Source: a virus. From it: a stretch of DNA of 64,000 nucleotides. The stretch's first letter is position 1. The number at the start of each line of letters is the position of its first letter. Made by a program: the position numbers and the translations under genes. The notes under the pieces were generated by a model. The model was not told where the DNA came from, did no database searches, and saw only the letters and a program-made list of their open reading frames with translations. Location of the stretch: positions 192,001 to 256,000 of IMG/VR virus record IMGVR_UViG_3300010224_000001, one strand, 5' to 3'. This document shows positions 1 through 64,000 of the stretch, piece after piece.

Positions 1-2
1 AA

Positions 3-434
3 CTCATCAAACAAAGTATTCCAAGCGCGAAGCGTGTCAACAGGAGGATGACTCCACGCGCCACGATCACCACGGCCGCCATTGTTGGTACGACCATGCG
101 GTACAGCTTGCTCGATAGCCGATCGGATAGCAAACAGGTTGTCAGGAAGATCGCTAGCAGTCAGTGTAGTTTTAGCAGCCATCATGCCGCAGCCAATATC
201 CACACCTACCGCAGCTGGAATAATCGCACCTAACGTGGGAATCACACTACCGATGGTGGAGCCTTTGCCGACATGCACGTCCGGCATCACAGCGATGTGT
301 TTGTAGATGAACGGCATCTTAGCGATATTCGACAGCTGTACTTTGGCTTCTTCTTCGACCGGAACACCTTTAGTCCACATCTTGATCGGTTTGCTGCCTT
401 CGTTGTTCAGGACTTCGTAGTTGTCTTGAGACAT
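3..434 (-). CDS. rtcB: RNA-splicing/repair ligase RtcB, N-terminal part (runs off left edge)
   Basis: Not in ORF track; manual translation from ATG at 434: MSQDNYEVL...PIKMWTKGVPVEEEA...AVMPDVHVGKGSTIGSVIPT..AIIPAAVGVDIGCGM, with the RtcB PDxH and VGVDIGCG motifs. Confidence 0.95.
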   Translation of the reverse strand, partial: MSQDNYEVLNNEGSKPIKMWTKGVPVEEEAKVQLSNIAKMPFIYKHIAVMPDVHVGKGSTIGSVIPTLGAIIPAAVGVDIGCGMMAAKTTLTASDLPDNLFAIRSAIEQAVPHGRTNNGGRGDRGAWSHPPVDTLRAWNTLFDE

Positions 435-444
435 GCTTCTTTCC

Positions 445-1215
445 TTATTGTTCGTTATTAATAAAATGCAAATCGCCACGAGGAATCTTGAGATTACCCA
501 TGCGTTTTTCTAACAACTCCATTGCTTCTTCGCATGCGATCCGCAGGATGTCATTGGACACGAGGTCTTTAAACAATGTTACGTTAGGATCACGTCGGAA
601 GCTAAACAGATAATTTTGATCGAAGATTTTTGTATGGCCGTAAACGCGATACGGATTCTTCTTATACGTACGCTTACTGGTCTGTGCATGAAACCATACA
701 CCATTGCCGAGATCAAGCAAGATGCGCGGCGGTGCAGTCATATCGTCCGGATCAAAAATGAGTTTAGAACCAGTCGGAAAGGGATGGAAGATGCTGTTCC
801 ATAATGCATCTATCATTACCTTTGTCAGGGTGGGCATCTTAGCTTCAATCGTTGCGTTACCAAATTTTAATTTGGAAAGGCCGCCGAGTTCAAAAGAATA
901 CCTCAAACTTTCAACAAGATAATGTTTTGCATTATCAATCTTTTTTACTTCTTCGTCGTTGAGATTGACATCTTCCGGAAATGTTAATTTAACATCGTGC
1001 TGACACGTGATCGGTTGTTCGTTAGAAAAGTTGAGGTACAGATCTTTATAACTGGTTTTGTAATCAGTAGCTAAACCGTTTACAGAAGGTTCTTTGATTG
1101 ATGCTGTGATACGAAAGCCAGGTAGTTCAGAAAGAACATTGACTTTCTTACCGTCATGCTCGAGGACATCGATCGTTACGAAAGGAAGGGGGATTTCATG
1201 GATTTTCTTAAACAT
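445..1215 (-). CDS. hypothetical protein (paralog family with 23070-23879 and 30047-30886)
   Basis: 256 aa ORF with RBS; shares LP(F/Y)(V/I)T start and L-x-LG-N..G.....F..R region with the two paralogs. Confidence 0.75.
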   Translation of the reverse strand: MFKKIHEIPLPFVTIDVLEHDGKKVNVLSELPGFRITASIKEPSVNGLATDYKTSYKDLYLNFSNEQPITCQHDVKLTFPEDVNLNDEEVKKIDNAKHYLVESLRYSFELGGLSKLKFGNATIEAKMPTLTKVMIDALWNSIFHPFPTGSKLIFDPDDMTAPPRILLDLGNGVWFHAQTSKRTYKKNPYRVYGHTKIFDQNYLFSFRRDPNVTLFKDLVSNDILRIACEEAMELLEKRMGNLKIPRGDLHFINNEQ

Positions 1216-1330
1216 GGTATTTTCCTATAAAAGGAGATGCGATTCTGACAAGCATAGGTCGCATGGAGTTACTGATTAGAATATTCTAATCAGGGTGAAA
1301 CAGGAACATTATCTATTCCTATTCTTACTA

Positions 1331-1348
1331 GTAATGTATGCCTAAAAT
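1331..1348 (-). promoter_or_regulatory. putative phiKZ-type early promoter
   Basis: Minus strand ATTTTAGGCATACATTAC resembles the TATATTAC early consensus; related motifs at 21062, 34833, 35892, 48453, 53505. Confidence 0.5.
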
Positions 1349-1361
1349 GTCTTAGGACAAC

Positions 1362-1398
1362 AAAAAAAAGAGGTAGGATTCCTACCTCTCTTATGACG
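1362..1398. terminator. hairpin terminator with T-tract on minus and TTATGACG tail on plus
   Basis: AGAGGTAGG-ATT-CCTACCTCT inverted repeat flanked by an A-run and TTATGACG. Confidence 0.7.
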
Positions 1399-1399
1399 C

Positions 1400-2539
1400 T
1401 TATTCAACAATCATGCGGGAATACTCTTCAACGATTTCCATGACTTGATCGAACTCTTCGCATTGCAACACATCGATAATGAAACGCAGACGTTGTTTAT
1501 TATCTTTCAAATGCCAATGGATAGCGTTCCAACCATGATCTTCAAGTGACTTATCCTTCACCTGAATGATGCAATGAAGTTGCAATGGATCTTGAATACC
1601 ATCCTCGTAGTCAAATGCAATAACTACTGGACAATCATCTGCTTTAAGGATGGCCTTGCCTTGTTCATATTCGACTTCGAATTGAACGATAAGCGAAGTC
1701 ATGTCCCCTTCGCCTTCGACATTTGAAGATACGAGATCGTACAGGAAATTCACGTCGAATTCCTTACGCCACTCTTCGTACTTGGTAATCTCTGCATCAA
1801 AGAGCTTTACGCCATCCCCATCGTAACCATACGCCGGAATACCGAAAGACGGTTCTTTACCCCAGTCGATGGTTTCAGGTTCGTACTTCTCACGCAGATG
1901 GAGAATCTTACGCTCCAACTCCGCAAAAGCCAAGGCTAGCATATATTCGCCTGAACTGATATCGAAGTCTACTGCTTTAGGCACGCCATCCATGCCAACA
2001 ATGCTAGCTTTCTTACCGTTTTCTGTGACGATAAAGTAACCTTGATCGCCAGCTAAAACGACAGTAGGATTCTTCAACATTTCTTCAATGTGACTATCCT
2101 CTTCCTTTTGCTTTGCCTCAATCTGTTTAAAACGCTCAACACACAAACTGATCACCTTTGCTTTATTCTCGATCGACGGTTTAGGCGCCATTGCGATCTC
2201 CGTTACAAACGCCTTTTCACGTTTTGCAAAAGGAGTAATTAGCATGCCAGCTTCACTCCACAGGGCCATGGGAATAAACTTCAGTGCTTGCTGAACGTAA
2301 GTGCTAAACTCACCATCGACAGTTGGATCGTATTTCTTTAGCGCTTCTTCCATTTCAGTGCGGTAGCATTCGAAATCTTTTACCAGGGTATCGAAGATAC
2401 CTTTCGGCAGCAGGATCGCATTGTTTTGCTCTTGTACAGAATCACTACCAGTAAGAAGCTTGGTGTCGCCTTCTGTTTCAATGTTGTAAGCAAACTTCAA
2501 GAAGTCTTCGAGAGTGATCGGATGCGATGTAGTATTCAT
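1400..2539 (-). CDS. hypothetical protein
   Basis: 379 aa ORF tiling with neighbours. Confidence 0.75.
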   Translation of the reverse strand: MNTTSHPITLEDFLKFAYNIETEGDTKLLTGSDSVQEQNNAILLPKGIFDTLVKDFECYRTEMEEALKKYDPTVDGEFSTYVQQALKFIPMALWSEAGMLITPFAKREKAFVTEIAMAPKPSIENKAKVISLCVERFKQIEAKQKEEDSHIEEMLKNPTVVLAGDQGYFIVTENGKKASIVGMDGVPKAVDFDISSGEYMLALAFAELERKILHLREKYEPETIDWGKEPSFGIPAYGYDGDGVKLFDAEITKYEEWRKEFDVNFLYDLVSSNVEGEGDMTSLIVQFEVEYEQGKAILKADDCPVVIAFDYEDGIQDPLQLHCIIQVKDKSLEDHGWNAIHWHLKDNKQRLRFIIDVLQCEEFDQVMEIVEEYSRMIVE

Positions 2540-2594
2540 GTTGGACTCGTCATAAACGCCAGGAGAAATTTTCCTCCTGGCTTATTGTTAATTA

Positions 2595-2999
2595 TTAGTG
2601 TTTAGCAGCACTGACCATCACACCGGTTTCATTACCAGTATTAGGACGTGCCATCAGACTCATTGCATCCAGAAGACGCGGCACCTCATCGACCGTGTCG
2701 ATATCGATTAAGCGATACTCGGCAGAACGCGAAATGCGCAGCGCCAGACGCACGCCTACGTATTCACCATCACGACGGAAAGCGCGCAGTGTATAGCGAT
2801 TACCATCCGCGGTATGGAATTCATGGACGTTGTTACCAGTCTTCCACAGAGTAAATCCCAGCGCAGTCATCTTATCCTTCATGGCGTCGATGAATGGCAG
2901 GATTGCTTTAGCGTGATGGTCAGCGTTGTCGTAGCTACCTTCGATACCCTTGCTATCTTTACGCAGCAGCTTTACTTCAGTTTGTACATTGTGAGACAT
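2595..2999 (-). CDS. hypothetical protein
   Basis: 134 aa ORF, AGGAG RBS, terminator downstream at 2548-2581. Confidence 0.75.
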   Translation of the reverse strand: MSHNVQTEVKLLRKDSKGIEGSYDNADHHAKAILPFIDAMKDKMTALGFTLWKTGNNVHEFHTADGNRYTLRAFRRDGEYVGVRLALRISRSAEYRLIDIDTVDEVPRLLDAMSLMARPNTGNETGVMVSAAKH

Positions 3000-3117
3000 A
3001 ATAGCTCCTTAGTTGCAGCTTATTTAGTTTACAGCGAAATTGCTATAAACCGACTCGATCCCAAAATCTGAGTCAAAGAATTGGTGAGCTAGGTTATTTT
3101 TTCATCGTTACGAATAA

Positions 3118-3152
3118 ACGGCATAAAGTCGAGAACCCGAAGGCTCTCGACT
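3118..3152 (-). terminator. hairpin + TTTATGCCGT
   Basis: GTCGAGA-ACCCGAAGGC-TCTCGAC hairpin, nearly identical to the one at 53532. Confidence 0.7.
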
Positions 3153-3161
3153 CTACGTCAA

Positions 3162-4889
3162 TTAGCTGTAACGGTCAATGAGGTACTTGGTCTTGATACC
3201 ATTCGTGACGACATGGATTTCGTAACCGAGACCGCCGCCGGGATGGTTGTGAACAGCCAGACCACCGAACGGTTCCAGACCTTCCGGTTGCGGTTCCATC
3301 TTACCACTCGTGAAGAAGTTCTCCAGAGTGGAACGGATTTCATGCAAGTCGTTATGCACCCACGATGCAGCCAGCGGGATCTGTTGAAGACCTGTATCCT
3401 TGGCGCCTTCCAGAGCCATGATCAGCGTTACGTTATCGCCAGTAGCAGCGCCCGGTTCTTTCATTTCGTGCGGCACAACAACGATGGCATTAACCGGCAC
3501 CAGAGTGAACGGTTGCAGGTTCCATTGTTGAGCGAACGAGCCCTTATCGTAACGATAAGCAGCAAGCGGATTACGCGCATTCTCATCGTCCCAAGCCATC
3601 AGAGGCGCAGCTTCCGGATCAACCGAAGTCGATACCGTCATGAAATCCATCCGGCTTGCTGTGACACGAACAAACAGGTTATCAGCCGTAGCCAACACTT
3701 CCTGTTTGAAACGCACCCACGACATGATACCGCCGTCGATGGTAGTCGGCAGTTGCGAAGCAGTGACCTTTGGAGCCACATCTTCTTTGGTTTTCAGATG
3801 ACCGAACAGACCTTGCTTAGCTTCCTCTTTGGCTTCCTTGACTTCCTTCGGTTCCCACACTTTGTACACCATCTCTTCCAGTGTAGCGAAGCGGCGCTTC
3901 AAAGCAGAAGCCAGACCCAGAGCTTCAAAGACCTTTTCTGCACGCATTACATTACCTTGCGTCGGTGGCGTTTGAGCACGGCCTTTCGTCAGCGAATCCG
4001 TTTGTTCCTTCCAACGTTTCTTCGCCAGGTCAAAGCTCATACCTTTCTCGATACCCTTGATGAATTCACCCAGAACAGTCGAGCCGATGTGAGTGCGATC
4101 TTTGTAGAGAGTCGCGACAGCATGCCAGACCAGACGAGCTTTCTGACGACGATCCTTCATCTCGTATGCGGTCTTCTGGAATTCGATGAACCATTCGAGA
4201 GTCTCGATGTACTTCTTCTCGTGACGCATGTCGCGCTCGTTCTTGAAGTAAATCAGAACTTTCTTTACGGTTTCCGGATTGAGAGAGGCGTCTTCGAACT
4301 TCTCTTCGCCACCTTTCTCTTTAATGCGACGCTTAACGAAACCCAGCGCTTCACTCAGAATACGGTAGTCTTCACGCGATTCGGAGATAGCTTGACCAGG
4401 CGTCTTCGTCCTCGAGAATTGCGGAACAATGGCACGCTGAACTTGCAGGTGATTGAAGGTATTCAGTTCAATCTGACCCAGCGTCTCGAAGCGGCTATAC
4501 CACACAGCTTCGATGTTTGCTTTCTCGACCAGAGCTTTCATCGCCTCGAACGAAGCACGGAAGTACGGGTCAACTTTATCGACCGCCGACCACATGGCGG
4601 AGACCAGATTGAAAACGCCTTGTGCATCTTTCTCGATAAAGACCAGGCGACCATAGCGACGGATGAAGTCCAGGCAGCACGAGCAGGTATTACGCTTGGC
4701 TTGGTCGTCAGCGAAACCACTCAGGAAAGCTGCTTGAATTGCTTCGTCGGTTACGTCAGTCATGAAGATGTTGGAATTCTTCATGTTGACTTTGTTGAAG
4801 TTGGCTTCGATGATCTTCGACAGCACGACATAGCGACCGTCGAGTTCTTCTTTTGCTTGAATGTTCGGTTGTTGCAGTACAGTTTCCAT
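3162..4889 (-). CDS. conserved phage hypothetical protein with CSCC motif
   Basis: 575 aa, NTCSCCLDFIRRYG motif, phage-like codon usage. Confidence 0.8.
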   Translation of the reverse strand: METVLQQPNIQAKEELDGRYVVLSKIIEANFNKVNMKNSNIFMTDVTDEAIQAAFLSGFADDQAKRNTCSCCLDFIRRYGRLVFIEKDAQGVFNLVSAMWSAVDKVDPYFRASFEAMKALVEKANIEAVWYSRFETLGQIELNTFNHLQVQRAIVPQFSRTKTPGQAISESREDYRILSEALGFVKRRIKEKGGEEKFEDASLNPETVKKVLIYFKNERDMRHEKKYIETLEWFIEFQKTAYEMKDRRQKARLVWHAVATLYKDRTHIGSTVLGEFIKGIEKGMSFDLAKKRWKEQTDSLTKGRAQTPPTQGNVMRAEKVFEALGLASALKRRFATLEEMVYKVWEPKEVKEAKEEAKQGLFGHLKTKEDVAPKVTASQLPTTIDGGIMSWVRFKQEVLATADNLFVRVTASRMDFMTVSTSVDPEAAPLMAWDDENARNPLAAYRYDKGSFAQQWNLQPFTLVPVNAIVVVPHEMKEPGAATGDNVTLIMALEGAKDTGLQQIPLAASWVHNDLHEIRSTLENFFTSGKMEPQPEGLEPFGGLAVHNHPGGGLGYEIHVVTNGIKTKYLIDRYS

Positions 4890-4973
4890 TATTACTTATT
4901 TTCCTATGTTAATTGGACTGACGTCATTTATTGCATTTTATTAACAACGCCAGTCTTTTTTCACTTTTTGATA

Positions 4974-5612
4974 TTACTGGTAATCCAGCGGTTGTGGAGA
5001 AGCTGACTTAAGATCGTCTTCAACATCAGCGACAATTGCTTCGAGAGTAGAAGCATAGAAGTCGTAGGAAACGACAGGTGTATAAGGATAGTAATACAGC
5101 TTACAAATATTACCTTGTTCAGACACCTTAAGACGTTCTTCTGTGCTAACAAAATCTTCGTCCTCAACCTCCGTTATGCTAAGAAACGCACCAAGGTCGT
5201 GACCACTACTGAACTGAGGATTATACTGAATGCCTAGTGAAGTGTTATTGTCCTGATGTACGATGAGTGTTTTGAGAAGACGTTCAAGTTTATGGATATC
5301 TACTTGAGCTGGTAGATTAGCTTGACCACGACCAAATACGCGCGCAACAACAGTCGTCAGAAGTCGATAAAGATTGTCACTGTACAGAGTGAGAACAGGT
5401 GCATCTTTACTCTGCATATAAAACTTCCAGACAGTGTTAGTCTGAATCGCATTATCTCGATCGATTGGGGAAGACCAATCTTTATCGCTCCATTCTCTAC
5501 TTACTTCTTCCACAGTTTGATAATTCAGACGTGGACCATTGTATTCCAAGAATACAGAGATGTTGTTATCAGTAATTCGTTTAAACAGAGCGTCAAGAAG
5601 TTGGATGTTCAT
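4974..5612 (-). CDS. hypothetical protein
   Basis: 212 aa ORF with RBS. Confidence 0.7.
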   Translation of the reverse strand: MNIQLLDALFKRITDNNISVFLEYNGPRLNYQTVEEVSREWSDKDWSSPIDRDNAIQTNTVWKFYMQSKDAPVLTLYSDNLYRLLTTVVARVFGRGQANLPAQVDIHKLERLLKTLIVHQDNNTSLGIQYNPQFSSGHDLGAFLSITEVEDEDFVSTEERLKVSEQGNICKLYYYPYTPVVSYDFYASTLEAIVADVEDDLKSASPQPLDYQ

Positions 5613-5628
5613 TATAATTCCTTTTTAT

Positions 5629-5877
5629 TTAGTCATCAGAACCGAAATCAAAATCTAGATCCCAGTCGCTATCGTGATTGCAACAGTGACTTGAACCACC
5701 ACCTGATGTACCTGAGAACATACCTAGGGAATAGAAGAACACTACTGCAAACACAATACACAATACGATCGCTACAAACAAACCAGGAACACCGTATTCT
5801 CCAAGTTTTGGAATAAAAACCGTGTAGTGTAGAATATTCAGTGCTACTGCAAAAATAAACTTCAAGATCGATTTCAT
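5629..5877 (-). CDS. small membrane protein
   Basis: Two hydrophobic helices; resembles adjacent 5906-6100. Confidence 0.6.
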   Translation of the reverse strand: MKSILKFIFAVALNILHYTVFIPKLGEYGVPGLFVAIVLCIVFAVVFFYSLGMFSGTSGGGSSHCCNHDSDWDLDFDFGSDD

Positions 5878-5905
5878 GTTGTTGTTATTCCCTAGTTAAT
5901 TCTAG

Positions 5906-6100
5906 TTAAGTAGTGATTGTTTTCTCTTCTGGCTTAATCATGCCGATCGACACCAGGAAGACAGCTGCGAAGAAGAAAGTCAAAACAATAGCGATGGCGA
6001 TACCTATCGGTCCGGTCGTTTCCAAACGATGGAACACAAAGGCGTGGAAGATCACGTTAAGCATGATCGCGGTCAAGACGTCTAGGATAACCATCATCAT
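5906..6100 (-). CDS. small membrane protein
   Basis: Two hydrophobic helices; tandem paralog-like of 5629-5877. Confidence 0.6.
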   Translation of the reverse strand: MMMVILDVLTAIMLNVIFHAFVFHRLETTGPIGIAIAIVLTFFFAAVFLVSIGMIKPEEKTITT

Positions 6101-6588
6101 TGTTCTGTTCCTTTCATAAGTTCAAAAGCTTTCTCTAACGATTCGCCGAGATTGAGGTAGTAACCGTTTGGATCTTTACTCCATGGGTTACCGCCAAAGA
6201 CACCAGCAACCTGATGAAGCGAGATAGGGATGGCCAGCGTTATGCCTGGAAGGTACAGAAGATCCTGCGCAAACCAGGTACGCAATTCATCATCGTAGTG
6301 ATCATAAATGACAGCAGCACCCAGACGGGTATTGACTGCAAGAATACGACGACCATGATCGCTGATAGCACGGACAACTTTACCGTAGGGTAGCGAAGTA
6401 AAGTCCGAATGATAAACAGCAGCATCCATCGATGTGTGTTTGTTATCCGGAATCTTAGTTTCCCATTCAGCATTGAAATCGATAGTATCAGTAACTTCCG
6501 TCCAACGCATGGTAAAGAACTCTACGATCTCACGATCACGTTGAATATATGCTGGTACGTTAGACATCGGTATCCTCCTCAAAGTCAT
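6097..6588 (-). CDS. hypothetical protein
   Basis: ORF coupled to neighbours; true start probably the internal MSNVP. Confidence 0.65.
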   Translation of the reverse strand: MTLRRIPMSNVPAYIQRDREIVEFFTMRWTEVTDTIDFNAEWETKIPDNKHTSMDAAVYHSDFTSLPYGKVVRAISDHGRRILAVNTRLGAAVIYDHYDDELRTWFAQDLLYLPGITLAIPISLHQVAGVFGGNPWSKDPNGYYLNLGESLEKAFELMKGTEQ

Positions 6589-7699
6589 TCATGCAGTTCT
6601 TGATATAGTCAATCACTTCCCAGCGACCGTTCTCGACTACCCATTGTTCAAAGCTATGCCAACGAGTATCTTTCAGCGGTAAGCTATTCTTGCAATAGGT
6701 CATGAATCGACCCAGCTTCTCGCCAGAGTAACCAGTCGTCTCACTTACCAGCTTACCATTCCAATGCTGCTTAGCTTGACGCTTGATGATTTCGACGGTT
6801 TCGATATTCTTGTATTCTGCTTCCAGACCAGGAAACGTAGAATAAGCCACCACCAAGAAACCATTTCGTTCCGTATTACGACGATACAGATCATAGTCAG
6901 TCGCATTCTTCGGATCATAAACATGCCAGGCAGATTTATCCAGTTCTGGTTTATCAGCCATCCATTCCAAGAAACCACGATAAGAAGAACGTTTTGCATC
7001 ACGAGCGCGAGACTTGTGGTTACGATTCTCCAGCTGGAACGGTAGACGGCTAAAGTACTGCGTCGAAGCTGCATATTCGTAAACTTCTTCCAGGGTATTG
7101 AAGCCTTGTTTGAAACGATTGTAATCGTAACCCAAGAAATCAAACACCTTAGCAGTATCACGACTTACGAGGATCTTACCAACAACCTCGTCTTCAACAC
7201 GCACTTCTTTCCAGAAACCATCCCAACCGTATTTGAAGCCCATGCGCTCAGCGATACGACCCATGAAATTACCGAGGTCATTGAAAGCATAATAAACACG
7301 AGCTGCGTGGAATTCATTGCGGTTTACAAGGATGAGATCAACCTGCAGACCTTGCACGTCAAACGAAACCGAGAAGCAATCTGGACTTACTTCAGGAACA
7401 CTGTCATCCCACTTGTAAGAAAACGGTGAGCCACCGAAACGATTCACCACCATGTTCTGCGGTGCGAATGCTTTGTGAATGATGCTGATCCAGTTGGCAG
7501 GCAGTTCATCGCGTTCGAGGATGATGTCGCCATCGCCAAAGCTTTCTTTATTAGCATAAGCTTTGACAGGAGCGAGCATGGACCAGGAAAACATATTGCT
7601 GAGTTTCCAGCAAGTGCGTTCCATGATGCGATGATATTCGTCTGCTGGCTTACGACCAGGCTTGACATCGTAAGTTTGATCTACGGCATTACCACCCAT
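6560..7699 (-). CDS. putative nucleotidyltransferase (Pol-beta-like superfamily)
   Basis: KESFGDGDIIL (GDxD) and QVDLI acidic motifs; N-terminal MGGNA typical of a jumbo-phage NTase family. Confidence 0.65.
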   Translation of the reverse strand: MGGNAVDQTYDVKPGRKPADEYHRIMERTCWKLSNMFSWSMLAPVKAYANKESFGDGDIILERDELPANWISIIHKAFAPQNMVVNRFGGSPFSYKWDDSVPEVSPDCFSVSFDVQGLQVDLILVNRNEFHAARVYYAFNDLGNFMGRIAERMGFKYGWDGFWKEVRVEDEVVGKILVSRDTAKVFDFLGYDYNRFKQGFNTLEEVYEYAASTQYFSRLPFQLENRNHKSRARDAKRSSYRGFLEWMADKPELDKSAWHVYDPKNATDYDLYRRNTERNGFLVVAYSTFPGLEAEYKNIETVEIIKRQAKQHWNGKLVSETTGYSGEKLGRFMTYCKNSLPLKDTRWHSFEQWVVENGRWEVIDYIKNCMNDFEEDTDV

Positions 7700-7701
7700 G
7701 T

Positions 7702-8103
7702 TTATTCCCTTTCTTTACTAGTTTGGAAACGCTCCGGATATTGTTTAGCATAGCTATTATAGATAGCCAAACATTCCGCTTCCGTCGGACGACGAGGCGC
7801 ATCCCTTTCGAACAGCAGCCACATTGCTTGGGTGCGGCCACGTCGTTTATACCACTGCACCCAGAGTGTCATTGCTTCACCAACACCTGGAATTTGACAG
7901 ACGTTAATTGTCGAATAACGTTCATCGTTTTCCAAGTTCACCAGATGTACGTCACTGATATCTTCAAGTTCGGCAATATCACGAATCTTACCAACGGTAG
8001 CGCAGTTCCAGTTATCGGCATTGAAAAGCGCATCTTCGAAAGCACACTTGGGGTCAGTGCCGTTCCAGGGTTTACCGCGCTCAATACAAGCTTTGCATGG
8101 CAT
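7702..8103 (-). CDS. hypothetical protein (Cys-rich)
   Basis: CxxC N-terminus, WYKRRG motif. Confidence 0.65.
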   Translation of the reverse strand: MPCKACIERGKPWNGTDPKCAFEDALFNADNWNCATVGKIRDIAELEDISDVHLVNLENDERYSTINVCQIPGVGEAMTLWVQWYKRRGRTQAMWLLFERDAPRRPTEAECLAIYNSYAKQYPERFQTSKERE

Positions 8104-9347
8104 TATACTTCTCCTTTAAGTTCTCTAAGTAGTTTCTTAACAGCCGAAACACGAACAGCATGGATCGCGTCCTTAAGTTCTCGAACATTCGTCCTGGCTT
8201 TCTGCTGATACTTAACCGCCACGACACCTACTGCCACGCCGCGTGCGGCTGACATAGCTGTCCGGCAGTATTCGGCTTGTGGATAAGGACGATCTTTGAA
8301 CGACACCGTTCTACTAGCTCGACCTCGAGCATCGCACATTGCGGCATCAATGACTTTCAAGAAGCGTTCAGGACGGCGATAGATATCGCAACGTTCAAAC
8401 ATCTTCACCAAAGTAGCAACGCGAATGTCCATAGCCCTGTGAATGTTAAGATGCTCGCGAGAAGTCATTACGGCAATCTCCTCGCAATCCTTAGGAATAC
8501 GCATCCGTTCGCAAATAGCCTTAATCAACGGAACACCAGCTTCTTCATGACCGTGGTGACTTGGCCACTGATCTTCAGGTGTTACTCCTTTGCCAACATC
8601 ATGCATCAACACTGCAAAACGAGTTTCGAGATCATAACCCATTTCAGCAGCATAATTGAGAGAGAGTTCAATGTGTGCTCCTGTCCAAATCTCAGGATGA
8701 TGTTGTTCAGCTTGGGGCACATGCCAGAGTCGATCTAACTCTGGAAAGAAACCAGCCATCAAACCAAAAGCCGTCATCATGGTAAACATCCGTCCTGGTT
8801 TAACTTCCATCAAACCACGAGAAAATTCTTTCCAGATACGCTCCGGGTTAGCACCAACCAATCGATTCTCTAAGAACAACCTTCTCGATAACCAGAATGT
8901 GTCAGTGTCGATTTTAAAGTCAAGATATCGTGCATAGAACCTGCACAACCGAAACGTACGAATCGGGTCTTCTCTGAAGCTTTCTTCAGACACCATTCGC
9001 AGTACTTTGTTCTGAATGTCAGCGCGGCCGTTATGCGGGTCGATGTATTCACGGGTTTCCGGATCATACGCAATCGCATTAATCGTCAGATCACGCTTAG
9101 CCAGATCCTCTTCCAGTGTTACACTGGGATCGAAGGTGGCCACGCCGCCCTGACGTTCACGACGTGCTAGCGAATACTCTTCTTTTGTGAATGGATGCAG
9201 AAAGGTCGGGAAGTCTTTACCGACTTGAATGTAGCCGAGACTAATCATTACCTCAGCAGTAGTGCCTACTACGACCCAGTCTTTATCCTTGGGTGTAATT
9301 CCCATCAGCTGATCTCTTACAGCTCCACCTACTAAATAGACTTTCAT
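8103..9347 (-). CDS. cca: multifunctional CCA tRNA nucleotidyltransferase / HD phosphatase
   Basis: MKVYLVGGAVRD..KDKDWVV, EDLAKRDLTINAIA, EDPIR, ERIWKE, HHPE, LMHDVGKG HD motif. Confidence 0.95.
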   Translation of the reverse strand: MKVYLVGGAVRDQLMGITPKDKDWVVVGTTAEVMISLGYIQVGKDFPTFLHPFTKEEYSLARRERQGGVATFDPSVTLEEDLAKRDLTINAIAYDPETREYIDPHNGRADIQNKVLRMVSEESFREDPIRTFRLCRFYARYLDFKIDTDTFWLSRRLFLENRLVGANPERIWKEFSRGLMEVKPGRMFTMMTAFGLMAGFFPELDRLWHVPQAEQHHPEIWTGAHIELSLNYAAEMGYDLETRFAVLMHDVGKGVTPEDQWPSHHGHEEAGVPLIKAICERMRIPKDCEEIAVMTSREHLNIHRAMDIRVATLVKMFERCDIYRRPERFLKVIDAAMCDARGRASRTVSFKDRPYPQAEYCRTAMSAARGVAVGVVAVKYQQKARTNVRELKDAIHAVRVSAVKKLLRELKGEV

Positions 9348-9589
9348 TTACTCTTCCTTCTCTTTTGTCTCGCCATAAATGGCGTAAAGCCTAATACAAC
9401 AAAACTGAATGTCAGAATTACGGTTGATATCCAGTCTAGAACATCTTTCCAGTTATTGACATGCAAAGTGTGATATCGCAAATACTCTTGCCAGACCACG
9501 CCATTTAGCGTGATCAGCAGAGCAAGCCAGATAAACGCCACAAGAGTTACAACAACGGAACATACCGCATTTACTATTTTGTTTAACAT
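9344..9589 (-). CDS. small membrane protein
   Basis: Two TM-like segments, basic C-terminus. Confidence 0.55.
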   Translation of the reverse strand: MLNKIVNAVCSVVVTLVAFIWLALLITLNGVVWQEYLRYHTLHVNNWKDVLDWISTVILTFSFVVLGFTPFMARQKRRKSK

Positions 9590-9606
9590 GACTTGCTCTT
9601 AAAAGG

Positions 9607-10434
9607 TTAAGCTTGTTTTGCAACCTTGATGTTGTGCTCCATGATCTTTTCAATCATAGCCGAACTTACTTTGACACGACGTTCATTGTCTTGCGACATC
9701 GACGGCATCGGAATAGGACGCATGTCTTCGAAGTAGAAATCAAAAGCAGTTTCGAGAACATCTTCAGCCATTTCCATCGCATCCTTGTCGTTCTCACCTT
9801 GAGTGATAGCTTCAGGGATATCGCGGAACGTCACAACGTAGCCTGTTGTGGCTGGAGCGAATTTAGCCGGATAGGTAAACTCAGCTTTCTTTTCTTCAGC
9901 GTTGACTTCTTGTTCCGGTTCTTCGAACTCGATAGTCGAGCGCGACGATTTACCAATCGCTACCACACCTTCACCACGTGGGAAGTCTTTGGCTTTACGA
10001 TCATAGATGTAATCCGCCAGATTCTCGAATTCACCACGCAGAACTTGATCAGGATGCAGATAGATGATTTCGATACCTTCATCCTTAGCGTAGTTGATTT
10101 CTTGTTCCACACCTTCCGACGAATCCCAACCATCAATCGTCAGAACAACCACGAAGTCAGCTTTCTTCAGCAAGGTAATCGAATAGCTACCCCAGAAGTT
10201 CCAATCGCCCGGCAACTTGTCAGTATAGCAACGCACCAAATGCATCAGCAGCGGCGAATACGGTTTGATGCCGACCTTGACCATTTGTTCCAGACACAGG
10301 CTGAAAGTTTGCATACGCTGCGAGATGACAGGTACGTCTTCCTTACCTTGTGTGTTCTTAGCGGAATAAGGACCGCACACATACACCGCGTTTTGGCTGT
10401 TTTCACCGATGAGTCGTTTGATGAGTTCGTTCAT
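9607..10434 (-). CDS. DUF1937/nucleoside-deoxyribosyltransferase-like domain fused to HicB-like antitoxin domain
   Basis: N-term VYVCGPYS..YSPL..GWDSSEGVEQEI; C-term YPAKF..GYVVTFRDIPEAITQGE..AMEMAEDVL..RPIPMPS. Confidence 0.7.
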   Translation of the reverse strand: MNELIKRLIGENSQNAVYVCGPYSAKNTQGKEDVPVISQRMQTFSLCLEQMVKVGIKPYSPLLMHLVRCYTDKLPGDWNFWGSYSITLLKKADFVVVLTIDGWDSSEGVEQEINYAKDEGIEIIYLHPDQVLRGEFENLADYIYDRKAKDFPRGEGVVAIGKSSRSTIEFEEPEQEVNAEEKKAEFTYPAKFAPATTGYVVTFRDIPEAITQGENDKDAMEMAEDVLETAFDFYFEDMRPIPMPSMSQDNERRVKVSSAMIEKIMEHNIKVAKQA

Positions 10435-10490
10435 TGGAAATTCCTTTTAATTAGTTGTTGTGAAGCATAGGGTAAAGCAGCTAGGTATTT

Positions 10491-10703
10491 TTAGTTGTTG
10501 GTATCGATACGGTCGCGCACCATGTCTTTGGCAGTCTCGTCAGTGGCGTTATACAGCTTATCGCAGAACTCGCGATCTTGCGTGCATTTATCCAGTTGCA
10601 TGAAGTCATAAAACGATTGACCCCAACGCAGACCTGAATTAGGATCAAAACGAAACTGATTTACACGAGAAGCTGGGAAGGTCAAAACAGAAACAGTCAC
10701 CAT
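10491..10703 (-). CDS. hypothetical protein
   Basis: 70 aa, LRWGQSF motif. Confidence 0.55.
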   Translation of the reverse strand: MVTVSVLTFPASRVNQFRFDPNSGLRWGQSFYDFMQLDKCTQDREFCDKLYNATDETAKDMVRDRIDTNN

Positions 10704-10705
10704 GG

Positions 10706-11014
10706 TTAATCCTTTTGAGTCGATTTAGTTCTTTTTGGTTTACGAAGATTCTCTTTAGCTTCCGGAATCTGTGCTTCGATTTCTGCTAATGTTTCAGCTG
10801 GTAGTTTCTCTTTAAGAAATTCAATACCGACTTGGAGAAGCTGCAAGAGAACACGAGTGCGGTCCGTTGCAATCACGGTGGCAGTGGCGTCAATGAATGC
10901 AAAGTCATCCATTGGTCCACGAATGCTAATGTGCGCTTTCTCTTTATCACCTGCTTTTGACAGGCGGCTATTTGCGACGACTTCAGCGACGAGAGCGTCA
11001 AGTTGGGTTGTCAT
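10706..11014 (-). CDS. hypothetical protein
   Basis: 102 aa ORF with RBS. Confidence 0.6.
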   Translation of the reverse strand: MTTQLDALVAEVVANSRLSKAGDKEKAHISIRGPMDDFAFIDATATVIATDRTRVLLQLLQVGIEFLKEKLPAETLAEIEAQIPEAKENLRKPKRTKSTQKD

Positions 11015-11113
11015 TGTTATTCCCTTTTAATTAATTATTAAATAAAACTACCTTCCTATTCTGTGAGTGTTTAGTGACACAACACTTTTTCTAACCAAAC
11101 CGATAGGAAAATT

Positions 11114-12022
11114 ATGGAAAACGATACTCAAGAAACTACTACTGTCATCACTGCAACGCAGCAACAACCTTCTTATGACGATACTCCAGTTGAAACTGAT
11201 CCGCCTGCAGTAGTGGAATCAGCGGTTGAAGTAGCGTCTGCGGTGGTGGAACAAGCACCTGCGGAACAACCTTCGACCCCGGTTGTGCAAGTGTCCGCAG
11301 AACAAGCTCCGGCTGCAGAAGCTCCGGTCGAACAACCGCCAGTGGCACAAGCTGTGGAACAACCTCCGGTAGAAGAAGCACCAGCAGTACAAACTCCGGT
11401 TACGGACACCACGGTAGGGCAATCTCAACCAGAAACCACTCAGCAACCGGCTGTTGAAGTTCCTGTACAAGATGCTCCTGTTCCTGCACCCGTACCGGTA
11501 GAGGAAACCGCTCCCGTTGTTCAAGCTCCTGCTCCTGTGCAAGCTCCAGTGGAAGCACCTGAAGCTACTCCAGTTGTGGCAACGACCTCGAGTGAGTTAT
11601 CCGCACAATCGCAGCATGCCATTAACGGGTTGCACGAATATGTGGAAAAGATGAAGCATATCTACCCGAGCTATCTGACGCTGGGCGGCCAATACCAGCA
11701 GGCTCTCTACAGCCACCTGGTGAAGATCCTCCACACCGGTGAAGAAGAGTTTGAAACTGTTCTGTCGCACGCTTTACAGATCATCAAAGACAATCTGGGT
11801 GGCGTGTTCCATGAACGCTTCATGGCTCGTTACGCTAACCAAACTAAACTGGCTGCGGATGAAGCTAGTCATCTGCATCATCTGTTAACTGGTCTGGTCG
11901 CTTTGGCTGACCCGGTAACTCGTGAAGCTCAGAAAGTTGTGGTTAATGTCGAGAAGATGCTGCCGTTGCACAAAATCGCAGAAGAAGCACGTGATCGCGT
12001 GAAGTCGTTCTTTAACTTCTAA
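11114..12022 (+). CDS. hypothetical protein with long P/A/E/V/Q-rich disordered N-terminus and helical C-terminal domain
   Basis: 302 aa, RBS AGGA, convergent terminator at 12029-12070. Confidence 0.8.
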   Translation: MENDTQETTTVITATQQQPSYDDTPVETDPPAVVESAVEVASAVVEQAPAEQPSTPVVQVSAEQAPAAEAPVEQPPVAQAVEQPPVEEAPAVQTPVTDTTVGQSQPETTQQPAVEVPVQDAPVPAPVPVEETAPVVQAPAPVQAPVEAPEATPVVATTSSELSAQSQHAINGLHEYVEKMKHIYPSYLTLGGQYQQALYSHLVKILHTGEEEFETVLSHALQIIKDNLGGVFHERFMARYANQTKLAADEASHLHHLLTGLVALADPVTREAQKVVVNVEKMLPLHKIAEEARDRVKSFFNF

Positions 12023-12063
12023 TCACTTCCACCCTACCGACCCATTGAGGTTGGTGGGGTGGT

Positions 12064-12570
12064 TTATGACGCTTTATGTTTAAGCTGCCGTTCCTGAAGC
12101 CATGCTTCTTGACCGATTTCATATACCCGATCTAAATCACTTTGAAGACTACCATCGTTAATGCTGTCGATGTATTGACCTAGACCTTTATGTACGATAG
12201 AGGGGTAATTATCAAATGCAATATAAAAACCAGTCTTTGCTGTGAGAGCATCTTTCTCTACGATGTGTTTGTGAGGATGTTCAAATGAATCATAACACTC
12301 GTAGAGACGCTCACAGATACGACCATAACCATGATCCTCGAAAGGACTTTCATCGTAATGGTAATACAGAAGCGACGCTAGGAGATAATGATGTAACAAC
12401 TGACCTGGTTTCATTCGATCAACCAGACGAGTGTCTAATGTACGAAGGATAGTGTAGTGTCTATTTTTACGAGACTTACCGATTGTGAAGGTAACACTCG
12501 TAAAAGTTTCGTTCTTACTTACCACTTTGCGCCGTACAGAACTCTTTGAAGTAGTAGTTTCTTGCGACAT
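12064..12570 (-). CDS. protein with NAD-dependent DNA ligase subdomain Ia-like motif
   Basis: YLLASLLYYHYDESPFEDHGYGRICERL resembles LigA YY..D.P..SD..YD.L; start shortened to MSQETT. Confidence 0.5.
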   Translation of the reverse strand: MSQETTTSKSSVRRKVVSKNETFTSVTFTIGKSRKNRHYTILRTLDTRLVDRMKPGQLLHHYLLASLLYYHYDESPFEDHGYGRICERLYECYDSFEHPHKHIVEKDALTAKTGFYIAFDNYPSIVHKGLGQYIDSINDGSLQSDLDRVYEIGQEAWLQERQLKHKAS

Positions 12571-12571
12571 G

Positions 12572-13015
12572 TTAATGATTCGTTTTACAGAAGGTTTTCT
12601 CGACAATCGCTACTAATTTATCCAAATCTTCGCGATTCCACTGAATGGCTTCACCTTCTTGAACCTGTTTTCCACAGAAGCCGCTTACAGTAAGGCCAGG
12701 GACTCTTGAGAACGACAAGGCGTCAATCTTACCTTGCCAGAATGAATCGATCGTACTGCGGACAAAATCAAGCGATGCTCGCTCTGCGCGTGGTAGTTTT
12801 TCAACCAATTGGATGCTAGCCAATTCACCACTCTCCAGGTATGTAAACAGGATGCCTACGCCACCATTCCCAGGCTTACGCTGTTCCTTACCGTCAAAGG
12901 TGTCCGTAATGTTTTCGATAACCACGAGATTATCAGGGTATTTAGATTCAATCCTGGTAATCAGAATAGGTCCGCCGACGTCTTCGAAGGGATGAAATTT
13001 GTTTTCTTGGTTCAT
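12572..13015 (-). CDS. hypothetical protein
   Basis: 147 aa, AGGAG RBS. Confidence 0.65.
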   Translation of the reverse strand: MNQENKFHPFEDVGGPILITRIESKYPDNLVVIENITDTFDGKEQRKPGNGGVGILFTYLESGELASIQLVEKLPRAERASLDFVRSTIDSFWQGKIDALSFSRVPGLTVSGFCGKQVQEGEAIQWNREDLDKLVAIVEKTFCKTNH

Positions 13016-13063
13016 GATAAATCTCCTTTCAAGAGAATATGAGAGTAAGGTATTTTCGTTCTT

Positions 13064-13105
13064 ACGTCATAAAGCCAGGGTGTTACCCCTGGCCCTTATG
13101 CCGTC
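13064..13105. terminator. hairpin with TTATG(A/C)CGT tails on both strands
   Basis: ACGTCATAAA-GCCAGGG-TGTTAC-CCCTGGC-CCTTATGCCGT. Confidence 0.7.
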
Positions 13106-13108
13106 TTA

Positions 13109-14983
13109 TTACGCGTGATACGGAATGTAATCAAAACCGTTGTTCATCACACCGATCAGATTAGCTACGTTTTCTGCACTGTCTGCAAATGACAGAACCA
13201 GGTCAGAAACATTGCTCTGACCATTGTTCATTGCATTGAGCCAGAAGTCATGGCCAGCTTGATCAGGAGCACGATGGAGTACGTTCTGATATACCGAGTC
13301 AACCAAGACTTCATTGGAAGGATTCGCACCATACAGCTTGATAGCTTCCGCAGAGGTCATGAATTGTTTAGCGATGTCGTTAATCGACACACCAGTGTCT
13401 TTAGCGTTGATCCAGAAACCCAAACCGCTCTGATCTGGAGTACGACCAAATGCTGCCTGATACAAACGATAGACCTGGCCAGCATCACCGCTAATATCCA
13501 GAGCAACATTCTTGTCAGTGAACACCAGGCGTTCCAGATTGGTTACTGTATCTACACCATCCGCACCCGAGTTATCAGCCACGGTAAATACCGCACCGTT
13601 ATGATTGATCACGTAGTTAGCACGAACACCATGCAGTTGCAGAATATCCAAACCAGCACCGCCATCAAACGATTCAGTCGCAGAGGTCGAGACAAACTTA
13701 TCCGCACCAGAAGTACTACCGGACAGCAGAGCAGCTTTAGCTGGTGAATCCGTTACCATACTACCGCTAATGATTTTGTTGATAATCTCCGTAGAAGTCG
13801 CATTCGGATTTTGTTGATACAGCAGCGCTGCGAGTCCCGCCACATATGGACCAGCAAACGACGTACCGCCATCCGAATGGTAAGTATAGCTGCCGGTGGT
13901 ATTCGGCTCATAACCGCTCGAAGAACTTACCACCCATGGGAAAGGATTAGCACCAGGGCTATTCGAGGATTGGAACAGAGTACCGCCCAGAGCATCATAA
14001 TTACCCACTGCAATTGCTTCACCAGATTTAGCAATCAACGCCAGACCAGTTGCGCCATAGGTGCTAAAGTTACCACCGATGATTACCGTAGTGACATTGT
14101 GGGTATAAGCATAATGCACCGCGTCTGCAACCTGTTGGTCAATCACAGCTGTGTTGTTCTGCAACGGCATGCAGATAACTTTCGCTCCGTTGTCAACCGC
14201 CCAATGAATACCTTGAGCAATCTTGTCACTCGAGGAACCCTGGGAAGAACCAACGCGCACATTCAGCAACTGCGCATCAGGAGCCACACCCATGGTATCT
14301 TGACCTGCATGAACGAGATGGCTACCTGCAATGATCGATGCTACACCCAGAGCATGGTCGCTATAGGCGCCGTTATCAGGAGAAGGATCGCTGTCGTTTT
14401 GATAGAAGTCATAACCGCCTACAATGTTACTGTTGACTTCAGCATTACTTGCGATACCGACATCAATCACAGCCACCTTCACACCTTTGCCAGTAATACC
14501 AGCATCCCAGGCAGAAGAAGCGCTGATGAGGTTAAGAGCCAAGTTGTTATTCTGCCCAGCCATCGACAGTTCATAACTATGGTCGGTAACACCGAGAGAT
14601 TTAGCTACGTTAATGAGACCATAACCTTCAGCAGAAGACCATAGACCCTGAGAAGTCGATACTACTTTCTCAGAGAAGTCAACGAAGCCGATATCGGTAG
14701 CGCTCTTAACATCGATTTGACCAGGAGTCGTCGGATAGAACTTGTAACCGATCGAACCATCGTCCGATTTGATTTCCCAAGCGTGGGAGGAATAGGTAGT
14801 TTGCGTCTGACTTTGACCAGGATTCAGAGTAGCGTACTTCTGTTCAACACCACTACGATCGATCCAGTACAGATTAAGAACTGTATTGGTATCGTTGGTC
14901 AGAATGAATTGGGTAGGACTGCCGGTGTCAGTCGAAATGATAGTAGACGACAGTGATTGGAAGTTGATGACGTTCGAGAGCAT
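13109..14983 (-). CDS. S8 subtilisin-like serine protease with N-terminal VHL-beta-like domain and C-terminal DUF4214
   Basis: Triad VAVIDVG / DHALGVAS / GTSFAGP; LYWIDRSG..TYSSHAW; DGGAGLD RTX-like repeat; RLYQAAFGRTPD..GLGFW. Confidence 0.85.
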   Translation of the reverse strand: MLSNVINFQSLSSTIISTDTGSPTQFILTNDTNTVLNLYWIDRSGVEQKYATLNPGQSQTQTTYSSHAWEIKSDDGSIGYKFYPTTPGQIDVKSATDIGFVDFSEKVVSTSQGLWSSAEGYGLINVAKSLGVTDHSYELSMAGQNNNLALNLISASSAWDAGITGKGVKVAVIDVGIASNAEVNSNIVGGYDFYQNDSDPSPDNGAYSDHALGVASIIAGSHLVHAGQDTMGVAPDAQLLNVRVGSSQGSSSDKIAQGIHWAVDNGAKVICMPLQNNTAVIDQQVADAVHYAYTHNVTTVIIGGNFSTYGATGLALIAKSGEAIAVGNYDALGGTLFQSSNSPGANPFPWVVSSSSGYEPNTTGSYTYHSDGGTSFAGPYVAGLAALLYQQNPNATSTEIINKIISGSMVTDSPAKAALLSGSTSGADKFVSTSATESFDGGAGLDILQLHGVRANYVINHNGAVFTVADNSGADGVDTVTNLERLVFTDKNVALDISGDAGQVYRLYQAAFGRTPDQSGLGFWINAKDTGVSINDIAKQFMTSAEAIKLYGANPSNEVLVDSVYQNVLHRAPDQAGHDFWLNAMNNGQSNVSDLVLSFADSAENVANLIGVMNNGFDYIPYHA

Positions 14984-15161
14984 GATAGTTTCCTTTTTAG
15001 TGGTTATTCAGAATAATTGATCAAAACGTTGAAATACTTCTAATTCTTACTCACACAAGGAATATCTATCTATATTGCTCTAGAACAACATCGTTTTAAA
15101 CAAAAAATAAAGAGACGTCATAACAGCCAGAGCACGAGGCTCTGGCCATTACTTGTTTCGA

Positions 15162-15797
15162 TCAGAAAGTAAACAAAGTGACTAAGCTAATCACGAGTCC
15201 TACACATAACACCCAAACCGAGAACCAAATATACATTTCTCGTTGACTGGTATCCATCGTGAACTTCTTCATCACCGAACGACGGAACATACCGAAGAAC
15301 ACCGGCACTTCTTCATACTCTACTTCTTCATAGGCTTTCCGGGTAAACAGATAAAGCGCCAGAGTAAGCGTAATGGTTAAGAACAAGAGACCAAACCCGA
15401 TGTGAACCAGCGGACCGCCTACCACTTTATACACAACCACCAGCATGGTGATTCGACCAAGCGGCGTTTGAACAAAGTCATTAGCGGCAATACCCAGTTC
15501 TTTAGCTGCACCAGCGGCAGCCTTACCCATGTTACTACCCAGCTCGACCCACTTGGTTGCTTCGGTGCGAACTGATTCCGAAATGTTGGACGGATTGTTT
15601 GCTTCTTTTTGCAGATCAGCCACTTGACCCAGTAATTTGGTCTTCTGCTCAGGACTGAGTTTGCTGACATCAATCGAGTTGATGGTTTGTGGATTGGTCT
15701 GAGCATGCGCTGGCTGGACGATTGCCATGGCAATCAGTGCTGCAACGATCGGAAGAACCAGGGAAAGGATAAAGTCTCTTACAAGTTTGCTTTTCAT
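15162..15797 (-). CDS. membrane protein with signal peptide
   Basis: AHA-Q signal cleavage-like site, three TM segments. Confidence 0.7.
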   Translation of the reverse strand: MKSKLVRDFILSLVLPIVAALIAMAIVQPAHAQTNPQTINSIDVSKLSPEQKTKLLGQVADLQKEANNPSNISESVRTEATKWVELGSNMGKAAAGAAKELGIAANDFVQTPLGRITMLVVVYKVVGGPLVHIGFGLLFLTITLTLALYLFTRKAYEEVEYEEVPVFFGMFRRSVMKKFTMDTSQREMYIWFSVWVLCVGLVISLVTLFTF

Positions 15798-15818
15798 GTT
15801 GTTTAAAGTTGGGGTTAA

Positions 15819-16205
15819 TTAATAAGCGACGAATTCAGGAGGAATATTGCCGTTGCGGTCATACACAAACCAAGTATCACCTACACCGCGACGCATCATC
15901 ATTTCTCGAGCTTGATCTGCATTCATCGCATATTGCGTCGGACGATTACTGATTTCGATACGATACTGCCAGCCTTCTGGAGGCACACCTTTCTGCGCGT
16001 GCTCACGTGCAATGCGACGAGCGTCTGCTTTGACGTGTTCTTCGTACCAGTCCAGGTATTCCTGCTGAGTAACACCAGCTTCTTCCCAGTTGACGGCCCG
16101 AACAACAATGGCTAGACCAAGATACTTGGTCAGATTGCACAGTACTGCAGCCATCTTAGAATTGGTGATACGGTCTTGTGCTGCTTCCGCGTCATAACAA
16201 GGCAT
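15819..16205 (-). CDS. hypothetical protein
   Basis: 128 aa, MPCYD start. Confidence 0.65.
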   Translation of the reverse strand: MPCYDAEAAQDRITNSKMAAVLCNLTKYLGLAIVVRAVNWEEAGVTQQEYLDWYEEHVKADARRIAREHAQKGVPPEGWQYRIEISNRPTQYAMNADQAREMMMRRGVGDTWFVYDRNGNIPPEFVAY

Positions 16206-16364
16206 ATCAGTTCTCCATCATTACTTGTTCATCGGCATCGATAGTCACCATGATACCGATATTAGGGCTAAAAGCGGCTGCATTTCCAGCTACGCGTTCT
16301 AGCACTTTGTCGCCGAAATCAACATGCATGAATTTCTGGCCGAGATTCAGTTCTTCAAACGTCA

Positions 16365-16664
16365 TCACGCTTCTCCTTCAGGTTTGGTAACGATCTGCAG
16401 ACTGTGTTCCGGAAAGCCATGATTCCACTGATACTTGCTCTCGTGGTGTTTCATACCGAGAGCGTACAGCGGTGTCTGATCACAGTCACGGTGATGTGCT
16501 TTCACATACAACCGCTCACCTGACGGTTTGCCATCATCGTCGAGTAACTCCACCAGAGTATCCAGAGGAATGTTGTGCTGTTTTTCAGCGTTGACTTGAC
16601 GGTAGCTGCGACCTTGTGGATCGTCAGGATCTTTAAGATCAGCGATGTTAACAAGTTGGACCAT
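16365..16664 (-). CDS. hypothetical protein
   Basis: 99 aa, HRDCDQTPLY motif. Confidence 0.65.
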   Translation of the reverse strand: MVQLVNIADLKDPDDPQGRSYRQVNAEKQHNIPLDTLVELLDDDGKPSGERLYVKAHHRDCDQTPLYALGMKHHESKYQWNHGFPEHSLQIVTKPEGEA

Positions 16665-16687
16665 GATATATTTTCCTTTCTAGTTGA

Positions 16688-17149
16688 TTATTCTGGAAGT
16701 TCAGTAACGATGTTGCGGATATGAACGTCTTCAGCATCGCCGTCTGGCTGATTGTCAATAATCCGTTTAACCATTACATGGAGTTTGCTTTTGTGACCTC
16801 TTCCTATTAGTAGCATAGGTAGATGTTTATTAGCAGGATGAAAACCATCGACGTAGACAACTTTACCTTCGTAGTTCTTAAGAAGATCAATGGTCTGATT
16901 GCGAAGACGTTTCCATTCTGTTTGCTTGTCTTCACGTTGTTTGGTTTGTTCTTCTTTGTAACGCGTATTGAATTTACGCACATGCCAAAGAATGCGAGGT
17001 AGTGTCAGTCGATCATGTCGCATGGAGGCAAGGACTCCTTTGCCACCAGTGACATCACTAGAGTAAGGTTGACGTTTTGCCATCCTTACTAGTTCGTCGA
17101 AGTACTCGCGAGAGATAACGATTTGATGAGGATCGTTATTTTCTTTCAT
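16688..17149 (-). CDS. hypothetical protein
   Basis: 153 aa ORF with RBS. Confidence 0.65.
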   Translation of the reverse strand: MKENNDPHQIVISREYFDELVRMAKRQPYSSDVTGGKGVLASMRHDRLTLPRILWHVRKFNTRYKEEQTKQREDKQTEWKRLRNQTIDLLKNYEGKVVYVDGFHPANKHLPMLLIGRGHKSKLHVMVKRIIDNQPDGDAEDVHIRNIVTELPE

Positions 17150-17173
17150 TTTACTTATCCTTTCTAACGACCG

Positions 17174-17599
17174 CTAGTCACGTTCCGGATCGCCGTATTG
17201 CTCATAAGCCCTTGTCGGGTTACCCACAGTAGCAGCGCACAGAGTCACTTGCTTAGGTACGCGGTTAAACACGTGAGGAAAACGTTTCTTGGCTTCGTCA
17301 AACATGCCTTCTGGAGAAATACTCAGATCGTTAACGAAGATAATGCTGTTCGAACCGCTCCGAGTATCGACACTATAATCCCAGAACGCAATAGCGCAAA
17401 CACCCCAGCCGTCTAGACGGGAGAAGGCCGCCACGTAAGGTTGGGTATTGTCTTGTGGAGTTAATAGACCATCTAGCTTGCGAAGCTTGTTGTATTCAGC
17501 ACCCCAGAGCTGTTTCATCTTGTCGTCAAATAGATAATGACCAGCACCATGGTCGCAGCCAAAATAGAACCATTTTTGTTCTGATTCAGAAATTCGCAT
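17174..17599 (-). CDS. hypothetical protein
   Basis: 141 aa, YFGC..GHYL and AFWDYSVDTRSGSNS motifs. Confidence 0.65.
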   Translation of the reverse strand: MRISESEQKWFYFGCDHGAGHYLFDDKMKQLWGAEYNKLRKLDGLLTPQDNTQPYVAAFSRLDGWGVCAIAFWDYSVDTRSGSNSIIFVNDLSISPEGMFDEAKKRFPHVFNRVPKQVTLCAATVGNPTRAYEQYGDPERD

Positions 17600-17663
17600 T
17601 TTGTTCTCGTAACGTTATAAAGACGATTGCTACTTTGCGTAGCAATCGTCTAGTTGGAAGAAA

Positions 17664-18560
17664 TTAAACCTTTGGAGGAATCGGCGAAGCTGCTTGACCT
17701 TGGTATTTACCACCACGATCTTTATACGACACATCACAGTCTTCATCCGACTCGAAGAACAGCACCTGAGCGCAGCCTTCATTGGCGTAAATCTTAGCGG
17801 GCAACGGCGTCGTATTCGAGAACTCGAGTGTCACATAACCTTCCCATTCTGGTTCGAACGGCGTTACGTTAACGATGATACCGCAGCGCGCATAAGTCGA
17901 CTTACCCAGACACACAGTCAGAACATTTCGCGGAATGCGGAAGTATTCGACGGTACGGGCCAAAGCAAACGAATTCGGCGGAATGATGCAGACATCGCCT
18001 TTGAAATCGACAAAAGAATTGTTGTCGAAGTTCTTCGGATCAACGATGCAGCTATTAATGTTGGTGAAGATCTTGAATTCATCTGCACAGCGCACATCGT
18101 AGCCATACGACGAAGTACCATACGAGACGATCTTCGCATACAACCACAATTCACCATTTCGCATTTGCGCACCTTGCACATGCTCGCCGAGCTTAGCAGT
18201 CACCTCTTCATGCGTTGCGCCAGATAGTGCCAAACGTTCTTTATCTGTAGCTTTGCGCCAATCCCACCGCACCTGACCAGGTTCGAATGGTTCAATCATT
18301 GGCTTGAAACCATCGTCAACAGGTTCTGTCCGGATAATGGAGAACTTCTCTTTCTCAAAAGCTTCTTTACCCACAACCTGCTCGATCTCTTTATAGAAGA
18401 GTTCCGAACCAAACGGATTGTAGAGCGGTGTCGAAGTTTCTTTCTCTACGTGGCGAGTAGAACGCACATTATCGCGATGGCGAACATATGCTGTCGGTTT
18501 GGCGCTCATGCGCTTGATCCAGCGATCTGCCTTGATACCTGCGGTGGGTTTATCAAACAT
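17664..18560 (-). CDS. dcd: dCTP deaminase with two N-terminal insertions
   Basis: [52 protein letters not shown]. Confidence 0.95.
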
Positions 18561-18596
18561 GGGAGCTTATTTCCTAGTTTTTAGTTGTTGATGAAA

Positions 18597-19160
18597 TTAG
18601 ACGTAAGTCTGCGAAAGGATCTTGGTTACCTGGAACAGTTCTGGTGAATTCTCAATACGCTCTTGCCGTTGCACGTAGATATTAACAGCGATCGTACTTT
18701 GATCAGCGCCCGCCATAGTTGTACCTGCAAAGATCATAAAGACATTTTGCAACTCAATCATGACCGTAGATTCTTCGACCAAATTAAGAATAGGCGTAGG
18801 GCTAAGTGAATCCTTGTACTCAGCACTACCGTTAAGAATGTCACGGATGATATCTACGTTTGCATTACTTACCTTTGTAGCGAATTCGGGGTCTACATAG
18901 AAACCCTTAAACTGTTCCATAGCGAGTTGCTCTACGCGGAACGCCAACTCGTAGTAAAGCTTCTTGAAGTGGGCAAGGAGTTTCTCATGCATAGACTCAT
19001 CTGTCTCTACATGAGTAAAGAAAAAGCGGTCGTGGTGATGTGCTTTGATCGAAGGGAACTGTGGGTTGTTCACAGCTTCCAGTTTCAGATTAGCCAAATC
19101 ATCAACTGTTTCTTTCGAAAGTTCTTTCGACAAAGCATCATAGTCTGCAAATGATTTCAT
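18597..19160 (-). CDS. hypothetical protein
   Basis: 187 aa ORF with RBS. Confidence 0.65.
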   Translation of the reverse strand: MKSFADYDALSKELSKETVDDLANLKLEAVNNPQFPSIKAHHHDRFFFTHVETDESMHEKLLAHFKKLYYELAFRVEQLAMEQFKGFYVDPEFATKVSNANVDIIRDILNGSAEYKDSLSPTPILNLVEESTVMIELQNVFMIFAGTTMAGADQSTIAVNIYVQRQERIENSPELFQVTKILSQTYV

Positions 19161-19174
19161 ATCTGCATCCTTTT

Positions 19175-19639
19175 TTACATTGGAATATTGCCGTGCATCA
19201 GAAACTCGAATACAGCCTTGGATGCGTAGAAAAGAGAATGTTCATTACCATGCGTATAATCACGCGTCGTTTCGAACAATTCTTTACAATGCGGCAGAGG
19301 ACGGCGGAACATAACAGTGTAACGATTCTTAGCGTTAAGATGATCGATGTAAATCATCCGTTCACTCATTTCTTTCTCTATGCGGTCCGAGAATTTCCGT
19401 TCAACTGCCGTAAACTGACTGTAATCGAAGACAGGTTCCATTTTCACTACCATCACCATCACATCTTTGCGGTCGAGCGTGAAGGTAGGAATGTTCTCCG
19501 GAAAGAGTGCTAGGTTATAGTTTTTCTTTTGTGTGACAATGGGACGTATCAAATCACATACTGCGCCGATGAGTTCGACATGATGAGGTGCCGTATCCAT
19601 CAGACGTTTTGCTTCTTGTTGCGCTGCGATGTTATCCAT
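19175..19639 (-). CDS. hypothetical protein
   Basis: 154 aa ORF with RBS. Confidence 0.65.
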   Translation of the reverse strand: MDNIAAQQEAKRLMDTAPHHVELIGAVCDLIRPIVTQKKNYNLALFPENIPTFTLDRKDVMVMVVKMEPVFDYSQFTAVERKFSDRIEKEMSERMIYIDHLNAKNRYTVMFRRPLPHCKELFETTRDYTHGNEHSLFYASKAVFEFLMHGNIPM

Positions 19640-19699
19640 TCTTTATTCTTTCCTTCTATGATTGGAATAGCCTTTGTTAAGCTTGGACAGGCTTTATAT

Positions 19700-20194
19700 T
19701 TACAACGGGGTACTAACTAAATCAAACGTAACAATCTCGTGAATTCTGGTAACGATCATGCCGTCTCGTTCTACAAAACCACGCATACCAAAATGTAATG
19801 AGTTTATTTCGAGAAGCCTCTCAAAGAGTTTCGCATAAGGACCGCATGGAGTCGCATCACCTTTTACTACACCATCTTCTACACGGATATTCGTAATGTA
19901 GTGCGAGACATTGTCTTCGTGAATCTGCATAATGCGAGCTACTTGATGATGTAGTACGCCATTATTGCTATGCTTGACTCGAGCGTGTTTATCTTCACGA
20001 ACAATCGTATTGGTTTCACGGGTAGCTTTTATCGGTAGCGTTACGTGAGGCATTTGATGCTCACCCCGCAATAGGCCACGTTTTAACAAACGACCGAAGT
20101 TGAATGTCTTTACAGCTTCGGTATAATCGAGACCGGTCCTACTCGACACACCCGCCTTAAGCAGTTCAACAGTAATGAATTTCTTCTCTTCCAT
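19700..20194 (-). CDS. degenerate phiKZ gp175-like (S80) head maturation protease paralog
   Basis: LRGEHQMP, RIMQIHEDNVSH, TPCGPY, FGMRG, IVTFDLV resemble S80 motifs, but the catalytic His and Ser appear substituted. Confidence 0.55.
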   Translation of the reverse strand: MEEKKFITVELLKAGVSSRTGLDYTEAVKTFNFGRLLKRGLLRGEHQMPHVTLPIKATRETNTIVREDKHARVKHSNNGVLHHQVARIMQIHEDNVSHYITNIRVEDGVVKGDATPCGPYAKLFERLLEINSLHFGMRGFVERDGMIVTRIHEIVTFDLVSTPL

Positions 20195-20203
20195 GACCTA
20201 TCC

Positions 20204-20704
20204 TTATTCTGGCAAAATACCGGAGTGCATCCAGTTGAACGCATCTTTACCAGCATTGATATCCAGCTCACCGATGCCGTCACTGTAGTAATCATAAGTA
20301 CGGTGCGTGGCAAAATCAATCTTGCCCTCATGTTTACCCATGCAATGAAACCAGACGGTCAGTTTCTTTTCTTCTTGGTTGTCGCAGACGTAAACAACGC
20401 GCCGTGCCATGATCATACACCGTGCGGTATACTCATCGGAATCGAGCGTGATGATTACCTTGTGCGGATGCAGAGTTATGAATAAGCCAAGCGTATGTTC
20501 TTTTACGTTATCTGGTTTAGGAACATTGTCTAAAACCGAATGGATTGGTTCGAGACGATACGGTTCTTTAGCGCCGGTAACCGTAAAGGTAGCGTGTGTC
20601 TTTCCTACTTCAACTCCTAAACTCATTCCGAACTGATACATGACAGGACGGTTCATGAATTCTTGGGCGACTTCTTGAGATGCAGGGTGCGGTTTGGTGA
20701 ACAT
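20204..20704 (-). CDS. hypothetical protein
   Basis: 166 aa ORF with RBS. Confidence 0.65.
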   Translation of the reverse strand: MFTKPHPASQEVAQEFMNRPVMYQFGMSLGVEVGKTHATFTVTGAKEPYRLEPIHSVLDNVPKPDNVKEHTLGLFITLHPHKVIITLDSDEYTARCMIMARRVVYVCDNQEEKKLTVWFHCMGKHEGKIDFATHRTYDYYSDGIGELDINAGKDAFNWMHSGILPE

Positions 20705-21009
20705 TCTTTCTTTTCCTTTACTCTATTTTTTACAACGTAACTATAGCTCATCGTGACTTGCCAAGGGAGAATGAAGTAATAGATCTGCTTAGCTTGATTT
20801 CTTATACCTTCCAAGTCTAAGCTCTCCCTCAGCTCGCGAGCTTTCATCAGAAACACAGTTAATGCCGCTTTCGCAATTGCAAACTCTTTGTCTGGCAGAT
20901 ATTCTTTATGTTCTTTTAACTGCTCGATATACCAGGCATAAATCTTGTAATACAAGTTATCCACTTCACGTTCTTCATCTAACGTGAGTATTTTCTTCAA
21001 ATTACCCAT
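20653..21009 (-). CDS. hypothetical protein
   Basis: 118 aa, first gene after the promoter motif at 21062. Confidence 0.55.
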   Translation of the reverse strand: MGNLKKILTLDEEREVDNLYYKIYAWYIEQLKEHKEYLPDKEFAIAKAALTVFLMKARELRESLDLEGIRNQAKQIYYFILPWQVTMSYSYVVKNRVKEKKECSPNRTLHLKKSPKNS

Positions 21010-21061
21010 GTATGATTCCTGCCTTGGACTTCGAAAGAAGATAGTGCACTATCCTCACCAA

Positions 21062-21080
21062 GGTTATATAGGTCCAAAAT
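21062..21080 (-). promoter_or_regulatory. putative early promoter
   Basis: Minus strand ATTTTGGACCTATATAACC. Confidence 0.45.
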
Positions 21081-21794
21081 TATTTACTACTTTACACATT
21101 TGAAGAGACAAAAAAAAGAGAGGGGTGTTACCCCCTCTCAAAGGCTCTCACATCACACATCAAACTTGCCAGTACTATTACTTTTATCTATTGCTCTTTC
21201 GATAGAGGCGTCAATTCCTGCAGAGACTGCAAGATGAAGAAGATGGTTTAACTCTTCTTCGGAAAATAGGTAAACAGGCTTTCGCGATGAACCGACCTTC
21301 ATCTTACTCAGCTTAGACGCACTAGCTTCATGCTTCTTGAGACTATATTGCCCTTTCAATATAGCAAGAGCCGAAATACGGAGCGCGTACTCGTGGTCGT
21401 AAGTGGGGTCGTGGCTACTCATGTTAACACCTATTTATAGACGGTTATCAAAGAGGATTACCAGAGATATCACACTGTGCTGCTTCTGCTGCTTTCGCGA
21501 GTCGTTCTGCCCAGACTTTAGCATTTTCATCAGCAGCCCGCGGACCTTGTGAGTCTGCGAGAAGGTTATAGAAAGTGCCGCCTCGCTGATACTTCTTTGA
21601 CGTAGGGTAGACGAGCAGCATCAAGTGCTGCCGACGACGCATAATCATTTCTTGCTGCTTTTGCTCTTCAGTTTCGGACATGATGTTCTCTTTCTGATTT
21701 CACTACCAGCTTTGGACAAATGATCAGCTGAGACTACACTGACATAATAAACAGACTAGCTACGATATTCGTAGCTAGTCTGGTGTTATTGTTA

Positions 21795-22160
21795 TTAAGG
21801 TTTATTGGCTTTGGAAGTAGCTACGTAAGTCTTCCAGATAGCGTCAACTGCTTCTATATCGAGATGCAGTGTTTCTTTTTCGGAGATCTGTTTCATGTTT
21901 TGCATCACACGTTTCAGATACTGCTTCACACTGATGAACATGTGAACAAAGTCCTTTTGGGAGTGTTCTTCTTTGTACGGTACGTTTTCAAACTTCACCG
22001 TAAAGTAAACATCACGCAGGACTTTCGGTTTCTGACGAGAAAACTGACTGATCTGACCACTTATCACAACACCTGCTTTACCAGCACAGCCATCCTTTGG
22101 CGCTTCCAAAGGTTCTTGCGAAGTAGTAATGTGAGTACGTTCGTTTGCTAAGGCTTCCAT
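21795..22160 (-). CDS. hypothetical protein
   Basis: 121 aa; long hairpin downstream at 21751-21782. Confidence 0.6.
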   Translation of the reverse strand: MEALANERTHITTSQEPLEAPKDGCAGKAGVVISGQISQFSRQKPKVLRDVYFTVKFENVPYKEEHSQKDFVHMFISVKQYLKRVMQNMKQISEKETLHLDIEAVDAIWKTYVATSKANKP

Positions 22161-22174
22161 CTTTATCCTTTTCG

Positions 22175-22717
22175 TTAAAACGTAGTTGGGAAATGATCAG
22201 CTCGAGTCACTACATCAAACGTCTCTGTAGGATGATCATGATCAGACATGAATTTGTTTCGTAAAGCGACAGCTTCATCGAATGTCAACCAGAGCGCGTC
22301 ATTCCGATGACCGAATATGCCATCAACCCTCAAGTAACACAGCTCCATTGGGTAATACAGCAGATAACGATGGCTTTGTTCCCAGTCGTGTGCTGCTGCC
22401 CACAGTTCATCTTCAACCCAAGCAATGCCTTGTTGAAGCAGGTGAAGATTAGCAGGAGGCACGCTAAGTGCTTTGGAAATTGCATGACGCACTTCACGAT
22501 AGAGATATGAACGATCGGAATAACCGCTACGAGAAATGATCACTTTCTGGAAACATACTCCGTATTCGCACTCCCGGTTACCTTGGTCATCATGCAGATA
22601 AAGCTTACTCCAATAAGAAAACTTGGTATCAGCTTTATCTTTCGCATCTGGAGTTACATCATCAAAAACCTTTACTTTGATTTGAGCATGCTGAATACCA
22701 GCGTTGGTGGGCGCCAT
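22175..22717 (-). CDS. hypothetical protein
   Basis: 180 aa, coupled TAATG to upstream gene. Confidence 0.65.
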   Translation of the reverse strand: MAPTNAGIQHAQIKVKVFDDVTPDAKDKADTKFSYWSKLYLHDDQGNRECEYGVCFQKVIISRSGYSDRSYLYREVRHAISKALSVPPANLHLLQQGIAWVEDELWAAAHDWEQSHRYLLYYPMELCYLRVDGIFGHRNDALWLTFDEAVALRNKFMSDHDHPTETFDVVTRADHFPTTF

Positions 22718-23055
22718 TATTCTTTACCTTTCTCGACAGGAGCAGTGCGCAAATTAACCGCAACGAAGTCGACATTATCCACATACTTACCGAACTCTTT
22801 GATGGTGTAAGCACTCCAGATATCGGCTTCGTTGATGTCGTCTGTCCAAATGGGACGATAAGTGGCTACAAACGCGATCTGTTCCTTGACTTCTTCGATA
22901 GTCGGATTCTTAGCTTTCATCCAGCCTTGTTCACCCCAAATCCATTTCAGGATATTCAAGGTGTACAGCTTCGTCTCTTTGTGACGTGCGACAAAGATCG
23001 AAGAACGATTCGATTCATTATCGAGAATCTGCTGCTCTTTCTCATTAAGACTCAT
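22717..23055 (-). CDS. hypothetical protein
   Basis: 112 aa ORF with RBS. Confidence 0.65.
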   Translation of the reverse strand: MSLNEKEQQILDNESNRSSIFVARHKETKLYTLNILKWIWGEQGWMKAKNPTIEEVKEQIAFVATYRPIWTDDINEADIWSAYTIKEFGKYVDNVDFVAVNLRTAPVEKGKE

Positions 23056-23069
23056 ACTCTCTATTTCCT

Positions 23070-23879
23070 TTATTCTTGATTATTAAATTTCAAATCAGTG
23101 AGCATTAACGAAGTGTTTGGCATCAAATCGTAAAAGTTACCGTCGAGTACATCGTAAATACGAGTCTGTAACTGATCATGGTCGAGCATACCACACAGCT
23201 TATTCACACCACGCTCCCACCACAACAAACTTCGAATTGCAAAGTTGTAGGAGCTTTTACCCAGCACAGTACAAGTACCAGAACATGCCGAAGTCATCAT
23301 CTCACGATGCCTTTGACTGGATGGGTCGTTACGAAACGCCGTAAAGGTCAGGTAGTTACCCAGATTAAGCTTGAGGTTATACGTCGGTTCACTACCCGCA
23401 GTATTCACAAACAAAGTACACTGCTTGCCTTCTTTGTCGTTTTGATACTCAACCATGCGAATCAACGAATTCCAGATAGAGTCTGCGTCATCCACATTGT
23501 CTTTACTGGAAGAAGACGTTTCTTGATTCTGTTTGGCCTGGCGAGCCATACGAGGCGAAGGCGGTAGCACAACCAACGGAAAAGCACGACCGTTGTTGAC
23601 TAACGTATTGGCCTGCATGATTTGATTAATGATGCTGTTATAAAAATAACGACGAACAGTATTACGATCCATTCGTTTGACATCACGGTCTTTAATTTCA
23701 TACTGCATGTAAAAGATCACGTGACGCTCAGCAACGTTATCAAACATCACGACAGACGTATGGGGGATACAATCAACGTCAGTCATGGTGCGTGGTGTCG
23801 GTGGCTGTAAGAACTTTACAGTAACGAATGGAAGTTCCAGCGGTTCAGGAATCCTGATGTTATTTGAATACGTCTTCAT
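23070..23879 (-). CDS. hypothetical protein (paralog of 445-1215)
   Basis: LELPFVTV, LNLGNYLTF, GTCTVLGKSSYNFAIRS. Confidence 0.7.
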   Translation of the reverse strand: MKTYSNNIRIPEPLELPFVTVKFLQPPTPRTMTDVDCIPHTSVVMFDNVAERHVIFYMQYEIKDRDVKRMDRNTVRRYFYNSIINQIMQANTLVNNGRAFPLVVLPPSPRMARQAKQNQETSSSSKDNVDDADSIWNSLIRMVEYQNDKEGKQCTLFVNTAGSEPTYNLKLNLGNYLTFTAFRNDPSSQRHREMMTSACSGTCTVLGKSSYNFAIRSLLWWERGVNKLCGMLDHDQLQTRIYDVLDGNFYDLMPNTSLMLTDLKFNNQE

Positions 23880-23911
23880 GTATGCAAATTTCTTCTCTTG
23901 GTTATTGATTT

Positions 23912-24643
23912 TTAATAGGAGAATCGATAGATCTGTTTGATCTTCGGTTTGCCGCTTACGTCGATTTCAGCTAAGCTTAAACCATATTCACCATCCTTTC
24001 TAGCCTCCTCCATAAAGGCACCAGTATCCATGTAGACATGGTTACCGATCTGTGTAACAAAACGACTGATACGGTGACCTACGAACGAAAGAGAAAGACC
24101 TGCATGTTTCTCATGACTCACCCTTCGTTCAAAGAGTTCTTTACCCCATTGCAGTGAAAGTGGAACACGGCGATCTTTCACGTTAATGAGTTCATCCAAC
24201 TGAGTATCCGAACCATGGAACTCAGCATGGAATACGTTAAAGCGTCGTTCGCCCTCACCCACTACAATTACGATGGGAAGTTCAAACAACTTCTTCACAT
24301 ACTCCATGCGTTTCGCTCTTGGCATCTCTTCAGCCCAGCTACCGCCATGAATAATCCAGTTATCCCAGTTAAAGGCAATCCGTGGATCACATGAATCAAT
24401 GAAGATTTCCTCGTGATTACCGGCAGTGCTACGCACCCAGTCTTCGTCGAGCAAACCAAAGCATTTCTCCGATTGCGGTCCACGATCACCTAAATCGCCA
24501 GGTAGATAAAGAATGTCTTTCTCTTTATCAAAGTTGACACGATCGAGCAGTGTTTCTAATTGATGATAACAGCCATGCAAATCGCCAGCGACAAAGGTAC
24601 GCCCTTTGTCGTTATGCGGGTAGTACTTAATAACAGGAACCAC
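23912..24643 (-). CDS. calcineurin-like metallophosphoesterase (lambda NinI/PPP-like)
   Basis: GDLHG, GDLGDRGP, GNHE, FHAE, VGH, DTGA; GTG start at 24643 with AAGGAA RBS. Confidence 0.9.
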   Translation of the reverse strand: MVPVIKYYPHNDKGRTFVAGDLHGCYHQLETLLDRVNFDKEKDILYLPGDLGDRGPQSEKCFGLLDEDWVRSTAGNHEEIFIDSCDPRIAFNWDNWIIHGGSWAEEMPRAKRMEYVKKLFELPIVIVVGEGERRFNVFHAEFHGSDTQLDELINVKDRRVPLSLQWGKELFERRVSHEKHAGLSLSFVGHRISRFVTQIGNHVYMDTGAFMEEARKDGEYGLSLAEIDVSGKPKIKQIYRFSY

Positions 24644-24659
24644 TTTATTCCTTTCTTTG

Positions 24660-26069
24660 TTAAGGTAGCGATGCGAACGCCGTGTCGATTTCACGGGCCA
24701 TATGGTCCAGATAGCTGAGGTCTGGCGCGATGACCGGGGGAAACAGCGAGTTAGCAAACGTTGGAACAAGATAATGGCGAGCATCTTCACAATCCCACTC
24801 CATTGTAAACTGGCTGTTGCCAAACAGATCAAAACGACCTACCAGTGTAAGATTGATTGCGTTGCGGTGCGTGAGCATCGAGAAAACACGGTTTTCGATT
24901 TCTTCTTCGAAAGCTTTAATGTCTTCTTCTTTCACGAAGTCATCTACCCCGGCAGTGCCGATAACGTTAACACCAGTCTGTCCGTAGATATTGCTACCGT
25001 TAAAGTCCACTACTCGGATGCCATACTTCGCCATAATAGCCGGGACGCTATGTGCAATCGCACTAGCTGCTACCGTAGCTGCATCGCTACCTCCCCAGGA
25101 TTCATACTGCACGTCAGGGTTGCTCTGAGGAGTTACGTTGATATGGCAAACATTAAGTGCATTCGGATCCATGACACGCAGATCGTCCAACTTAATGTTG
25201 TTGATTGCCACGCCATTTTTAATCATAGCGAGTGCGCGCATAACGGGATTTTGCGTAACTGGCCGATCCATTACAAACCTTCTCAACGTCTCGATGTAAT
25301 GCATGGAATGACGATTCTTTACTTCACCAGCCGATTCCATTTGGATTGTTGCAGAGACATCAGTACTTACAATGGTTTGTAACCAGCTGCTCATATCTAC
25401 ATATTCGTAATCAGAAAACACAGGCGTGGCGACATGCGTTGTACGAAGATCCACAGTAGTCACACCGGCGACATTAAGCATTGGATCAGTAACAGAGGAC
25501 ATGCGAGCAAATACATCCATCGGACGAGTCCGTTGCATATTTGGCTTATCGACACCCACGTAATCAGGGTTCGCCAAAACCTGATAACCCTTGATGAGCT
25601 TCTCAGTACCATTCGGAGTGAGATACGAACGTACTTCAAAGATCGAATTGATCGTAAGGATCGTTTCTGGATCAAACAGAGCACCTTCTTTGTTTTCCCA
25701 AGGGCGATCAGTGTAACCGGAAACATAGTACTTGAACGGTCTTTTCGCGCCTGCGATCATACCTTCAATCTCGGCAACGAAACAAGCTACATCCATATCC
25801 CAGCTTTCGCCAGTTGCGGTAGGAAGTTTAACCGGATTACCGATGGAGCTAACATGAATCAGTCCTTCGATATACGGAATAGTGATACTGCTCGGGGTTT
25901 CTTCCGGACTATGCTTGCTATGTTCAGCAATCGCTTGATTGAGAAGCTGAAACTTCGGCAGAGTATCACTGTTGATGTTGGTGACGAAAGTGCGCAGGAA
26001 TTGCTGCTGATGTTTACCTCCAGCCATGAACTCAATGCTATTGATTTTGAATTGTACATTGTTCAGCAT
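24660..26069 (-). CDS. probable phiKZ gp68-like (non-virion RNAP promoter-specificity subunit) homolog
   Basis: YVSGYTD..FDP..L.INS, RPMDVF and PTFANSLFPPVI match my recollection of gp68-family motifs; not verified by search. Confidence 0.45.
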   Translation of the reverse strand: MLNNVQFKINSIEFMAGGKHQQQFLRTFVTNINSDTLPKFQLLNQAIAEHSKHSPEETPSSITIPYIEGLIHVSSIGNPVKLPTATGESWDMDVACFVAEIEGMIAGAKRPFKYYVSGYTDRPWENKEGALFDPETILTINSIFEVRSYLTPNGTEKLIKGYQVLANPDYVGVDKPNMQRTRPMDVFARMSSVTDPMLNVAGVTTVDLRTTHVATPVFSDYEYVDMSSWLQTIVSTDVSATIQMESAGEVKNRHSMHYIETLRRFVMDRPVTQNPVMRALAMIKNGVAINNIKLDDLRVMDPNALNVCHINVTPQSNPDVQYESWGGSDAATVAASAIAHSVPAIMAKYGIRVVDFNGSNIYGQTGVNVIGTAGVDDFVKEEDIKAFEEEIENRVFSMLTHRNAINLTLVGRFDLFGNSQFTMEWDCEDARHYLVPTFANSLFPPVIAPDLSYLDHMAREIDTAFASLP

Positions 26070-26136
26070 GATGATTTTTCCTTTGACGTGAGCGTAAAAT
26101 TGGAATGATTAATTATTTGTTTTTCTTGTTACTTCT

Positions 26137-26940
26137 TTATTTAATACAATTGCCTGACCCATCTGGTTGATCGCGTGTTTCTTTAAATAATTCATCCATT
26201 GGATCATCGAGCATTTGAGTTTCAATAACTCGATCTAAAAAACCTGTAGCTGGGTTAGATAGAATCTTTTTAACTACTACACCCTTTACTTCTGATCTTT
26301 CCCACGCTCTACCGTAAAGAAGATAGTGGTCGCCGTTATTTACAAGTTTGAACTTAACATTATTGCGATCATCAGGTGAGATTACTTGCCCCAACAAGGT
26401 CACCATTTCTAATGCCTCTTGCCGAAAATGACAGCCAGTCATATCGGTACTGATCTGTTTAATCTTTAGCATTAAATGCTTAAAGTTCATAGTTAGTTCG
26501 AACTTAAAACTTTCAAGACGCGGCTTATCTTGATTTCGAATGGCTAAGACAATTTCACTTTCTTCTTTACCATAAAGTAGATTGTTAACCCACTTGTTAT
26601 CCATCTTTTCAAGAATGTCATCCCAATCTTTGTAACCAAGAGCAGCAGCTACTCGATCGTAAACAAACTGGCGACCTACGGCCTTCTCACCCATGATCCG
26701 TGGGATATCCATGAATAGAGTCCAGATATCCTGTTTCAATTCACGAATAGAAAGCCCTGGTTTATTCGTTATATTGAGAATACGACGTTCAATCCAGTTA
26801 TGTGGCTCTGGTTCTGGTAGATAACCTTTTTGATTATTAGCAGATTCAAAAGCTTCCTTATGCTCTTTGAGATTTTCTGAACGCCGTTTTACTGTCAAAG
26901 TCTTACGCGGTTGTTGCGTAGGAAGAGACTTGATTTCCAT
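26137..26940 (-). CDS. hypothetical protein
   Basis: 267 aa, AGGAG RBS; VAAALGYKDW motif. Confidence 0.65.
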   Translation of the reverse strand: MEIKSLPTQQPRKTLTVKRRSENLKEHKEAFESANNQKGYLPEPEPHNWIERRILNITNKPGLSIRELKQDIWTLFMDIPRIMGEKAVGRQFVYDRVAAALGYKDWDDILEKMDNKWVNNLLYGKEESEIVLAIRNQDKPRLESFKFELTMNFKHLMLKIKQISTDMTGCHFRQEALEMVTLLGQVISPDDRNNVKFKLVNNGDHYLLYGRAWERSEVKGVVVKKILSNPATGFLDRVIETQMLDDPMDELFKETRDQPDGSGNCIK

Positions 26941-26995
26941 TTCATGATTCTCCTTTCGTTATTGATTATTAGTTTTTATCCAACTTGAACAGGTT

Positions 26996-27388
26996 TTAAG
27001 CTTTTGGCACTACTACTAATTCACCGTAACGTGGCGCGTTCATTATTTCGGCGATCTTATCGGTGTGTTCAGCCAAACAAACGGCCGGAATATGCAGATC
27101 AGTACCATCTTTCCTGTTCACTAAACCTAGAGAATTGACTATCAGGTCCTTCATTAGGAAAAAGATACCTTCCACATGGGTAGGTAATGCGAGATCGACT
27201 TTGAATGGCGCATCTCTATCATTACCAGGCTCAGCATTAACGACAATAGTTTCGATGCTCGCCAGACCATTTCCATCGTCTACCAAGGTAAAGTATTCTG
27301 TTTTTAAACCGACGATCTGTACGCCTATATGAACACTATTATGTTTTGCAATCTCGTCGATGAAGCTTTGACTAATGAACATTATCAT
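26996..27388 (-). CDS. hypothetical protein
   Basis: 130 aa ORF. Confidence 0.6.
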   Translation of the reverse strand: MIMFISQSFIDEIAKHNSVHIGVQIVGLKTEYFTLVDDGNGLASIETIVVNAEPGNDRDAPFKVDLALPTHVEGIFFLMKDLIVNSLGLVNRKDGTDLHIPAVCLAEHTDKIAEIMNAPRYGELVVVPKA

Positions 27389-27401
27389 TCCTTTTTTATG
27401 T

Positions 27402-27653
27402 TTAGAGAGGTTTTAGACCTTCTTCCTCAATGAACTTCACCAAACCGAAGAAGTCCCAGATCGGTTCTTTATCTTTAAAGATAATGACGAAACCATTAAC
27501 CGGACTGACATTACCCTTCGACAACTTCATCACTTTCTCACGACTCAAATAAGTCGTAGTCTTTATGCCGCAATGGACCAAGATAGCACGACATGCGGTG
27601 AGATTATCAGACGGAAAGTAATTTTCATCAGTAACAAATATTTCTGCTTTCAT
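27402..27653 (-). CDS. hypothetical protein, possibly glutaredoxin-like fold
   Basis: 83 aa; size and pattern only. Confidence 0.5.
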   Translation of the reverse strand: MKAEIFVTDENYFPSDNLTACRAILVHCGIKTTTYLSREKVMKLSKGNVSPVNGFVIIFKDKEPIWDFFGLVKFIEEEGLKPL

Positions 27654-28148
27654 TTATCCTCCGTAAATGTCTTTAGATCCAGCCAGCCATTGTTCAAATT
27701 CTTCTTTCTTTCCACTGCTTTTCACCCATTCAACTTGACGAGGCGTGATGTCGTTAGAAAGCACCATGGCATTGAATACTGCAAGGCGCTTCTTATCCGA
27801 CGAAAGAATCTGATCAAACTTTTCACTGTCTTCCACCTTGGTGAGTTGACCGTGAATCATCAAAGAGAATTCCTCGAAGAACTTGGTGTCCATGTAGTTG
27901 ATCGCAAATATTTCGCAGATCTTCTTAAGAGCAGTATAGACTTCAGTACCAGCTACCATGGCTTTTTCTAAAGCAGGGTTGTTCTTATTACCTAGCAACT
28001 TACTGATTACTTCCGGAGGAATGTTTTTAGGACCGCCGTATTTCCATTTGTAGAAAGCAAAGCGGATACTAAACCAAATGTTACTAATGTCTCGAGCTAG
28101 ATTACTAACATTCATCTGGAATGTATAAACAAGTTGCTTGATGATCAT
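27654..28148 (-). CDS. hypothetical protein
   Basis: 164 aa ORF. Confidence 0.6.
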   Translation of the reverse strand: MIIKQLVYTFQMNVSNLARDISNIWFSIRFAFYKWKYGGPKNIPPEVISKLLGNKNNPALEKAMVAGTEVYTALKKICEIFAINYMDTKFFEEFSLMIHGQLTKVEDSEKFDQILSSDKKRLAVFNAMVLSNDITPRQVEWVKSSGKKEEFEQWLAGSKDIYGG

Positions 28149-28164
28149 GATTAGACTTTCTTTA

Positions 28165-28638
28165 TTAGTGCCGCTTCACGCGTCCAAACTTTTGCAGTAG
28201 AACAAGTTCCAACTTCGTATTGAGAGCAGGGGATTTTGATTGTTTACGAAATTTATGGATCGTTTCCTTGCTTAGTTTAAAGCTAATCGGATGCGGGCGC
28301 GCCGGAATATAGATCGATGCAAAGATCTTCGATTCCGTCGGTAAGAAGTATGGTTTGACATACATACGCACACCCATGGACGTACAGTGGCTCCACCAGT
28401 CATCGAACATCTTGTAATTGATGATTTTAACGTCCATATACGGAATGAAATTTTCAAGCATCATCGAGTAGAGCGACTTGCCGGAATTATACAACGTATC
28501 TTCGACCTTGACCGATGAACGAGCACCAATATTAGCGGAGCGCATCAAACGTTCAACACTAATGTGATGTGGAACGCTATGATATTTTGCAGAGATAACT
28601 GCTCCGCTACATTCATGAAAAGCACTGGTATTATTCAT
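28165..28638 (-). CDS. hypothetical protein
   Basis: Start shortened to MNNTSAF, overlapping the thg1 stop. Confidence 0.55.
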   Translation of the reverse strand: MNNTSAFHECSGAVISAKYHSVPHHISVERLMRSANIGARSSVKVEDTLYNSGKSLYSMMLENFIPYMDVKIINYKMFDDWWSHCTSMGVRMYVKPYFLPTESKIFASIYIPARPHPISFKLSKETIHKFRKQSKSPALNTKLELVLLQKFGRVKRH

Positions 28639-29473
28639 CCTTATTCTCCTTGTCAATTGCAACGATAGGAACGGCACCATTAAAGATGACGTCAACTCGG
28701 TTGGTTACCTTATCGAAAACCGGCATGGCAAAGTCGCCTTGAAATTCATAGACGATGTTGCGACGTAGTTTCAGATCAGGATTAGTTCTTGCGTGGTGTT
28801 TCTCAGGCAGCTTTTCAATCTCAGCAAACGTGTACGGTGTTTCAACAACACGCCGCTGAATAAAAGTACCACGTTTAAAGAAGGCCGGATAGTGGTTCCA
28901 GTTGATGCCTTTTTCCATCAACATATCCAAACGCTCTTTACCGTTCTTACCCAACACTTGCTTATGGCTGTAGTATGCGGTCGCTGCCATGCTAATACTG
29001 TTCTTCGTAGCATCACGCTCACGCCACAGGAAGTTATTTGCTGCTTCTTCCAGATTTGGTAAATTGAATGCGCGGCAATCAAACGCAGGACGCTTATGTT
29101 TGTACTCAGGCAGACGCTCCGCGACAATCTCGTTAAAGATTACGGAAGCTTTAGCTGCAAGAGCTGTATTCATTTTCAGAATACGACCATCGAACCACAC
29201 TTGACTTTTGAGACTATCAGAATACCATGCCAGAGTAATTTCATCGCTTTGGGTATAAGCGCATACCGCATGCGTCTCTTCCAACAAACGTTTGGCGGTC
29301 TCAATCATGGCATACGACATAAGCGGATCATACGGTCGCTTCATGCCACGGGTGAACTTGCTGAAACCCATCCCATCCAAACGTGCCACGATCGGAAGCA
29401 GTGGCATAAAACGGCGATCAGATTCGACGTTTTCATACATCTTCATGCGATCGCCGAGTGCGTCTTTACTCAT
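28631..29473 (-). CDS. thg1: tRNA(His) guanylyltransferase Thg1-like 3'-5' polymerase
   Basis: ARLDGMGFSKFT, YTQSDEITL, FDCRAF, WRERDATKNSI, FFKRGTF. Confidence 0.9.
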   Translation of the reverse strand: MSKDALGDRMKMYENVESDRRFMPLLPIVARLDGMGFSKFTRGMKRPYDPLMSYAMIETAKRLLEETHAVCAYTQSDEITLAWYSDSLKSQVWFDGRILKMNTALAAKASVIFNEIVAERLPEYKHKRPAFDCRAFNLPNLEEAANNFLWRERDATKNSISMAATAYYSHKQVLGKNGKERLDMLMEKGINWNHYPAFFKRGTFIQRRVVETPYTFAEIEKLPEKHHARTNPDLKLRRNIVYEFQGDFAMPVFDKVTNRVDVIFNGAVPIVAIDKENKDE

Positions 29474-29478
29474 TATTG

Positions 29479-29649
29479 TTATTCCTTAGGTTTCTTAGTT
29501 TTGGTGTGAGTCAGAGTCATAGCTTGATAAAAGTTTTCACCATCTTTTATGATAGTGTCGTGTAACTTCCATCCAGCATTTAACTTTGCGTTAACCTTTT
29601 GTTCTAGATAACGTAGACTAGCTGCTTCAATTATTTTGAACGTAACCAT
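29479..29649 (-). CDS. DUF1737-like small protein
   Basis: Manual ORF of 56 aa: LEQKVNAKLNAGWKLH..FYQAM. Confidence 0.55.
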   Translation of the reverse strand: MVTFKIIEAASLRYLEQKVNAKLNAGWKLHDTIIKDGENFYQAMTLTHTKTKKPKE

Positions 29650-29969
29650 TAGTTAACCAGATCCCGTTCTTTCTCAGCTTCGTAGAACTTCTTCAGTTGA
29701 TCATCATCAAGTGGTTCGAGCCAATCGTCGGCGCAAGTTGCATTGTTGCTTTCACGGAAGGTATGGCTTTGCATGTCAGGAGAAGTGATCTTCACTCGGA
29801 ACTGAGAGCCGTCGATTGCTTCTACATCCCACATGTCGCCCCAGACCACATGGTCGGGAGGATCAGCACGATCTCTTACCTTGACAATCTTACCGACAGA
29901 ACTCCCAGTGGGTCCTACCGACGAACCAATGATTCTGCAGATAACACCTGGTTCTACTTTCTTAGCCAT
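29649..29969 (-). CDS. hypothetical protein
   Basis: Start at MAKKVEPG after AAGGAA. Confidence 0.6.
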   Translation of the reverse strand: MAKKVEPGVICRIIGSSVGPTGSSVGKIVKVRDRADPPDHVVWGDMWDVEAIDGSQFRVKITSPDMQSHTFRESNNATCADDWLEPLDDDQLKKFYEAEKERDLVN

Positions 29970-30046
29970 AATGCTTTCCTTATTTTCTATTAGAAATGAC
30001 AACAACAGAGAGGACGTAGTGTCCTCTCCTTTATGACGTTTATTGA

Positions 30047-30886
30047 TTACACGAGCTGGTGTTCGTTACCCGGACGTTTGAATTCATCGTCGAAACGAAT
30101 ATCAGAAATCACATTCGGGAGAACTGCTTCGCCCATGAATGCGAAGTTCTTCTTAACTGCGTTGATGATTTCTTTCTTCATCACATCACGCGATACCCAG
30201 TTAGCCAGATCAATAGGGGTGTCGTGGTGCAGAGTAAAACGACTGTCGGAACGAGCCACAACAAAGCGACTCTTCTTACCGAACATGTAAAACTCGCCGG
30301 TCATACCCCAGGCCATCGGGTTAGTGTAGTAATGAAGATTGCAATTCTCTTCCTCGTCTGTGGAGGAGTAGAAGCTAAGGCTCTTACCGAGAACGATATT
30401 CAGATTAACATTGTCGGGAGTGCCCATCATGTTAAAGTTAGAGATACGTTCGTAACGATGGCGGCCGCCCATGCTGTAGATGGAATGGAGAATCTGACCG
30501 CACCATTCACCGATTGCACGGAAAGTTTCACGCTCAACATCTTCTTTGGTGAGACCTTGTGCATTATTAAAGGCACGCAGCTTACTACCGTGGATATTCG
30601 TGACTTGACGCTCGACATTGATCCCGAGTACATCCTTAGCGTATTTGCTGATCATTTCGTGCAGCTTTTCACCCATGACTGCCGTGACATTATCGTGGTT
30701 ATCCGTCAGAGGTTGCTTATTAGTGAAGGCGATGTAGAACTTGATGTCTTGACCGGTGTCTTTATTGTAATAATTGACATGGTGGTCCGGAAGGTCAGCC
30801 AAGCTTTCAGTCGTTTTAACTGTCGGTTCGGCGATCAGATGGAGGGTGATGTACGGGAGAACCAGAGTGTCGAGAATGGTTTGCAT
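30047..30886 (-). CDS. hypothetical protein (paralog of 445-1215)
   Basis: LVLPYITL, IVLGKSLSF, GEFYMFGKKSRFVVARS. Confidence 0.7.
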   Translation of the reverse strand: MQTILDTLVLPYITLHLIAEPTVKTTESLADLPDHHVNYYNKDTGQDIKFYIAFTNKQPLTDNHDNVTAVMGEKLHEMISKYAKDVLGINVERQVTNIHGSKLRAFNNAQGLTKEDVERETFRAIGEWCGQILHSIYSMGGRHRYERISNFNMMGTPDNVNLNIVLGKSLSFYSSTDEEENCNLHYYTNPMAWGMTGEFYMFGKKSRFVVARSDSRFTLHHDTPIDLANWVSRDVMKKEIINAVKKNFAFMGEAVLPNVISDIRFDDEFKRPGNEHQLV

Positions 30887-30918
30887 GATGAATTTCCTTT
30901 TCTATTGATGTGATTGAA

Positions 30919-31221
30919 TTACAGGTTTTCGATTTTTGCTTTTATGTCTTTGATTTCTGAACGTAAATTAAATTGCTGTTTTGCCATCGCAGCGGCCGGA
31001 GTATCTTTGAGTTCAAGCACCGCGTTCGCGAGTTCGGTTAATGTAATGCCTAACACTCTCACTAGAGCATCCGCGGTGATAAAGTCAAGATTTAACTTAG
31101 CATTCTCAATGCGACTAACTGTATAACCTGGCAGATTAGCTGATAGCGACAAAGCCTGAGCTGTCAATTTACGTTTTTGGCGTAACTTGCGTAGCGCCAA
31201 ACCTACTACAACTGAGTCCAT
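30919..31221 (-). CDS. XRE-family HTH protein
   Basis: LRKLRQKRKLT..LS...TVSRIENA..LVRVLGITLTEL. Confidence 0.8.
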   Translation of the reverse strand: MDSVVVGLALRKLRQKRKLTAQALSLSANLPGYTVSRIENAKLNLDFITADALVRVLGITLTELANAVLELKDTPAAAMAKQQFNLRSEIKDIKAKIENL

Positions 31222-31230
31222 GACCTAACC

Positions 31231-31905
31231 TTAGTTGTTCTTACTGAAATGCTTCAGATAAAGGTCAGCAGCCTTCATCCAATCGTTCCACTTCTTTTGA
31301 TGGCCTTCAGTCATTTTAATGCTGACATTCTCAGCACCGATTTTACGACTTATCAGCAGGTGAGACAACCAGTGGATCAAACGACCAGCCATCGATTGCT
31401 CGGGAATACCGAGTTCTTTTTGCAGCAGGTAGTTAAGATGGAAGACGTCAATATTCCACAACTCTTTTACCTTAGGCATTGGGATCGTGTCGTAATTCGG
31501 AAACTCACGAATCTTTGCCATGTCTCGCATATACCGCACGAGTTTATACGGCGTGTCCAACATGCGGATGTCACGATGTCCATTAATGTAAGCAAACACC
31601 GAACGATCAGGATCGTCAGACTCCAAATCACAGATACGAATTGGAGCGCGAGCACCCATCTGGTTAAGCATACGCGCATGAGCAATGCTGTACTCTACCG
31701 GCAGCACATTGTAGGCGATGTCAGACAAGACTTCCAGCAGGCTGAAGTTTTCCAGTTCGACGGCAGACACACGTGCCGTATCATTTTCAAACGAACTAGC
31801 ATACATCTGTTTACGAGATGCAGGCGCACAACCACCATACGCAAAAGGGTTTAAGCCATTTGTCACATTGAGTTCTGAATAATGCTGATTTGGTTCATGT
31901 TTCAT
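31231..31905 (-). CDS. hypothetical protein with N-terminal RNAP-beta-like peptide
   Basis: GLNPF...ASRKQMYASS resembles the LxPF..R..M.S motif of RNAP beta. Confidence 0.6.
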   Translation of the reverse strand: MKHEPNQHYSELNVTNGLNPFAYGGCAPASRKQMYASSFENDTARVSAVELENFSLLEVLSDIAYNVLPVEYSIAHARMLNQMGARAPIRICDLESDDPDRSVFAYINGHRDIRMLDTPYKLVRYMRDMAKIREFPNYDTIPMPKVKELWNIDVFHLNYLLQKELGIPEQSMAGRLIHWLSHLLISRKIGAENVSIKMTEGHQKKWNDWMKAADLYLKHFSKNN

Positions 31906-31919
31906 TGTCTTCTCCTTTA

Positions 31920-32120
31920 TTAGCCATCATCTTTCTCGCGCACCAAGGCTTGAAAGTATTCTTGATTAAGTCGAGGGAAACCAGCGCGGTCATTATCCAC
32001 GTACGCCACTGCAGCAATTCCGCCTTGAGGTTCCCAGCCGTTTCGAAGGAAGGAATTCACAATACCTTCGAGTTCGGTGAGTGTATCACCGGCAGCAGTC
32101 GTGTATTCAAGAACAGCCAT
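31920..32120 (-). CDS. DUF1737-like small protein
   Basis: LEGIVNSFLRNGWEPQGG..YFQALV. Confidence 0.65.
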   Translation of the reverse strand: MAVLEYTTAAGDTLTELEGIVNSFLRNGWEPQGGIAAVAYVDNDRAGFPRLNQEYFQALVREKDDG

Positions 32121-32121
32121 G

Positions 32122-32907
32122 TTAATTTTCCTTATTATCTTTAGGTGGGTGTTCGGAAATATCACGAACCGCTTTCATGACATCCACTTCTTCTAATGAA
32201 ATCTGAGGAAGTAGATCAAAACTGTATTTGATCGCGTGTCCAGATTCATTCAACTTTCGTTGTTTACCACGTTGGAAGGTCAGCACTTTACCAAAGTGTT
32301 CATTTACAATGAAAGCAGCACTTACGTAAGTATCGAGAAGATCAGGTTTCTTTTCACCACCGATATCACTTTGCTTAAGATTCACGCCTTTGACGTCGAT
32401 AGGTGCAAGCAGGGAGAAATCAGGAGCACCAATTTGCGGAACGAACGTGTCAAACGTGTAGTGATCAGGCACTTTAGGAACACTGAACGCGATGTTTGCA
32501 TCACGCGCAAAACTACGCAGGTTGTCAAACAACTTGTCAAACTCGTGATTCTCTCGAGGCGTGTCGACGAAACTGAATGGTTTGAAATCGCCAGGTAGTT
32601 CATCATGGACGTCAGCATGAATACTACGCGGATTCATACCGCGTTTACCAAAATCGAAGAACCGATATTCCGTACGTTCACCAGTCGCAATAAGCTTGAA
32701 AATATTGGAAGACATAGTTGACATTTCTTCCATGAATTCGCGATAATCATTATCGATATCAGGGAAAGGTACAAATGTCGCCAATGTATAAACTCGCACA
32801 GCAAGCATACGTACTTCCTGATCGGTCGGAGCAATACGACGTAATTGTTCTGCTTGACCAAATGCGACCTTGGCAGCATATTCGCGATGTTGTTCTTTGC
32901 TTAACAC
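32122..32907 (-). CDS. hypothetical protein
   Basis: 261 aa, AGGAG RBS. Confidence 0.65.
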   Translation of the reverse strand: MLSKEQHREYAAKVAFGQAEQLRRIAPTDQEVRMLAVRVYTLATFVPFPDIDNDYREFMEEMSTMSSNIFKLIATGERTEYRFFDFGKRGMNPRSIHADVHDELPGDFKPFSFVDTPRENHEFDKLFDNLRSFARDANIAFSVPKVPDHYTFDTFVPQIGAPDFSLLAPIDVKGVNLKQSDIGGEKKPDLLDTYVSAAFIVNEHFGKVLTFQRGKQRKLNESGHAIKYSFDLLPQISLEEVDVMKAVRDISEHPPKDNKEN

Positions 32908-32945
32908 GGAGCACTCCTTTATTAAAGTTGGATTATTGATTCTTA

Positions 32946-33278
32946 TTAGAGACGCTTTAACAACGCCATAAACAACCTGCTGGGTTCTTTGACCTCTTTG
33001 GTATAATCAGGCTGTTCATCCATTCGAGTGATGTATTGCGGTCCATCAAAGAAATGTGGACGAATTGGACTAAGGCCATGCAAATCGCCCACCATCACAA
33101 CTCTTTGCACATCTTTAAGTGGAACCATACTACATCCAGCTTCAATCAAAGCGTCTTTAATCTTACCCGAGACGTTTGGATCTAACCCATTATCGTCGAT
33201 GGCTATTTCTGTCCCTGTAAACTTCTTAGCAAGAACGTCAGCAGCCATTCTAGTAATAAGTTTCTGTCTGTTATTCAT
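32946..33278 (-). CDS. hypothetical protein
   Basis: 110 aa ORF. Confidence 0.6.
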   Translation of the reverse strand: MNNRQKLITRMAADVLAKKFTGTEIAIDDNGLDPNVSGKIKDALIEAGCSMVPLKDVQRVVMVGDLHGLSPIRPHFFDGPQYITRMDEQPDYTKEVKEPSRLFMALLKRL

Positions 33279-33828
33279 CAGCTTTTGGTTCAGGAAAGAT
33301 TGCCGAAATCACGGTGGTGATCTTGGTTTTCTCGGGCGGATTCATTGGCTTGGATTTGAGCTTAACTGGAGAATCCTTTGGAGGGCCAGTTAGCCAGTCA
33401 GGACAGGAATCTACTTCAAACATCGTTTTGCAATCTTGATAGCTTTTGATATTGACAGTATCAAAAGCTGGAGCTTCCAAATCGAATGCGATGTGTGTCG
33501 CTTTTAAGTATCGCTCACGCAAGACTGGATTGCTCATGATCAGATGCCAGGTAAGCAGGCTCTTACCGCTGAACAACTGATGATGATCTTCCGGACCAAG
33601 TACCACATCGTCTTTGCCTTCGAAGAGTGCTTTCAATCCAGGACTCATCGCAGGTCGAAAATGCGCCGTTCCTTGCACGTAAAGCTCACCTCGTCTGAAA
33701 CCACCTTCCAACATCTGACTTAAATTAGGAAGGAGGCCAACAGGAAGCTTTTTACTCGCATCACTTTTCAGCTTAGCGATGAGAGCATCCTGGTAAGGAC
33801 GCAACGGAATGACATTATCGTCGCTCAT
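33271..33828 (-). CDS. hypothetical protein with DnaB-helicase-like fragment
   Basis: LSQMLEGGFRRGELYV...SGKSLL..IAFDLE resembles the DnaB/RecA-fold Walker A region, interrupted. Confidence 0.55.
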   Translation of the reverse strand: MSDDNVIPLRPYQDALIAKLKSDASKKLPVGLLPNLSQMLEGGFRRGELYVQGTAHFRPAMSPGLKALFEGKDDVVLGPEDHHQLFSGKSLLTWHLIMSNPVLRERYLKATHIAFDLEAPAFDTVNIKSYQDCKTMFEVDSCPDWLTGPPKDSPVKLKSKPMNPPEKTKITTVISAIFPEPKADE

Positions 33829-33830
33829 GA

Positions 33831-34118
33831 TTACTCCTTTCGAGTATAAGAGATTTCGGTGGTGCGAATGGTGAAGTTCTTACCTTTCAGCGGTGCGGAG
33901 AATTCATTATTCTCTTCACGAATCAATGTACGCAACGAATAGAGACAACGCAAACGTGCCAAACATTCGATGTGAATATGTAATTCCGCTGGATCATCAA
34001 TTGAATGGATGGGTGGTTGAATATTCGTGTGATGATAATCGCTCTCATGCAACACTTCACCGCTTTGAATATCAATCGCTTGAAACTTCATTGTTACGTC
34101 GAATCCGGTTGGTGCCAT
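33831..34118 (-). CDS. hypothetical protein
   Basis: 95 aa ORF. Confidence 0.55.
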   Translation of the reverse strand: MAPTGFDVTMKFQAIDIQSGEVLHESDYHHTNIQPPIHSIDDPAELHIHIECLARLRCLYSLRTLIREENNEFSAPLKGKNFTIRTTEISYTRKE

Positions 34119-34700
34119 TTACGCTGCCTCCAATTGTTCAGGGATTGCTTTTGCTTCTTGCTTTTCTTGCGCAAGAGTCTGCATCATCTTGATCCGTTCC
34201 AGTGTTTCAAACGGATAGCTCTGCATGTTCTTTTCAATGACGCGCTCGTAATAGTTCTTGACTTCGAAGTTAACATGCTTGAGTTCGAGCAAGTTAAGCT
34301 TATCAGTCAGAAGACTCGTAACGTTCAGAGCTTCAGTAACGTCGTCAAGTTCCATCATACGGAGAATGAATTCACCCGTCAGATGTACCCGGACCATCAT
34401 CGCACCCAAACGGTCCAAACCTGCCGAGAATACTTCTTCCAATTCAGGATTGTATTCGTAGTAGTGCTGAGCAATGTAAAGACCCATGATGATGCGATAG
34501 TGCACAAACATCCAGTCTTTCATATCAGCTTCGCGCGCCCCGAGTTTTACCAGGCAGCTAATTGCATGCTGCGCTTGCCGAGCTTTCTCACGTTGCTCAG
34601 GTGTCGCTGTCTCCACTACTAACGGCTCGCGATGAACCGGTTTAGGGCTCATCACTTTTGCTTTTGTAGTTGGTTTTCGTTTCGATTTGCTTGTCGGCAT
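34119..34700 (-). CDS. hypothetical protein
   Basis: Start probably MPTSKSK; downstream of promoter at 34833. Confidence 0.6.
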   Translation of the reverse strand: MPTSKSKRKPTTKAKVMSPKPVHREPLVVETATPEQREKARQAQHAISCLVKLGAREADMKDWMFVHYRIIMGLYIAQHYYEYNPELEEVFSAGLDRLGAMMVRVHLTGEFILRMMELDDVTEALNVTSLLTDKLNLLELKHVNFEVKNYYERVIEKNMQSYPFETLERIKMMQTLAQEKQEAKAIPEQLEAA

Positions 34701-34832
34701 AGTTTCTTTTGATTGAGAGTTTACTTGTTTATTATTAAACAACGAATAGACATGCTTCGCCTACCTTAAAATAAGAGTGAAGAATCTTTTTTTGCTTCTA
34801 CATCAAGATTCATCTTCCTCTTACTCAAGGTA

Positions 34833-34850
34833 GTAATATATGCCCAATTT
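34833..34850 (-). promoter_or_regulatory. putative early promoter (exact TATATTAC)
   Basis: Minus strand AAATTGGGCATATATTAC. Confidence 0.55.
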
Positions 34851-34934
34851 ATTTTACAAACATAGAAAAAAAAAGAAGACTACGCCACAACTCTACTACG
34901 CTTTTAAGGGCGTAGTAGAGCGTGGTGAAGTTAA

Positions 34935-35327
34935 TTAAACTTCAAGTGGTGTTGTGCTGTGAATGATGGTGGCAATGCTCCAGGTCTGCGAGTTGATATT
35001 GCGTTCCAATTCTTCGTAAGCATCTTGCGGCACTTTACCACGTACGTTCGCCAGGTACTGATGAGCGACTTCAGCGGTAGGACGTGCACCGTTCGATGTG
35101 GCAAACACGTTGGTTTCTTTCACGTGCGGGTATTGCGAGACTTCTTGATTCGTTTCAATGTCCACGACATAGGCTTCCCAGTTAACGGATGCTTTCTGCG
35201 CGACTACCGTTACTGCGGGCACGTTCACGAGTTGGCCCGAACGATCGGACCAGATACGACGGCGAACCACAGGTGCAGCAAACAGAGCGGGGTTGATAGC
35301 AGTAGCATACGAAGCATGTACGTTCAT
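34935..35327 (-). CDS. hypothetical protein
   Basis: 130 aa, GAGGA RBS, long hairpin terminator at 34891-34920. Confidence 0.7.
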   Translation of the reverse strand: MNVHASYATAINPALFAAPVVRRRIWSDRSGQLVNVPAVTVVAQKASVNWEAYVVDIETNQEVSQYPHVKETNVFATSNGARPTAEVAHQYLANVRGKVPQDAYEELERNINSQTWSIATIIHSTTPLEV

Positions 35328-35462
35328 TTAAGTATTTCCTCTTTATTTAAAGCCACGTCTAGGTGTGGACTTTCTTACCATGAAAAGATAAAGTTAGCTG
35401 TTGTATCAGCTGGATGTTTATAGTACTGCAGTCCTGTTCCGGATCCAGGACCTCTTGGTTGA

Positions 35463-35870
35463 TTAAGCCATAGCAGCACTGGCTCGTGGGACTCTTGTGT
35501 CAAGATTAAACAACATTAAACTCAACTTGCTCTTCACATAACGACGTGTGGTCGTGCCACAATACGTTAGCTTGCCATATCGACGCACAACGTCAGGCAA
35601 TTGAAGCAGTTGTTCGAATGAATCAATCAGATCAGACAGAGTCGTGTCAGGATCTAATTGAGTAGGGTTAATCTCAGGCGAGAGTTTGAGCCCGAAACGA
35701 TAAAACTTGCTATCCCTGTAAGGAGCAGCAAGCATGAAACCGAAATTATCAACCGCTATTTTCGTAAGCTTGGTTGAAGAGTCGCCGCGCAGTTCTAACA
35801 CGCCAACTGGCGTCTCAATGCTGGCAACAGATGTACTGAAGAACATGATTCTATTCCTATAAAAAGACAT
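35463..35870 (-). CDS. hypothetical protein
   Basis: 135 aa ORF downstream of promoter motif at 35892. Confidence 0.6.
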   Translation of the reverse strand: MSFYRNRIMFFSTSVASIETPVGVLELRGDSSTKLTKIAVDNFGFMLAAPYRDSKFYRFGLKLSPEINPTQLDPDTTLSDLIDSFEQLLQLPDVVRRYGKLTYCGTTTRRYVKSKLSLMLFNLDTRVPRASAAMA

Positions 35871-35931
35871 TCCTAGTTGCTCACCAGGAGAGTGATATAG
35901 GTCTTAAAAACTCTACATCACTCGGATTGTC

Positions 35932-36459
35932 TTAATACTTAGGCCCTGCTGTGAGATACTTGGCGGGATTCCAATAACCTGGGTTATCGATGTTGTCGCT
36001 ATAATCCCGAGGAATGTCGTATTGCGATTCAATCAGTAACGGCACAGCATTGCTAAACTTCTTTAAGTCAGTGGTTCTGACTAAGTAAGGCGAGAATGGA
36101 CTAGCCCAACCTCCGATGGTGTATGCCAGCTGTTCATTACCATCGTAAAGTTGGGATTCCAAAAGTTTCTTGTAGACGATGTCGATAAACCCCCTGCATA
36201 ACAAATCTACATGTTCAACTAGAGCCGGATTCTTTTCGATATCGGGAAAGTACTTATCCGCTATCTCAAAAGTCAATGCTTCTACCGCTTCTTTCTTGCA
36301 ATGCGCGTGATGCAAGAAACGTAAAGTATCGACAAAAATCCTTTCTATTTGAATGACTTGTCTACCCATGGTGTACACTGTTAAGAGTCTTGTAAACTCA
36401 GCCAGTGCTTGGGCGATGTCGAGAATAATGACTCGACTTTTGTTATTTGGGTTGTTCAT
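35932..36459 (-). CDS. hypothetical protein
   Basis: 175 aa ORF. Confidence 0.65.
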   Translation of the reverse strand: MNNPNNKSRVIILDIAQALAEFTRLLTVYTMGRQVIQIERIFVDTLRFLHHAHCKKEAVEALTFEIADKYFPDIEKNPALVEHVDLLCRGFIDIVYKKLLESQLYDGNEQLAYTIGGWASPFSPYLVRTTDLKKFSNAVPLLIESQYDIPRDYSDNIDNPGYWNPAKYLTAGPKY

Positions 36460-36940
36460 CGATCGTGTATGACCAGTTCTGATGCTTGTTAATCCTGGCT
36501 GTCCATTTCTCTAAAACGATGTCGTTGAAGTTCTCTGTCTTTACAGGAACAAGAGAATACGGTAAGTATCCTTTCAAAGTGCGCAAACCATACTCTTCAA
36601 TTTGTTCTTGAATGGTTTTTGAAAACGCTCTTGCGATCTCTCTGAAGTTACGTTTATCGTGCAGTTTACATTCTGCATCCACGTTTCCTTCACTGTCAAC
36701 TGACAGAGCATGATAAGGATAAGGTGGCAACCAGAGATTCATATCGGTTTTGATCAGCCAAGTGCGTGCTTTGCGTTCGGATTCACTGTAAATGTAAAGA
36801 GCGTCGATTAACTCGCTTACCTCTTTATTCAAACGACGACGCAGATATAGCTTCGGGCGTTCAGGGAACGATGCTTCAAGAATCTCTAGCATCGCTGGAT
36901 AGTTACCACCCGACGAGAGAACCAGTCTTTGTTTTTCCAT
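36443..36940 (-). CDS. hypothetical protein
   Basis: 165 aa, AGGAG RBS. Confidence 0.65.
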   Translation of the reverse strand: MEKQRLVLSSGGNYPAMLEILEASFPERPKLYLRRRLNKEVSELIDALYIYSESERKARTWLIKTDMNLWLPPYPYHALSVDSEGNVDAECKLHDKRNFREIARAFSKTIQEQIEEYGLRTLKGYLPYSLVPVKTENFNDIVLEKWTARINKHQNWSYTIDEQPK

Positions 36941-37061
36941 AATGCAGTTTTCTCCTTCACTAGATCAGAATGCTAAATATATTTGTGACGAAAAAATTGA
37001 CGTAGAACAAATTCTCAACCATACGGCATAAAGCCAGCCATAAAGGCTGGCCACTATGCTG

Positions 37062-37511
37062 TTATTTACGAGCGATTGGAGCGATTGATAAATCAATAAT
37101 ACGATAGAAGCCATTTAACTGAATCAGGACAGCACGTCTTCCTAATGGCTTATCTTCCCAACCACCACGTACTTGGGCAGGTTTATCATTGTAGACTAAA
37201 CCTTTACAGAGATGTTCAACTAACTCTTCAGCGGATACCGCGGTTTCAATCCAAGGAAACGCCATGATGTCGTAATCACGTAATTGTGACCCATGTGTAC
37301 CAATAGCGTAACCTACTTCTTTTGCCAATGCGCGAATTAAGTGTATGTCGGGATTTTCAGGTTCATCCCAACCAACAGCCACAGTACCGTCGTCACATTG
37401 CCAGCATGGCTTTAATGGAATGCTGTACATCTGCGTACCGTTGCAGACACCACACGGCTTCACCGGATATGGTTTCTTACGCATCGCGCTTTTCCACCTT
37501 GCGCTCTTCAA
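37062..37511 (-). CDS. hypothetical protein with Zn-finger N-terminus
   Basis: CGVC..CWQC; GYAIGTHGSQLRDYD motif (possible minimal NTase-like). Confidence 0.6.
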   Translation of the reverse strand: MKSARWKSAMRKKPYPVKPCGVCNGTQMYSIPLKPCWQCDDGTVAVGWDEPENPDIHLIRALAKEVGYAIGTHGSQLRDYDIMAFPWIETAVSAEELVEHLCKGLVYNDKPAQVRGGWEDKPLGRRAVLIQLNGFYRIIDLSIAPIARK

Positions 37512-38019
37512 TTACACGCATGATACCAAACGGTCCCCGACCTTCTACGTCGTCTGTGAATTCACCGTTCTTCAGCCAGCCATGATAACCAGGCACAACA
37601 ATCGAAGGCATTGCAGTCAGATTCAAACCTTCGCCTGTAATCTTCCAACCTTCACCATTGGTTGCTACTTGGTCAATAATCCACATGGAACCATTTGGAC
37701 ACATCACACAAATCGGTGGACGTTTATGGGAATGCTCTAACCAATAGAAGCGCGATAACATCGTACCTTTAAACGTGCCATTTTGAATACGTTCTAAAGC
37801 TTTGGTGCGCCGTTCTTCATCATCAGGATTTTGCGGATCAAAGATCCACGGCGTATACCACATCGTACCTGGTTTGATGATCCGTGGATCGTCACGCCAA
37901 AACCCTTTCTCGATCGCTTCTTCATTTAATCGAGAATGCTCTTTATCAGTTAAGAGCGTATGTATTTTCAAAGCCATGATAACTCTCCTGTCCCGTAACA
38001 TAGGATCAGGAGAGGACAT
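37477..38019 (-). CDS. hypothetical protein (DUF6527-like C-terminus)
   Basis: W..TG..LT.MPSI...YHGWLKNGEF. Confidence 0.6.
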   Translation of the reverse strand: MSSPDPMLRDRRVIMALKIHTLLTDKEHSRLNEEAIEKGFWRDDPRIIKPGTMWYTPWIFDPQNPDDEERRTKALERIQNGTFKGTMLSRFYWLEHSHKRPPICVMCPNGSMWIIDQVATNGEGWKITGEGLNLTAMPSIVVPGYHGWLKNGEFTDDVEGRGPFGIMRVIEERKVEKRDA

Positions 38020-38020
38020 G

Positions 38021-38413
38021 TTACTTCTGGAGTAAGAACGGCTTAAAGTAAGTCTCTAGCCATTCTTGGGGAAAGGGTTCGTCTGGTTTATCAACAGTAA
38101 ATGATTCGATCCACAGTTCGTCATTCTTAGGCGTATTGCGATGTCTGCCGTACAATGAAAGATTTTGATCACCTTCATTGATCTCAACATCAATGTAGTG
38201 TGTATCGTTATCCCAATAGACACCCGGCATATTCTTATCCATAGGACCGAAGTTGCCTTCATCATTACCGTACATGGGAATAGGTACAGATACAGACAAG
38301 CAAATCTTGTTAATGAAGTCTACCATCATCTTGCGTCTTAAATCCGTTAAGGGATAACTGTTCAATTCCTTTAACGTCACTTCTTTCGTACATACACGCT
38401 TTCCTAATGGCAT
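38021..38413 (-). CDS. hypothetical protein
   Basis: 130 aa, GGAGG RBS. Confidence 0.65.
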   Translation of the reverse strand: MPLGKRVCTKEVTLKELNSYPLTDLRRKMMVDFINKICLSVSVPIPMYGNDEGNFGPMDKNMPGVYWDNDTHYIDVEINEGDQNLSLYGRHRNTPKNDELWIESFTVDKPDEPFPQEWLETYFKPFLLQK

Positions 38414-38481
38414 GTTTTCCTCCTAGACGACGTCATAAAGCCAGTCCCGAAGGACTGGCCATCCACACAATCAAAAATAGA

Positions 38482-38765
38482 TTCAACACTAAGAAGGAAT
38501 ATGATTTTAGGTTCCAACGCCTTTTGATCAAAATCTTCTTAATGTTGAAACCTGGAGGAAGTTCCATGAATTTAACAGGAGTCTATCTCATGCTATTTTG
38601 TCTCGACTAATAGATACATAGCGTGTACTAAAAGGATCGAATGAGACGCGATAGGACGAGATTGCTTTAGCACTAAGCTAACTTCCAGTGAAAGGAGCTT
38701 CTATTAACCGCTGCTTGGAATCCAACTTTCAGCCAAAAGTTTAAAGGATTACGATTAATAGAAGC
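38482..38765 (-). ncRNA. candidate structured ncRNA(s): three tandem long stem-loop domains
   Basis: 15-bp and 14-bp terminal helices with G-U pairs on the minus strand; no credible ORF; terminator at 38430. Confidence 0.4.
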
Positions 38766-38771
38766 GTGATC

Positions 38772-39062
38772 TTAAATTGCTAACAGGCTGAGTAATTTAG
38801 CGAGACGATCGTTCACATTGCAAATGCTAGTATCAAGTCGATTGATGCTCTCACCAAGGGGCGAATACATCGGACGATCTTTAGGCTGCTCTGTCGGCGC
38901 ATCTGTAACATAATCACCAGTCAATACTGGAACCAGACGTCTCTCTAAACGACCGATATTCTCCTGGAGAAGAGAAAGCGAATCACGGGCCAATTGCAAA
39001 CAACCATCGACTTCACTAACACGTACGGGTTCATCTAAGGGAATATCTGAAACACAAGCCAT
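38772..39062 (-). CDS. hypothetical coiled-coil protein
   Basis: 96 aa ORF. Confidence 0.6.
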   Translation of the reverse strand: MACVSDIPLDEPVRVSEVDGCLQLARDSLSLLQENIGRLERRLVPVLTGDYVTDAPTEQPKDRPMYSPLGESINRLDTSICNVNDRLAKLLSLLAI

Positions 39063-39092
39063 ATTCTTTTTCTTTCAAGATATTAAGGAAAA

Positions 39093-39168
<76 letters not shown>

Positions 39169-39175
39169 AAAAACT

Positions 39176-39484
39176 TTACCAGCTAATTACAGTGCAGAGA
39201 ATTCGCGGTAAAGTAGGGAAGAAATTATCACGAATTGTTTTCTCTACAAACGACACTTTGAAACCTAAGTCTTCAAGACGCAACTTAATAGCAATCATTG
39301 TCGTAGTTGCTTGAGGTCTTTCTTCCAACCCGCAACGAGTCGCACCAACACCTTCGGATAAGGTGAGTTCGGTCTTACCTTTTGTAGCGCTTTCTTTAAT
39401 CTTAGCTTCAAGATCCATCATGATGACGGTCAGTTGAACTTCAGATGTGTTCGTTAACTCACGAGCTTGTTTAGCGGTGATCAT
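39176..39484 (-). CDS. hypothetical protein
   Basis: 102 aa MITAKQAREL. Confidence 0.6.
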   Translation of the reverse strand: MITAKQARELTNTSEVQLTVIMMDLEAKIKESATKGKTELTLSEGVGATRCGLEERPQATTTMIAIKLRLEDLGFKVSFVEKTIRDNFFPTLPRILCTVISW

Positions 39485-39504
39485 AATAAAGACTCAAGAA
39501 GAGT

Positions 39505-39581
39505 TGGTCTCCCGAACTGGGTTCGAACCAGTGACCCGCATCTTAGAAGGATGCTGCTCTATCCAACTGAGCTATCGGGAG
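39505..39581 (-). tRNA. tRNA-Arg(TCT)
   Basis: GCATC-CT-TCT-AA-GATGC, encoded CCA. Confidence 0.95.
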
Positions 39582-40034
39582 ACTGATACTTAATAGTTAG
39601 AGAACTCGTTATACCACTTCTTGATAAGCGGCATTGAATCTTTGATCACGACTACAGCTACAAGGATGTTAACCAGCGGGACCAGAGCAATCACTGCTGT
39701 AACAATCAGCTGAAGTTTATTACGACGGTTGTTCCAATCGAGACCCAGCAGAATCAGAGTAACAACCAGGCAGAACCAATAGATAAAGGCAAGCATGATT
39801 TCCTTAATGTTTTTAATAGTATCGTTTGCTAGACTCAGAAAGCTTTTCAAACAGTCGATCAGTGGTTTCTTGAATACTCATGATCCAGTCTAGAGTGGTT
39901 TGCCGATCAGGTAACGGAATACCCGAATCAACCATCTCGTCGTACAGAGGAATTGCTCTAATCAATCGAGCGAGATTCTTTTGTGCTCTTTCTTTCATAG
40001 ACATCATAAGCTTCCTCTGTACGTAAAACACTTC

Positions 40035-40496
40035 TTAAGCTACGAACGAAGAAGCATGCTTGACTGCTTTAACCGCATCTTCATTTTTAAGCTTTGCCAT
40101 ACCAGCTAAGACTTCACCCAGAGCCGGAATGATTTGTGAATTCTTTTCTGCTGCGCGCACCAAGGCTGATGTGATATCGCCAAACTCTAACGTTATCAGA
40201 GCGGAAGTAGCAATATCTTCATCATTGAGTTCTTTGCCAGGTTCCAAAGAACAGGGGATATTGGTGCCACGCGAAGCAATAGTCTTGCCTGAATCGCTCA
40301 AGATATACACGTTGCCATGCATGAGGTATTCTTCAGGATCTTGCTCGGGATTGTGAATGATGCAAACGTCAAGATTATTCTGATTACGTTTAAACTCGAC
40401 TTTGCCACCATCCGGTAAGCTGATCAACTGAAAACCTTTATAAGGGCTCGAATCAGGCAGACTTTCATTCGACATCAACTTTACAAAACCAGCCAT
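40035..40496 (-). CDS. hypothetical protein
   Basis: Start at MAGFVKL after AGGAG; the ORF-track extension overlaps tRNA-Tyr. Confidence 0.65.
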   Translation of the reverse strand: MAGFVKLMSNESLPDSSPYKGFQLISLPDGGKVEFKRNQNNLDVCIIHNPEQDPEEYLMHGNVYILSDSGKTIASRGTNIPCSLEPGKELNDEDIATSALITLEFGDITSALVRAAEKNSQIIPALGEVLAGMAKLKNEDAVKAVKHASSFVA

Positions 40497-40577
40497 GTTA
40501 TTTCTCCTAGTACTAGTAAGTGGTATCTCTACCATGGTGATTTTAAATCTGTTCACCAACAGTGCTACAATGAAACT

Positions 40578-40662
40578 TGGTGGGCAGGGTTGGATTTGAA
40601 CCAACGAACCACGAGGGAGATGATTTACAGTCATCCGGGTTTAACCACTTCCCTACCTGCCC
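40578..40662 (-). tRNA. tRNA-Tyr(GTA)
   Basis: GATGA-CT-GTA-AA-TCATC, long variable arm, CCA. Confidence 0.95.
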
Positions 40663-40915
40663 GAAACTTCTACTTGAATATCGCTGCGATAATCCAAGCT
40701 ACTAACGCAACAGCCAACGCAGGAATCGTCATGAACATTCTGGTTATACCACCACCCCAACGACCGTTTTCTTTAACAGGCCAATAATTCAACCATAAGA
40801 AAGCAATCACAGTTACTGCGGTAGGAATCATCCACCATGAAATCGATAACTCTAAGTGAATGTTCATTTGGTTATTCCCATAATCTTCAGATGTAAGATG
40901 CGTTGCTAGAATTCT

Positions 40916-40992
40916 TGGCTCCCCGACCTGGACTCGAACCAGGGACCTGCGGATTAACAGTCCGTCGCTACTACCAACTTAGCTATCAGGGA
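40916..40992 (-). tRNA. tRNA-Asn(GTT)
   Basis: CGGA-CT-GTT-AA-TCCG, G73, CCA. Confidence 0.95.
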
Positions 40993-41091
40993 ATACTACG
41001 GTCACATTGCTGTGAGATCTTTACTACAACTACGGGCTACTCATCACTTATGCATTTAGTATGAAGTATCCTTTATTACTGGAGTAACCTC

Positions 41092-41442
41092 ATGCCTGCT
41101 GCAAAGAAAAAAGATGTTTACATTCGCAACGCTAAAGTAATTCGCGTTGTTGACGGAGATACCGCTGAATTTAATGTCGATCTCGGTTGTGATATCCACA
41201 TTAACATGACTTGCCGTTTCAACGGTATTAATGCACCTGAAGTCAGTACTGACGAAGGCAAAGCTTCTAAGGTTTGGCTGCAGAACAAACTTCCACCAGA
41301 ACTGCCTGTTGTCATTCAAACTGTCGCAGATAAGAAAGAGAAGTACGGTCGATATTTAGCCGACGTTTACTTACCTGGCGCATCTACTAGTATCAATGAC
41401 GAGTTGGTGAATGAAGGTCTTGCCAAACCTTACAAACCTTAA
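41092..41442 (+). CDS. thermonuclease (SNase-like)
   Basis: RVVDGDT, RFNGINAPE, KYGRYLADVY, INDELVNEGLA. Confidence 0.9.
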   Translation: MPAAKKKDVYIRNAKVIRVVDGDTAEFNVDLGCDIHINMTCRFNGINAPEVSTDEGKASKVWLQNKLPPELPVVIQTVADKKEKYGRYLADVYLPGASTSINDELVNEGLAKPYKP

Positions 41443-41501
41443 AGCTACTACATCCCTTTAATCCTGACATGACGTTAGGGTTAGAGGGACTTATGACGTA
41501 T

Positions 41502-41591
41502 TGGCGGAAAGCTTGGGATTCGAACCCAAGGATAGATTGCTCCATCGCCGTCTTAGCAGGACGGTGCTTTAGACCACTCAGCCAGCTTTCC
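41502..41591 (-). tRNA. tRNA-Ser(GCT)
   Basis: CCGTC-CT-GCT-AA-GACGG, long variable arm, G73, CCA. Confidence 0.95.
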
Positions 41592-41602
41592 ACATTTACT
41601 AC

Positions 41603-41851
41603 TTAACCATGTGCTATTTTGTTCTGATAATCATTAGAGAACACATGCGGTTCACCAATCGATTTACGAGCCTGTTCAATTAGAGCATCTACGTTATCGT
41701 AATCGATGTAGTAGAAGGTTTGACCGTCTTTAACGCGATGTCGTGGCAACTTCTCTAAGTCTTTACAGAGTTTAATCAACGCGTCTTTAGCTGTAGTATC
41801 TGTAATTGGGAATTGGCCTTCCCCTGCAAAACTATCATTACTGAAACACAT
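41603..41851 (-). CDS. hypothetical protein
   Basis: Start at MCFSND after GGAG; the ORF-track extension overlaps the tRNA-like element. Confidence 0.55.
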   Translation of the reverse strand: MCFSNDSFAGEGQFPITDTTAKDALIKLCKDLEKLPRHRVKDGQTFYYIDYDNVDALIEQARKSIGEPHVFSNDYQNKIAHG

Positions 41852-41870
41852 GACTTCTCCGTAAAGTGTT

Positions 41871-42008
41871 TGGTCGGGCGTTCTTGGAATCGAACCAAGG
41901 ACCTTCGTCTTGTGGTGAGGTTCCCCTCTGGCCGATCGCCTAAGCGGTCGCATCCGCCGAAGCGAATGGAATATTGGACGATGCTCTACCGAACTGAGCT
42001 AAACCCCG
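41871..42008 (-). ncRNA. tRNA-scaffold RNA 0: tRNA body with 67-nt three-hairpin insert replacing the anticodon loop
   Basis: CGGGGTT-TA-GCTC..GAGC-A-TCGTC[insert 41910-41976]GACGA-AGGTC-CTTGG-TTCGATT-CCAAG-AAC(G)CCCG-A-CCA. Confidence 0.85.
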
Positions 42009-42016
42009 TAAGTCTT

Positions 42017-42691
42017 TCAACCTTTTGCTACTAGTGTAAACTCAACAGGTTTGCCATCTGGTAAGAATACACTCTCAGCGTAGGTGAACATGTAAAACTT
42101 GTCAGCAGGATCCCATTTCTCATCATCCATTTTGTACATTGCAAACACTAACTCGTGAGTAATGTGTAAACAACGATTGGCTAACTTGGAGAACTCAGCA
42201 CTGACAATGATGTTACCGTAGGAGTAAGTAGTACCTTTATCCCACGAGAACGACATTGGCTTTTCTGGAGCATAACTCCATTTATCACCAGGCTTGGCTT
42301 TCTTGTATCGTTCAGTTATACCAGCGTCTTGCTGACCTGGATTAATTTTGAAACCACGATACAGCAATGGATGATTCGGAGGACGTTGAATCGATTCAAA
42401 GACTTTTTTAGCTTCTCGAAGTTTATCTAAGAGACTGTAATCAGTAACAGACACCCACTGATCAACAGCTTGAAGAAGTTCTTTGTGCTGCAACATCTTT
42501 TCAACGATCTTCATGTCTACATCTTCTTTCTGGAATGCCAGTTGAGGCGTGTATCCAAAAAGTTTTATTAAGCGCATCAGAATTTTCTTCTTCCACTCAG
42601 CTTCTTTGTAGACTTCGTTGAAGTTTGCTTCTTTCTCTAGACTGACAGAATTATCTGTAATCCAGTCTATATAAACAGGTTTAGTCGTCAT
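42017..42691 (-). CDS. putative ADP-ribosyltransferase (R-S-E clade-like)
   Basis: LLYRG...PMSFSW...YAESVF pattern; motif-level only. Confidence 0.45.
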   Translation of the reverse strand: MTTKPVYIDWITDNSVSLEKEANFNEVYKEAEWKKKILMRLIKLFGYTPQLAFQKEDVDMKIVEKMLQHKELLQAVDQWVSVTDYSLLDKLREAKKVFESIQRPPNHPLLYRGFKINPGQQDAGITERYKKAKPGDKWSYAPEKPMSFSWDKGTTYSYGNIIVSAEFSKLANRCLHITHELVFAMYKMDDEKWDPADKFYMFTYAESVFLPDGKPVEFTLVAKG

Positions 42692-42752
42692 GGTTTACCG
42701 TTACAAATGAGGGTGATAATCATAGTAATTGGTGAGACTAAACCTGTTGAAT

Positions 42753-42917
42753 TGGTGGGACGTTCCTAGATTTGAACTAGGGACCTCGATCTAGTTTAGA
42801 TGGAACCTGATTAGGGTTCTGCCTTTAACCACTCGGCCATACCTCCTAACGGAGATAGAGGGATTCGAACCCTCGGATCTTTGGTTGATCGCGCTCTAAC
42901 CGCTGAGCTAAACTCCC
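42753..42917 (-). ncRNA. tRNA-scaffold RNA A: outer tRNA with nested class II tRNA permuted in its variable arm
   Basis: GGGAGTT..CGATC[95 nt]GATCG-AGGTC-CCTAG-TTCAAAT-CTAGG-AAC(G)TCCC-A-CCA. Confidence 0.9.
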
Positions 42918-42938
42918 GGATACTTCTACTACAATGTT

Positions 42939-43110
42939 TGGTGGAGCGATGCAAGATTCGAACTTGCGACCTCTGTCTAAGCTTTGACTAGCAGGATTGT
43001 GCTCTAACCATCTGAGCTACTAACGGACGTTGACACCCGTTAGATCGGACTTGAACCGATGACCCCAATCGTGAATAAGACAGCGTTCTACCTGACTGAA
43101 CTAATCCCCC
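42939..43110 (-). ncRNA. tRNA-scaffold RNA B: outer tRNA with nested anticodon-permuted tRNA
   Basis: GGGGGAT..CTGTC[101 nt]GACAG-AGGTC-GCAAG-TTCGAAT-CTTGC-ATC(G)CTCC-A-CCA. Confidence 0.9.
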
Positions 43111-43128
43111 ATGTACTACTTTGAAACT

Positions 43129-43288
43129 TGGTGGAGCGATCTAGGAATCGAACCTAGGACCTCTGCCTGAGTCGAATGCTCTACCAGCTGAGCTACCGAT
43201 AAGTAACGAAGTGTTACCTACCGAGCGGGACTCGAACCCGCGACCCGTCGATTAGAATGGCAGCGCTCTATCACTGAGCTAATCCCCC
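43129..43288 (-). ncRNA. tRNA-scaffold RNA C: outer tRNA with nested anticodon-permuted tRNA
   Basis: GGGGGAT..CTGCC[91 nt]GGCAG-AGGTC-CTAGG-TTCGATT-CCTAG-ATC(G)CTCC-A-CCA. Confidence 0.9.
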
Positions 43289-43307
43289 GCAAACTGCTTT
43301 GTGAAAC

Positions 43308-43437
43308 TGGTAGGGCGCTTCTGGATTTTAACCAGAGACCTCCGTCTAGTTAACCAATAACCACACCCCCGTTGGGAGGTACGGCTGGACTTGAACCAGC
43401 GATTTGACGGCGCTCTAACAGGCTGAGCTAAGCCCCT
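43308..43437 (-). ncRNA. tRNA-scaffold RNA D: outer tRNA with minimal permuted T-arm/acceptor/D-like insert
   Basis: AGGGGCT..CCGTC[59 nt]GACGG-AGGTC-TCTGG-TTAAAAT-CCAGA-AGC(G)CCCT-A-CCA. Confidence 0.85.
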
Positions 43438-43446
43438 AATGAAACT

Positions 43447-43617
43447 TTACTTAAGAACACACATTAAAGTGATGCTCTGCTTTTTATCACTGTTAGCAAT
43501 CTTCGCATTCTTAGTAGCTTCGATGCATTGCTCCCAGCTTTGCATCGGAAACTCTTTCTGATCTATACTCCAACCATCGGAATGGATCCAGATAAGAAAT
43601 ACTGCTAATGCCTTCAT
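43447..43617 (-). CDS. small hypothetical protein
   Basis: Manual 56 aa ORF MKALAVFLIWIH..SWEQCIEA..LMCVLK. Confidence 0.55.
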   Translation of the reverse strand: MKALAVFLIWIHSDGWSIDQKEFPMQSWEQCIEATKNAKIANSDKKQSITLMCVLK

Positions 43618-43638
43618 GTCAATGATCTTTCTATTCGT

Positions 43639-43894
43639 TAGTGGAGAGATTGCGGGAGTTCAACCCGCGACTTTGATGGAACCCTAAAGCTGCAGCACTT
43701 GGTTTAGTTAAAGGTGAGTTACGATAATTTACCGCACTTGACCACCCAAAGCTTATGCATAAAACCCAAACTGTAAGAAAACCATGAAAGAAAACTTACA
43801 GAGGTTTTATAGAAGGTAACCTACAAACTTTAGAAGTATAATCTGCACCGAAGCCTTCCGCCAAGAAGGAGTCTTGCTTCTCGACTATCTCTCC
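43639..43894 (-). ncRNA. 256-nt structured RNA closed by tRNA-like acceptor stem and T-arm (tmRNA-like ends)
   Basis: 5' GGAGAGAT pairs with 3' ATCTCTCC-A-CTA; T-arm GCGGG-TTGAACT-CCCGC; internal long helices. Confidence 0.7.
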
Positions 43895-43947
43895 CAAGAG
43901 AACTTAATCTCTTGCACATTATGGGAAGTACGTGTAATTTTTTACTT

Positions 43948-44403
43948 TTAGACAACTATTTGACCGATAGCGATCCGTTGCTTGGTCTTAGCTAAACGAG
44001 GTCCAAAGTGGTTGAGCCATTTTACAGTAGCTATGCGAAGGTGACGTGTTCGGCATTCTTCGTTATACTCACCTTTAAAAGCTGCTTCTTGGTAAGTATT
44101 ACGAATAGTCCAAACGTTGTGTTTCCACACCTCCACAGTAAAGCTACCGAGCTGACTTAACTCAAGAGCAAGTTCATACGAGCACTCGAAAGCAATATAG
44201 AAACCGTAAGGATGACCTTCACAAGAGAAACGGGTTTTAGCACCGAGTTCTTCTAGTGCCAAGATGAAGAAATTCACACCTGGTTCCAGCGTTGAAACTG
44301 GATATGTAATCTCTACACTTTCAAAGCCGCGCTCAAGCTTAAGTTTACAAGCTTGATCCCAGGGATGTTCTGACATAATCGCCGGACCATTAATGAATGA
44401 CAT
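43948..44403 (-). CDS. hypothetical protein
   Basis: TRFSCEGHP motif. Confidence 0.65.
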   Translation of the reverse strand: MSFINGPAIMSEHPWDQACKLKLERGFESVEITYPVSTLEPGVNFFILALEELGAKTRFSCEGHPYGFYIAFECSYELALELSQLGSFTVEVWKHNVWTIRNTYQEAAFKGEYNEECRTRHLRIATVKWLNHFGPRLAKTKQRIAIGQIVV

Positions 44404-44816
44404 TATTTCACCTTGACTTTATCGAAACACTCATGAAGATCCTGGGAAGAACGACCACTTTCCCAATCGATGATAAGCCAGCGTTCACCATTACGATGTT
44501 CTCGGATATATTTCTCCACTACTTTACCAGGCGTATTGATCGCGGAGATAAGTTCCAGACCTTCGCAGATTTTTTCATACGGCATCTGGGACAATGGTTT
44601 GCCTGAATAGTCGGTTGTTTCAACCACGACGATATCTGCGCAATCGCCTTCGTTATGGCGTGTCCACTTACCGTTATCCCAATCTACGTGAATCTCTTTA
44701 GCTTGAGTAGTAAAGCGAACAATGCCTTCTTCTTTCTCTGCATTGGCTACTCGTAAATCGGTCGTGATTTGAGCGATAGGGATTTCCGACAATTTCTTAC
44801 CTACAAGTTGTTCCAT
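44403..44816 (-). CDS. hypothetical protein with internal two-fold repeat
   Basis: GKKLSEIP..VDWDNG and GKPLSQMP..IDWESG. Confidence 0.65.
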   Translation of the reverse strand: MEQLVGKKLSEIPIAQITTDLRVANAEKEEGIVRFTTQAKEIHVDWDNGKWTRHNEGDCADIVVVETTDYSGKPLSQMPYEKICEGLELISAINTPGKVVEKYIREHRNGERWLIIDWESGRSSQDLHECFDKVKVK

Positions 44817-45118
44817 TTTTTCTTCTCTCTTATAAAGGCAACAGTGTTTTGAGTTTTTGATATAGGAATGGATTGCTACGGCAAGCTATGTTAATCGCTC
44901 GTGCTGCATCTTGTTCATTCATTTGACTCAGCAGTTGGGACAATTGGTTGAACTGTTGTTCTTCTGTTGAGGGGATTAATTCGTTACTTGCCATGTTCTA
45001 TTCCCGGTTGGAATGATGAACGATAAAGCTCGTTCGTTTTCAGATCTACATTAACACAAAAAAACTAGATTACGAACATAAAAAAACAGAGAGACCTTTC
45101 AGTCTCTCTGTATTGTTT

Positions 45119-45445
45119 TTAATGCCAATAGTTCAGATGGGGATTCTTACGCACCATCACTTCATAGTCGCTGTCTTTCTTATAGCGAGCCAGTTCATGA
45201 CGAATCCGGGCACGGTGAATCTGATGCTGGAGTTGACGGCTTTCATGAGGATAGATGTTACAGTAACGACTATCTTGATAACGGTCGCTATGGTAATGTG
45301 CAATTGCTTTCGCTTTGGCTTTACCCTCATGACGAACTTCTTTCAAATACTTACCGCCGTATTTGCTTTCAACGTAAATCCAGTCAAACATACGCCAGAC
45401 AGTGTTTCGGTTATACCCATTCTTCCTACGAATTGTTCTACTCAC
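45119..45445 (-). CDS. basic hypothetical protein (MSRT family)
   Basis: Paralog of 45735-46064 (SKYGGKY, HSDR). Confidence 0.7.
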   Translation of the reverse strand: MSRTIRRKNGYNRNTVWRMFDWIYVESKYGGKYLKEVRHEGKAKAKAIAHYHSDRYQDSRYCNIYPHESRQLQHQIHRARIRHELARYKKDSDYEVMVRKNPHLNYWH

Positions 45446-45734
45446 TTTAATCTCCAGATAGTAATACCACCTACCTGGAGTTTGTGAAATGCGAAGTGAT
45501 GAACATGGTTAATAGACGCGTTTACGACGAATACGAAGCGGATGCATCTGAACCAGATGCGCTGCCAGGATAGACCAGGCGCCAACCATCAACCAACCCA
45601 CCATGGCGATGTTGAAGGCGCCGCTCGAACCCTGATCCATTAAAGCCGGGCTAGTGATGAAACCGTGAACGAGGATTGCGATAACGGAAGCTACGAGATT
45701 TACGATATATTTCATTTTTATCACCTTTTAAAAG

Positions 45735-46064
45735 TTAATCCCAATAATCCCAACGTGGTTGTGCGCGAAGCATAATCACGTACTCAGAGTTATGACGATA
45801 GTTGGCCAGAGCAGTTCTTGCTTTGACACGATGCCTGCGATGATCTACGTTACGATACACCCAAGGGGTATTACCAATATGACAACGAGCAAAACGGTCG
45901 CTATGAAATTCAGCCAGTCTGCGCTTGAATTCTTTACCCTCGCATTTTACACGTACGTAGTATTTCCCACCGTATTTACTTTGACGCCATTCACTATTTT
46001 CCATCCACATATCAAACCAAGGATTAAGTTTGACTGCATTTTTCCTGCGAAAGGTTCTGCTCAT
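45735..46064 (-). CDS. basic hypothetical protein (MSRT family)
   Basis: MSRTFRRKN..SKYGGKY..FHSDR..WDYWD. Confidence 0.7.
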   Translation of the reverse strand: MSRTFRRKNAVKLNPWFDMWMENSEWRQSKYGGKYYVRVKCEGKEFKRRLAEFHSDRFARCHIGNTPWVYRNVDHRRHRVKARTALANYRHNSEYVIMLRAQPRWDYWD

Positions 46065-46326
46065 TATGTTCTCCGATTAAAGGGGCTAATCGGGAACAAG
46101 TAAAGTGATGTACGATGAACATGTGTTTATTTCAGAGAAAGAGTAATCGGACTAACGCTAAAAACAGAACGCAGAGTTTCTATCCATTGCTTAGCGTCAG
46201 CATCAGACAGCGGTTTAAAGCCTTTCAATTCTTCCGCGGTAAAAGTCATCTTTGGATTCTTGATGCGTGTTCCTACACGCTTACCATTAATGATGATTGG
46301 TTCATAAGTTGTTTCTTTTGATTCAC

Positions 46327-46686
46327 TCATAAGCCAAGTCTTTCACATAATCGAGCAAACCAGCTTTTAGGAGCTACTGCTCTGGGAGATTGGTCCAGTA
46401 ATGATTCATACCGAGGTGAAGGTCGGAGAGCCATGGCAGAACTTTCACCTACAACAACCCAACCAAGATGAAAATGGTAGTTTGTTATTACACCTTTTCT
46501 CTGCCATTTAATGGTGTAATAGACCGTCCGACTAGGATCGTCTTTAACAGGTGAACGAACACTCTTAATGGACAAGAGAACGCCGAGATCGCCATCACTA
46601 TCAACCGCCTTTAAACCTACCGCTTCGTCTTCAGGTACACCGATTAAGCGGTAACCTTTGTACTTTTCTTGGTTGGGGTTTCGCAT
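46327..46686 (-). CDS. hypothetical protein
   Basis: 119 aa ORF. Confidence 0.55.
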   Translation of the reverse strand: MRNPNQEKYKGYRLIGVPEDEAVGLKAVDSDGDLGVLLSIKSVRSPVKDDPSRTVYYTIKWQRKGVITNYHFHLGWVVVGESSAMALRPSPRYESLLDQSPRAVAPKSWFARLCERLGL

Positions 46687-46789
46687 TGTTTGTTCGGCTT
46701 AGAAGGAGGTTGTTGTGATGTTGGCTTATTCGGTTTCTTCTTGATGTTACCCATTGCAACACAATGAGAACATTTGTCAGTGCAATTAC

Positions 46790-47302
46790 TCACAGCTTAA
46801 CCTTCTTAAGAATGTCACTCACAAAAGCACAAAGATCAGATAGACGCACTGAAGTATAGATCGTTTCACTTACCATTTTCTTAGGACGATCTTCCGAAAA
46901 GATAATGGTATCCATCGCTTCTTCAATATCGGTTTCTGAGATTTCATTGGAAACCAAATACTCACTACTCGGCGTATCCAAATGCTTAATAGTGAGTTCT
47001 GCGTATTTAACAGGATCAGAAATACCTCCTGCAATACGTTTGAATGCAAACAAAGCAAAACGACGACATTGATCTAATACCTTGATCTTCTGTTCATCCG
47101 TTAAGCCTTCTGGAAGAAGCTCGCCCAAACTGTTACGCTTGGTACGTTCTCGTACACGACCTCCATGCCATGCTTTCCAGGCCCAGAGCGCGGCTGGAGA
47201 ATCCCAGTTAGGCTCAGAGACACACATGCTGCGGATATCGTCTTGGAACAATTTATAATCTGGGTGATTTGCAGGAATAGACTCCGTTTGCGCTTCAATC
47301 AT
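46790..47302 (-). CDS. hypothetical protein
   Basis: 170 aa ORF. Confidence 0.6.
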   Translation of the reverse strand: MIEAQTESIPANHPDYKLFQDDIRSMCVSEPNWDSPAALWAWKAWHGGRVRERTKRNSLGELLPEGLTDEQKIKVLDQCRRFALFAFKRIAGGISDPVKYAELTIKHLDTPSSEYLVSNEISETDIEEAMDTIIFSEDRPKKMVSETIYTSVRLSDLCAFVSDILKKVKL

Positions 47303-47326
47303 TTTGGAATTCTCGCCTCGTTGTTA

Positions 47327-47695
47327 TTAATGTAGGATGGTGTTCTTTTTGATTTCTACAAAGTCAACCGGTTTACCTTTATCCATTACCAGGATAAAAG
47401 CATGGCGGTTCGTACTGATCGGATCTTTGGGATCAGAACCAGCCGGACCGTAAGCGATAGTCAAGAGATGTCCATAGTACTCTTGACCCATCTCAAACTT
47501 ATACTCGGCCAAACCAAACAACATAGACGAGTAGCCAAACTTGTCGGAACCGAACGCATCGTAGTATGCCTTACTAAGCGGCACGACTAGCTCATCATAC
47601 TTAGCAGCGATCTCTGGATTATTGATACAGAGCTTAGCAATAAACTCCGACACCTTATCGAGATCATTCCTTACTTCAATTATGTCAGTAAACAT
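47327..47695 (-). CDS. hypothetical protein
   Basis: 122 aa ORF. Confidence 0.6.
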   Translation of the reverse strand: MFTDIIEVRNDLDKVSEFIAKLCINNPEIAAKYDELVVPLSKAYYDAFGSDKFGYSSMLFGLAEYKFEMGQEYYGHLLTIAYGPAGSDPKDPISTNRHAFILVMDKGKPVDFVEIKKNTILH

Positions 47696-47722
47696 TGCGA
47701 TGATTTCCTTTATAATTGATTA

Positions 47723-48406
47723 TTAGTCTAAACTATTGGTGATAACTTCCTCACCTTGACTAAATGCTTTATTCGCCATGTCAACCAAAAACTGAGGATC
47801 GTATTTAGTAGCTGGCAATATCGAAGGTTCTGAAGTATTGAAATCAATAGTTCGTATATCGCCACCAACCCCTACTTCGACACCCTCCACCATTACCATG
47901 TTGATAATAAGCGGTGCTGTAATATTGGGAATCAGACGATTAATCCATTGCGCAGCCACCTGACCAGAACCAATCGCAATGAAGTCTTTCTTTTCGTATT
48001 CCTTTACGATGAGTTTACCTTTCTTGGGAATACGAATCGTGTAATTCTTGTTCTCGCAAACAAGCAACATTGTGCAAGTGGTTTTATTTTCTTCAAAGGT
48101 GCCAAGAATCGAACGATAGTTTTCATAAACCTCTTCGATATTCTTACCGTAACGAATTATGCTACGCATGTTAGCAATAATACTGGTTTCACCAGCTGCA
48201 GCGAAAGCCAAGATCTTGTCACCGCGAAAACTAGGCTTGTGCTTACTGCGCATCAGAACTAATTTATCAGTAGCGTCCCGCACTACACTAGCTGGTTTAG
48301 AGCAATGACCGCAAGTATAAGGTTCGCCTCCTACCTCAGGAGGTATGCTGCGAGTACTACGACTGTCGCCAGCTAACACGTTGTCTTTGAATACGATGAG
48401 CGTCAT
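47723..48406 (-). CDS. Ntn-hydrolase / HslV-proteasome-beta-like protein
   Basis: N-terminal MT, LAGDSR, DKL, AIGSG motifs. Confidence 0.6.
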   Translation of the reverse strand: MTLIVFKDNVLAGDSRSTRSIPPEVGGEPYTCGHCSKPASVVRDATDKLVLMRSKHKPSFRGDKILAFAAAGETSIIANMRSIIRYGKNIEEVYENYRSILGTFEENKTTCTMLLVCENKNYTIRIPKKGKLIVKEYEKKDFIAIGSGQVAAQWINRLIPNITAPLIINMVMVEGVEVGVGGDIRTIDFNTSEPSILPATKYDPQFLVDMANKAFSQGEEVITNSLD

Positions 48407-48522
48407 GGTTGGAAACCTTTTTTAATTGATTATTTGGTCTAACTTCAGCAGAATGATATATATCTGAGATTTTCTACATCCATAAAAGACAGAGGGACAT
48501 TCCCTCGCTTTATGACGTCTAC

Positions 48523-48843
48523 TTACATTACGGTCATACTGTTGATTTTGTATATTGTCCAGTTATCTGCATCTTCACGACGGAGCATAATAACAGCCGC
48601 ATCAGGACGAAACCAATTAATACTGCGAAACTTTTCAATGAGATCTGAGCCATCTGCAGCTTGATTGACAGAAACAGTAAATACACCATTGACCGTGGTG
48701 CTTTCAAGTTCGGGTTTAGTTCCAGGCCATTCTTCTAACAGCCAATCTCTAAACTTTGCTACACCGGTTTGAGTCTCACCGACGGCTACATATTCAGTGT
48801 CGTCAAAACTCACCATGAGTACAACGTCAGTATAACAAGACAT
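48523..48843 (-). CDS. hypothetical protein (family with 53178 and 53574)
   Basis: FRSINWFRPDAAVIMLRRE. Confidence 0.65.
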   Translation of the reverse strand: MSCYTDVVLMVSFDDTEYVAVGETQTGVAKFRDWLLEEWPGTKPELESTTVNGVFTVSVNQAADGSDLIEKFRSINWFRPDAAVIMLRREDADNWTIYKINSMTVM

Positions 48844-48855
48844 GTCTGCTCCTTT

Positions 48856-49317
48856 CTATTTCTTGATCCTCACACCATTCTTTTCGTAGAACAATTCGCT
48901 ACCCGGAATACCTTTGCGATAAGTCAATGTAGGATGATCTTTCTTCATGTCTTCGATCAGCATTGTACCAATGCCACGACGACGATAATTTTCTCGCACA
49001 AATACACTTACCCATGGTGGGAAGTAACCGAAGTCAGCCAACACTACGCCAACATACAGACCATCAGAATTCTCAGCTAACGTAACCGTGTAAGGACCGC
49101 CACACGCTGCGTCTTCTAATTGATGACGGAGTGTCCAGCCGCGAATGAACAGGTTATGCAGCAGAGCTTCACGAGCTGCTTCTTTGTTATAAACCCCCTT
49201 GACAATCCGGAAGGTCTCTTCTTTATTACTGGACTCTGGTGGATGCTGAGGACACGGCCAACGTAAAGAACCATCACCACTTGGGCAGGTACAAGTTTCT
49301 ACTTCTGCAATAGCCAT
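48856..49317 (-). CDS. GNAT acetyltransferase
   Basis: VFVRENYRRRGIGTML and FYEKNG. Confidence 0.8.
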   Translation of the reverse strand: MAIAEVETCTCPSGDGSLRWPCPQHPPESSNKEETFRIVKGVYNKEAAREALLHNLFIRGWTLRHQLEDAACGGPYTVTLAENSDGLYVGVVLADFGYFPPWVSVFVRENYRRRGIGTMLIEDMKKDHPTLTYRKGIPGSELFYEKNGVRIKK

Positions 49318-49322
49318 AATTG

Positions 49323-49682
49323 TTAGTTGAGTATAATGCTGTATTGATCGGTGAATTTAACTTCCACATTTTTGATCAGATTAACTTCATGATAAGATAA
49401 CTTCTTACCGTTCTGATCAACCAACGTGAACATCGTAAGTGCTCGCCGCATTTCATCTCGCGGAGCGTAGTCTTCAGTACGATCTACCGCCCAGTCATTA
49501 AATACATTAGAGCGTTTCATTCTGTTGTCCGCATAGCGCTTTGCAACACTATACATGTCTACACCAGTGACTCGCAGAATCTCCCTCTTCGGAACAACGA
49601 TCTTCATCAGCGATTCAGCTTTAACGATAGCGGGAGCGCTACCGGCAGCTAACATCGCTGCAAGAAATCCACGACGATTCAT
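49323..49682 (-). CDS. protein with twin-arginine (Tat)-like signal
   Basis: MNRRGFLAAMLAAGSAPAIVKA. Confidence 0.65.
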   Translation of the reverse strand: MNRRGFLAAMLAAGSAPAIVKAESLMKIVVPKREILRVTGVDMYSVAKRYADNRMKRSNVFNDWAVDRTEDYAPRDEMRRALTMFTLVDQNGKKLSYHEVNLIKNVEVKFTDQYSIILN

Positions 49683-49693
49683 TTATTCTTCCT

Positions 49694-50359
49694 TTACCAT
49701 AAACATGATTTCTCAGCAATCTCCATACGTTTCCAGTTCTTCTTTAGTCCGTAGATGCGTCGAGTCAAACCAGACAGATCATTAACTGGAAATACCATTT
49801 TCTTAAAAGGATCACCACGTACAAAACGCGGCCAGGGATCAACGATATACATATCGTCCACTATAGCAAAGTCATGACCACCTGGGTGGAGATTGCGTTT
49901 TACGATTTCACAATCAGGATTGTCTTCATTGTGAAAACCATAAATCTTTACACGACCAGGTAACTTGTCGTAGATGAACTTAGCATAATGCGTGCAGCAA
50001 ACAGCAGAGCCGCCATTACCAAGATGAGACGAACACGACGGCATATCTTTACCTAAGCGAATACACAGCGCTTCGTAGTCTTTAATGCTGATACGACCAG
50101 ATAGTACTTCTGGATGCGCTAACTCTGCTTCGAAATAGATACCAAATGCTTCTTCAGTGCCGAACAGTTCTTCCATCTCTTTGGCGAATTCTTCTTCAAG
50201 CATTGGCATCCGCATGTGGTGTTCTTTGCAGAATTCCTCCAATGCTTTACGAGCAGCTCCAGCTGACATCACTGCTGGATTGTGAGTTCGTTTAAGGAAA
50301 TATTCCCTGGCATTAAATGGACGAAGTGGTTGTTGTTGGTTATTATCAGGTGTTTCCAT
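49694..50359 (-). CDS. hypothetical protein, transglutaminase-like C-H-D pattern
   Basis: CCTHYA...GHDFA..YIVDPW. Confidence 0.55.
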   Translation of the reverse strand: METPDNNQQQPLRPFNAREYFLKRTHNPAVMSAGAARKALEEFCKEHHMRMPMLEEEFAKEMEELFGTEEAFGIYFEAELAHPEVLSGRISIKDYEALCIRLGKDMPSCSSHLGNGGSAVCCTHYAKFIYDKLPGRVKIYGFHNEDNPDCEIVKRNLHPGGHDFAIVDDMYIVDPWPRFVRGDPFKKMVFPVNDLSGLTRRIYGLKKNWKRMEIAEKSCLW

Positions 50360-50370
50360 GTTGCTCTCCT

Positions 50371-50763
50371 TTATGCTGCTAGTCGAGTACTACGTGTTCT
50401 ATCAAACGCATCAAAACGAGGCATCGTAGGTTTAATACCGCCGATATCATACAAGTCTTTCAAACTTAGGCCACTGTAATCCGACATACGCACCAACCAC
50501 TCCAATGGTAGGTTTTCTTTTCCATTGCGTACTCGGGATACACTACCTGCATGAATTTCCAATTCTTTCAGGAGTGTTTCAGATTTAACATGACCAGTGA
50601 CGATCATCAGGTGATTAATCAAACGGTCAATTGCCGAAGGTAAGGGTTTCCATTCACCAGGCTTCATACTGGCATCACGATACATCATGACGCCATACAC
50701 CATTGCTTCAGTGTAACCAAACGGACGATAGAAATACAACTTGTCTTTCGATTTTAGAGCCAT
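50371..50763 (-). CDS. HTH (XRE-like) protein
   Basis: LEIHAGSVSRVRNGK..LVRMSDYSGLSLKDL. Confidence 0.6.
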   Translation of the reverse strand: MALKSKDKLYFYRPFGYTEAMVYGVMMYRDASMKPGEWKPLPSAIDRLINHLMIVTGHVKSETLLKELEIHAGSVSRVRNGKENLPLEWLVRMSDYSGLSLKDLYDIGGIKPTMPRFDAFDRTRSTRLAA

Positions 50764-50870
50764 TACAAAACCTCTTGGGGTGTTGGTTTTACTGTTGACT
50801 ATTCTATTTGGCAGCAGGATAAATACTTAACATCATATAGCGATCACCTCACTATCTAGAGAATGTAACT

Positions 50871-51398
50871 ATGTCCAATACACCTACTCTTCTGTATCAT
50901 GGTTCAAGATTTGAGCAAACTGAACTAATGCCTGGCTTTCTCCGTAGCGGTGTTCTTGTCGAATGGGATAAGACAGAAAGCAATCGTTTCCTCTATGCGA
51001 CGAGTGTTCTGAATACTGCTTGGGAGCTAGGTTTCGCTAGTTCGATTGAGAAGGCATTTGACATTGAACGCTTTCATGTCCATCAAGGTAAGATCCTTAT
51101 TCAAACTCAAGAACCGATTACCGTTGAAGACTTAGAGAAAGTTCCTGTCTATCTGTACACCATCCATTATCAAGACAAAGATGGCTGGGTTAAGAACTTT
51201 AACGAGCATAACGGCCTTGATACTGAATACAAGACCAAGCAAACCATCCGCGCCATCGAGAGCTGTGTTAAACTGGATGTACGTAAATGGATTTGCAATT
51301 ACGATGTCACGATTGAAGAAGTGCTTCCAGACATTAAAGTGGGTAAGAGTAAACAAGTGACGTTAGAATCACACCGTCCTGTCTATCTTAAATGGTGA
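50871..51398 (+). CDS. hypothetical protein, possible H-Y-E ADP-ribosyltransferase-like fold
   Basis: LYHGS..LYATS..VYLY..TEY pattern. Confidence 0.45.
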   Translation: MSNTPTLLYHGSRFEQTELMPGFLRSGVLVEWDKTESNRFLYATSVLNTAWELGFASSIEKAFDIERFHVHQGKILIQTQEPITVEDLEKVPVYLYTIHYQDKDGWVKNFNEHNGLDTEYKTKQTIRAIESCVKLDVRKWICNYDVTIEEVLPDIKVGKSKQVTLESHRPVYLKW

Positions 51399-51494
51399 GA
51401 ATAATCCAGAGGGCTACGGTCCTTTGGATTATCTACCCTTATGCCGTCTTAACGTCATAAAGAAGGAGAGAGCCGAAGCCCTCTCCCTCAGGTG

Positions 51495-52079
51495 TTACTT
51501 GTGGTTACGAGCAATACCAAAATCAGCTGCTTTGAGTTTCACCATACGACCATCAGGATGATACCAGACGACACCTTCGATGTTCGTCTTGCTGAAGTAT
51601 TCCTTCAGTTCGTCAAACGTACGTGGGCAGTCTTCCATAATGTCTTGACCGTGCGGGATAAGAATGTGCTTTTGCAAATTCTCAGGATTCGGGCCATGGC
51701 GAGTACCAACTTTGGGTCCGCACACTTCATACGTACCGTCAGGTGGCATTGAACCCTTAACCCAATTACCCTCAGTAAGAGCGACAGCTTCCCATACATG
51801 TTTAAGTGTAGGAGAAGCGGGTACCCAACCAGGCCAGTGTCCAGTTTGCGGATCTGGTTCAGGTTGAGCAGGGATAAAGTCTGTCGGCGGTATACGGCCT
51901 GTCTTAGCATCGTAACGCACATACACCTTGAGTGACTGAATAAGCACAGCTAAGCCATCCCATTTACGAGTAGCGTAGCCAACACCATTCAACACCCATT
52001 CCGAACCTGGAACGGCCTCGTTACGGACTTGACGATCACCATCATAGTTACGTTGAAACAAAGACTGAATCTTTTTCAT
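51495..52079 (-). CDS. ATP-dependent RNA ligase-like protein (DUF5565/RLIG1-like)
   Basis: MKKIQSLF, ATRKWDG (motif I), TYEVCGPK, EGVVW, MVKLK. Confidence 0.75.
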   Translation of the reverse strand: MKKIQSLFQRNYDGDRQVRNEAVPGSEWVLNGVGYATRKWDGLAVLIQSLKVYVRYDAKTGRIPPTDFIPAQPEPDPQTGHWPGWVPASPTLKHVWEAVALTEGNWVKGSMPPDGTYEVCGPKVGTRHGPNPENLQKHILIPHGQDIMEDCPRTFDELKEYFSKTNIEGVVWYHPDGRMVKLKAADFGIARNHK

Positions 52080-52221
52080 GCTTTTCTTCCTATTGGATGT
52101 TGGTAAGTTTCGAATCCCGCCCCCATCCATAACCTTTCCTATCTGAGTATTTTTTTGATTATTTGCAACAAATAAAAATACGTCATAAAAGAGAGAGCTT
52201 TCGCTCTCTCCCAGATACTAC

Positions 52222-52542
52222 TTAGGTCCAATAATCCAGCTTATCTTTAGCGTTGAGAATGACGACCGTCTCAGGGTCTCTCAGGTAAAGATCGAGTTGA
52301 CGTTTCGCTTCGCGGCGCTGGGGGCGTTCAGTAAACAGGTTACGGAACCATGCCGGGCCAGGCTCTTTGAAACGAATGTACTTGTCAGAATGGAAGACGG
52401 CTAAACGTTTCTTACCTTCTTTCGATTTAGGGTCAATCGAAGGCGGATGGATAGCGTCAGATTCATCGTCTCTCAGTACCCATTTGCGGGTATAGCAGAA
52501 AGTATCGGAGTGGTTGCCAGTACGGCGTTTAGTGCGAGACAT
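52222..52542 (-). CDS. basic hypothetical protein (MSRT family)
   Basis: Start at MSRTKRR; FHSDK..LDYWT. Confidence 0.65.
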   Translation of the reverse strand: MSRTKRRTGNHSDTFCYTRKWVLRDDESDAIHPPSIDPKSKEGKKRLAVFHSDKYIRFKEPGPAWFRNLFTERPQRREAKRQLDLYLRDPETVVILNAKDKLDYWT

Positions 52543-52618
52543 TAAAGCTCCATGGTTGTTGAACTTACAACATGGCAGCCTCCTTAAAAATGGGTTAATC
52601 GTAAAAGAAATAAATTCG

Positions 52619-52708
52619 TGGCGTAGGAGGAAGGAGTCGAACCTTGCTAGCTTTCGCCAGACCTCCGTCACTCAAGAGTGCCTCACAACCGTTTGGCTAA
52701 CCTCCCAC
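52619..52708 (-). tRNA. atypical 8/4-fold class II tRNA-like gene with aberrant anticodon loop
   Basis: 8-bp acceptor GTGGGAGG/CCTCCTAC, 4-bp T-stem AAGG-TTCGACT-CCTT, long variable arm, G73-CCA. Confidence 0.75.
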
Positions 52709-52751
52709 ATTCTCTACAAACTATTAGACTACTTGGTATTTTTCAACTACT

Positions 52752-52979
52752 TTAGTCGCCCGTAGAGAGCAATCGTGGCTCACCTAATTCGGTGCGGAGT
52801 TCCAGAAGGGTCTTCTGCGCGGCAGCTATCTTGAGTTTAAACTCATCGTTGAATTCATCAGCACCCCAGCAAGGATTGATAACAATTTCATTAAATGCAT
52901 TATTCACAGACTTCAATGCTTTAGCGACATCGCTACGCATTTGATCGACAACGCGATCTGCTTCAGTAGTAACGCTCAT
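52752..52979 (-). CDS. hypothetical protein
   Basis: 75 aa with RBS. Confidence 0.55.
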   Translation of the reverse strand: MSVTTEADRVVDQMRSDVAKALKSVNNAFNEIVINPCWGADEFNDEFKLKIAAAQKTLLELRTELGEPRLLSTGD

Positions 52980-53177
52980 TTTTCTTCCTTTTTAAGAACC
53001 TGAACAAACTCATCTCTAGAAAAGACACATCGCGCTGCTCGTGCAGGATTACGACCCCAATTCTCGTCAAGTTTAATCCAATTACTGCAATTATAACGAA
53101 AAATACCATCTATAGGTATAGCGCCAAATGTGGTGTTTTCGATTTCATACATAGTTGTACCTTGTTGTTATTCCTTT

Positions 53178-53474
53178 TTATCTAAGTAAAAAGCTTTCTT
53201 GAGTTATAACTGAATTCGCACCCATCTCGCGAATCATGAGAAGAGTAACTTCTGGCTCATTCCATTTAATGGAACGGAATTGTTCTACCAATCTGTCCTT
53301 ACTGACATTGGTAGTCTTGATGTAGAACACACCCGGCATTGGTGCGTTTTCAAATTTCACATGTGGCTTACCAGACTCTTGTTCTATCCACATGGTAAAA
53401 GTACCGACGTTAGACTTAGTGTTATCGTTAGGTCTAATGTTATCTGATTTTGTTGCTAAAAGTAAGACTTCCAT
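53178..53474 (-). CDS. hypothetical protein (family with 48523)
   Basis: FRSIKWNEPEVTLLMIRE. Confidence 0.6.
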   Translation of the reverse strand: MEVLLLATKSDNIRPNDNTKSNVGTFTMWIEQESGKPHVKFENAPMPGVFYIKTTNVSKDRLVEQFRSIKWNEPEVTLLMIREMGANSVITQESFLLR

Positions 53475-53573
53475 TTCAAATCCTTTCTTGGTTGTTCTCA
53501 TTATGGGATATCTAGGTGAAAAATGATACAGACGTCATAAAGTCAGAGAACCCGAAGGCTCTCTGACTCACGA

Positions 53574-54104
53574 CTATACTGGAATAATTTTACGACCAAA
53601 CATGTCGTCCTGCACTTCACTTGAAGTGCGTTGTTTGCCGGTCCAAGGATTATACAACCAGGCGCCGCCCCAGTTATAATCGCGATATTCTTGCGCCAAA
53701 ATTGGTTCGCTTTCGGAGTCTTCTTCAAAACGCTCCTTGATGTCTTTACCATCAGCTGGATCGTATTTAAGAGGGATTAACTGTTCAACGCTAGAAGGTC
53801 CGTTCAACTCACGATAATGATCGTCGTGTTCTGTTTTTACAAATACTTGCACGTCTTCAGGAAACTTCCACGGTAACGAATAGACGCGTTTACGAAACTC
53901 TTCCTCATCAAGGTAGATGAATGAGCCGATATACGTGTTGGAATCTATCAAAAGATTTTCATCAGGATGTATATTTTCAATACGAACGAAATCATTGTTG
54001 CTGCAACGGCTGTACTGTTTTGGATTTTCTAATAATGCCGCAATAATGGAATCATCAACCTGATTATTGTTAGTACTAAGAATTACAGTAGTAATTGTAC
54101 CCAC
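53574..54104 (-). CDS. hypothetical protein
   Basis: SLPWKFPEDVQVFVKTE; C-term WLYNPWTGKQR. Confidence 0.65.
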   Translation of the reverse strand: MGTITTVILSTNNNQVDDSIIAALLENPKQYSRCSNNDFVRIENIHPDENLLIDSNTYIGSFIYLDEEEFRKRVYSLPWKFPEDVQVFVKTEHDDHYRELNGPSSVEQLIPLKYDPADGKDIKERFEEDSESEPILAQEYRDYNWGGAWLYNPWTGKQRTSSEVQDDMFGRKIIPV

Positions 54105-54132
54105 GATGTTTTTCCTTTTTATGTTAACTTGA

Positions 54133-54813
54133 CTATTTAATATCTACGTATGTCTTATTATTCCAAATGTTCACAATACCAGAATGCGCAATACCAAATC
54201 GTTCGCTAGCTTCACGCGCGGTAATTGAACCTTTTAATGCTCTCAACTCACGAACATTGTCTTCGTTTAATTTGGCAAGAGTTCCGTCACATCCACGCTT
54301 AGGTTCGGCTAAACCATTTTCGAAAGCGTGCTCAGTATTTTCTTGATGTGTTGCCCATTCTAAGTTTGTACGGTGATTATGCATTTTAACACCGTCTTTA
54401 TGATTCACCGTAGGTTTGTTTTCTGGATTAGGTACAAATGCCCCGGCCACAACTCGATGGACTCGTATCATTACATTCGTGCCGTCTCTACCGCCTATTT
54501 TAGTAGCAATGACTTCATAACCTGATTTACTTTCTTGTGACTTCAAGACCTTGTTTGTAGACTTGGAGATAACACGAGCATCTTCAGTAACAAGAAAACG
54601 ATTATCATATCCTTCTACAGGTTTAACTTCGGGATGGTCAATTCCTGCGCGTTTTTGCACAGGCATATTCTTTGGCCATAGCTCGCTACGTTTTGTTTCA
54701 TCGTCTCGAGTTTCGGTAAGGATTACCATTTCCGAACCATTGCGCTCAGTTATCGTAGGTCCTTCTGTAATTCGATCAGATAATTCTTTTGGCATTGTAA
54801 GCATTACTATCAT
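54133..54813 (-). CDS. NUMOD4-HNH homing endonuclease
   Basis: VHRVVAGAFVPNPENKPTVNHKDGVKMHNHRTNLEWAT. Confidence 0.9.
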   Translation of the reverse strand: MIVMLTMPKELSDRITEGPTITERNGSEMVILTETRDDETKRSELWPKNMPVQKRAGIDHPEVKPVEGYDNRFLVTEDARVISKSTNKVLKSQESKSGYEVIATKIGGRDGTNVMIRVHRVVAGAFVPNPENKPTVNHKDGVKMHNHRTNLEWATHQENTEHAFENGLAEPKRGCDGTLAKLNEDNVRELRALKGSITAREASERFGIAHSGIVNIWNNKTYVDIK

Positions 54814-54909
54814 TCCTTCATCACGACGTCATAATACCCAGACCATTGCGGGTCTGGGTATTTTTATTACGCCACACTGAATTAAAGAACGAGATAACAA
54901 GGGTTATAG

Positions 54910-54991
54910 TGCCGGGAACGGGACTCGAACCCGTAAGCCTTGCGGCGGCGGATTTTAAATCCGCTCCCTTTACCAATTTGAGCACCCCGGC
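54910..54991 (-). tRNA. tRNA-Leu(TAA), CCA not encoded
   Basis: GCGGA-TT-TAA-AA-TCCGC, long variable arm, A73 followed by CTA. Confidence 0.9.
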
Positions 54992-55091
54992 ACTATAACC
55001 CCTATTGTCATGCTCCCACTAAACTTTACTGCATCATCCTTCTTCTCAAACTATTAGCGTAAGTTGTAAAAAATTACTTAATAGCAACTGT

Positions 55092-55460
55092 TTACTTCGC
55101 TGGCTTAAAAAGTTCTAGAGAAGAGAGTGCTGGACGAAACTCAAATGACGAATCGCTCTTACGACGTTTGTATTCTTCGGCACTGATGTCTGTCCAATCA
55201 GTCCAAGACTGATCACCGCTACACCAACGACGAGCCTGCCAGTTTATCGAATTATTCGTTTCAGTTATTGTCAGAAACGTCACTCGTTCCCACGAACCGT
55301 TCTGCAACCAGTGAGTAGGTTCATCTGAATTGATTGCTACTGTTGGAATATCATCAACTAAGAAGATACCACGAAGAGTACCTATTTCTTCTGCTAGCCT
55401 AACTTGGTAAGGAGTTAAAGCAGAGACATCGGTACGTTTGATTGAGCTAACTGTTTTCAT
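55092..55460 (-). CDS. hypothetical protein
   Basis: 122 aa ORF. Confidence 0.6.
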   Translation of the reverse strand: MKTVSSIKRTDVSALTPYQVRLAEEIGTLRGIFLVDDIPTVAINSDEPTHWLQNGSWERVTFLTITETNNSINWQARRWCSGDQSWTDWTDISAEEYKRRKSDSSFEFRPALSSLELFKPAK

Positions 55461-55688
55461 TCATCACTCCTACAGCGTCAACATTACGCATAGCTAGACT
55501 GAACAGCTTCTTACCGTAACTAACTTGGAGTAAGCCGTTCTTGCATTGCTTTACGAGAATGCAGGTTTTACCGATAATCTCACGCCTACATTCACACATC
55601 CATAAATCACGATCGCTATTGATCGTGACTTCTTTACCAATGTTGTCGTTTACTTCCCGAGGACGCATGACGGGCTCCTTAGGTTAAA

Positions 55689-56012
55689 TTACTCAATTGG
55701 TTTAACAAGCTTTACTTGGACGTTTTCATTCGAGTTATTGATAACCTCGACTTCTTTACCAATAATCGTAATGCTGTTCTCGTCACCTTCAATCGACACA
55801 CTGCCTTTGGCTTTGATGGTAACGCCGTTGACGCTAATGCCGTCACCACTTATCGTAAGACCATTACCTTTACCACCTTTGATCTTTACACCAGTAATAC
55901 GGATACGTTCGCTTGATGGGATTTCCACAGATTCTTGTTCAGCAGTTGGTTTATCGAAGCAGGACAGGATTTCTGATCTGCTAGTAAAAAGACGTTTAAA
56001 GAAATCCCACAT
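55689..56012 (-). CDS. hypothetical protein, Gly/Ile-rich beta repeat
   Basis: GVKIKGGKGNGLTISGDGISVNG. Confidence 0.55.
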   Translation of the reverse strand: MWDFFKRLFTSRSEILSCFDKPTAEQESVEIPSSERIRITGVKIKGGKGNGLTISGDGISVNGVTIKAKGSVSIEGDENSITIIGKEVEVINNSNENVQVKLVKPIE

Positions 56013-56279
56013 ATTAACCTCGATGGATAGCGACTTTAACTGCAATCACGATTGGTTTAAGTCTGGGAATTGCCCAGTCAGGCATAGTGTCAAGGTGTGG
56101 ACCAGTGCTTACCCAGGTAGGAACACCTTCTGAATTACTGGCATGCCAAACTTGACCCTTTTCGTCTATGCGGATATGCGCCGTATTACTTATACGACCA
56201 AGGGCTTTAGTGTCAGCTAGTAAACCTTGGAGCGACGTACTCTTACCGACACTACGACCTTTGATTATAATCTTTTCTG

Positions 56280-56555
56280 TCATGATGCGTAGACTTCCCC
56301 GTAGAAGAGAGCTTTAGGATTCTTTTCTTTAGTACGTTCCATCCAGCTTGTGTAATCTTCCACATCTTCAAAGTCAAGACCTTTACCGATTTTAACACGA
56401 TAGAAGACACTACCGTCTTCAAGTGTTTTATGCGGTTGGATTTCGTCTTGCTTAGCAATAGTCTTCACACGACGAGTAACGGCAGCAGCTTCAGCGGCTA
56501 AAAAACCACCGAGTACAAACAGCATGACTTTCTTCAACAGACTACGACGTGCCAT
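56280..56555 (-). CDS. Tat-signal-like protein
   Basis: MARRSLLKK; IGKGLDFEDVEDY..W shared with the next gene. Confidence 0.6.
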   Translation of the reverse strand: MARRSLLKKVMLFVLGGFLAAEAAAVTRRVKTIAKQDEIQPHKTLEDGSVFYRVKIGKGLDFEDVEDYTSWMERTKEKNPKALFYGEVYAS

Positions 56556-56569
56556 TCTTATTTCCTCTT

Positions 56570-56920
56570 TCAGGTAGATGTACCTTTAATACCGAACATG
56601 GATTGGGCTAATTCTGGACTGATGGTTTGGCTCTCGCAAATATCGCCAATATACTGGATATTCGAGTCTGCTAGATTCGAAGGAAGCCAGTTGAAATAAT
56701 CCTGAAGCGTCTCGAAGTCTTTACCTTTACCAATCGTCATGTGAACGATCTTACGTTCTTTCTCGATCGGCGCGATAGCAGGAATATCCATCTCTTCAGG
56801 AATCAGATGATTCTTCGGAGTCAGGTCATCTTTACTACCGATCGATAAAGCTGCTTTAGTGGTGACAACACCTAAAACAACACCTACACCTGCTTTAAGA
56901 AAGCTACGACGAGAAGCCAT
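56570..56920 (-). CDS. Tat-signal-like protein
   Basis: MASRRSFLKAG; IGKGKDFETLQDY..W. Confidence 0.65.
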   Translation of the reverse strand: MASRRSFLKAGVGVVLGVVTTKAALSIGSKDDLTPKNHLIPEEMDIPAIAPIEKERKIVHMTIGKGKDFETLQDYFNWLPSNLADSNIQYIGDICESQTISPELAQSMFGIKGTST

Positions 56921-57187
56921 TGTTATTCCTTTTTTCTTTGAATGTATATTTTTTTGTTTATCGACTTTTGAGATGACAAACAAAAAAAAGAAAAAGCTAC
57001 CCAAGCATAGATGCAAGATCTAAACCTGGGTAGCGAAGCACTGCGTTTCCAATCAACTTAAAGGAAGATCATCACTCTTCCAAAATATTGGAGCTGATTA
57101 TAAAAAATTACTTCTTTACAACATTACCAAATACGCCAGGGGTCTTTGTCGTTCATTCTTTTTTCCAGTTCTTTGATAAAGCACACG

Positions 57188-57433
57188 TTACTTCAACACT
57201 TTCATAGTAACGTTCTTAATCATGAGTTCTTTAATCTCTGCCGCACGAAAATCGGTAAAAGCTTCACCACAGTCGTTACAGGTGACAACCGGTATCGAAG
57301 CACTAAGCTTCAACTCGTCTTCACCGGCGCCGTATTCGAAATTGTCAACCACAATTTCTTCCTTGAGATTAACTGACTCACAACGCGGACATTGATACTT
57401 AATATCGTCAGGTTGCGTCTCTTGATTGCTCAT
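57188..57433 (-). CDS. YgiT/MqsA-type zinc-finger protein (no HTH)
   Basis: CPRCES...IPVVTCNDCGEAF. Confidence 0.65.
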   Translation of the reverse strand: MSNQETQPDDIKYQCPRCESVNLKEEIVVDNFEYGAGEDELKLSASIPVVTCNDCGEAFTDFRAAEIKELMIKNVTMKVLK

Positions 57434-57728
57434 GAAGTTCTTTCACAATAGCCAAAAACTCTTTTTCGTTTTGAGGGAAGGTATCTGCCGCAGCACCACG
57501 GCTATTTGCCCAACGATCAAAATGTGGAAGCGGGCAAGAACATTCAAAGATACCATGGCAGTTAACCCGCCAGTGACGGCTCTTACCCTTGAGGTAAAGC
57601 GCATAACGTAAACCACGGCTTCTCCAACCACCATTCGGTTTCAGTCCTGCCTTCTTCGCCCAATGAATCCATTGTTTAGGAAGAACGATTCGACCGTTTT
57701 CATCTTTCTTAGCGACGAGTGTACTCAT
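57408..57728 (-). CDS. hypothetical protein
   Basis: 106 aa basic ORF. Confidence 0.55.
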   Translation of the reverse strand: MSTLVAKKDENGRIVLPKQWIHWAKKAGLKPNGGWRSRGLRYALYLKGKSRHWRVNCHGIFECSCPLPHFDRWANSRGAAADTFPQNEKEFLAIVKELHEQSRDAT

Positions 57729-57856
57729 AGAGGCTATTGAACATGTTGTTAATGATACTTAGGAAACCCATGACTAAGCAAGTGTCATACTTCTCATACT
57801 GCAAACCGTATGCGAAAAAGAATGCAGTGATAAAGAATAGGAACAAGTAAGAGAAT

Positions 57857-58750
57857 TTAAATCGTTTCTTTGTTGGTTTCATTATTTTCCTTTTCTTCTA
57901 GGTATTCCATCCACGCGCCTAAGATATCTGGCACGTTATCGAAACCATAGAAACCAGAAGAGTTAATACAGTTTATTTCCATTACCGACATGGATGACCA
58001 GCTACCGTTGTGAGGAATAGCGAAGTCTACCGTAAAGCATTCCGGGAAGTCTTCTTTCAATCCTTCTTTAAGAATAGAAATCAATGGGAAGCCGCGATAG
58101 AAGAATTCAACTATCTCTTTAAACGAGAAAGTAAATGGCTTGGCCATCGGCTTACCGTCTTCCATGTATTGACTTACAGCACCAATCTTTCCATTGATGA
58201 CCCAGCAACGGTATTCAGCTTTAGGCGCTTCTTGTCTTTCACTGATCCAGCACATCAGATCGTCAGGTAAGCTACGATCCTTAACTAACTGATGCCATTT
58301 CTCAGCATTGTAAACACCGCCATTGAACACTTTGTGTGCTTCATCTGGACGAATGAAAAACTCTTTTGGTTCGAACATGTTTTCGGACCATTTCGTAATC
58401 CACTCGCTGATAAGCTTTGCAGGATATGCTGCACCGTGATGGTTAAACATAATCCGGCCGCACTTATCGACCAAGTTAGACATCGCGATCGCTTTACGAT
58501 CGTTAAAGACGTACTTAGCCAGTTGCTCAGATTTAGCACAAGCGTTAACGAACTCAGCAGTACCGTAGATAAGGACTGGACCGTACTTGCTCCAATCGAT
58601 ACCGCAGTCGTTGATATCGAAGCTAGGTCCAGCATAACAGCGATCATGCACGACCAGGTTGTTATCCCAACCGTAACGGGAAACCTTACTGAAGAGATTG
58701 CCGAATGCATTGTTCTGCACCAAGATGCAGGGTAGCTTCTGTGTTGTCAT
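57857..58750 (-). CDS. ATP-grasp domain protein (R2K/DUF4343-like)
   Basis: FFIRPD..KVFNG, EYRCWVING, FTVDFA, VMEINCINSSGFY. Confidence 0.8.
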   Translation of the reverse strand: MTTQKLPCILVQNNAFGNLFSKVSRYGWDNNLVVHDRCYAGPSFDINDCGIDWSKYGPVLIYGTAEFVNACAKSEQLAKYVFNDRKAIAMSNLVDKCGRIMFNHHGAAYPAKLISEWITKWSENMFEPKEFFIRPDEAHKVFNGGVYNAEKWHQLVKDRSLPDDLMCWISERQEAPKAEYRCWVINGKIGAVSQYMEDGKPMAKPFTFSFKEIVEFFYRGFPLISILKEGLKEDFPECFTVDFAIPHNGSWSSMSVMEINCINSSGFYGFDNVPDILGAWMEYLEEKENNETNKETI

Positions 58751-59547
58751 TTGTTTTTCTCTCTTTCAATGAGTGCATTCATCCAGCCAGTGACAACTTT
58801 CTTACCCAGCTCGTGATCGTACCACATCGTGCTATGGATAGGTAAGAAGCTATTAATGCGGTAAGACCAGCCACGCTGTTCTGTTATCACAATAGAGTAA
58901 GCGAATTCTGGGAATTTACCAATCACAGTACGCTTAACGTATTCGATAACATGCGTACAGTCAGCGAAGGTATTAACAGCAAGTTTATCACCATCTTTTA
59001 TCATTGACGCCGAAATGACTTTATCGCCAGCTACCCAAACCTGGTACGAATCACCAACACCCGAAGGTGCTTTAGACACCCACAAGTTACGACTCTGTCG
59101 AAGATTTTTAGCAGACGCGAGAACCTCAAACTCTCGACGTGTATACAGACCCGCGTGAAAACCTGGTTCTTTATACCCGGTAGGTTCAATGTAGATTGGT
59201 TCATGCGTACCATACCACTCTATGCTGATATCGAACACTCGTCGCACTTCACCTTCATGACGCATAAAGTCACGACCAAACATAGCGGTCCATGCTTCTG
59301 GTCTGAAGTTCTCTTCGTCAAAGAAGATATAGTCACGCGCCCGGAAATCTTGTTTGAGCCCAGCCACAAAGGTAATAGGTCCAAATATCAAGAACGGATA
59401 ATTATCATCCCAATTTTCCCTTCCTTCACGCGGGAAAGAATAATGAGTGCCGTCGAGTACTCTAACGTCGTTTTCTTTAGCGTAATCGTTAAAGACATTA
59501 TTGACAGTCCGGAGTCCGTCATCAGCGTAGTAGATACAGGGTTTCAT
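58747..59547 (-). CDS. degenerate ATP-grasp paralog
   Basis: Same layout (IYIEP..FHAG, YQVWVAGDKVISAS), but the acidic metal ligands are lost. Confidence 0.6.
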   Translation of the reverse strand: MKPCIYYADDGLRTVNNVFNDYAKENDVRVLDGTHYSFPREGRENWDDNYPFLIFGPITFVAGLKQDFRARDYIFFDEENFRPEAWTAMFGRDFMRHEGEVRRVFDISIEWYGTHEPIYIEPTGYKEPGFHAGLYTRREFEVLASAKNLRQSRNLWVSKAPSGVGDSYQVWVAGDKVISASMIKDGDKLAVNTFADCTHVIEYVKRTVIGKFPEFAYSIVITEQRGWSYRINSFLPIHSTMWYDHELGKKVVTGWMNALIEREKNK

Positions 59548-59559
59548 TTACTGCCTTTC

Positions 59560-60282
59560 TTATTGGTTATTATCAGTCGACAAAATATCTTTAACAAGAG
59601 TAAACGTAGTCAAACCAGCGTACTTCATGTCATTGCGTTCTTCTTCCGCCACGCCGAGCACTTTACCGCCGCGAGTGACCACGACCTCAGTAATCGGAAT
59701 AGCATTGATACGATCGATCTTCTTCTGGATATCGGCCATCTCTTCTGCAGTTACTTCAATCTCAGACATCTGGTCGACTTCTTTATGAGGACGCGGTCCA
59801 GCGTAAAGACGATTACCGAGATCACCATAAGTGGCCATGGCAAATTTCTCCGCGGTCTCGGCAATCTGTCGAATATACTCACCCAGATTAACGTCACGGC
59901 TAGGGTCTGCCCAATACGCTGCAAACGTATTTGCCATGTCATCAGGAAGAGTAATCCGAGCAGCTTCATTTGCAACCGCTTGAACAAACATGGGTTCGTC
60001 AATACAACGAAGTAACGTACCAGCAGAAGCCAGTTCGCTTACCTTGCTATCCTGCATGAGAGTTTCCTCACCAGTTTCATACGGCGGTTTACTGATTTCA
60101 CCGGCGCCGCAGCACGCAGGACAGGTGTCGTCATCAGCCATTGCTTCGGCGAGGTCTTTAGTTTCCTGAGACGGTTCTTTGTCACCAAAGCTAAAGACTA
60201 TACGTGTGCTTTTTACAGTTTTGCTACCTTTGCACAGCGGGCAGGTTTCTTTCTTCGGAGCATAGACAAAGTTGGTATTCAT
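59560..60282 (-). CDS. hypothetical protein with DnaJ-like CxxCxGxG zinc motifs
   Basis: CPLCKGS and CPACCGAG. Confidence 0.6.
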   Translation of the reverse strand: MNTNFVYAPKKETCPLCKGSKTVKSTRIVFSFGDKEPSQETKDLAEAMADDDTCPACCGAGEISKPPYETGEETLMQDSKVSELASAGTLLRCIDEPMFVQAVANEAARITLPDDMANTFAAYWADPSRDVNLGEYIRQIAETAEKFAMATYGDLGNRLYAGPRPHKEVDQMSEIEVTAEEMADIQKKIDRINAIPITEVVVTRGGKVLGVAEEERNDMKYAGLTTFTLVKDILSTDNNQ

Positions 60283-60337
60283 GATGTTATTCCTTATTAG
60301 AGGGTAAAACGAAAGTGAGAGATGCAAATATCTGCCA

Positions 60338-60751
60338 TCATTTTGGCTGTTCTTTAGAAGCGACAATACGGTCTAGTACATACTGAGGAACGTCAGTTGT
60401 TTTCGGATGACGGAAGTCAGGACGATAATTTGGATTCGCCTTAACTATCTTCGTGAAGTAAAATTCTGGATCAATTCTGGCTCGCTTAAAGATCGCTTCC
60501 TTTTGTTCTTCGGTGAGATTAGGATCCCAAGGATCGATTCCGTCTGTTAGAACGAATTCTGGAGTTAAGAAGTCATTCATGAATTCATTCATCAGCGGAA
60601 CAAATCGTTCTTTCCCTTCCATTTCAACTTGGAATTCAGCCATATGCTTCAACCAACCAGGAGATGGGGTAACGTCAATCGAATAAGGTTTAGGATTGAT
60701 AGTGACTTCTAGTTTCTTACCAAACAGATTGTTCCATAGTTTCTTTAACAT
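60338..60751 (-). CDS. hypothetical protein with terminase-N-terminus-like peptide
   Basis: GIDPWDPNLTEEQKEAIFKRARIDPEFYF. Confidence 0.6.
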   Translation of the reverse strand: MLKKLWNNLFGKKLEVTINPKPYSIDVTPSPGWLKHMAEFQVEMEGKERFVPLMNEFMNDFLTPEFVLTDGIDPWDPNLTEEQKEAIFKRARIDPEFYFTKIVKANPNYRPDFRHPKTTDVPQYVLDRIVASKEQPK

Positions 60752-60815
60752 GGGTAAATTCCTAAATGACGTCATAAAAGGAGTGGTCTTACTGACCACT
60801 CCGTTATTAGAATTA

Positions 60816-60903
60816 TGGTAGACCGAGCGGGCTTTGAACCCGCAGTGGAGTTTCCTCGCTGAATTATGAGTTCAGTGCCTGCGACCAGTACGGCTTCCGG
60901 TCC
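60816..60903 (-). tRNA. tRNA with CAT anticodon and long variable arm (Met/Ile2/Leu-like, identity unclear)
   Basis: CTGAA-CT-CAT-AA-TTCAG, variable arm GAG-GAAA-CTC, A73-CCA. Confidence 0.85.
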
Positions 60904-60910
60904 AACAATC

Positions 60911-61369
60911 TTAACACCTGCGACTAGCTAAAAACTTACGCTTGGCGACATGATAACTAGCTGCGCAACTATGACTGCAAAATGCCATCTCAACACCCTG
61001 ATTAAGTCGCATCTTTATCTGTCTTTCAGTTAGTGTGAAATAAGTGCCGCAGTTATTAGCACAAGAATAACCATATACTACTTGATTTTCAAAATCTTTA
61101 GTAGCTTGTTTAATAAGATTTTGAGCTTTTGTCAAGACCTGAAGATTATCAATGCGATCATTAGTCTTGTCGTCGTCTTTATGATCTACTTCGTATTCGT
61201 CACTTAAAATGTAACCTAAATGAACACACATCAAATAACGTGCATAGGAAATAGTAGTACGATCTGCTTCGCTATTATAAAGCACTACGTTCTTTCTGTT
61301 CTCAGGATTAACGACCAAGTAGCCGTTTCTCCACCTTGAACTAAAAGGTTCTTGAAGGCTAATTATCAT
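60911..61369 (-). CDS. HNH endonuclease
   Basis: VDHKDDDKTNDRIDNLQVL, C-terminal FCSHSC. Confidence 0.85.
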   Translation of the reverse strand: MIISLQEPFSSRWRNGYLVVNPENRKNVVLYNSEADRTTISYARYLMCVHLGYILSDEYEVDHKDDDKTNDRIDNLQVLTKAQNLIKQATKDFENQVVYGYSCANNCGTYFTLTERQIKMRLNQGVEMAFCSHSCAASYHVAKRKFLASRRC

Positions 61370-61412
61370 TACTATCCTTTACCAGTCATGAGCTAGAGGT
61401 CCAGAGATGATA

Positions 61413-61613
61413 CTAAAAATTATTAACCGGAGCGTAATTGTTTAACTCTGGGGACCAGTTACACTTCTCACAACGATGCATCCCATTTGGACATTTACAC
61501 AAACGGGATCTACCGCAATGAGGACAACCATTCTCACCATTGTCATATTCAAGAAGAGCCCACTGTTCTTCTAGTTTCTTCTCTTCGTCATCGTCTTCGT
61601 GTAATCGCAACAT
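61413..61613 (-). CDS. small Cys-rich protein
   Basis: CPHCGR..C.NG.HRCEKC. Confidence 0.55.
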   Translation of the reverse strand: MLRLHEDDDEEKKLEEQWALLEYDNGENGCPHCGRSRLCKCPNGMHRCEKCNWSPELNNYAPVNNF

Positions 61614-61632
61614 TTGCTACTCCTAGAAATCA

Positions 61633-61763
61633 CTTACGGCTGCTGCGTATGTGCGGGACTTTCACCCCACCTCCGAGAGAATCCGCCGATCAGAGCAGAA
61701 GCCTCCAAAAGATTTACGACCCTCGACGTACTGATCATAGTCCGAGTCTGACGCAGCCGTAAG
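61633..61763 (-). ncRNA. candidate structured ncRNA with T-loop hairpin
   Basis: 11-bp terminal helix CTTACGGCTGC/GCAGCCGTAAG; GTGGG-GTGAAAGT-CCCGC. Confidence 0.5.
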
Positions 61764-61786
61764 CAATCTCAATAGAAAGTGCTTTA

Positions 61787-61899
61787 TGAGAGCGACGGCA
61801 TTTCACCGTCGAGTTACACTGGATGATCGGTCCAATATGTAACCCCCGCCTTAGACCCCCCGATAGAAATCTTAGCTTGGCAATCATAAAACACTCTCA
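61787..61899 (-). ncRNA. candidate tRNA-like ncRNA (7-bp acceptor + 5-bp T-arm)
   Basis: TGAGAGT/GCTCTCA stacked on GACGG-TGAAATG-CCGTC. Confidence 0.5.
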
Positions 61900-61904
61900 A
61901 AAGA

Positions 61905-62334
61905 ACTAGGAAGAAACCGCCTGGCCTGGTTGCCCTTAACCTCAGCGATTCCTTCCTGTCCCCCGAATCAAACAGCACCCAACCGCAATAAGCGGAAGTA
62001 ATGCGATTCAACTCTAATAACACTGTCTATTCCTCTTTGTCTGGCCTGACTCCAAGCAATATCAGCGGCTGCTCATCTCTTAAGGCTACTTTCCATCGCA
62101 AGCAGGACGTTACCTTACTCGAATTTACTAATAGGCAGAAGAGACTACAACTTGCTGTAGATCCCTCTTATTCTGTTGACAGCAGAATAATGGTTCGTTA
62201 ACAGCCATACAGTTTAAGCATCGGTGTCAACGATGCTACCTAGGGACGAAACCCTAAAAGTCTCCACTAAGGTAAGACCAGTCTTACCGCTAGATTCAAC
62301 TCAGCCACCACTGTTAGGAAGCTGTACTGGTAAC
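61905..62334 (-). ncRNA. candidate large multi-hairpin ncRNA
   Basis: At least six perfect or near-perfect hairpins, no credible ORF. Confidence 0.45.
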
Positions 62335-62769
62335 TTATTTACCTTTACGTTCAGATTTATCTTTACGCTCGGAACTACGTTCTCGTGCTTTGATAATCCA
62401 CTCAGGAACAGTTCTCCAAACTTTGTCACCTTGTTTAAAGAACTTAACGCAATCACCTGAATCAGTTGTTTCTACTGTTGCAACACCATTAATTATTACG
62501 GAATCTGCGTAGACTGCATAATCTTCTTCACCATCAGTCAACCACTCACCACGTTTGATGGTAGAGATATCAGCGATAGGACGAAGCTGGGTAAACGGAT
62601 GTTCACGTTTCATAAAGTGCCACCAGCGTTTCTTGACACCGTATGGTAATATCAAATGCGGGTTCGCTTTTTGCATCTTCTCACAATGAGCGAAAAACAA
62701 TCTTTCACGCTCTTCATAAGTAGCGCCAGCACGAACCGTCTCCATTGTAACGTTTATGAAACAACTCAT
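62335..62769 (-). CDS. hypothetical protein
   Basis: 144 aa, AAGGA RBS. Confidence 0.6.
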   Translation of the reverse strand: MSCFINVTMETVRAGATYEERERLFFAHCEKMQKANPHLILPYGVKKRWWHFMKREHPFTQLRPIADISTIKRGEWLTDGEEDYAVYADSVIINGVATVETTDSGDCVKFFKQGDKVWRTVPEWIIKARERSSERKDKSERKGK

Positions 62770-62825
62770 GTGAACATCCTTTATTTGTTTATCTCTATAA
62801 ATTCTGTATTCTGAGTAATAAATTA

Positions 62826-63494
62826 CTAGTCAGAATTGTAACGTTTACCGTTCCATACGTCCGCTATAACTGAACGACTAACGTTGAATAGAGGCGCTGC
62901 CTTCCTGGTCGACGTAGTTCCTTTCAGCTTCTTAATTTCTTCCACTTGTTGAGGAGTTAATTTAGAAGACGGGCTATCGTGTCCTTTGGGATTATGAGCT
63001 AAGCCATTATCGAACGCATGTTTAATGTTTTCTTGATTAGTGGACCATTCCAGATTATTCTTACAATTATTTGTTTTTACACCATCATCGTGATTAACGA
63101 ATGGTTTATTATCAGGATTAGGAACAAAGGCTTCAGCTACAAGACGATGTGTTCTGAGAAGAACAGATTTACCATTTCGACCACCTATTTTGGTAGCATG
63201 ATTGAGATAACCTTCGTTGCTTTCGCATTGACTCAAAATCTTATTGCTGACTGTTGAAACTAGTTGACCATCTTCAGTAACCATGAAACGATTATCGTAA
63301 CCTTCTACTTTTCTTATTTCTGGCGTCGGCGTAGAGGCACGTTTAATCGGAGAGGGATCGTTTGAACATACAAAGTTCTTATGTTCCCCTTCCGCCCCCA
63401 CTTGGGTTACAATAACCAAACTATTACCTTCTCGATCTTTTATCTCCCTGCCTTTGATTAGACGATTAGCCATGTCATCTGGCATAATTAACAT
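62826..63494 (-). CDS. NUMOD4-HNH homing endonuclease (paralog of 54133-54813)
   Basis: THRLVAEAFVPNPDNKPFVNHDDGVKTNNCKNNLEWST; shared EGYDNRF.VTED and ATKIGGR. Confidence 0.9.
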   Translation of the reverse strand: MLIMPDDMANRLIKGREIKDREGNSLVIVTQVGAEGEHKNFVCSNDPSPIKRASTPTPEIRKVEGYDNRFMVTEDGQLVSTVSNKILSQCESNEGYLNHATKIGGRNGKSVLLRTHRLVAEAFVPNPDNKPFVNHDDGVKTNNCKNNLEWSTNQENIKHAFDNGLAHNPKGHDSPSSKLTPQQVEEIKKLKGTTSTRKAAPLFNVSRSVIADVWNGKRYNSD

Positions 63495-63564
63495 TATTGA
63501 CCTTTCGTTAATACGTCATAAAGCCAGAAGGTTTCCCTTCTGGACTTTACTTTTCTAACTGGAA

Positions 63565-63651
63565 CGGAAGCGGTGGGATTCGAACCCACGGATGGTTTAA
63601 CCCACCGGCAGTTTTCAAGACTGCTGCCTTAAACCCCTCGGCCACGCTTCC
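63565..63651 (-). tRNA. tRNA-Ser(TGA), CCA not directly encoded (G-TT-CCA)
   Basis: GCAGT-CT-TGA-AA-ACTGC, long variable arm, G73. Confidence 0.95.
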
Positions 63652-63659
63652 ATTGATCT

Positions 63660-64000
63660 TTACTGAAGTAACGAACCTGAAGGTCGGGTACTTTCCAACA
63701 CTTGCGGTGTAATACCGTGATCAAGATAAGTGTAGATGTACGATGCCGCTAATTTAGCGATAGCTTCATCTAATTCTTCAGAGATAATCACTGATTCACA
63801 TTCTTGATCATCGGGACCAAACAGGAAACTTATTTCTACTGCGTTGTTCTGAAGATTAACGGCAATCATAACCCAGCGTTTACCTTCGGTAATCTTGACG
63901 TCGTCCTTGTCTTTCGCATCTTCTTTGGTGCCGTAAAGAAGATGTATATCCAGTTCGGATTCAGGACTTTTACCCAACAAGAAGTCGGCAATCTTACCTC
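63660..64000 (-). CDS. hypothetical protein, C-terminal part (enters from right edge)
   Basis: Frame is open to the window end. Confidence 0.55.
   Translation of the reverse strand, partial: GKIADFLLGKSPESELDIHLLYGTKEDAKDKDDVKITEGKRWVMIAVNLQNNAVEISFLFGPDDQECESVIISEELDEAIAKLAASYIYTYLDHGITPQVLESTRPSGSLLQ

What the first reader, a model, noticed from the sequence alone, without database searches (positions are those of the whole stretch)
41871..43437. Invariant bulged G in the acceptor stem of all five scaffold RNAs
The 3' acceptor strands are 8 nt: AAC-G-CCCG, AAC-G-TCCC, ATC-G-CTCC (twice) and AGC-G-CCCT, pairing 7-nt 5' strands (CGGGGTT, GGGAGTT, GGGGGAT, AGGGGCT). The G bulge sits at the same position while flanking pairs covary, and none of the normal tRNAs here has it. 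Inference: a dedicated identity element or an anti-determinant (e.g. against EF-Tu or synthetases) marking these RNAs as non-translational.
Basis: partly seen in the sequence, partly recalled or inferred. Interest (0 to 1): 0.75.

Follow-up and report, generated by a model that had tools for sequence, protein, structure and literature searches.

The report
Acceptor-stem bulge in phage tRNA look-alikes
Five tRNA-shaped RNAs of a giant phage that cannot read codons all carry one extra unpaired base at the same spot in the stem that normally holds the amino acid; some related phages keep an extra base there and others do not, so it looks like a selected shape mark whose purpose is still untested.

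Summary
On the minus strand, five 130-172-nt RNAs (R1-R5) have a tRNA frame with an encoded ACCA end. Their anticodon loop is replaced by an insert. Each has an 8-nt 3' acceptor strand, and the only register giving 7 of 7 pairs leaves its fourth base, a G, unpaired. None of the 8 ordinary tRNAs of the phage has the extra base.

The G is not invariant beyond this phage. Two other 310-324-kb phages keep a bulge at the same site in 6 of 6 such RNAs. There it is U, A, G, U-or-G, AU or UC. Three further phages (271, 272 and 222 kb) lack it in 6 of 6. One of those RNAs has an insert homologous to the inserts of R3-R5. By shared ORFs this phage is nearer to the 271-272-kb phages without the bulge. 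So bulge status follows the genome, not the RNA lineage.

I read it as a selected shape mark, not a base-specific one. Most likely it is an anti-determinant against the translation machinery, but that is inference. RtcB and the CCA-adding enzyme do not track it. This scan saw the same feature before on other DNA (e1-5322503). I found no paper describing it.

The parts
41871..42008 (-). R1, 138 nt. tRNA frame with a hairpin-type insert in place of the anticodon loop. 5' acceptor strand 42008..42002, 3' strand 41882..41875, unpaired G at 41879, ACCA at 41874..41871.
   Evidence: MFE gives the bulged stem; 124.5 bits, a training sequence of the model
42753..42917 (-). R2, 165 nt. tRNA frame whose insert is a back-to-front tRNA body with a closed acceptor stem, plus an extra hairpin. 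3' strand 42764..42757, unpaired G at 42761.
   Evidence: ARAGORN's tRNA-Ile(aat) at 42757-42846 is part of this RNA.
42939..43110 (-). R3, 172 nt. tRNA frame with a complete back-to-front tRNA body as insert. G3:U70 and A73. 3' strand 42950..42943, unpaired G at 42947.
   Evidence: (YrlA model 34.0 bits, below its cut-off of 69)
43129..43288 (-). R4, 160 nt. Same build as R3 with identical acceptor strands. 3' strand 43140..43133, unpaired G at 43137.
   Evidence: (YrlA 32.6 bits); contig X1 record 5 covers it and no change is listed in the 3' strand.
43308..43437 (-). R5, 130 nt. tRNA frame whose insert is a reduced back-to-front tRNA body. 3' strand 43319..43312, unpaired G at 43316.
   Evidence: contig X4 record 27 covers it with 9 other letters and 3 gaps in all; every difference listed lies in the insert (43364-43384) and none in the 3' strand.
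42017..42691 (-). 224-aa gene between R2 and R1 (62 nt after R2, 9 nt before R1) with a predicted ADP-ribosyltransferase-like fold. Listed as context only; it is not shown to belong to the RNAs.
   Evidence: no Pfam family; pLDDT 79.8; phrog_29772, function unknown

Best explanation
The extra base is a real, maintained 1-2-nt bulge on the 3' strand of the acceptor helix, between positions 68 and 69. It occurs in non-decoding, tRNA-framed RNAs of a jumbo phage. It makes the 3' strand of the stacked acceptor/T helix 13 nt long against 12 nt on the 5' strand. That should kink or loosen the helix four pairs from the end, while the first four pairs, A73, the ACCA tail and the D/T elbow stay intact.

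The base differs between phages while the position holds, so the mark is a shape and not a letter. My most likely reading is inferred, not shown. The bulge keeps these anticodon-less RNAs out of the translation cycle, through poor fit to EF-Tu and the ribosome and perhaps to some synthetases. Their free tRNA-like end then stays available for another use, such as soaking up or engaging factors that act on tRNA ends.

Shown: the bulge itself, its restriction to the anticodon-less RNAs, its position across three phage lineages, and its absence in sister phages. Inferred: selection on it, and every step of the function.
For: The register is unique in 5 of 5 RNAs, and MFE folding finds it unaided in 3 of 5.

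The bulge is restricted to insert-bearing frames. It is absent from all 8 ordinary tRNAs of this phage. No ordinary-length match from the related loci needs an extra base on my reading of the strands printed.

The position is conserved while the base and size change. G051 has CGC-U-UGGA and CUG-A-CGGA. G054 has CCA-G-CGGA, CC-T-GCGGG (or CCT-G-CGGG), CCT-AT-GGGA and CCT-TC-GGGT. Pairs on both sides of the bulge covary: 4-69 is GC, AU or CG, and 5-68 is GC, CG, UA or AU.

The bulge changed between 1 and 2 nt, so indels do happen at this site, yet it is absent from none of the 11 distinct RNAs.

Two environmental contigs cover R5 and R4. The differences listed lie in the insert or the T loop, and none lies in the 3' acceptor strand.

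In the wider sample, 36 of 54 distinct insert-bearing frames have plain stems. Of the 18 with an extra base, 16 belong to these three lineages.

Bulge status is all-or-none per genome across RNAs with unrelated inserts. G058a, which has no bulge, has an insert homologous to those of R3, R4 and R5 (z = 15.6, 13.7, 11.3).

[quoted passage not shown] Cas12a3 clips tRNA tails and binds the same tRNA face as EF-Tu, so it acts on free tRNAs (PMC12851939).
Against: No experiment of any kind bears on function.

Six of 6 RNAs of the same build in G057, G058 and G050 lack the bulge, so a non-decoding RNA of this kind can do without it.

A sixth tRNA-frame RNA in this window (38686..38553) has a plain stem.

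The bulge leaves pairs 1-4 and A73 untouched, the part I recall several synthetases as reading. R3 and R4 keep G3:U70 with A73, so they may still be charged with alanine.

All five RNAs here could descend from one bulged frame by duplication. R3 and R4 have identical stems, and 5-68 is G-C in all five. The count of five is therefore not five independent events.

MFE folding did not give the cloverleaf for R4 and R5.
Confidence: 0.35

Rival explanations
1. The bulge is a positive docking mark. It widens or bends the helix so that a dedicated phage or host protein recognises these RNAs. That partner differs between phages or hosts, which would explain why whole sets of RNAs in a genome share the same state.
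For: The state is all-or-none per genome: 5 of 5, 2 of 2 and 4 of 4 with the bulge against 3 of 3, 2 of 2 and 1 of 1 without. It cuts across RNA lineages and across genome similarity, since G000 is nearer to the phages without the bulge. A gene with a predicted ADP-ribosyltransferase-like fold sits inside the RNA cluster.
Against: No candidate partner was found. RtcB is absent from G051, G054, G057, G058 and G052. The CCA-adding enzyme is present in G057 and G058 and absent from G051, G054 and G050. The 224-aa gene is absent from G054, which has the bulge. Only 4 ORFs, two of them overlapping on opposite strands, are shared with G051 and G054 alone; one carries an RNase H-like domain and the rest have no family. 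The base at the site is not conserved.
Confidence: 0.25
2. The bulge is a tolerated quirk. It arose once in an ancestral frame and spread by duplication, insert swapping or gene conversion within the RNA cluster. It has no function of its own.
For: R3 and R4 have identical acceptor strands. Pairs 2-71, 5-68 and 7-66 and the G itself do not vary within this phage. The outer frames are alike. Sister phages do without the bulge. The 224-aa gene inside the cluster is 65% identical to G051's against a mean of 39% over the ORFs this phage shares with G051, which hints that this region is mosaic.
Against: Pairs on both sides of the bulge changed by compensating substitutions. The bulge changed base and length, yet it is absent from none of 11 distinct RNAs in three lineages. 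It never appears in the decoding tRNAs of the same clusters. Only about 7 of 970 normal-length frames in the sample have a clean internal bulge.
Confidence: 0.2
3. The bulge tunes processing or turnover. It would change how RNase P, 3' exonucleases or the CCA-adding enzyme treat these RNAs, for example by marking them for a second CCA and decay or by protecting them from that.
For: All of these RNAs encode A73-CCA. The phage has its own CCA-adding enzyme with an HD domain at window 8103-9347. I recall, from no call, that CCACCA tagging by the CCA-adding enzyme depends on acceptor-stem instability or a bulge plus a 5' GG (Kuhn et al. 2015).
Against: The 5' ends are CG, GG, GG, GG and AG here, and UC or AC in the bulged relatives, so a 5' GG is not conserved. 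The phage CCA-adding enzyme does not co-occur with the bulge.
Confidence: 0.1
4. There is no bulge in the cell. The strand might pair in another register, the G might sit in a non-standard pair or triple, or the RNAs might not be made or folded as drawn.
For: MFE folding misses the cloverleaf for R4 and R5. I have no transcript data.
Against: All other registers lose at least one pair in 5 of 5 RNAs. An 8-bp acceptor stem is not possible with these strands. The frame as a whole is supported by covariation: 98.1% of cells paired over 54 matches, with 0 of 500 shuffles as high, on an alignment that was fitted to the model.
Confidence: 0.07

Closest known systems
YrlA-type Y RNA-like RNAs of bacteria and mycobacteriophages (Rfam RF02553; Chen et al. 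2014, PMC4201824, passages read)
   Same: The inserts of R2-R5 are back-to-front tRNA bodies with a T arm, a closed acceptor-like stem and a D arm, like the tRNA-like domain of YrlA. R3 and R4 give weak matches to the YrlA model.
   Different: The scores of 34.0 and 32.6 bits are far below the cut-off of 69. The genome has no Ro60/TROVE gene. Here the stem formed by the two RNA ends is a whole second tRNA frame with an open ACCA end. An acceptor-stem bulge is not a described YrlA feature.
Canonical tRNA (Rfam RF00005)
   Same: D arm, T arm, 5-bp anticodon stem, 7 acceptor pairs, A73 and an encoded CCA.
   Different: There is no 7-nt anticodon loop; a 59-101-nt insert stands in its place. The acceptor stem is interrupted by the extra base. 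Only one partial match reaches the tRNA cut-off.
tRNA-Sec and allo-tRNAs with 8/5, 9/4, 8/4 or 9/3 acceptor/T branches, some with a bulged A51a (Mukai et al. 2017, PMC5389517, passages; review PMC7609411, passages)
   Same: They depart from the 7/5 rule of the acceptor/T helix. In tRNA-Sec the longer helix is reported to lower EF-Tu binding. A single bulged base occurs in some of them.
   Different: In those tRNAs both strands are lengthened, or the split between the two stems is shifted, and the bulge is in the T stem. Here only the 3' strand has an extra base, in the acceptor stem, and the RNAs have no anticodon.
Earlier finding of this scan, e1-5322503: a conserved acceptor-stem defect in four tRNA look-alikes of a giant soil phage
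   Same: It appears to be the same feature. The RNA stretch of G054 that I tested shares 155 of 180 short words with sister findings e1-5322498 and e1-5322502. I counted 4 of 4 of its RNAs as bulged.
   Different: It concerns another phage, and there the base is not G in every RNA and two bulges are 2 nt long. It is an AI note, not a publication.

Membership tests
Canonical decoding tRNA (RF00005) | 7-nt anticodon loop closed by a 5-bp stem | tested here: not met
   The 5-bp stem encloses 59-101 nt in R1-R5.
Canonical decoding tRNA (RF00005) | Uninterrupted 7-bp acceptor stem | tested here: not met
   There are seven pairs, but one unpaired base sits on the 3' strand in 5 of 5 RNAs.
Canonical decoding tRNA (RF00005) | Score at or above Rfam's gathering cut-off (29 bits) | tested here: not met
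   Only 42850-42917, a part of R2, reaches 33.5 bits. Partial matches inside R3 and R4 score 26.7, 25.3 and 23.8 bits. R1 and R5 have no match listed.
YrlA / Y RNA-like (RF02553) | Score at or above the gathering cut-off (69 bits) | tested here: not met
   34.0 and 32.6 bits.
YrlA / Y RNA-like (RF02553) | A Ro60/Rsr (TROVE) gene in the genome, usually adjacent | tested here: not met
   PF05731 gave 0 matches in the complete 322,570-bp genome, and the control genomes responded. A host copy cannot be excluded.
YrlA / Y RNA-like (RF02553) | tRNA-like module with a T arm, closed acceptor-like stem and D arm | tested here: met
   This is my reading of the inserts of R2-R5, and the YrlA alignment of R3 shows it. 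R1 has no such module.
YrlA / Y RNA-like (RF02553) | Conserved GNCGAAN(0-1)G motif thought to bind Ro60 (PMC4201824) | not tested
   I saw no obvious copy by eye and ran no search for it.
8/4 or 9/3 allo-tRNA, or 8/5 tRNA-Sec | 8 or 9 contiguous acceptor pairs with a correspondingly set T stem | tested here: not met
   The 5' strand has 7 nt before U8-A9 and the D stem. The T stem has 5 pairs. No register gives 8 pairs.
Alanine-type acceptor (AlaRS substrates, including tmRNA) | G3:U70 with A73 (feature set recalled, from no call) | tested here: inconclusive
   Present in R3 and R4 only; R1, R2 and R5 have G3-C70. Present in 5 of 5 RNAs of G057 and G058, which have no bulge. Charging was not tested.

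The most novel reading that the evidence does not exclude
The acceptor-helix irregularity is the tag of a new class of phage RNAs. The tag is a bulge in this phage, G051 and G054, and the G3:U70 wobble in G057 and G058. The RNAs would be two-bodied tRNA mimics that are deliberately unfit for EF-Tu and the ribosome. Their free ACCA tails and elbows would act as decoys or substrates for host immune enzymes that attack tRNA ends, or for a phage enzyme such as the ADP-ribosyltransferase-like protein encoded inside the cluster. On this reading the state of the tag co-evolves with a partner that differs between hosts or phages. That would explain why whole RNA sets are all bulged or all plain.
Probability: 0.15. 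Interest if true: 0.85.

Novelty: new variant of a known kind. Interest (0 to 1): 0.55.

Why it matters
tRNA acceptor stems are among the most constrained helices known. Here, in three phage lineages, a bulge sits at one fixed site only in RNAs that cannot decode. That makes it a natural marker separating tRNA look-alikes from working tRNAs. It is also cheap to test: the same RNA can be made with and without the base.

If the bulge blocks EF-Tu or the synthetases, it shows how phages keep decoy or scaffold tRNAs from disturbing translation. If it recruits a partner, it leads to the unknown function of the two-bodied tRNA mimics of jumbo phages. I found those RNAs in no paper searched.

The all-or-none state per genome, which cuts across RNA lineage and genome kinship, is the most telling result and deserves a proper phylogenetic test.

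Tried and rejected
A link to RtcB is rejected. RtcB lies at G000 191211-192338, but 0 of 5 related phages have it (G051, G054, G057, G058, G052).

A link to the phage CCA-adding enzyme is rejected. It is present in G057 and G058, which lack the bulge, and absent from G051 and G054, which have it.

A Ro60 partner encoded by the phage is rejected. The genome has no TROVE match.

An exact 3' motif (GGTC..TTCRAWT..ANCGYYCNACCA) gave 0 matches in IMG/VR, so the G-type strand is not found elsewhere as such.

Gene-content profiling gave no candidate partner. I ran 858 ORFs of G000 by tblastn against four whole relatives. Only 4 ORFs, two of them overlapping on opposite strands, are shared with G051 and G054 alone. 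One has an RNase H-like domain and the others have no family. With five genomes this has no statistical weight.

Promoter-like sites were at the level of shuffled sequence and terminator-like sites only somewhat above it (9 against 4.9, sd 2.1); the scan settled nothing.

My counts of plain and bulged frames therefore come from a sample and not a census. That sample was partly drawn with patterns that require TAGAGC, GAGGTC and ACCA.

Expression: no RNA holder was listed, so I have no evidence either way. The DNA holders had small shares. I laid four of them and used only the two contigs that span R4 and R5.

The closest relative by RtcB (L122, 85% identity, a 70.5-kb fragment) had no match to the RNA model, probably because the fragment does not reach the RNA cluster.

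They may hold further members.

Supplementary files of the papers were not opened. Those of PMC4201824 (phage YrlA lists) and PMC5389517 (irregular phage tRNAs) might bear on whether such RNAs were listed before.

The CCACCA work of Kuhn et al. 2015 and the AlaRS minihelix work are recalled, not read.
Full report
WHAT IS THERE

The window is G000:C1:192001-256000 of a complete 322,570-bp phage record with direct terminal repeats. Earlier notes of this scan call it a nucleus-forming jumbo phage with PhuZ and a chimallin-like gene; I did not test that.

All nine ARAGORN tRNA calls of the genome lie in the window, on the minus strand. Between 41871 and 43437 lie five RNAs with the same frame:
- a 7-nt 5' acceptor strand, then U8-A9;
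- a standard D arm;
- a 5-bp anticodon stem;
- an insert of 59-101 nt where the 7-nt loop should be;
- a variable loop AGGTC and a T arm;
- an 8-nt 3' acceptor strand, then ACCA.

Their ends are R1 42008..41871 (138 nt), R2 42917..42753 (165), R3 43110..42939 (172), R4 43288..43129 (160) and R5 43437..43308 (130).

In R2-R5 the insert is a second tRNA body in back-to-front order with a closed acceptor-like stem. R3 and R4 give weak matches to Rfam's YrlA model (34.0 and 32.6 bits; the cut-off is 69). R1 carries hairpins instead. ARAGORN's tRNA-Ile(aat) at 42757-42846 is a false call made from parts of R2.

THE OBSERVATION

I listed every way to leave one base of the 8-nt strand unpaired. Leaving out base 4, the G, is the only register with 7 of 7 pairs in all five RNAs. 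All other registers give at most 6. Unconstrained folding finds the 3-bp / bulge / 4-bp stem for R1, R2 and R3, but not for R4 and R5, where other pairings of the long insert win.

A whole-genome regex found an exact T arm followed by 8 nt and ACCA only in these five RNAs. The 8 ordinary tRNAs of the phage have plain stems.

Pairs 1-72, 3-70 (GC/GU), 4-69 and 6-67 vary. Pairs 2-71, 5-68 and 7-66 do not. R3 and R4 have identical stems.

A sixth, AT-rich tRNA-frame RNA at 38686..38553 (134 nt, 34.4 bits) has a plain GGAAGTT/AACTTCC stem.

RELATIVES

The 224-aa protein encoded between R2 and R1 has 21 homologues. An alignment of them led to G051, a 310,654-bp phage. A pattern scan that allowed either 7 or 8 nt before ACCA and a covariance model of the five RNAs led to G054 (323,678 bp), G055 and G056 (same RNAs as G051), G057 (271,026 bp) and G058 (272,470 bp). 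A search through RtcB gave G050 (221,828 bp).

Acceptor strands of all insert-bearing matches:

| Phage | 5' strand / 3' strand | State |
|---|---|---|
| G051 (same RNAs in G055 and G056) | TCCAGCG / CGC-T-TGGA | bulged |
| G051 | TCCGCAG / CTG-A-CGGA | bulged |
| G054 | TCCGTGG / CCA-G-CGGA | bulged |
| G054 | TCCGTGG / CC-T-GCGGG (or CCT-G-CGGG with one mismatch) | bulged |
| G054 | TCCCAGG / CCT-AT-GGGA | bulged, 2 nt |
| G054 | ACCCAGG / CCT-TC-GGGT | bulged, 2 nt |
| G058 | GGGCATG / CATGTCC | plain |
| G058 | GGGTGTG / CACATCC | plain |
| G058 | GGGCGTT / AACGTCC | plain |
| G057 | GGGCATG / CATGTCC | plain |
| G057 | GGGTATG / CATATCC | plain |
| G050 | CGGGGTG / CACCCCG | plain |

So 6 of 6 distinct RNAs in two further lineages keep a bulge at the same site. 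For 5 of them strand position 4 is the best or joint-best register. The base differs, and in two RNAs the bulge is 2 nt long. Another 6 of 6 RNAs in three phages have none.

The cultured Ralstonia phage RP12 has one unannotated 108-nt RNA of this kind. Its extra base fits best at the junction of the T stem and the acceptor stem, not at 68/69, and the RNA ends ATCA.

By my reading of the strands printed, no ordinary-length match in these loci needs an extra base.

Over all 54 matches the frame is strongly supported: 98.1% of cells are paired and 0 of 500 shuffles reach that. The alignment was fitted to the model, which favours the structure.

A WIDER, BULGE-AGNOSTIC COUNT

I wrote a parser that asks for U8, A14, a 4-bp D stem, a 5-bp anticodon stem, a 4-5-nt variable loop and a 5-bp T stem. 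It then tries 7, 8 or 9 nt for the 3' strand. I ran it over 471 loci plus the genome, 3.8 Mb in all.

Among 970 distinct normal-length frames, 946 were plain and 24 had an 'extra base' solution. Of those 24, 15 were off-by-one artefacts at strand position 7. About 7 were clean internal bulges, and six of those have a CAT anticodon.

Among 54 distinct insert-bearing frames, 36 were plain and 18 had an extra base. Sixteen of the 18 belong to this phage, the G051 type or G054. The other two are a position-2 case (L112) and a weak case (L217).

The sample is not a census.

WHO IS RELATED TO WHOM

I ran tblastn with 858 ORFs of G000 against the four whole relatives. This gave 284 hits in G058, 239 in G057, 177 in G051 and 150 in G054. 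Of the 121 ORFs found in all four, the best hit was in G058 or G057 for 99. So this phage is nearer to the two phages without the bulge.

The inserts tell the same story. The insert of G058a, which has no bulge, is clearly homologous to those of R3, R4 and R5 (local-alignment z = 15.6, 13.7 and 11.3 against shuffles). G051a groups with G054d and G054a (z = 38 and 13). G058c groups with G057b (z = 16).

Bulge state is therefore all-or-none per genome, and it cuts across both RNA lineage and genome kinship. Three histories could give this pattern:
- an ancestral bulge that the G057/G058 line lost in all its RNAs;
- independent gains of the bulge;
- exchange of the RNA cluster between phages.

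The 224-aa gene inside the cluster is 65% identical to G051's but 28-30% to those of G057 and G058, against a mean of about 39% over the ORFs this phage shares with G051. That hints at a mosaic region. I cannot say which history is right.

VARIATION IN NEAR-IDENTICAL DNA

Four public runs held small parts of the stretch, and none is on record as RNA. When laid, one contig (X4 record 27, 151 nt, 9 other letters and 3 gaps) spans R5. One contig (X1 record 5, 256 nt, 3 other letters and 1 gap) spans R4. The differences listed lie in the insert of R5 (43364-43384) and in the T loop of R4 (43147-43150), with one inserted base in the spacer between R4 and R5. No difference is listed in the 3' acceptor strands. 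Each is a single low-depth contig, so this is weak support.

SEARCH FOR A PARTNER

- RtcB is present here and absent from 5 of 5 relatives tested.
- The phage's CCA-adding enzyme (PolyA_pol head, RNA-binding and HD domains; window 8103-9347) is present in G057 and G058 at 50% identity. It is absent from G051, G054 and G050.
- The genome has no TROVE/Ro60 match.
- The 224-aa protein has no Pfam family and no sequence match to solved structures.
- Its AlphaFold model (pLDDT 79.8) matches ADP-ribosyltransferases. Most of the Foldseek rows shown are such enzymes, but all are weak (E = 0.07 or more). In the wide VIA-align search, 22 of the 23 rows with Z of 5 or more are ADP-ribosyltransferase-type folds, with Z from 5.1 to 7.0 and 77 to 144 residues aligned. 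The tool warns that Z below 8 can reflect only a common arrangement.
- The alignment has invariant R112-G113, S147 and S149, and E206. From memory, these resemble the R-S-E triad of that family.
- The gene is absent from G054, so it does not track the bulge.

INTERPRETATION

Shown:
- the bulge is real at the sequence level;
- it occurs only in the RNAs without an anticodon loop;
- it is fixed in position over three lineages while the base and the flanking pairs change;
- it is absent from sister phages.

Inferred:
- it is under selection as a shape;
- it makes the 3' strand of the acceptor/T helix 13 nt long against 12 nt on the 5' strand, four pairs from the end.

[quoted passage not shown] That makes an EF-Tu anti-determinant plausible. 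A 2026 paper shows an immune nuclease, Cas12a3, that clips the CCA tails of free tRNAs and binds the face that EF-Tu uses (PMC12851939). So an RNA with a permanently free tRNA-like end could serve as a decoy. This is a lead, not a result.

Against a general anti-synthetase role: the bulge leaves pairs 1-4 and A73 intact. R3 and R4 keep what I recall as the alanine acceptor set. All five RNAs of G057 and G058 have G3:U70 with A73 and no bulge.

I put 0.35 on the anti-determinant reading, 0.25 on a docking mark for an unknown partner, 0.2 on a neutral inherited quirk, 0.1 on a role in processing or turnover, and 0.07 on the bulge not forming in the cell.

WHAT IS KNOWN

I found no paper that describes tRNA-framed RNAs with a nested tRNA body in phages, or a conserved acceptor-stem bulge in tRNA look-alikes. 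The searches were:
- YrlA + phage + tRNA-like (2 papers);
- acceptor stem + bulge + tRNA-like + bacteriophage (16 papers);
- jumbo phage + tRNA-like (3 papers);
- phage / tRNA / decoy / acceptor stem / anticodon nuclease;
- permuted tRNA terms;
- phage-encoded tRNA / non-canonical / acceptor stem / bulge.

For these I saw listings. I read passages of PMC7824862, PMC5389517, PMC12851939, PMC9976931, PMC4201824 and PMC7609411. No supplements were seen.

This scan has noted such RNAs many times on other DNA. It noted the bulge itself in a record whose RNA stretch matches the G054 stretch I tested (e1-5322503, with sister findings). The present window adds three things. All five bulges here are G. 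The nearest whole-genome relatives lack the bulge. Neither RtcB nor the CCA-adding enzyme tracks it.

VERDICT

The feature is real and apparently undescribed, its function is unknown, and it is a new variant within tRNA-like RNAs. Interest: 0.55.

Noticed in passing
window 42017-42691 (-): The 224-aa gene wedged between R2 and R1 has no Pfam family, but its model matches ADP-ribosyltransferases. In the wide VIA-align search 22 of the 23 rows with Z of 5 or more are of that fold type (Z 5.1-7.0). The alignment has invariant R112-G113, S147/S149 and E206. It has 21 homologues, and the gene lies 2-15 kb from the RNA cluster in RP12, G057, G058 and G051. It could act on these RNAs; that is untested.
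   Followed up: partly
window 42757-42846 (-): ARAGORN's 'tRNA-Ile (aat)' is a false call. It joins the inner tRNA body of R2 to the outer T arm and 3' strand of R2.
   Followed up: yes
window 38553-38686 (-): A sixth, AT-rich (40% G+C) tRNA-frame RNA of 134 nt with an insert. It has one base instead of two between the acceptor and D stems, a T stem with one mismatch, a plain 7-bp acceptor stem and a TCCA end. It scores 34.4 bits with my model.
   Followed up: partly
window 8103-9347 (-), and G000 191211-192338 (-) at the window's start: The phage encodes its own CCA-adding enzyme with an HD domain (PF01743, PF12627, PF01966) and an RtcB RNA ligase (432 bits). Together they make a tRNA-end repair kit. 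Neither gene co-occurs with the bulge in relatives.
   Followed up: yes
L361 3534-4139 (G058) and L363 2955-3557 (G057): All five insert-bearing tRNA-frame RNAs of these two 271-272-kb phages have G3:U70 and A73, which I recall as the alanine mark, and no bulge. R3 and R4 of the window have both the mark and the bulge. The two irregularities may be alternative or combined solutions to one need.
   Followed up: partly
L379, L388, L416, L378, L070, L016 (unrelated IMG/VR contigs): Six normal-length tRNAs with a CAT anticodon carry a clean one-base bulge at position 3-5 of the 3' acceptor strand. Five end ACCA and one ends ACAA. Several begin TGCGGG, which I recall as like bacterial initiator tRNA. 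These are a different set of bulged phage tRNAs.
   Followed up: partly
L002 10505-10612 (-), about AP017924.1 131865-131972: The cultured Ralstonia phage RP12 has an unannotated 108-nt tRNA-frame RNA with a hairpin insert, next to its annotated tRNA-Asn. It has an extra base near the junction of the T stem and acceptor stem and ends ATCA. It is a handle for wet-lab work.
   Followed up: partly
window 41871-42008 (R1); L244 10396-10521; L362 3750-3887; L361 3828-3965: The hairpin-type inserts end with a CACCA-like run (CACCACAA, CACCAACCA, CCACCACAT, TCACCATT) just before the 3' strand of the anticodon stem. It may be an internal copy of a tRNA 3' end.
   Followed up: no

What the first reader, a model, noticed from the sequence alone, without database searches (positions are those of the whole stretch)
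42792..42886. Element A: a complete class II cloverleaf opened in its variable arm and grafted onto the outer anticodon stem
Insert on the minus strand: AGAT-CC-GAGGG-TTCGAAT-CCCTC-TATCTCC-GTTA-GGAGGTA-TG-GCC-GAGTGGTTAAA-GGC-A-GAACC-CT-AAT-CA-GGTTC-C-ATCT. This is a Ser-like body with G73, its own 7-nt anticodon loop (AAT, odd C37), acceptor ends joined by GTTA, and AGAT/ATCT as the variable stem. The permutation point differs from B and C, implying independent origins of the same design.
Basis: seen in the sequence. Interest (0 to 1): 0.8.

Follow-up and report, generated by a model that had tools for sequence, protein, structure and literature searches.

The report
tRNA nested inside phage tRNA scaffold
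A giant soil phage encodes a 165-base RNA in which a complete, back-to-front, sealed serine-type tRNA replaces the decoding loop of another tRNA, so it most likely imitates tRNA and does not read codons; what it does is not yet known.

Summary
Window 42753-42917 (minus strand) is one 165-nt gene. Its outer part is a class I tRNA body with a 1-nt bulge in the acceptor stem and an encoded A-CCA. Its anticodon loop is replaced by 95 nt (42792-42886).

Those 95 nt are a complete class II, Ser/Tyr-like tRNA body, circularly permuted in the variable arm. Its 7-bp acceptor is sealed by G-UUA, and it keeps its own 5-bp/7-nt anticodon arm (CUAAUCA).
- Re-opened at the sealed loop, it passes ARAGORN as well as the phage's real tRNAs; 0 of 200 shuffles do.
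- The automatic "tRNA-Ile(AAT)" call and the Rfam tRNA hit are chimeras of inner and outer halves.

The outer scaffold is a real family: 14 copies in 6 related 310-324 kb phage records. Every helix position pairs in 8 of 8 distinct bodies.

Element A itself has no ortholog in anything I could search. No RNA data exist. The short variable stem is not favoured by energy alone.

Best reading: a stable, non-decoding tRNA mimic on a natural tRNA scaffold. Its design is closest to YrlA-type Y RNAs, but Ro60 is absent. Opening by RNase P followed by serylation remains possible but untested.

This scan had already noted sealed permuted tRNA mimics on other DNA. The tRNA-in-tRNA scaffold was noted only in this genome.

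The parts
42753..42917 (-). Whole Element A gene, 165 nt: outer tRNA scaffold plus cargo, ending in the encoded A-CCA.
42887..42917 (-). Outer 5' module: acceptor 5' strand GGGAGUU, UA8-9, D arm GCUC/GAGC, G26, anticodon-stem 5' strand CGAUC.
   Evidence: every helix position pairs in 8 of 8 distinct host bodies
42792..42886 (-). The 95-nt insert that replaces the outer anticodon loop. These are the finding's coordinates.
42877..42880 (-). AGAU, proposed 3' strand of the inner variable stem. It pairs with AUCU at 42798-42801.
   Evidence: Complementarity only. Pair probability 0.01.
42858..42874 (-). Inner T arm: GAGGG-UUCGAAU-CCCUC.
42840..42857 (-). Inner acceptor hairpin: UAUCUCC, then G73, then UUA, then GGAGGUA. 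7 bp sealed by a 4-nt loop.
   Evidence: Pair probability 0.88-1.0. 0 of 66 tandem junctions pair 7/7. The same GUUA seal is found in G006/G007 cargo and in L113.
42821..42837 (-). Inner class II D arm: 3-bp stem GCC/GGC with an 11-nt loop containing GG.
42803..42819 (-). Inner anticodon arm: GAACC-CUAAUCA-GGUUC. It has U33, the 'anticodon' AAU and C37.
   Evidence: Pair probability 0.89-0.96.
42798..42801 (-). AUCU, proposed 5' strand of the inner variable stem.
42753..42791 (-). Outer 3' module: anticodon-stem 3' strand GAUCG, AGGUC variable loop, T arm CCUAG-UUCAAAU-CUAGG, acceptor 3' strand AAC[G]UCCC (bulged G at 42761), A73, CCA.
41871..42008 (-). Sister element E0: same bulged scaffold with a 67-nt non-tRNA cargo.
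42939..43110 (-). Sister element B: same scaffold. The cargo is a class I body opened in the anticodon loop.
43129..43288 (-). Sister element C: same scaffold. The cargo is a class I body opened in the anticodon loop.
43308..43437 (-). Sister element D: same scaffold. The cargo is a T arm, a sealed acceptor hairpin and a small hairpin.

Best explanation
Element A is a real small-RNA gene of a 322.6-kb phage and a member of a clade-specific family of tRNA-scaffolded RNAs.

The outer class I tRNA body has a 7-bp acceptor with one bulged nucleotide, a D arm, a T arm, an AGGUC variable loop, A73 and an encoded CCA. Like the neighbouring genuine tRNAs of the same operon-like cluster, it should be cut out by RNase P and 3' trimming. 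It should also be protected from decay, as in the engineered 'tRNA scaffold'.

This outer body has no anticodon. In its place it displays a second, complete L-shaped body: a Ser/Tyr-type class II tRNA joined to the scaffold through its variable arm. That inner body has a sealed acceptor end and a free anticodon arm.

The mature RNA therefore decodes nothing. It acts by being bound by proteins that recognise tRNA shape (elbow, acceptor-T helix, anticodon arm). It works either as a decoy or sponge for a tRNA-targeting host factor, or as a tether in the manner of YrlA-type Y RNAs.

Shown: the sequence anatomy, the tRNA quality of the inner body, the conservation and covariation of the scaffold, and the clustering with tRNA genes.

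Inferred: expression, processing, the nested pairing of the short stems, and the decoy or tether function.
For: Anatomy and tRNA quality:
-. The re-opened inner body passes ARAGORN up to 115%, against 110-125% for the real tRNAs. 9 of 95 rotations are called, all at the seal. 0 of 200 shuffles are called.
- By eye on the parse, all the usual tertiary-core nucleotides are present in both bodies: U8, A14, G15-C48, G18G19, A21, G53-C61 and the T loop UUC.A.

Not two tandem tRNAs:
- The tandem fold scores -40.2 kcal/mol, against -50.6 for nested and -53.0 for the MFE.
- Tandem acceptor pair probabilities are 0.0, against 0.88-1.0 for the sealed inner acceptor and 0.55-0.95 for the outer acceptor.
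- X has no variable loop.
- 0 of 66 real tandem junctions cross-pair 7 of 7.

Scaffold family:
- The genome has exactly 5 bulged scaffolds, and all of them carry cargo. None of the canonical tRNAs has the bulge.
- There are 14 scaffolds in 6 records and 8 distinct bodies. All 21 helix positions pair in 8 of 8, with many double-sided changes. These include A's own G28-C42 and A29-U41 in the stem that closes the cargo.
- In relatives the sealed inner acceptor changes CUUCCCA-GUAU-UGGGAAG to CUUCCCC-GUUA-GGGGAAG, a compensatory change.

No codon reading:
- The ends of the 8 cargos do not rebuild a U33/R37 loop (read rows).
- The inner loop has C37.

Precedents:
- YrlA is a sealed, permuted, L-shaped tRNA mimic that is modified by tRNA enzymes (PMC4201824 and bioRxiv 10.1101/312249, passages read).
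- Engineered tRNA scaffolds with inserts at the anticodon stem are processed and stable in E. coli (PMC3753655, introduction passages read).
- An unrelated phage contig (L113) carries the same cargo topology: T arm, 7-bp acceptor sealed by GUUA, D arm and a full anticodon arm, on a long stem instead of a tRNA.
Against: - No ortholog of A itself. BLAST of A on 5 related records gives only 6 matches of 27 nt or less. Pattern scans of IMG/VR and JGI metagenomes found none. The inner fold therefore has no covariation support and could be evolutionarily young.
- Energy alone does not favour the outer anticodon stem or the AGAU/AUCU stem (probabilities 0.02 and 0.01). A local-hairpin alternative is 1 kcal/mol better.
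- No protein partner is identified. TROVE/Ro60 is absent from G000 and from 5 relatives. Ten neighbouring ORFs have no Pfam family at E<=0.01. The 507-aa protein next to the L113 array has no relative in G000.
- The decoy or tether role is inference only.
Confidence: 0.5

Rival explanations
1. Two-in-one precursor. After the outer body is matured, RNase P also cuts the sealed inner acceptor between A(42847) and G(42846). The UUA is nibbled back to G73, and the host or phage CCA-adding enzyme adds CCA. The result is a two-piece, base-paired RNA with two acceptor ends. Its inner Ser-type body can be serylated and may even enter translation or another aminoacyl-tRNA-using reaction.
For: - The inner acceptor is exactly 7 bp and stacks on a 5-bp T stem.
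- M. smegmatis YrlA, the one YrlA with a 7-bp sealed acceptor, is cut by RNase P RNA in vitro. In vivo it is cleaved, nibbled and CCA-tailed (PMC4201824 and 10.1101/312249, passages read).
- The first loop nucleotide is G, the Ser discriminator. In the three GU-started tetraloop seals that I read (A, the G001 type and the G006/G007 type) the first loop nucleotide is likewise G.
- The inner body carries G1-C72, G2-C71, A3-U70 and a class II D arm, and its best matches are Ser tRNAs.
- The phage encodes a CCA-adding enzyme at 8103-9347 (PHROG E=1.2e-111).
Against: - The seal is a 4-nt loop, so there is no leader. In sisters B and C the acceptor hairpin is extended to 10-12 bp, which suggests a closed end is the norm for the family.
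- C37 and an unmodifiable-looking A34 make decoding unlikely.
- SerRS would meet a variable arm that continues into a whole tRNA.
- There is no RNA data.
Confidence: 0.15
2. Young by-product. A is a recent recombination product: a unit-length piece of a tandem class II tRNA array dropped into a copy of the scaffold. It is tolerated but has no function of its own.
For: - It is a singleton. 0 of 5 related records have it, while the 133-nt and 126-nt scaffold types are shared by four records (G001, G005, G006, G007) and G004 carries a separate 129-nt scaffold.
- The dimeric-tRNA origin model for such permuted bodies is in print (10.1101/312249, discussion passage read).
- Perfect stems are what a young element would show even without selection.
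Against: - G000 has expanded the family to five members with five different cargos, all intact.
- A's outer body has diverged from its paralogs by compensated changes in the acceptor and anticodon stems, which takes time under selection.
- The inner body matches no sampled tRNA better than 34 of 72, so it is not a fresh copy.
Confidence: 0.15
3. Two adjacent, slightly degenerate tRNA genes, as automatic annotation reads them: X (42850-42917, Rfam tRNA 33.5 bits) and Y (42757-42846, ARAGORN tRNA-Ile(AAT), Rfam 30.5 bits).
For: - Both calls exist.
- Y has a neat 5-bp hairpin AUCUA-AAC-UAGAU where a class II variable arm would sit.
Against: - The acceptor strands of X and of Y each pair only 5 of 7, while the swapped partners pair 7 of 7.
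- The tandem fold is about 10 kcal/mol worse than the nested fold, and its acceptor pairs have probability 0.0.
- X has no variable loop, and ARAGORN never calls it.
- The spacer would be 3 nt.
- 55 of 66 real neighbouring tRNAs pair 7 of 7 with themselves, and 0 of 66 do so with the neighbour.
Confidence: 0.03
4. Protein-spliced intron. The 95 nt are removed from the outer anticodon loop by an endonuclease, and the phage RtcB ligase joins the halves. This gives a normal outer tRNA and a circular permuted inner tRNA that is then opened, as in Cyanidioschyzon permuted tRNA genes.
For: - G000 encodes RtcB (432 bits).
- The permuted order of halves is as in the algal genes (PMC3978253, abstract seen in the search listing; 10.1101/312249, discussion passage read).
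Against: - No tRNA-splicing endonuclease family (PF01974) is found in G000.
- RtcB is present in only 1 of 5 relatives tested (G003). It is absent from G001, G004 and G006, which carry scaffolds.
- The first and last nucleotides of the 8 cargos do not rebuild a loop with U33 and a purine at 37 (read by eye).
- By eye, the junction is a 6x6 internal loop, not a 3-4-3 bulge-helix-bulge.
Confidence: 0.03

Closest known systems
YrlA, the tRNA-like Y RNA of bacteria and some phages (Rfam RF02553; Chen et al. 2014, PMC4201824; Wang et al. 2018, bioRxiv 10.1101/312249)
   Same: - It is a circularly permuted tRNA body with the T arm 5' of the D arm and the acceptor stem closed by a loop.
- It keeps the L-shape tertiary nucleotides.
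- One member with a 7-bp acceptor is opened by RNase P and CCA-tailed.
- It is proposed to derive from dimeric tRNA transcripts.
   Different: - A gives no YrlA hit even at E<=5, while sisters B and C reach only 34 and 32.6 bits against a gathering score of 69.
- A's ends leave through the variable arm, not the anticodon stem, so it keeps a whole anticodon arm.
- The 'handle' is a complete tRNA with CCA, not a Ro60-binding stem.
- No TROVE/Ro60 gene is found in the phage or in 5 relatives.
Engineered tRNA scaffold for recombinant RNA (Ponchon and Dardel approach; PMC3753655, introduction read)
   Same: The acceptor stem, T arm and D arm are kept. The anticodon stem-loop is turned into an insertion site closed by a helix. 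The chimera is recognised, processed and stabilised by the tRNA machinery.
   Different: - This one is natural, not designed.
- The scaffold carries a conserved 1-nt acceptor bulge and an encoded A-CCA.
- The cargo is itself a tRNA.
Circularly permuted tRNA genes of Cyanidioschyzon merolae and some archaea (PMC3978253, abstract only)
   Same: The 3' half is encoded upstream of the 5' half, and the acceptor ends are joined by a short intervening sequence.
   Different: - Those genes are free-standing. They are matured through a bulge-helix-bulge cut, a circular intermediate and RNase P/Z, and they yield working tRNAs.
- Here the permuted body is embedded in another tRNA.
- No splicing endonuclease is encoded, and no BHB is evident.
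Uncatalogued phage arrays of sealed permuted tRNAs on a long stem (locus L113, IMG/VR contig of 64.5 kb; compare scan notes e1-5734099 and e1-5490521)
   Same: The cargo order is the same as in A: T arm, 7-bp acceptor sealed by GUUA, D arm and a full anticodon arm with a 7-nt loop. The opening lies in the variable region.
   Different: - The body is mounted on a long imperfect stem, not on a tRNA.
- It lies just upstream of a 507-aa protein with no Pfam or PDB sequence match and no relative in G000.
- No sequence homology to A is shown.
Bacterial class II tRNA-Ser
   Same: G73, G1-C72/G2-C71/A3-U70, a 3-bp D stem with a long D loop, and a long variable arm. Best similarity is to Ser tRNAs of this phage clade.
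   Different: - The acceptor is sealed.
- The variable arm is open and continues into the scaffold.
- The anticodon loop is CUAAUCA (AAU with C37), which no Ser tRNA has.

Membership tests
Canonical decoding tRNA gene | One body with a free 5' end and 3' (CCA) end and a 7-nt anticodon loop in that same body | tested here: not met
   The outer body has free ends but 95 nt in place of the loop. The inner body has the loop but a sealed acceptor.
Canonical decoding tRNA gene | U33 and a purine at position 37 in the anticodon loop | tested here: not met
   The inner loop is CUAAUCA: U33 is present, and position 37 is C.
YrlA (Rfam RF02553) | Covariance-model score at or above the gathering score of 69 bits | tested here: not met
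   A gives no YrlA match at E<=5. B reaches 34.0 bits and C 32.6 bits.
YrlA (Rfam RF02553) | T arm 5' of the D arm, with a closed acceptor stem between them | tested here: met
   T arm 44-60, sealed acceptor 61-78, D arm 81-97 of the element.
YrlA (Rfam RF02553) | RNA ends emerge from the anticodon stem, which continues into a Ro60-binding module | tested here: not met
   The ends emerge from the variable arm. The anticodon arm is intact, and the continuation is a tRNA anticodon stem.
YrlA (Rfam RF02553) | Encoded next to a Ro60/Rsr (TROVE) gene | tested here: not met
   PF05731 gave 0 matches in G000 and 0 of 5 in relatives. The control genomes did match.
Circularly permuted tRNA genes (algal/archaeal type) | 3' half encoded upstream of the 5' half of one tRNA | tested here: met
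Circularly permuted tRNA genes (algal/archaeal type) | Bulge-helix-bulge at the joined termini, and a splicing endonuclease to cut it | tested here: not met
   PF01974 is absent from G000. By eye, the junction is a 6x6 internal loop followed by a 4-bp helix. The host's genes are unknown.
Circularly permuted tRNA genes (algal/archaeal type) | Maturation through a circular intermediate to a working tRNA | not testable with these tools
   No RNA run holds the stretch.
Bulged-acceptor tRNA scaffold family of this phage clade (defined here) | 7-bp acceptor with one unpaired nucleotide after the third base of the 3' strand, then A73 and an encoded CCA | tested here: met
   A has AAC[G]UCCC-ACCA. The feature is present in 14 of 14 scaffolds, with the bulge being G, U or A.
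Bulged-acceptor tRNA scaffold family of this phage clade (defined here) | UA8-9, a 4-bp D stem, a 5-bp anticodon stem closing a cargo of 56-101 nt, an AGGUC variable loop and a 5-bp T stem | tested here: met
   All helix positions pair in 8 of 8 distinct bodies. A's cargo is 95 nt.
tRNA with group I intron | A self-splicing intron of about 200 nt or more in the anticodon loop, recognisable by Rfam | tested here: not met
   The insert is 95 nt and is itself a tRNA. There was no intron family among the Rfam matches.
tmRNA (one-piece or permuted) | tRNA-like domain plus a tag reading frame; detection by ARAGORN or Rfam | tested here: not met
   ARAGORN finds no tmRNA. The only tmRNA_permuted match is 15 bits against a gathering score of 47, and it lies elsewhere at 43099-43157.

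The most novel reading that the evidence does not exclude
The phage clade has evolved a natural, modular 'tRNA chassis', marked by an acceptor-stem bulge, that displays interchangeable RNA cargos.

In Element A the cargo is a full Ser-type tRNA. RNase P opens it and the phage CCA-adding enzyme completes it. The product would be a branched, two-piece RNA with two acceptor ends, one of them serylatable. Such a bivalent tRNA has no known counterpart. It could deliver or sequester an aminoacyl group outside normal decoding, or bridge two tRNA-binding enzymes.
Probability: 0.1. Interest if true: 0.9.

Novelty: new variant of a known kind. Interest (0 to 1): 0.62.

Why it matters
- **A new architecture.** If expressed as predicted, this is a tRNA body carried inside another tRNA body. 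My literature searches did not turn up this architecture. Those searches were full-text and limited to open-access papers and preprints; subscription journals and supplements were not seen.
- **A natural tRNA scaffold.** It suggests that the 'tRNA scaffold' trick used by RNA engineers already exists in nature.
- **More ways to mimic tRNA.** It widens the range of sealed tRNA mimics beyond Ro60-linked Y RNAs. It also gives a set of five related RNAs with different cargos for finding out which tRNA-binding host or phage factors such mimics target.
- **An annotation trap.** Standard tools report a non-existent tRNA-Ile(AAT) here.

Tried and rejected
**Relatives through the neighbouring gene**
- The single 224-aa protein gave no IMG/VR locus.
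- Its family has 21 homolog clusters. An alignment of 17 sequences (16 of the 21 homologs plus the window's protein) gave 4 loci. In the one I read (L004) the gene is not beside a tRNA cluster. ARAGORN found no tRNA gene in three of the four loci and one in L007.
The 14.9-kb contig that holds the 91%-identical neighbour protein P0001 could therefore not be fetched.

**Pattern scans for an A-like element**
- 0 hits. One search was too narrow.
-, on G001-G003: 0 hits, because I had required a G at the bulge.
- 15 hits, all ordinary tandem tRNA pairs.
- Metagenome scan: 3 hits. None has the scaffold's 5' module, and two look like tmRNA 3' ends, judged by eye.

**Sealed-acceptor scan**
- 104 stretches. 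Of the 102 new loci, one pairs 7 of 7 (L113) and one pairs 6 of 7. The other two stretches are the already held G006 and G007 loci.

**Sequencing runs**
- No RNA holder was listed.
- The four DNA runs laid gave only a few exact 151-256-nt contigs and generic T-arm pieces from other organisms. No variant lay inside Element A, so this gave no evidence on expression or on covariation.

**Other checks**
- megablast of 41000-46000 against GenBank phages: no match.
- Sigma-70 and terminator scan of 41500-44100: 6 and 4 sites, against 3.7 and 2.4 expected. This was not informative.
- A motif upstream of the cluster, shared by eye with G003, occurs once in the genome, so it cannot be called a promoter class.
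- Complementarity of A's loop CUAAUC to GAUUAG at the 5' ends of B and C: about ten such 6-mer matches are expected by chance in a cluster of this size (my estimate), so I dropped it.
- CCACCA tagging (PMC10275265, one passage read): A, B and C end in CCACCA, but E0, D and the relatives do not, so it is not a family feature.
- RtcB as the family's ligase: rejected on co-occurrence.
- DUF7873, a lead from scan note e1-5953914: I had no accession for a genome-wide search. The ten ORFs around the cluster have no Pfam family at E<=0.01.
I corrected that value and re-sent the report otherwise unchanged.

**Rows dropped**
- In one search I ignored long combinations made by the scan from two genes. 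These were the 350-nt C-5'/B-3' row and the 321-, 337-, 266-, 240-, 204-, 182- and 139-nt rows.
- In one search duplicates and the chimeric Ile call itself were left out.
Full report
**Context.** The window is bases 192001-256000 of a 322,570-bp virus record with direct terminal repeats, a jumbo phage. Short exact contigs of it appear in soil and root metagenome runs. ARAGORN finds 9 tRNA genes in the whole genome, all on the minus strand of this window. The phage also encodes a CCA-adding enzyme (8103-9347) and an RtcB ligase.

**The observation.**
- The outer part is a class I tRNA body: acceptor 5' strand GGGAGUU, UA, D arm, G26 and anticodon-stem 5' strand CGAUC. After the insert come GAUCG, AGGUC, a T arm, and the 8-nt acceptor 3' strand AAC[G]UCCC, which pairs 7 of 7 if the G at 42761 is bulged. 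Then come A73 and CCA.
- Between the two strands of the outer anticodon stem lie 95 nt (42792-42886).
- These read, in order: AACCAA, AGAU, CC, a T arm, UAUCUCC, G, UUA, GGAGGUA, UG, a class II D arm, A, a perfect anticodon arm with loop CUAAUCA, C, AUCU, AAACUA.

**Is it more than chance?** I cut the insert open at every one of its 95 positions and ran ARAGORN on each rotation.
- Only 9 rotations are called. All 9 open in or beside the sealed loop, and all give the same 92-nt class II tRNA.
- None of 200 shuffled inserts gives any call.
- The re-opened body still passes when ARAGORN's thresholds are raised to 115%. Among the phage's tRNAs that I tested, Tyr and Thr also pass to 115%, Leu to 110% and both Ser tRNAs to 125%.
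- The sealed acceptor pairs 7 of 7. In 66 ordinary neighbouring tRNA pairs from 15 phage loci, the upstream 3' strand paired 7 of 7 with the downstream 5' strand in 0 cases. 55 of those 66 tRNAs paired 7 of 7 with themselves.

**The automatic annotations are chimeras.** ARAGORN's tRNA-Ile(AAT) at 42757-42846 joins the inner 5' half to the outer 3' half. Rfam's 33.5-bit tRNA at 42850-42917 joins the outer 5' half to the inner 3' half.
- As two tandem genes their acceptors pair only 5 of 7 each.
- X has no variable loop.
- The tandem fold is about 10 kcal/mol worse than the nested one (-40.2 against -50.6), and its acceptor pairs have probability 0.0 in the ensemble.

**What energy does not settle.** The MFE (-53.0 kcal/mol) and the ensemble keep the outer acceptor (0.55-0.95), the sealed inner acceptor (0.88-1.0) and the inner anticodon arm (0.89-0.96). 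They prefer a local hairpin, GAUC-AACCAAA-GAUC (0.96), to the outer anticodon stem (0.02) and to the AGAU/AUCU stem (0.01). A fold with two local hairpins is 1 kcal/mol better than the nested fold. GAUC occurs three times here, so several registers are open.

**Family evidence for the outer body.**
- My scan of the genome finds exactly five tRNA-like bodies with a 1-nt bulge in the acceptor 3' strand. They are E0, A, B, C and D. All five carry cargo (67, 95, 101, 91 and 59 nt), and no canonical tRNA has the bulge.
- A pattern that excludes tandem tRNAs by spacing found the same scaffold in five IMG/VR loci. All of them lie in phage records of 310-324 kb or in a fragment of one. Whole-record scans gave 1-2 copies each.
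- Over the 14 copies there are 8 distinct bodies. Every one of the 7 acceptor, 5 anticodon-stem, 5 T-stem and 4 D-stem positions pairs in 8 of 8, with many changes on both sides.
- UA8-9, AGGUC, A73, CCA and the place of the bulge never vary. The bulged base is G, U or A.
- A's own outer anticodon stem differs from its paralogs by two compensated pairs. This supports the stem that closes the cargo, where energy alone does not.
- In relatives the sealed acceptor of a D-type cargo changes from CUUCCCA-GUAU-UGGGAAG to CUUCCCC-GUUA-GGGGAAG. This is a compensated pair, and the new loop is the same as in A.

**Element A itself is a singleton.**
- BLAST of the 165 nt against five related records finds only six pieces of 27 nt or less, five of them within the inner T arm region.
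- Four pattern scans of IMG/VR and one of JGI metagenomes found no ortholog.
- The inner fold therefore rests on its tRNA quality, not on covariation.

**What kind of tRNA is inside?** It has G73, G1-C72, G2-C71, A3-U70, a 3-bp D stem with an 11-nt loop, and a long variable arm. Among 224 ARAGORN tRNAs from 43 sources the best matches are Ser(GCU) of a relative, the phage's own Ser(UGA), and Tyr. The best score is only 34 of 72. So it is Ser-like but not a fresh copy. Its loop CUAAUCA has U33, but position 37 is C and the 'anticodon' is AAU.

**Origin.** B and C are opened in the anticodon loop and A in the variable arm. The cargos are unalike in sequence, so separate captures are plausible. 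Each cargo is what one would cut from a head-to-tail tRNA pair, which is the published origin model for YrlA (10.1101/312249, discussion read). The chassis, however, is one homologous family. The recurrence of the design is inheritance of the scaffold, not convergence.

**How it most likely works.** The outer body has everything the neighbouring real tRNAs have for maturation: an 18-21-nt spacer, an acceptor-T helix, an elbow and an encoded CCA. What it lacks is an anticodon.
- The first and last bases of the eight cargos do not rebuild a U33/R37 loop. No splicing endonuclease is encoded. RtcB is missing from three scaffold-bearing relatives. Splicing is therefore unlikely.
- The design matches the engineered tRNA scaffold, which E. 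coli processes and keeps stable (PMC3753655).
- The cargo matches the sealed, permuted, L-shaped tRNA-like domain of YrlA Y RNAs. These are modified by tRNA enzymes and are thought to recruit elbow-binding proteins (PMC4201824; 10.1101/312249).
- I therefore read A as a stable, non-decoding, two-bodied tRNA mimic that works by being bound, as a decoy or as a tether. That last step is inference.
- Ro60 is absent, and no neighbouring ORF has a known family.

**A comparator found here.** One unrelated 64.5-kb phage contig (L113) has an array of units with A's cargo order. The one I folded has a T arm, a 7-bp acceptor sealed by GUUA, a D arm and a full anticodon arm, and it is closed by a long stem instead of a tRNA. 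The array lies just before a 507-aa protein of no known family. Variable-region-opened sealed tRNAs therefore exist elsewhere. Mounting one on a tRNA chassis is what is special here.

**The main rival.** RNase P may open the 7-bp sealed acceptor, as it does in M. smegmatis YrlA. CCA would then be added, giving a two-piece RNA with two acceptor ends and a Ser-type inner body. Against this, the seal is only a 4-nt loop, the hairpins are extended in B and C, and position 37 is C. It needs the bench.

**Verdict.** It is a new variant of the sealed tRNA-mimic theme on a natural tRNA scaffold. Interest is 0.62, held down by the lack of an ortholog, of RNA data and of a partner.

Noticed in passing
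window 42761, and the same place in E0, B, C and D; L031, L032, L033, L034, L035: Every cargo-bearing scaffold has one unpaired base (G, U or A) after the third base of the acceptor 3' strand. No ordinary tRNA of these phages has it. What reads this bulge is unknown. It could block EF-Tu or an aaRS, or mark the RNA for a phage factor.
   Followed up: partly
window 38553-38686 (-): A 134-nt element has a 7-bp acceptor without a bulge, a T-loop-like end, U73-CCA and a long internal domain. ARAGORN and Rfam do not call it.
   Followed up: no
window 52619-52708 (-): A 90-nt tRNA-like gene has G73-CCA, a long variable hairpin and a possible 8-bp acceptor. ARAGORN does not call it and Rfam does not reach gathering score.
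   Followed up: no
window 60816-60903 (-): ARAGORN's tRNA-Met(CAU) is 88 nt, with a variable hairpin unusual for Met.
   Followed up: no
window 43639-43894 (-): Upstream of D lies a roughly 256-nt stretch whose ends look like a tRNA acceptor plus T arm (GCGGG-UUGAACU-CCCGC), ending in CCACUA. By eye, the T arm resembles that of tmRNA as I recall it.
   Followed up: no
spacers after the CCA of B, C and Tyr in the window; also L010 and L012: By eye, the spacers between cluster members share GUUU...GUAGUA-like words across different phages. They may be a processing signal or simply shared ancestry.
   Followed up: no
L012 1498-1608 (-) (record G003): A 111-nt class II-like tRNA body without a bulge has its anticodon loop replaced by two small hairpins (Rfam tRNA 35.8 bits). 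A nearby scaffold ends in AUCA instead of ACCA.
   Followed up: partly
L113 330-625 (+) and ORF 715-2238: An array of sealed permuted tRNAs that keep full anticodon arms. In one of them the sealing loop begins GCCA. The array lies directly upstream of a 507-aa protein with no Pfam family and no PDB sequence match.
   Followed up: partly
window 1-338 and upstream (G000:191211-192338, -): The phage encodes RtcB RNA ligase (432 bits). Among the five relatives tested it is present only in G003.
   Followed up: partly

What the first reader, a model, noticed from the sequence alone, without database searches (positions are those of the whole stretch)
42939..43288. Elements B and C: inner halves can be rejoined into canonical anticodon loops; outer bodies carry alanine identity
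In B the inner 5' half ends CAATC-CTG and the 3' half starts TTCAC-GATTG, so joining gives CT-TTC-AC (Glu) or CT-GTC-AC (Asp), both consistent with its G73. In C the 5' half ends TTCGA-CTCA and the 3' half starts TCTAA-TCGAC, giving CT-TCT-AA, CT-CCT-AA or CT-CAT-AA. Excision, circularisation and acceptor-loop opening would yield a normal tRNA, as for permuted tRNA genes; alternatively these are only traces of origin. Outer B and C have G1-C72, G2-C71, G3-U70 and A73, the anticodon-independent AlaRS determinants.
Basis: partly seen in the sequence, partly recalled or inferred. Interest (0 to 1): 0.82.

Follow-up and report, generated by a model that had tools for sequence, protein, structure and literature searches.

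The report
Two-headed tRNA look-alikes of a giant phage
Two small RNA genes of a giant soil-type phage are each a transfer RNA whose decoding loop is replaced by a second, sealed, back-to-front transfer RNA; they almost certainly cannot read codons, and act as tRNA look-alikes that may carry alanine.

Summary
B (43110..42939, 172 nt) and C (43288..43129, 160 nt) are two of five paralogous "tRNA scaffold" RNAs in the tRNA cluster of a 322.6-kb phage related to Ralstonia phage RP12.

Each has a full tRNA body: an acceptor stem with a bulged G, D arm, anticodon stem, T arm and encoded ACCA. The anticodon loop is replaced by a sealed, circularly permuted tRNA-like module with the topology of the YrlA Y RNA. 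Covariation supports the outer fold (105 of 105 cells paired, 12 of 21 pairs with double changes). Xanthomonas phage RTH11 has the same nested design.

The "rejoined anticodon loop" idea is weak:
- All 13 possible joining registers give a tRNA call.
- The RTH11 counterpart cannot give a U33 loop.
- No splicing endonuclease or bulge-helix-bulge motif is present.
- The inner acceptor helices run on for 10 and 12 bp.

The loop-like linkers are best read as relics of origin.

The alanine marks (G1-C72, G2-C71, G3.U70, G4-C69, A73) are real in B and C. They differ from the family consensus by a single C70-to-U change, and charging is untested.

Earlier notes of this scan report similar RNAs in other giant phages. 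My literature searches found no published description.

The parts
42939..43110 (-). Element B, whole RNA (172 nt): outer tRNA body with a sealed permuted tRNA-like module in place of the anticodon loop
   Evidence: Reading. The MFE fold equals the nested double cloverleaf. R1 scores 147 bits.
43104..43110 (-). B outer acceptor 5' strand GGGGGAU (G3 at 43108)
43085..43101 (-). B outer D arm (GUUC / GAAC, loop with G18 G19)
43079..43083 (-). B outer anticodon-stem 5' strand CUGUC, pairs with 42973-42977
   Evidence: 5 of 5 paired
43071..43078 (-). B 5' linker UUAUUCAC, an anticodon-loop-like relic
42995..43070 (-). B inner module. In order: anticodon-stem 3' strand GAUUG, variable GGGUC, T arm AUCGG-UUCAAGU-CCGAU, acceptor helix 7+3 bp closed by UCAA, UA, D arm, anticodon-stem 5' strand CAAUC
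   Evidence: every helix fully paired. Rfam YrlA 34.0 bits, below its gathering score of 69.
42978..42994 (-). B 3' linker CUGCUAGUCAAAGCUUA (17 nt)
42939..42977 (-). B outer 3' half: GACAG, AGGUC, T arm GCAAG-UUCGAAU-CUUGC, acceptor 3' strand AUC[G]CUCC (bulged G at 42947, U70 at 42945), A73 at 42942, CCA at 42939-42941
43129..43288 (-). Element C, whole RNA (160 nt), same design as B
   Evidence: Reading. Nested model -53.9 against MFE -56.2 kcal/mol. R1 scores 124.5 bits.
43252..43258 (-). C 5' linker AUUCUAA, a 7-nt loop-like relic with U33 and A37
43172..43251 (-). C inner module. In order: UCGAC, GGGUC, T arm GCGGG-UUCGAGU-CCCGC, acceptor helix 7+5 bp (three G.U pairs) closed by ACUUC, UA, D arm GCUC-AGCUGGUA-GAGC, UUCGA
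   Evidence: Rfam YrlA 32.6 bits over model positions 27-81.
43168..43171 (-). C 3' linker CUCA
43129..43167 (-). C outer 3' half: GGCAG, AGGUC, T arm CUAGG-UUCGAUU-CCUAG, AUC[G]CUCC (bulged G at 43137, U70 at 43135), A73 at 43132, CCA at 43129-43131
43308..43437 (-). Paralogue S5: same scaffold, cargo is a T arm plus a hairpin; G3-C70
42753..42917 (-).
   Evidence: ARAGORN and Rfam mis-call parts of it as tRNAs.
41871..42008 (-). Paralogue S1: same scaffold with non-tRNA hairpin cargo, lying between two ORFs
8103..9347 (-). Context: CCA-adding enzyme (PolyA_pol head plus HD domains)
   Evidence: Pfam 4.8e-20; phrog_2244 1.2e-111
1..338 (-). Context: N-terminal part of the RtcB RNA ligase gene (whole gene at G000:C1:191211-192338)
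   Evidence: PF01139, 432 bits

Best explanation
B and C are non-decoding, two-headed tRNA mimics.

Architecture:
- Each is transcribed with the phage tRNA cluster.
- The outer part is a complete tRNA body with a genomically encoded ACCA end. It should therefore be cut out by RNase P and the 3'-end machinery and be as stable as a tRNA (inferred).
- Where the anticodon loop should be, the 5-bp anticodon stem runs through an internal loop into the anticodon stem of a second tRNA-like body. That body is written in permuted order: 3' half, then a hairpin-sealed acceptor helix, then 5' half. This is the topology of the tRNA-like module of bacterial and phage YrlA Y RNAs.
- Both bodies keep the nucleotides that build the tRNA elbow, so the RNA should be two L-shapes joined head to head (inferred).

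Function:
- With no anticodon loop, it cannot decode.
- Its most likely job is to present tRNA shapes to proteins that recognise tRNA, such as host tRNA-targeting defence nucleases or tRNA processing and repair factors. It would act as a decoy or adaptor (inferred, weakest step).
- The outer ends of B and C carry the acceptor-stem determinants of bacterial alanine identity. They are probably charged by the host AlaRS, which would protect the 3' end or make the mimic look like a charged tRNA (inferred, untested).
- The loop-like linker sequences are relics of the tRNA genes from which the inner modules arose, not splice sites.
For: Outer fold:
- In the alignment of the five paralogues, 105 of 105 cells form standard pairs and 12 of 21 pairs have changes on both sides.
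- 0 of 500 shuffles reach this, and slid controls give 30-50% paired.

Inner fold:
- In B, C, S2 and the RTH11 element, all inner helices pair with different sequences. For example, the inner anticodon stems are GAUUG/CAAUC, UCGAC/UUCGA and UCUUU/AAAGA, and the acceptor helices are three unrelated sequences.
- B's MFE fold is the nested model. C's nested model lies 2.3 kcal/mol above its MFE.

Resemblance to YrlA:
- The best non-tRNA Rfam matches are YrlA, at 34.0 and 32.6 bits. They align the T arm, sealed stem and D arm.

Family and relatives:
- Model R1 finds the five paralogues at 124-147 bits.
- It also finds long cargo-bearing homologues in Xanthomonas phage RTH11 (two, one of them nested like B and C) and in Ralstonia phage RP12 (one).

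No anticodon loop:
- ARAGORN calls neither B nor C a tRNA.

Alanine marks:
- G2-C71, G3.U70, G4-C69 and A73 are present. These are the bacterial acceptor determinants in Table 1 of PMC9976931.
- B and C have identical acceptor strands (15 of 15 nt), although 3 of 5 outer T-stem pairs differ on both sides.
- The phage encodes no AlaRS.

Context:
- The genes lie in a tRNA cluster, all on one strand, with 18-21 nt spacers.
- The phage also encodes a CCA-adding enzyme and RtcB.
Against: - No expression data: no RNA run was available.
- No Ro60/TROVE protein is encoded, so the known partner of YrlA-type modules is missing. No binding partner is identified.
- The YrlA scores are far below the family threshold of 69 bits.
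- Relatives are few. Pattern scans of the viral and metagenome collections found no further close homologues.
- The outer D loop of C (AGUGAUA) lacks the G18 G19 pair, so its outer elbow may be weaker.
- G3.U70 is absent from three of five paralogues and from the RTH11 and RP12 elements. Alanylation therefore cannot be essential to the family.
- The bulged G one pair below G4-C69 could disturb AlaRS. G20, a minor determinant, is U in B.
- The fold z-scores of single sequences are unremarkable (-0.75 and -1.64).
Confidence: 0.6

Rival explanations
1. One reading: cryptic permuted tRNA genes. The inner halves are cut out at the linkers, circularised by the phage RtcB ligase, opened at the sealed acceptor loop by RNase P and finished by the CCA-adding enzyme. 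The products would be working tRNAs: Glu or Asp from B, Arg or Met from C.
For: - RtcB is encoded (432 bits), as is a CCA-adding enzyme.
- M. smegmatis YrlA, a sealed tRNA-like module with a 7-bp acceptor stem, is opened by RNase P and gains CCA in vivo (PMC4201824, section 8).
- In both B and C the 3' linker begins CU and the 5' linker ends A-N. 6 of 8 and 4 of 5 registers are canonical, against 4% and 1.9% of random linkers reaching these counts.
- The loop rebuilt for C, CUUCUAA, equals the loop of the phage's own tRNA-Arg(UCU).
Against: - No tRNA-intron endonuclease was found, and I read no bulge-helix-bulge motif in the linkers.
- The cut sites are undefined: all 13 registers give a tRNA call, with 4 and 2 different amino acids.
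- The RTH11 nested homologue has 1-nt and 6-nt linkers and no U33.
- The inner acceptor helices are continuous for 10 and 12 bp. C's has U1.G72 and three G.U pairs.
- A normal tRNA-Arg(UCU) already exists.
- RtcB and CCA enzymes are common tRNA-repair genes of jumbo phages (PMC7824862, section 3.4.9, passages read).
- The model leaves the conserved outer body without a role.
Confidence: 0.05
2. Y-RNA-like adaptors. The inner YrlA-type module recruits the same, still unknown, partner as in bacterial YrlA. The outer tRNA body replaces the Ro60-binding stem as the handle for a second protein, so the RNA tethers two tRNA-binding factors, for example a repair enzyme and a substrate-recognition factor.
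For: - The topology and the best non-tRNA Rfam hit are YrlA.
- The inner T stem GCGGG/CCCGC and D arm of C and of RTH11-e2 match the YrlA consensus printed.
- In Salmonella, YrlA lies in one operon with RtcB (background of PMC7790460, abstract seen; operon order recalled). This phage also has RtcB.
- Sealed modules of this kind are common in phage contigs: 22 of 122 pattern matches have a 7/7 sealed acceptor helix.
Against: - No TROVE/Ro60 gene in the 322.6-kb genome.
- The scores are below half of the YrlA gathering score.
- By reading, the YrlA motif GNCGAA(N)G is absent from B and C.
- RtcB lies about 43 kb away.
- GCGGG/CCCGC and GCUC/GAGC stems are also common in ordinary tRNAs.
Confidence: 0.15
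3. Alanyl carriers. B and C exist to be alanylated, and they deliver or sequester alanine, AlaRS or EF-Tu outside normal decoding. They would resemble tmRNA's alanine-charged tRNA-like domain or the non-proteinogenic tRNAs used in cell-wall synthesis.
For: - The full acceptor-stem alanine set is present in both.
- Acceptor strands are identical despite diverged T stems.
- The phage has no ordinary tRNA-Ala.
- An unrelated IMG/VR contig has a cargo-bearing tRNA body with G1-C72, G2-C71, G3.U70 and A73 (L155 3065-3219).
Against: - Only 2 of 5 paralogues and 0 of 3 elements in RTH11 and RP12 carry G3.U70, and the two are one evolutionary event.
- No FemAB-type or aminoacyl-lipid synthase gene was found.
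- No tmRNA features: ARAGORN finds none, and permuted tmRNA scores 15 bits against a threshold of 47.
- In a non-decoding RNA, G3.U70 is not selected against and can arise by a single transition.
Confidence: 0.1
4. Decaying tandem tRNA gene pairs with no function of their own.
For: - Standard tools see pieces of them as weak tRNAs or pseudo-tRNAs.
- The inner acceptor stem of C is rich in G.U pairs.
Against: - Every helix of the nested fold pairs, with many compensatory changes among the five paralogues.
- The outer 5' acceptor strand cannot pair with the adjacent inner 3' strand (2 of 7 in B, by reading), so these are not two decayed cloverleaves.
- The same nested design is kept in RTH11, whose flanking protein is only 31.7% identical.
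Confidence: 0.04

Closest known systems
YrlA, the tRNA-like Y RNA of bacteria and mycobacteriophages (Rfam RF02553; Chen et al. 2014, PMC4201824: abstract, passages and section 8 read)
   Same: - The inner module has the same order: anticodon-like stem, variable region, T arm, acceptor-like helix sealed by a loop, D arm.
- It has the same elbow-forming nucleotides.
- YrlA is the best non-tRNA Rfam match.
   Different: - In YrlA the module sits on a Ro60-binding stem and is encoded next to Ro60. Here it sits on a complete tRNA body with CCA, and the genome has no TROVE protein.
- Scores are 34.0 and 32.6 bits against a gathering score of 69.
Circularly permuted tRNA genes of Cyanidioschyzon merolae and some other algae and archaea (recalled; listed only in search results)
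   Same: The 3' half is written before the 5' half, with the acceptor ends joined by a short linker.
   Different: - Those genes are free-standing. They are matured through a bulge-helix-bulge motif, the splicing endonuclease and RtcB, and give decoding tRNAs.
- Here there is no such motif and no endonuclease. The module is embedded in another tRNA, and the relative in RTH11 cannot give a canonical loop.
tmRNA tRNA-like domain
   Same: A non-decoding RNA with an acceptor stem carrying G3.U70 and a T arm, in which the 'anticodon stem' leads into a large foreign domain. It is charged with alanine (recalled; PMC4201824 discussion passage on tmRNA aminoacylation).
   Different: No tag reading frame or pseudoknots are detected. 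B and C keep a full D arm and a 5-bp anticodon stem.
Phage T4 stable RNAs species 1 and 2 (rnaC, rnaD), annotated in NC_000866
   Same: - They are small stable RNAs of unknown function encoded inside a phage tRNA cluster.
- rnaC has a T arm and a closing stem.
   Different: - No D arm, no nested tRNA-like module and no encoded CCA.
- Model R1 does not match them at E up to 1.
Engineered 'tRNA scaffold' for recombinant RNA (Ponchon and Dardel method; recalled, and seen only as titles and abstracts of PMC3753655 and PMC3401473)
   Same: Cargo RNA is inserted in place of the anticodon loop of a tRNA, so that the chimera is processed and stabilised like a tRNA.
   Different: That is a laboratory design. 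Here the same design occurs naturally, five times, in a phage genome.

Membership tests
Decoding tRNA | 7-nt anticodon loop with U33 closing a 5-bp anticodon stem | tested here: not met
   The outer anticodon stems of B and C enclose 101 and 91 nt. ARAGORN does not call B or C. Rfam tRNA matches are only partial, at 23-26.7 bits against a threshold of 29.
Decoding tRNA | Acceptor stem, D arm, T arm and elbow nucleotides (U8, A14, R15-Y48, G18 G19, G53-C61, U54-A58, C56) | tested here: met
   Present by reading in outer B, inner B and inner C. Outer C lacks G18 G19 in its 7-nt D loop.
Permuted tRNA gene (algal/archaeal type) | 3' half upstream of the 5' half, acceptor ends linked | tested here: met
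   Inner modules of B and C.
Permuted tRNA gene (algal/archaeal type) | Bulge-helix-bulge motif at the junction, and a splicing endonuclease | tested here: not met
   Linkers are 8/17 nt and 7/4 nt, with no 3-nt bulge, 4-bp helix, 3-nt bulge arrangement (reading). PF01974 is absent from the genome, while it rings in 4 archaeal controls.
Permuted tRNA gene (algal/archaeal type) | Circular intermediate and a mature decoding tRNA | not testable with these tools
   No RNA run was available.
YrlA (RF02553) | Score at or above the Rfam gathering threshold (69 bits) | tested here: not met
   34.0 bits (B) and 32.6 bits (C).
YrlA (RF02553) | tRNA-like module: T arm, loop-sealed acceptor-like stem, D arm | tested here: met
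   Alignments; helices.
YrlA (RF02553) | Ro60-binding stem, and a Ro60/TROVE gene in the genome | tested here: not met
   PF05731 is absent from the complete 322,570-bp genome, and 2 of the 14 control genomes matched the family. The outer part is a tRNA body, not a Y-RNA stem.
Bacterial tRNA-Ala identity set (Table 1 of PMC9976931) | A73, G2-C71, G3.U70, G4-C69 | tested here: met
   Both B and C, given the bulged G between 68 and 69.
Bacterial tRNA-Ala identity set (Table 1 of PMC9976931) | G20 in the D loop (minor determinant) | tested here: not met
   By reading, B has U at position 20. C's 7-nt D loop cannot be numbered with confidence.
Bacterial tRNA-Ala identity set (Table 1 of PMC9976931) | Actual alanylation by AlaRS | not testable with these tools
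   Needs an acid-urea northern blot or an in vitro charging assay.
tmRNA | Tag reading frame and pseudoknots | tested here: not met
   ARAGORN finds no tmRNA. Rfam permuted tmRNA scores 15 bits against 47.

The most novel reading that the evidence does not exclude
B and C are a natural class of bivalent, alanine-charged tRNA decoys. A giant phage mounts sealed YrlA-type tRNA bodies on self-processing tRNA scaffolds. It uses them, without any Ro60 protein, to trap or redirect host factors that attack or inspect tRNAs, such as anticodon nucleases, aminoacyl-tRNA-modifying toxins or repair sensors. The anticodon-loop-like linkers would serve as bait that the phage RtcB can reseal.
Probability: 0.15. 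Interest if true: 0.85.

Novelty: new variant of a known kind. Interest (0 to 1): 0.6.

Why it matters
Phage tRNA clusters are usually read as codon-supply or as spare parts against tRNA-cleaving defences. These RNAs keep every feature needed to be made, folded and possibly charged like a tRNA, yet have given up decoding. This points to a separate, unexplored use of the tRNA shape by giant phages.

They also show that the YrlA-type sealed tRNA module can work without Ro60, which bears on the open question of what that module binds.

Practically, gene finders split these RNAs into false tRNAs. Here a false 'tRNA-Ile(AAU)' and a 68-nt 'tRNA' were called, so phage tRNA counts and codon-usage arguments are distorted.

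The design is the natural counterpart of the laboratory tRNA scaffold for RNA expression.

Tried and rejected
Searches for close relatives
- blastn of the array against 50,697 phage records: no match.
- The flanking 224-aa protein in IMG/VR: no relative.
- The strict 3'-end pattern in viral contigs: 0 hits.
- A relaxed pattern: 69 loci. The long R1 hits among them were tandem tRNAs or unrelated tRNA-like RNAs.
- The metagenome scan: 19 loci, none a relative.
- Relatives of the CCA enzyme (two IMG/VR records): only ordinary tRNAs.
- tblastn with the CCA enzyme: 379 records, not informative on kinship.
- blastn with the RTH11 elements: only generic tRNA similarity.

Origin of the bodies
- Best identities to the 21 tRNAs of this phage and of RTH11 are 0.68-0.74, with no clear parent.
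- Short blastn of C's outer halves against E. coli genomes gave nothing usable.
- A three-sequence MAFFT alignment (A3) misaligned the inner stems, so I counted those pairs by script. Three anchors in that script hit the wrong copy: B outer acceptor, C inner anticodon strand and S2 variable stem. I corrected these by position or by reading. My first index for C's inner stem was wrong and was redone.

Sequencing runs
- No RNA holder was listed.
- The contigs laid were mostly conserved tRNA pieces of other organisms. A few low-depth pieces were identical or nearly identical to the window. There were no joints across the linkers, but contigs cannot show this.

Other negative checks
- Promoter and terminator scan: not above shuffles.
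- Genes sought and not found: TROVE (11), Rnl2-type ligase (49), tRNA-intron endonuclease (50), AlaRS (71), FemAB (82), aminoacyl-lipid synthase C domain (83).
- The T4 Rnl1 family also gave nothing, but none of the control genomes matched it either, so that answer is void.
- No structure or complex prediction was run.

Literature
- Searches found no description of a tRNA nested in a tRNA.
- Supplements were closed. The YrlA supplementary tables of phage hits in PMC4201824 could not be seen and might list related phage RNAs.
Full report
**What is there**

The window is bases 192001-256000 of a 322,570-bp virus record with direct terminal repeats. The protein next to the array has its best named relatives in Ralstonia phages RP12 and RP31 (44.3% identity) and in Xanthomonas phage RTH11 (31.7%). 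All nine ARAGORN tRNA calls of the whole genome lie in this window, on the minus strand.

Read on the minus strand, the finding's interval holds two RNAs:
- C: 43288..43129, 160 nt.
- B: 43110..42939, 172 nt.

Each begins GGGGGAU-UA, then a D arm and a 5-bp anticodon stem. Each ends with the other strand of that stem, AGGUC, a T arm, AUCGCUCC and ACCA. Between the two strands of the anticodon stem lie 101 nt (B) or 91 nt (C), in this order:
1. a linker,
2. the 3' strand of a second anticodon stem,
3. a 5-nt variable region,
4. a T arm,
5. an acceptor-type helix closed by a hairpin loop,
6. UA and a D arm,
7. the 5' strand of the second anticodon stem,
8. a second linker.

**Is the fold real?**

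B and C are two of five paralogues that share the 3' signature AGGTC-N4-GTTMRAWTC-N4-ANCGYYCN-ACCA. That pattern gave 5 matches in the window, against 0 in 100 shuffles. The members are:
- S1: 42008..41871
- S2: 42917..42753
- B
- C
- S5: 43437..43308

For the outer cloverleaf, aligned over the five:
- All 105 cells form standard pairs, and 12 of 21 pairs change on both sides.
- No shuffle of 500 reaches this.
- Sliding the partners drops pairing to 30-50%.

All five need one bulged G between positions 68 and 69.

The inner helices pair fully in B. In C they pair at 4 of 5, 5 of 5, 12 of 12 and 4 of 4. The sequences differ from B's. RNAfold's minimum-energy structure of B is the nested double cloverleaf. 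For C the nested model is 2.3 kcal/mol above the MFE.

A covariance model of the five (R1) finds long, cargo-bearing relatives:
- RTH11 75699-75838.
- RTH11 75849-75998. This one has the same nested, permuted inner tRNA-like body, with an inner D arm.
- RP12 131865-131972.

None of these is annotated in the GenBank records.

**The 'rejoined anticodon loop' claim**

The quoted letters are right. I let a script join the inner halves in every register that gives a 7-nt loop.
- ARAGORN called a tRNA in 8 of 8 registers for B (Glu three times, Asp, Gly, Ser three times) and in 5 of 5 for C (Arg four times, Met). The call comes from the body, not from the choice of junction.
- 6 of 8 and 4 of 5 registers have Y32-U33-R37. 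Random linkers of equal length reach those counts in 4% and 1.9% of draws.
- C's 5' linker alone, AUUCUAA, is a complete loop. The rebuilt CUUCUAA equals the loop of the phage's normal tRNA-Arg(UCU).

This is good evidence that the inner modules descend from real tRNA genes opened at the anticodon loop.

Several things count against these being maturation sites:
- The RTH11 homologue has linkers C and CAACUA, which give CAACUAC without U33.
- There is no tRNA splicing endonuclease, and I read no bulge-helix-bulge motif.
- The inner acceptor helices continue beyond 7 bp: three more pairs in B and five in C. C has U1.G72 and three G.U pairs.

Some things count for them:
- The phage has RtcB and a CCA-adding enzyme.
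- A sealed YrlA module with a 7-bp stem is opened by RNase P and receives CCA in M. smegmatis (PMC4201824, section 8).

However, RtcB and CCA enzymes are ordinary repair genes of jumbo phages (PMC7824862, passages). I put the maturation model at about 5%.

**The alanine claim**

With the bulged G, B and C have G1-C72, G2-C71, G3.U70, G4-C69 and A73, plus an encoded CCA. Table 1 of PMC9976931 lists A73, G2-C71, G3.U70, G4-C69 and G20 for bacteria, so four of five are met. G20 is not met in B.

The same review states that putting G3.U70 into other tRNAs confers alanine acceptance. That AlaRS charges acceptor minihelices is my recollection.

B and C have identical acceptor strands, although three of their five outer T-stem pairs differ on both sides. 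This suggests constraint or gene conversion.

Against over-reading:
- The other three scaffolds have G3-C70, and so do RTH11-e2 and the RP12 element; RTH11-e1 has C3-G70.
- The alanine set therefore differs from the family consensus by one transition.
- A non-decoding RNA is not under selection against G3.U70.
- The phage has no AlaRS, no FemAB-type transferase and no aminoacyl-lipid synthase.

I judge alanylation of B and C plausible, about even odds, but unproven.

**What it most likely is**

The nearest described thing is the tRNA-like module of YrlA. The best non-tRNA Rfam matches to B and C are YrlA at 34.0 and 32.6 bits, aligned over the T arm, sealed stem and D arm. These are under half of the threshold. 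The genome has no Ro60/TROVE protein, and the outer part is a tRNA, not a Ro-binding stem.

I therefore file B and C as a new variant: a YrlA-type sealed tRNA body mounted on a self-processing tRNA scaffold. Mechanistically:
- Shown: the two folds, their conservation, and the absence of an anticodon loop.
- Inferred: tRNA-like processing and stability, the double-L shape, charging, and the decoy or adaptor role.

T4's rnaC and rnaD are the classic unexplained stable RNAs of a phage tRNA cluster. They do not share the design.

**Prior knowledge**

Six literature searches and the papers read gave no description of a tRNA nested in a tRNA.

Earlier AI notes of this scan describe the same five RNAs in this genome. 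They also describe similar 'tRNA chassis' RNAs, some alanine-marked, in other giant phages. I used them as leads only.

In my own scans, an unrelated IMG/VR contig (L155 3065-3219) holds a cargo-bearing tRNA body with G3.U70 and A73. Also, 22 of 122 matches to a T-arm...D-arm pattern have perfectly sealed acceptor helices. Sealed tRNA modules are therefore common in phage DNA.

Noticed in passing
window 43289-43307 and 43111-43128 (minus strand); L026 about 2190 and 2499-2510; L004 about 3534: The spacer that follows the encoded CCA repeats a motif close to AGTTTCAAAG in this phage, in RTH11 and in RP12. It may be a 3'-processing signal.
   Followed up: no
window 42757-42846 and 42850-42917: ARAGORN's 'tRNA-Ile(AAU)' and Rfam's 68-nt tRNA are artefacts. 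Together they are one 165-nt scaffold RNA (S2, 42917..42753), and each call mixes outer and inner halves.
   Followed up: yes
window 41871-42008: Scaffold S1 lies 8 nt after the stop of the 224-aa ORF and about 20 nt before a GGAG-preceded ATG near 41851. The listed ORF start at 41953 would overlap the RNA and is probably wrong. Processing of S1 would cut the mRNA between the two genes.
   Followed up: partly
L026 (Xanthomonas phage RTH11, 73500-77500): The GenBank record annotates none of the 13 tRNAs that ARAGORN finds here, nor the two scaffold RNAs.
   Followed up: partly
L004 5047-5965 and 3750-4050 (Ralstonia phage RP12): These are long unannotated, G+C-rich, apparently structured non-coding stretches beside the tRNA genes. 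L004 3426-3533 is a 108-nt tRNA-like RNA with an enlarged anticodon region.
   Followed up: no
L155 3065-3219 (IMG/VR contig): A 155-nt tRNA body with about 100 nt of cargo in place of the anticodon loop. Its acceptor stem has G1-C72, G2-C71, G3.U70 and A73.
   Followed up: no
loci L127-L246 (viral contigs pattern scan): Of 122 T-arm...D-arm matches, 22 have a 7/7 and 27 a 6/7 sealed acceptor helix. Many are preceded by ACAGCAA.
   Followed up: partly
window 43147, 43149, 43150: One low-depth public contig (run X1, record 5, covering 43081-43335) differs from the window at three places, all in the outer T loop of C. It also has one inserted base at 43303.
   Followed up: no
L116 2430-3216 (metagenome contig): Three ~130-nt elements each end in a T arm and ...GCTCCACCA or ...GCCCTACCA. 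Two of them share an internal GGTGGCTGCAACTT block. They are unrelated tRNA-like RNAs of unknown kind.
   Followed up: no
window 9607-10434 (minus strand): A 275-aa protein with a DUF1937/DUF4406-type domain and a weak HicB-like antitoxin match, next to the CCA-adding enzyme gene.
   Followed up: no
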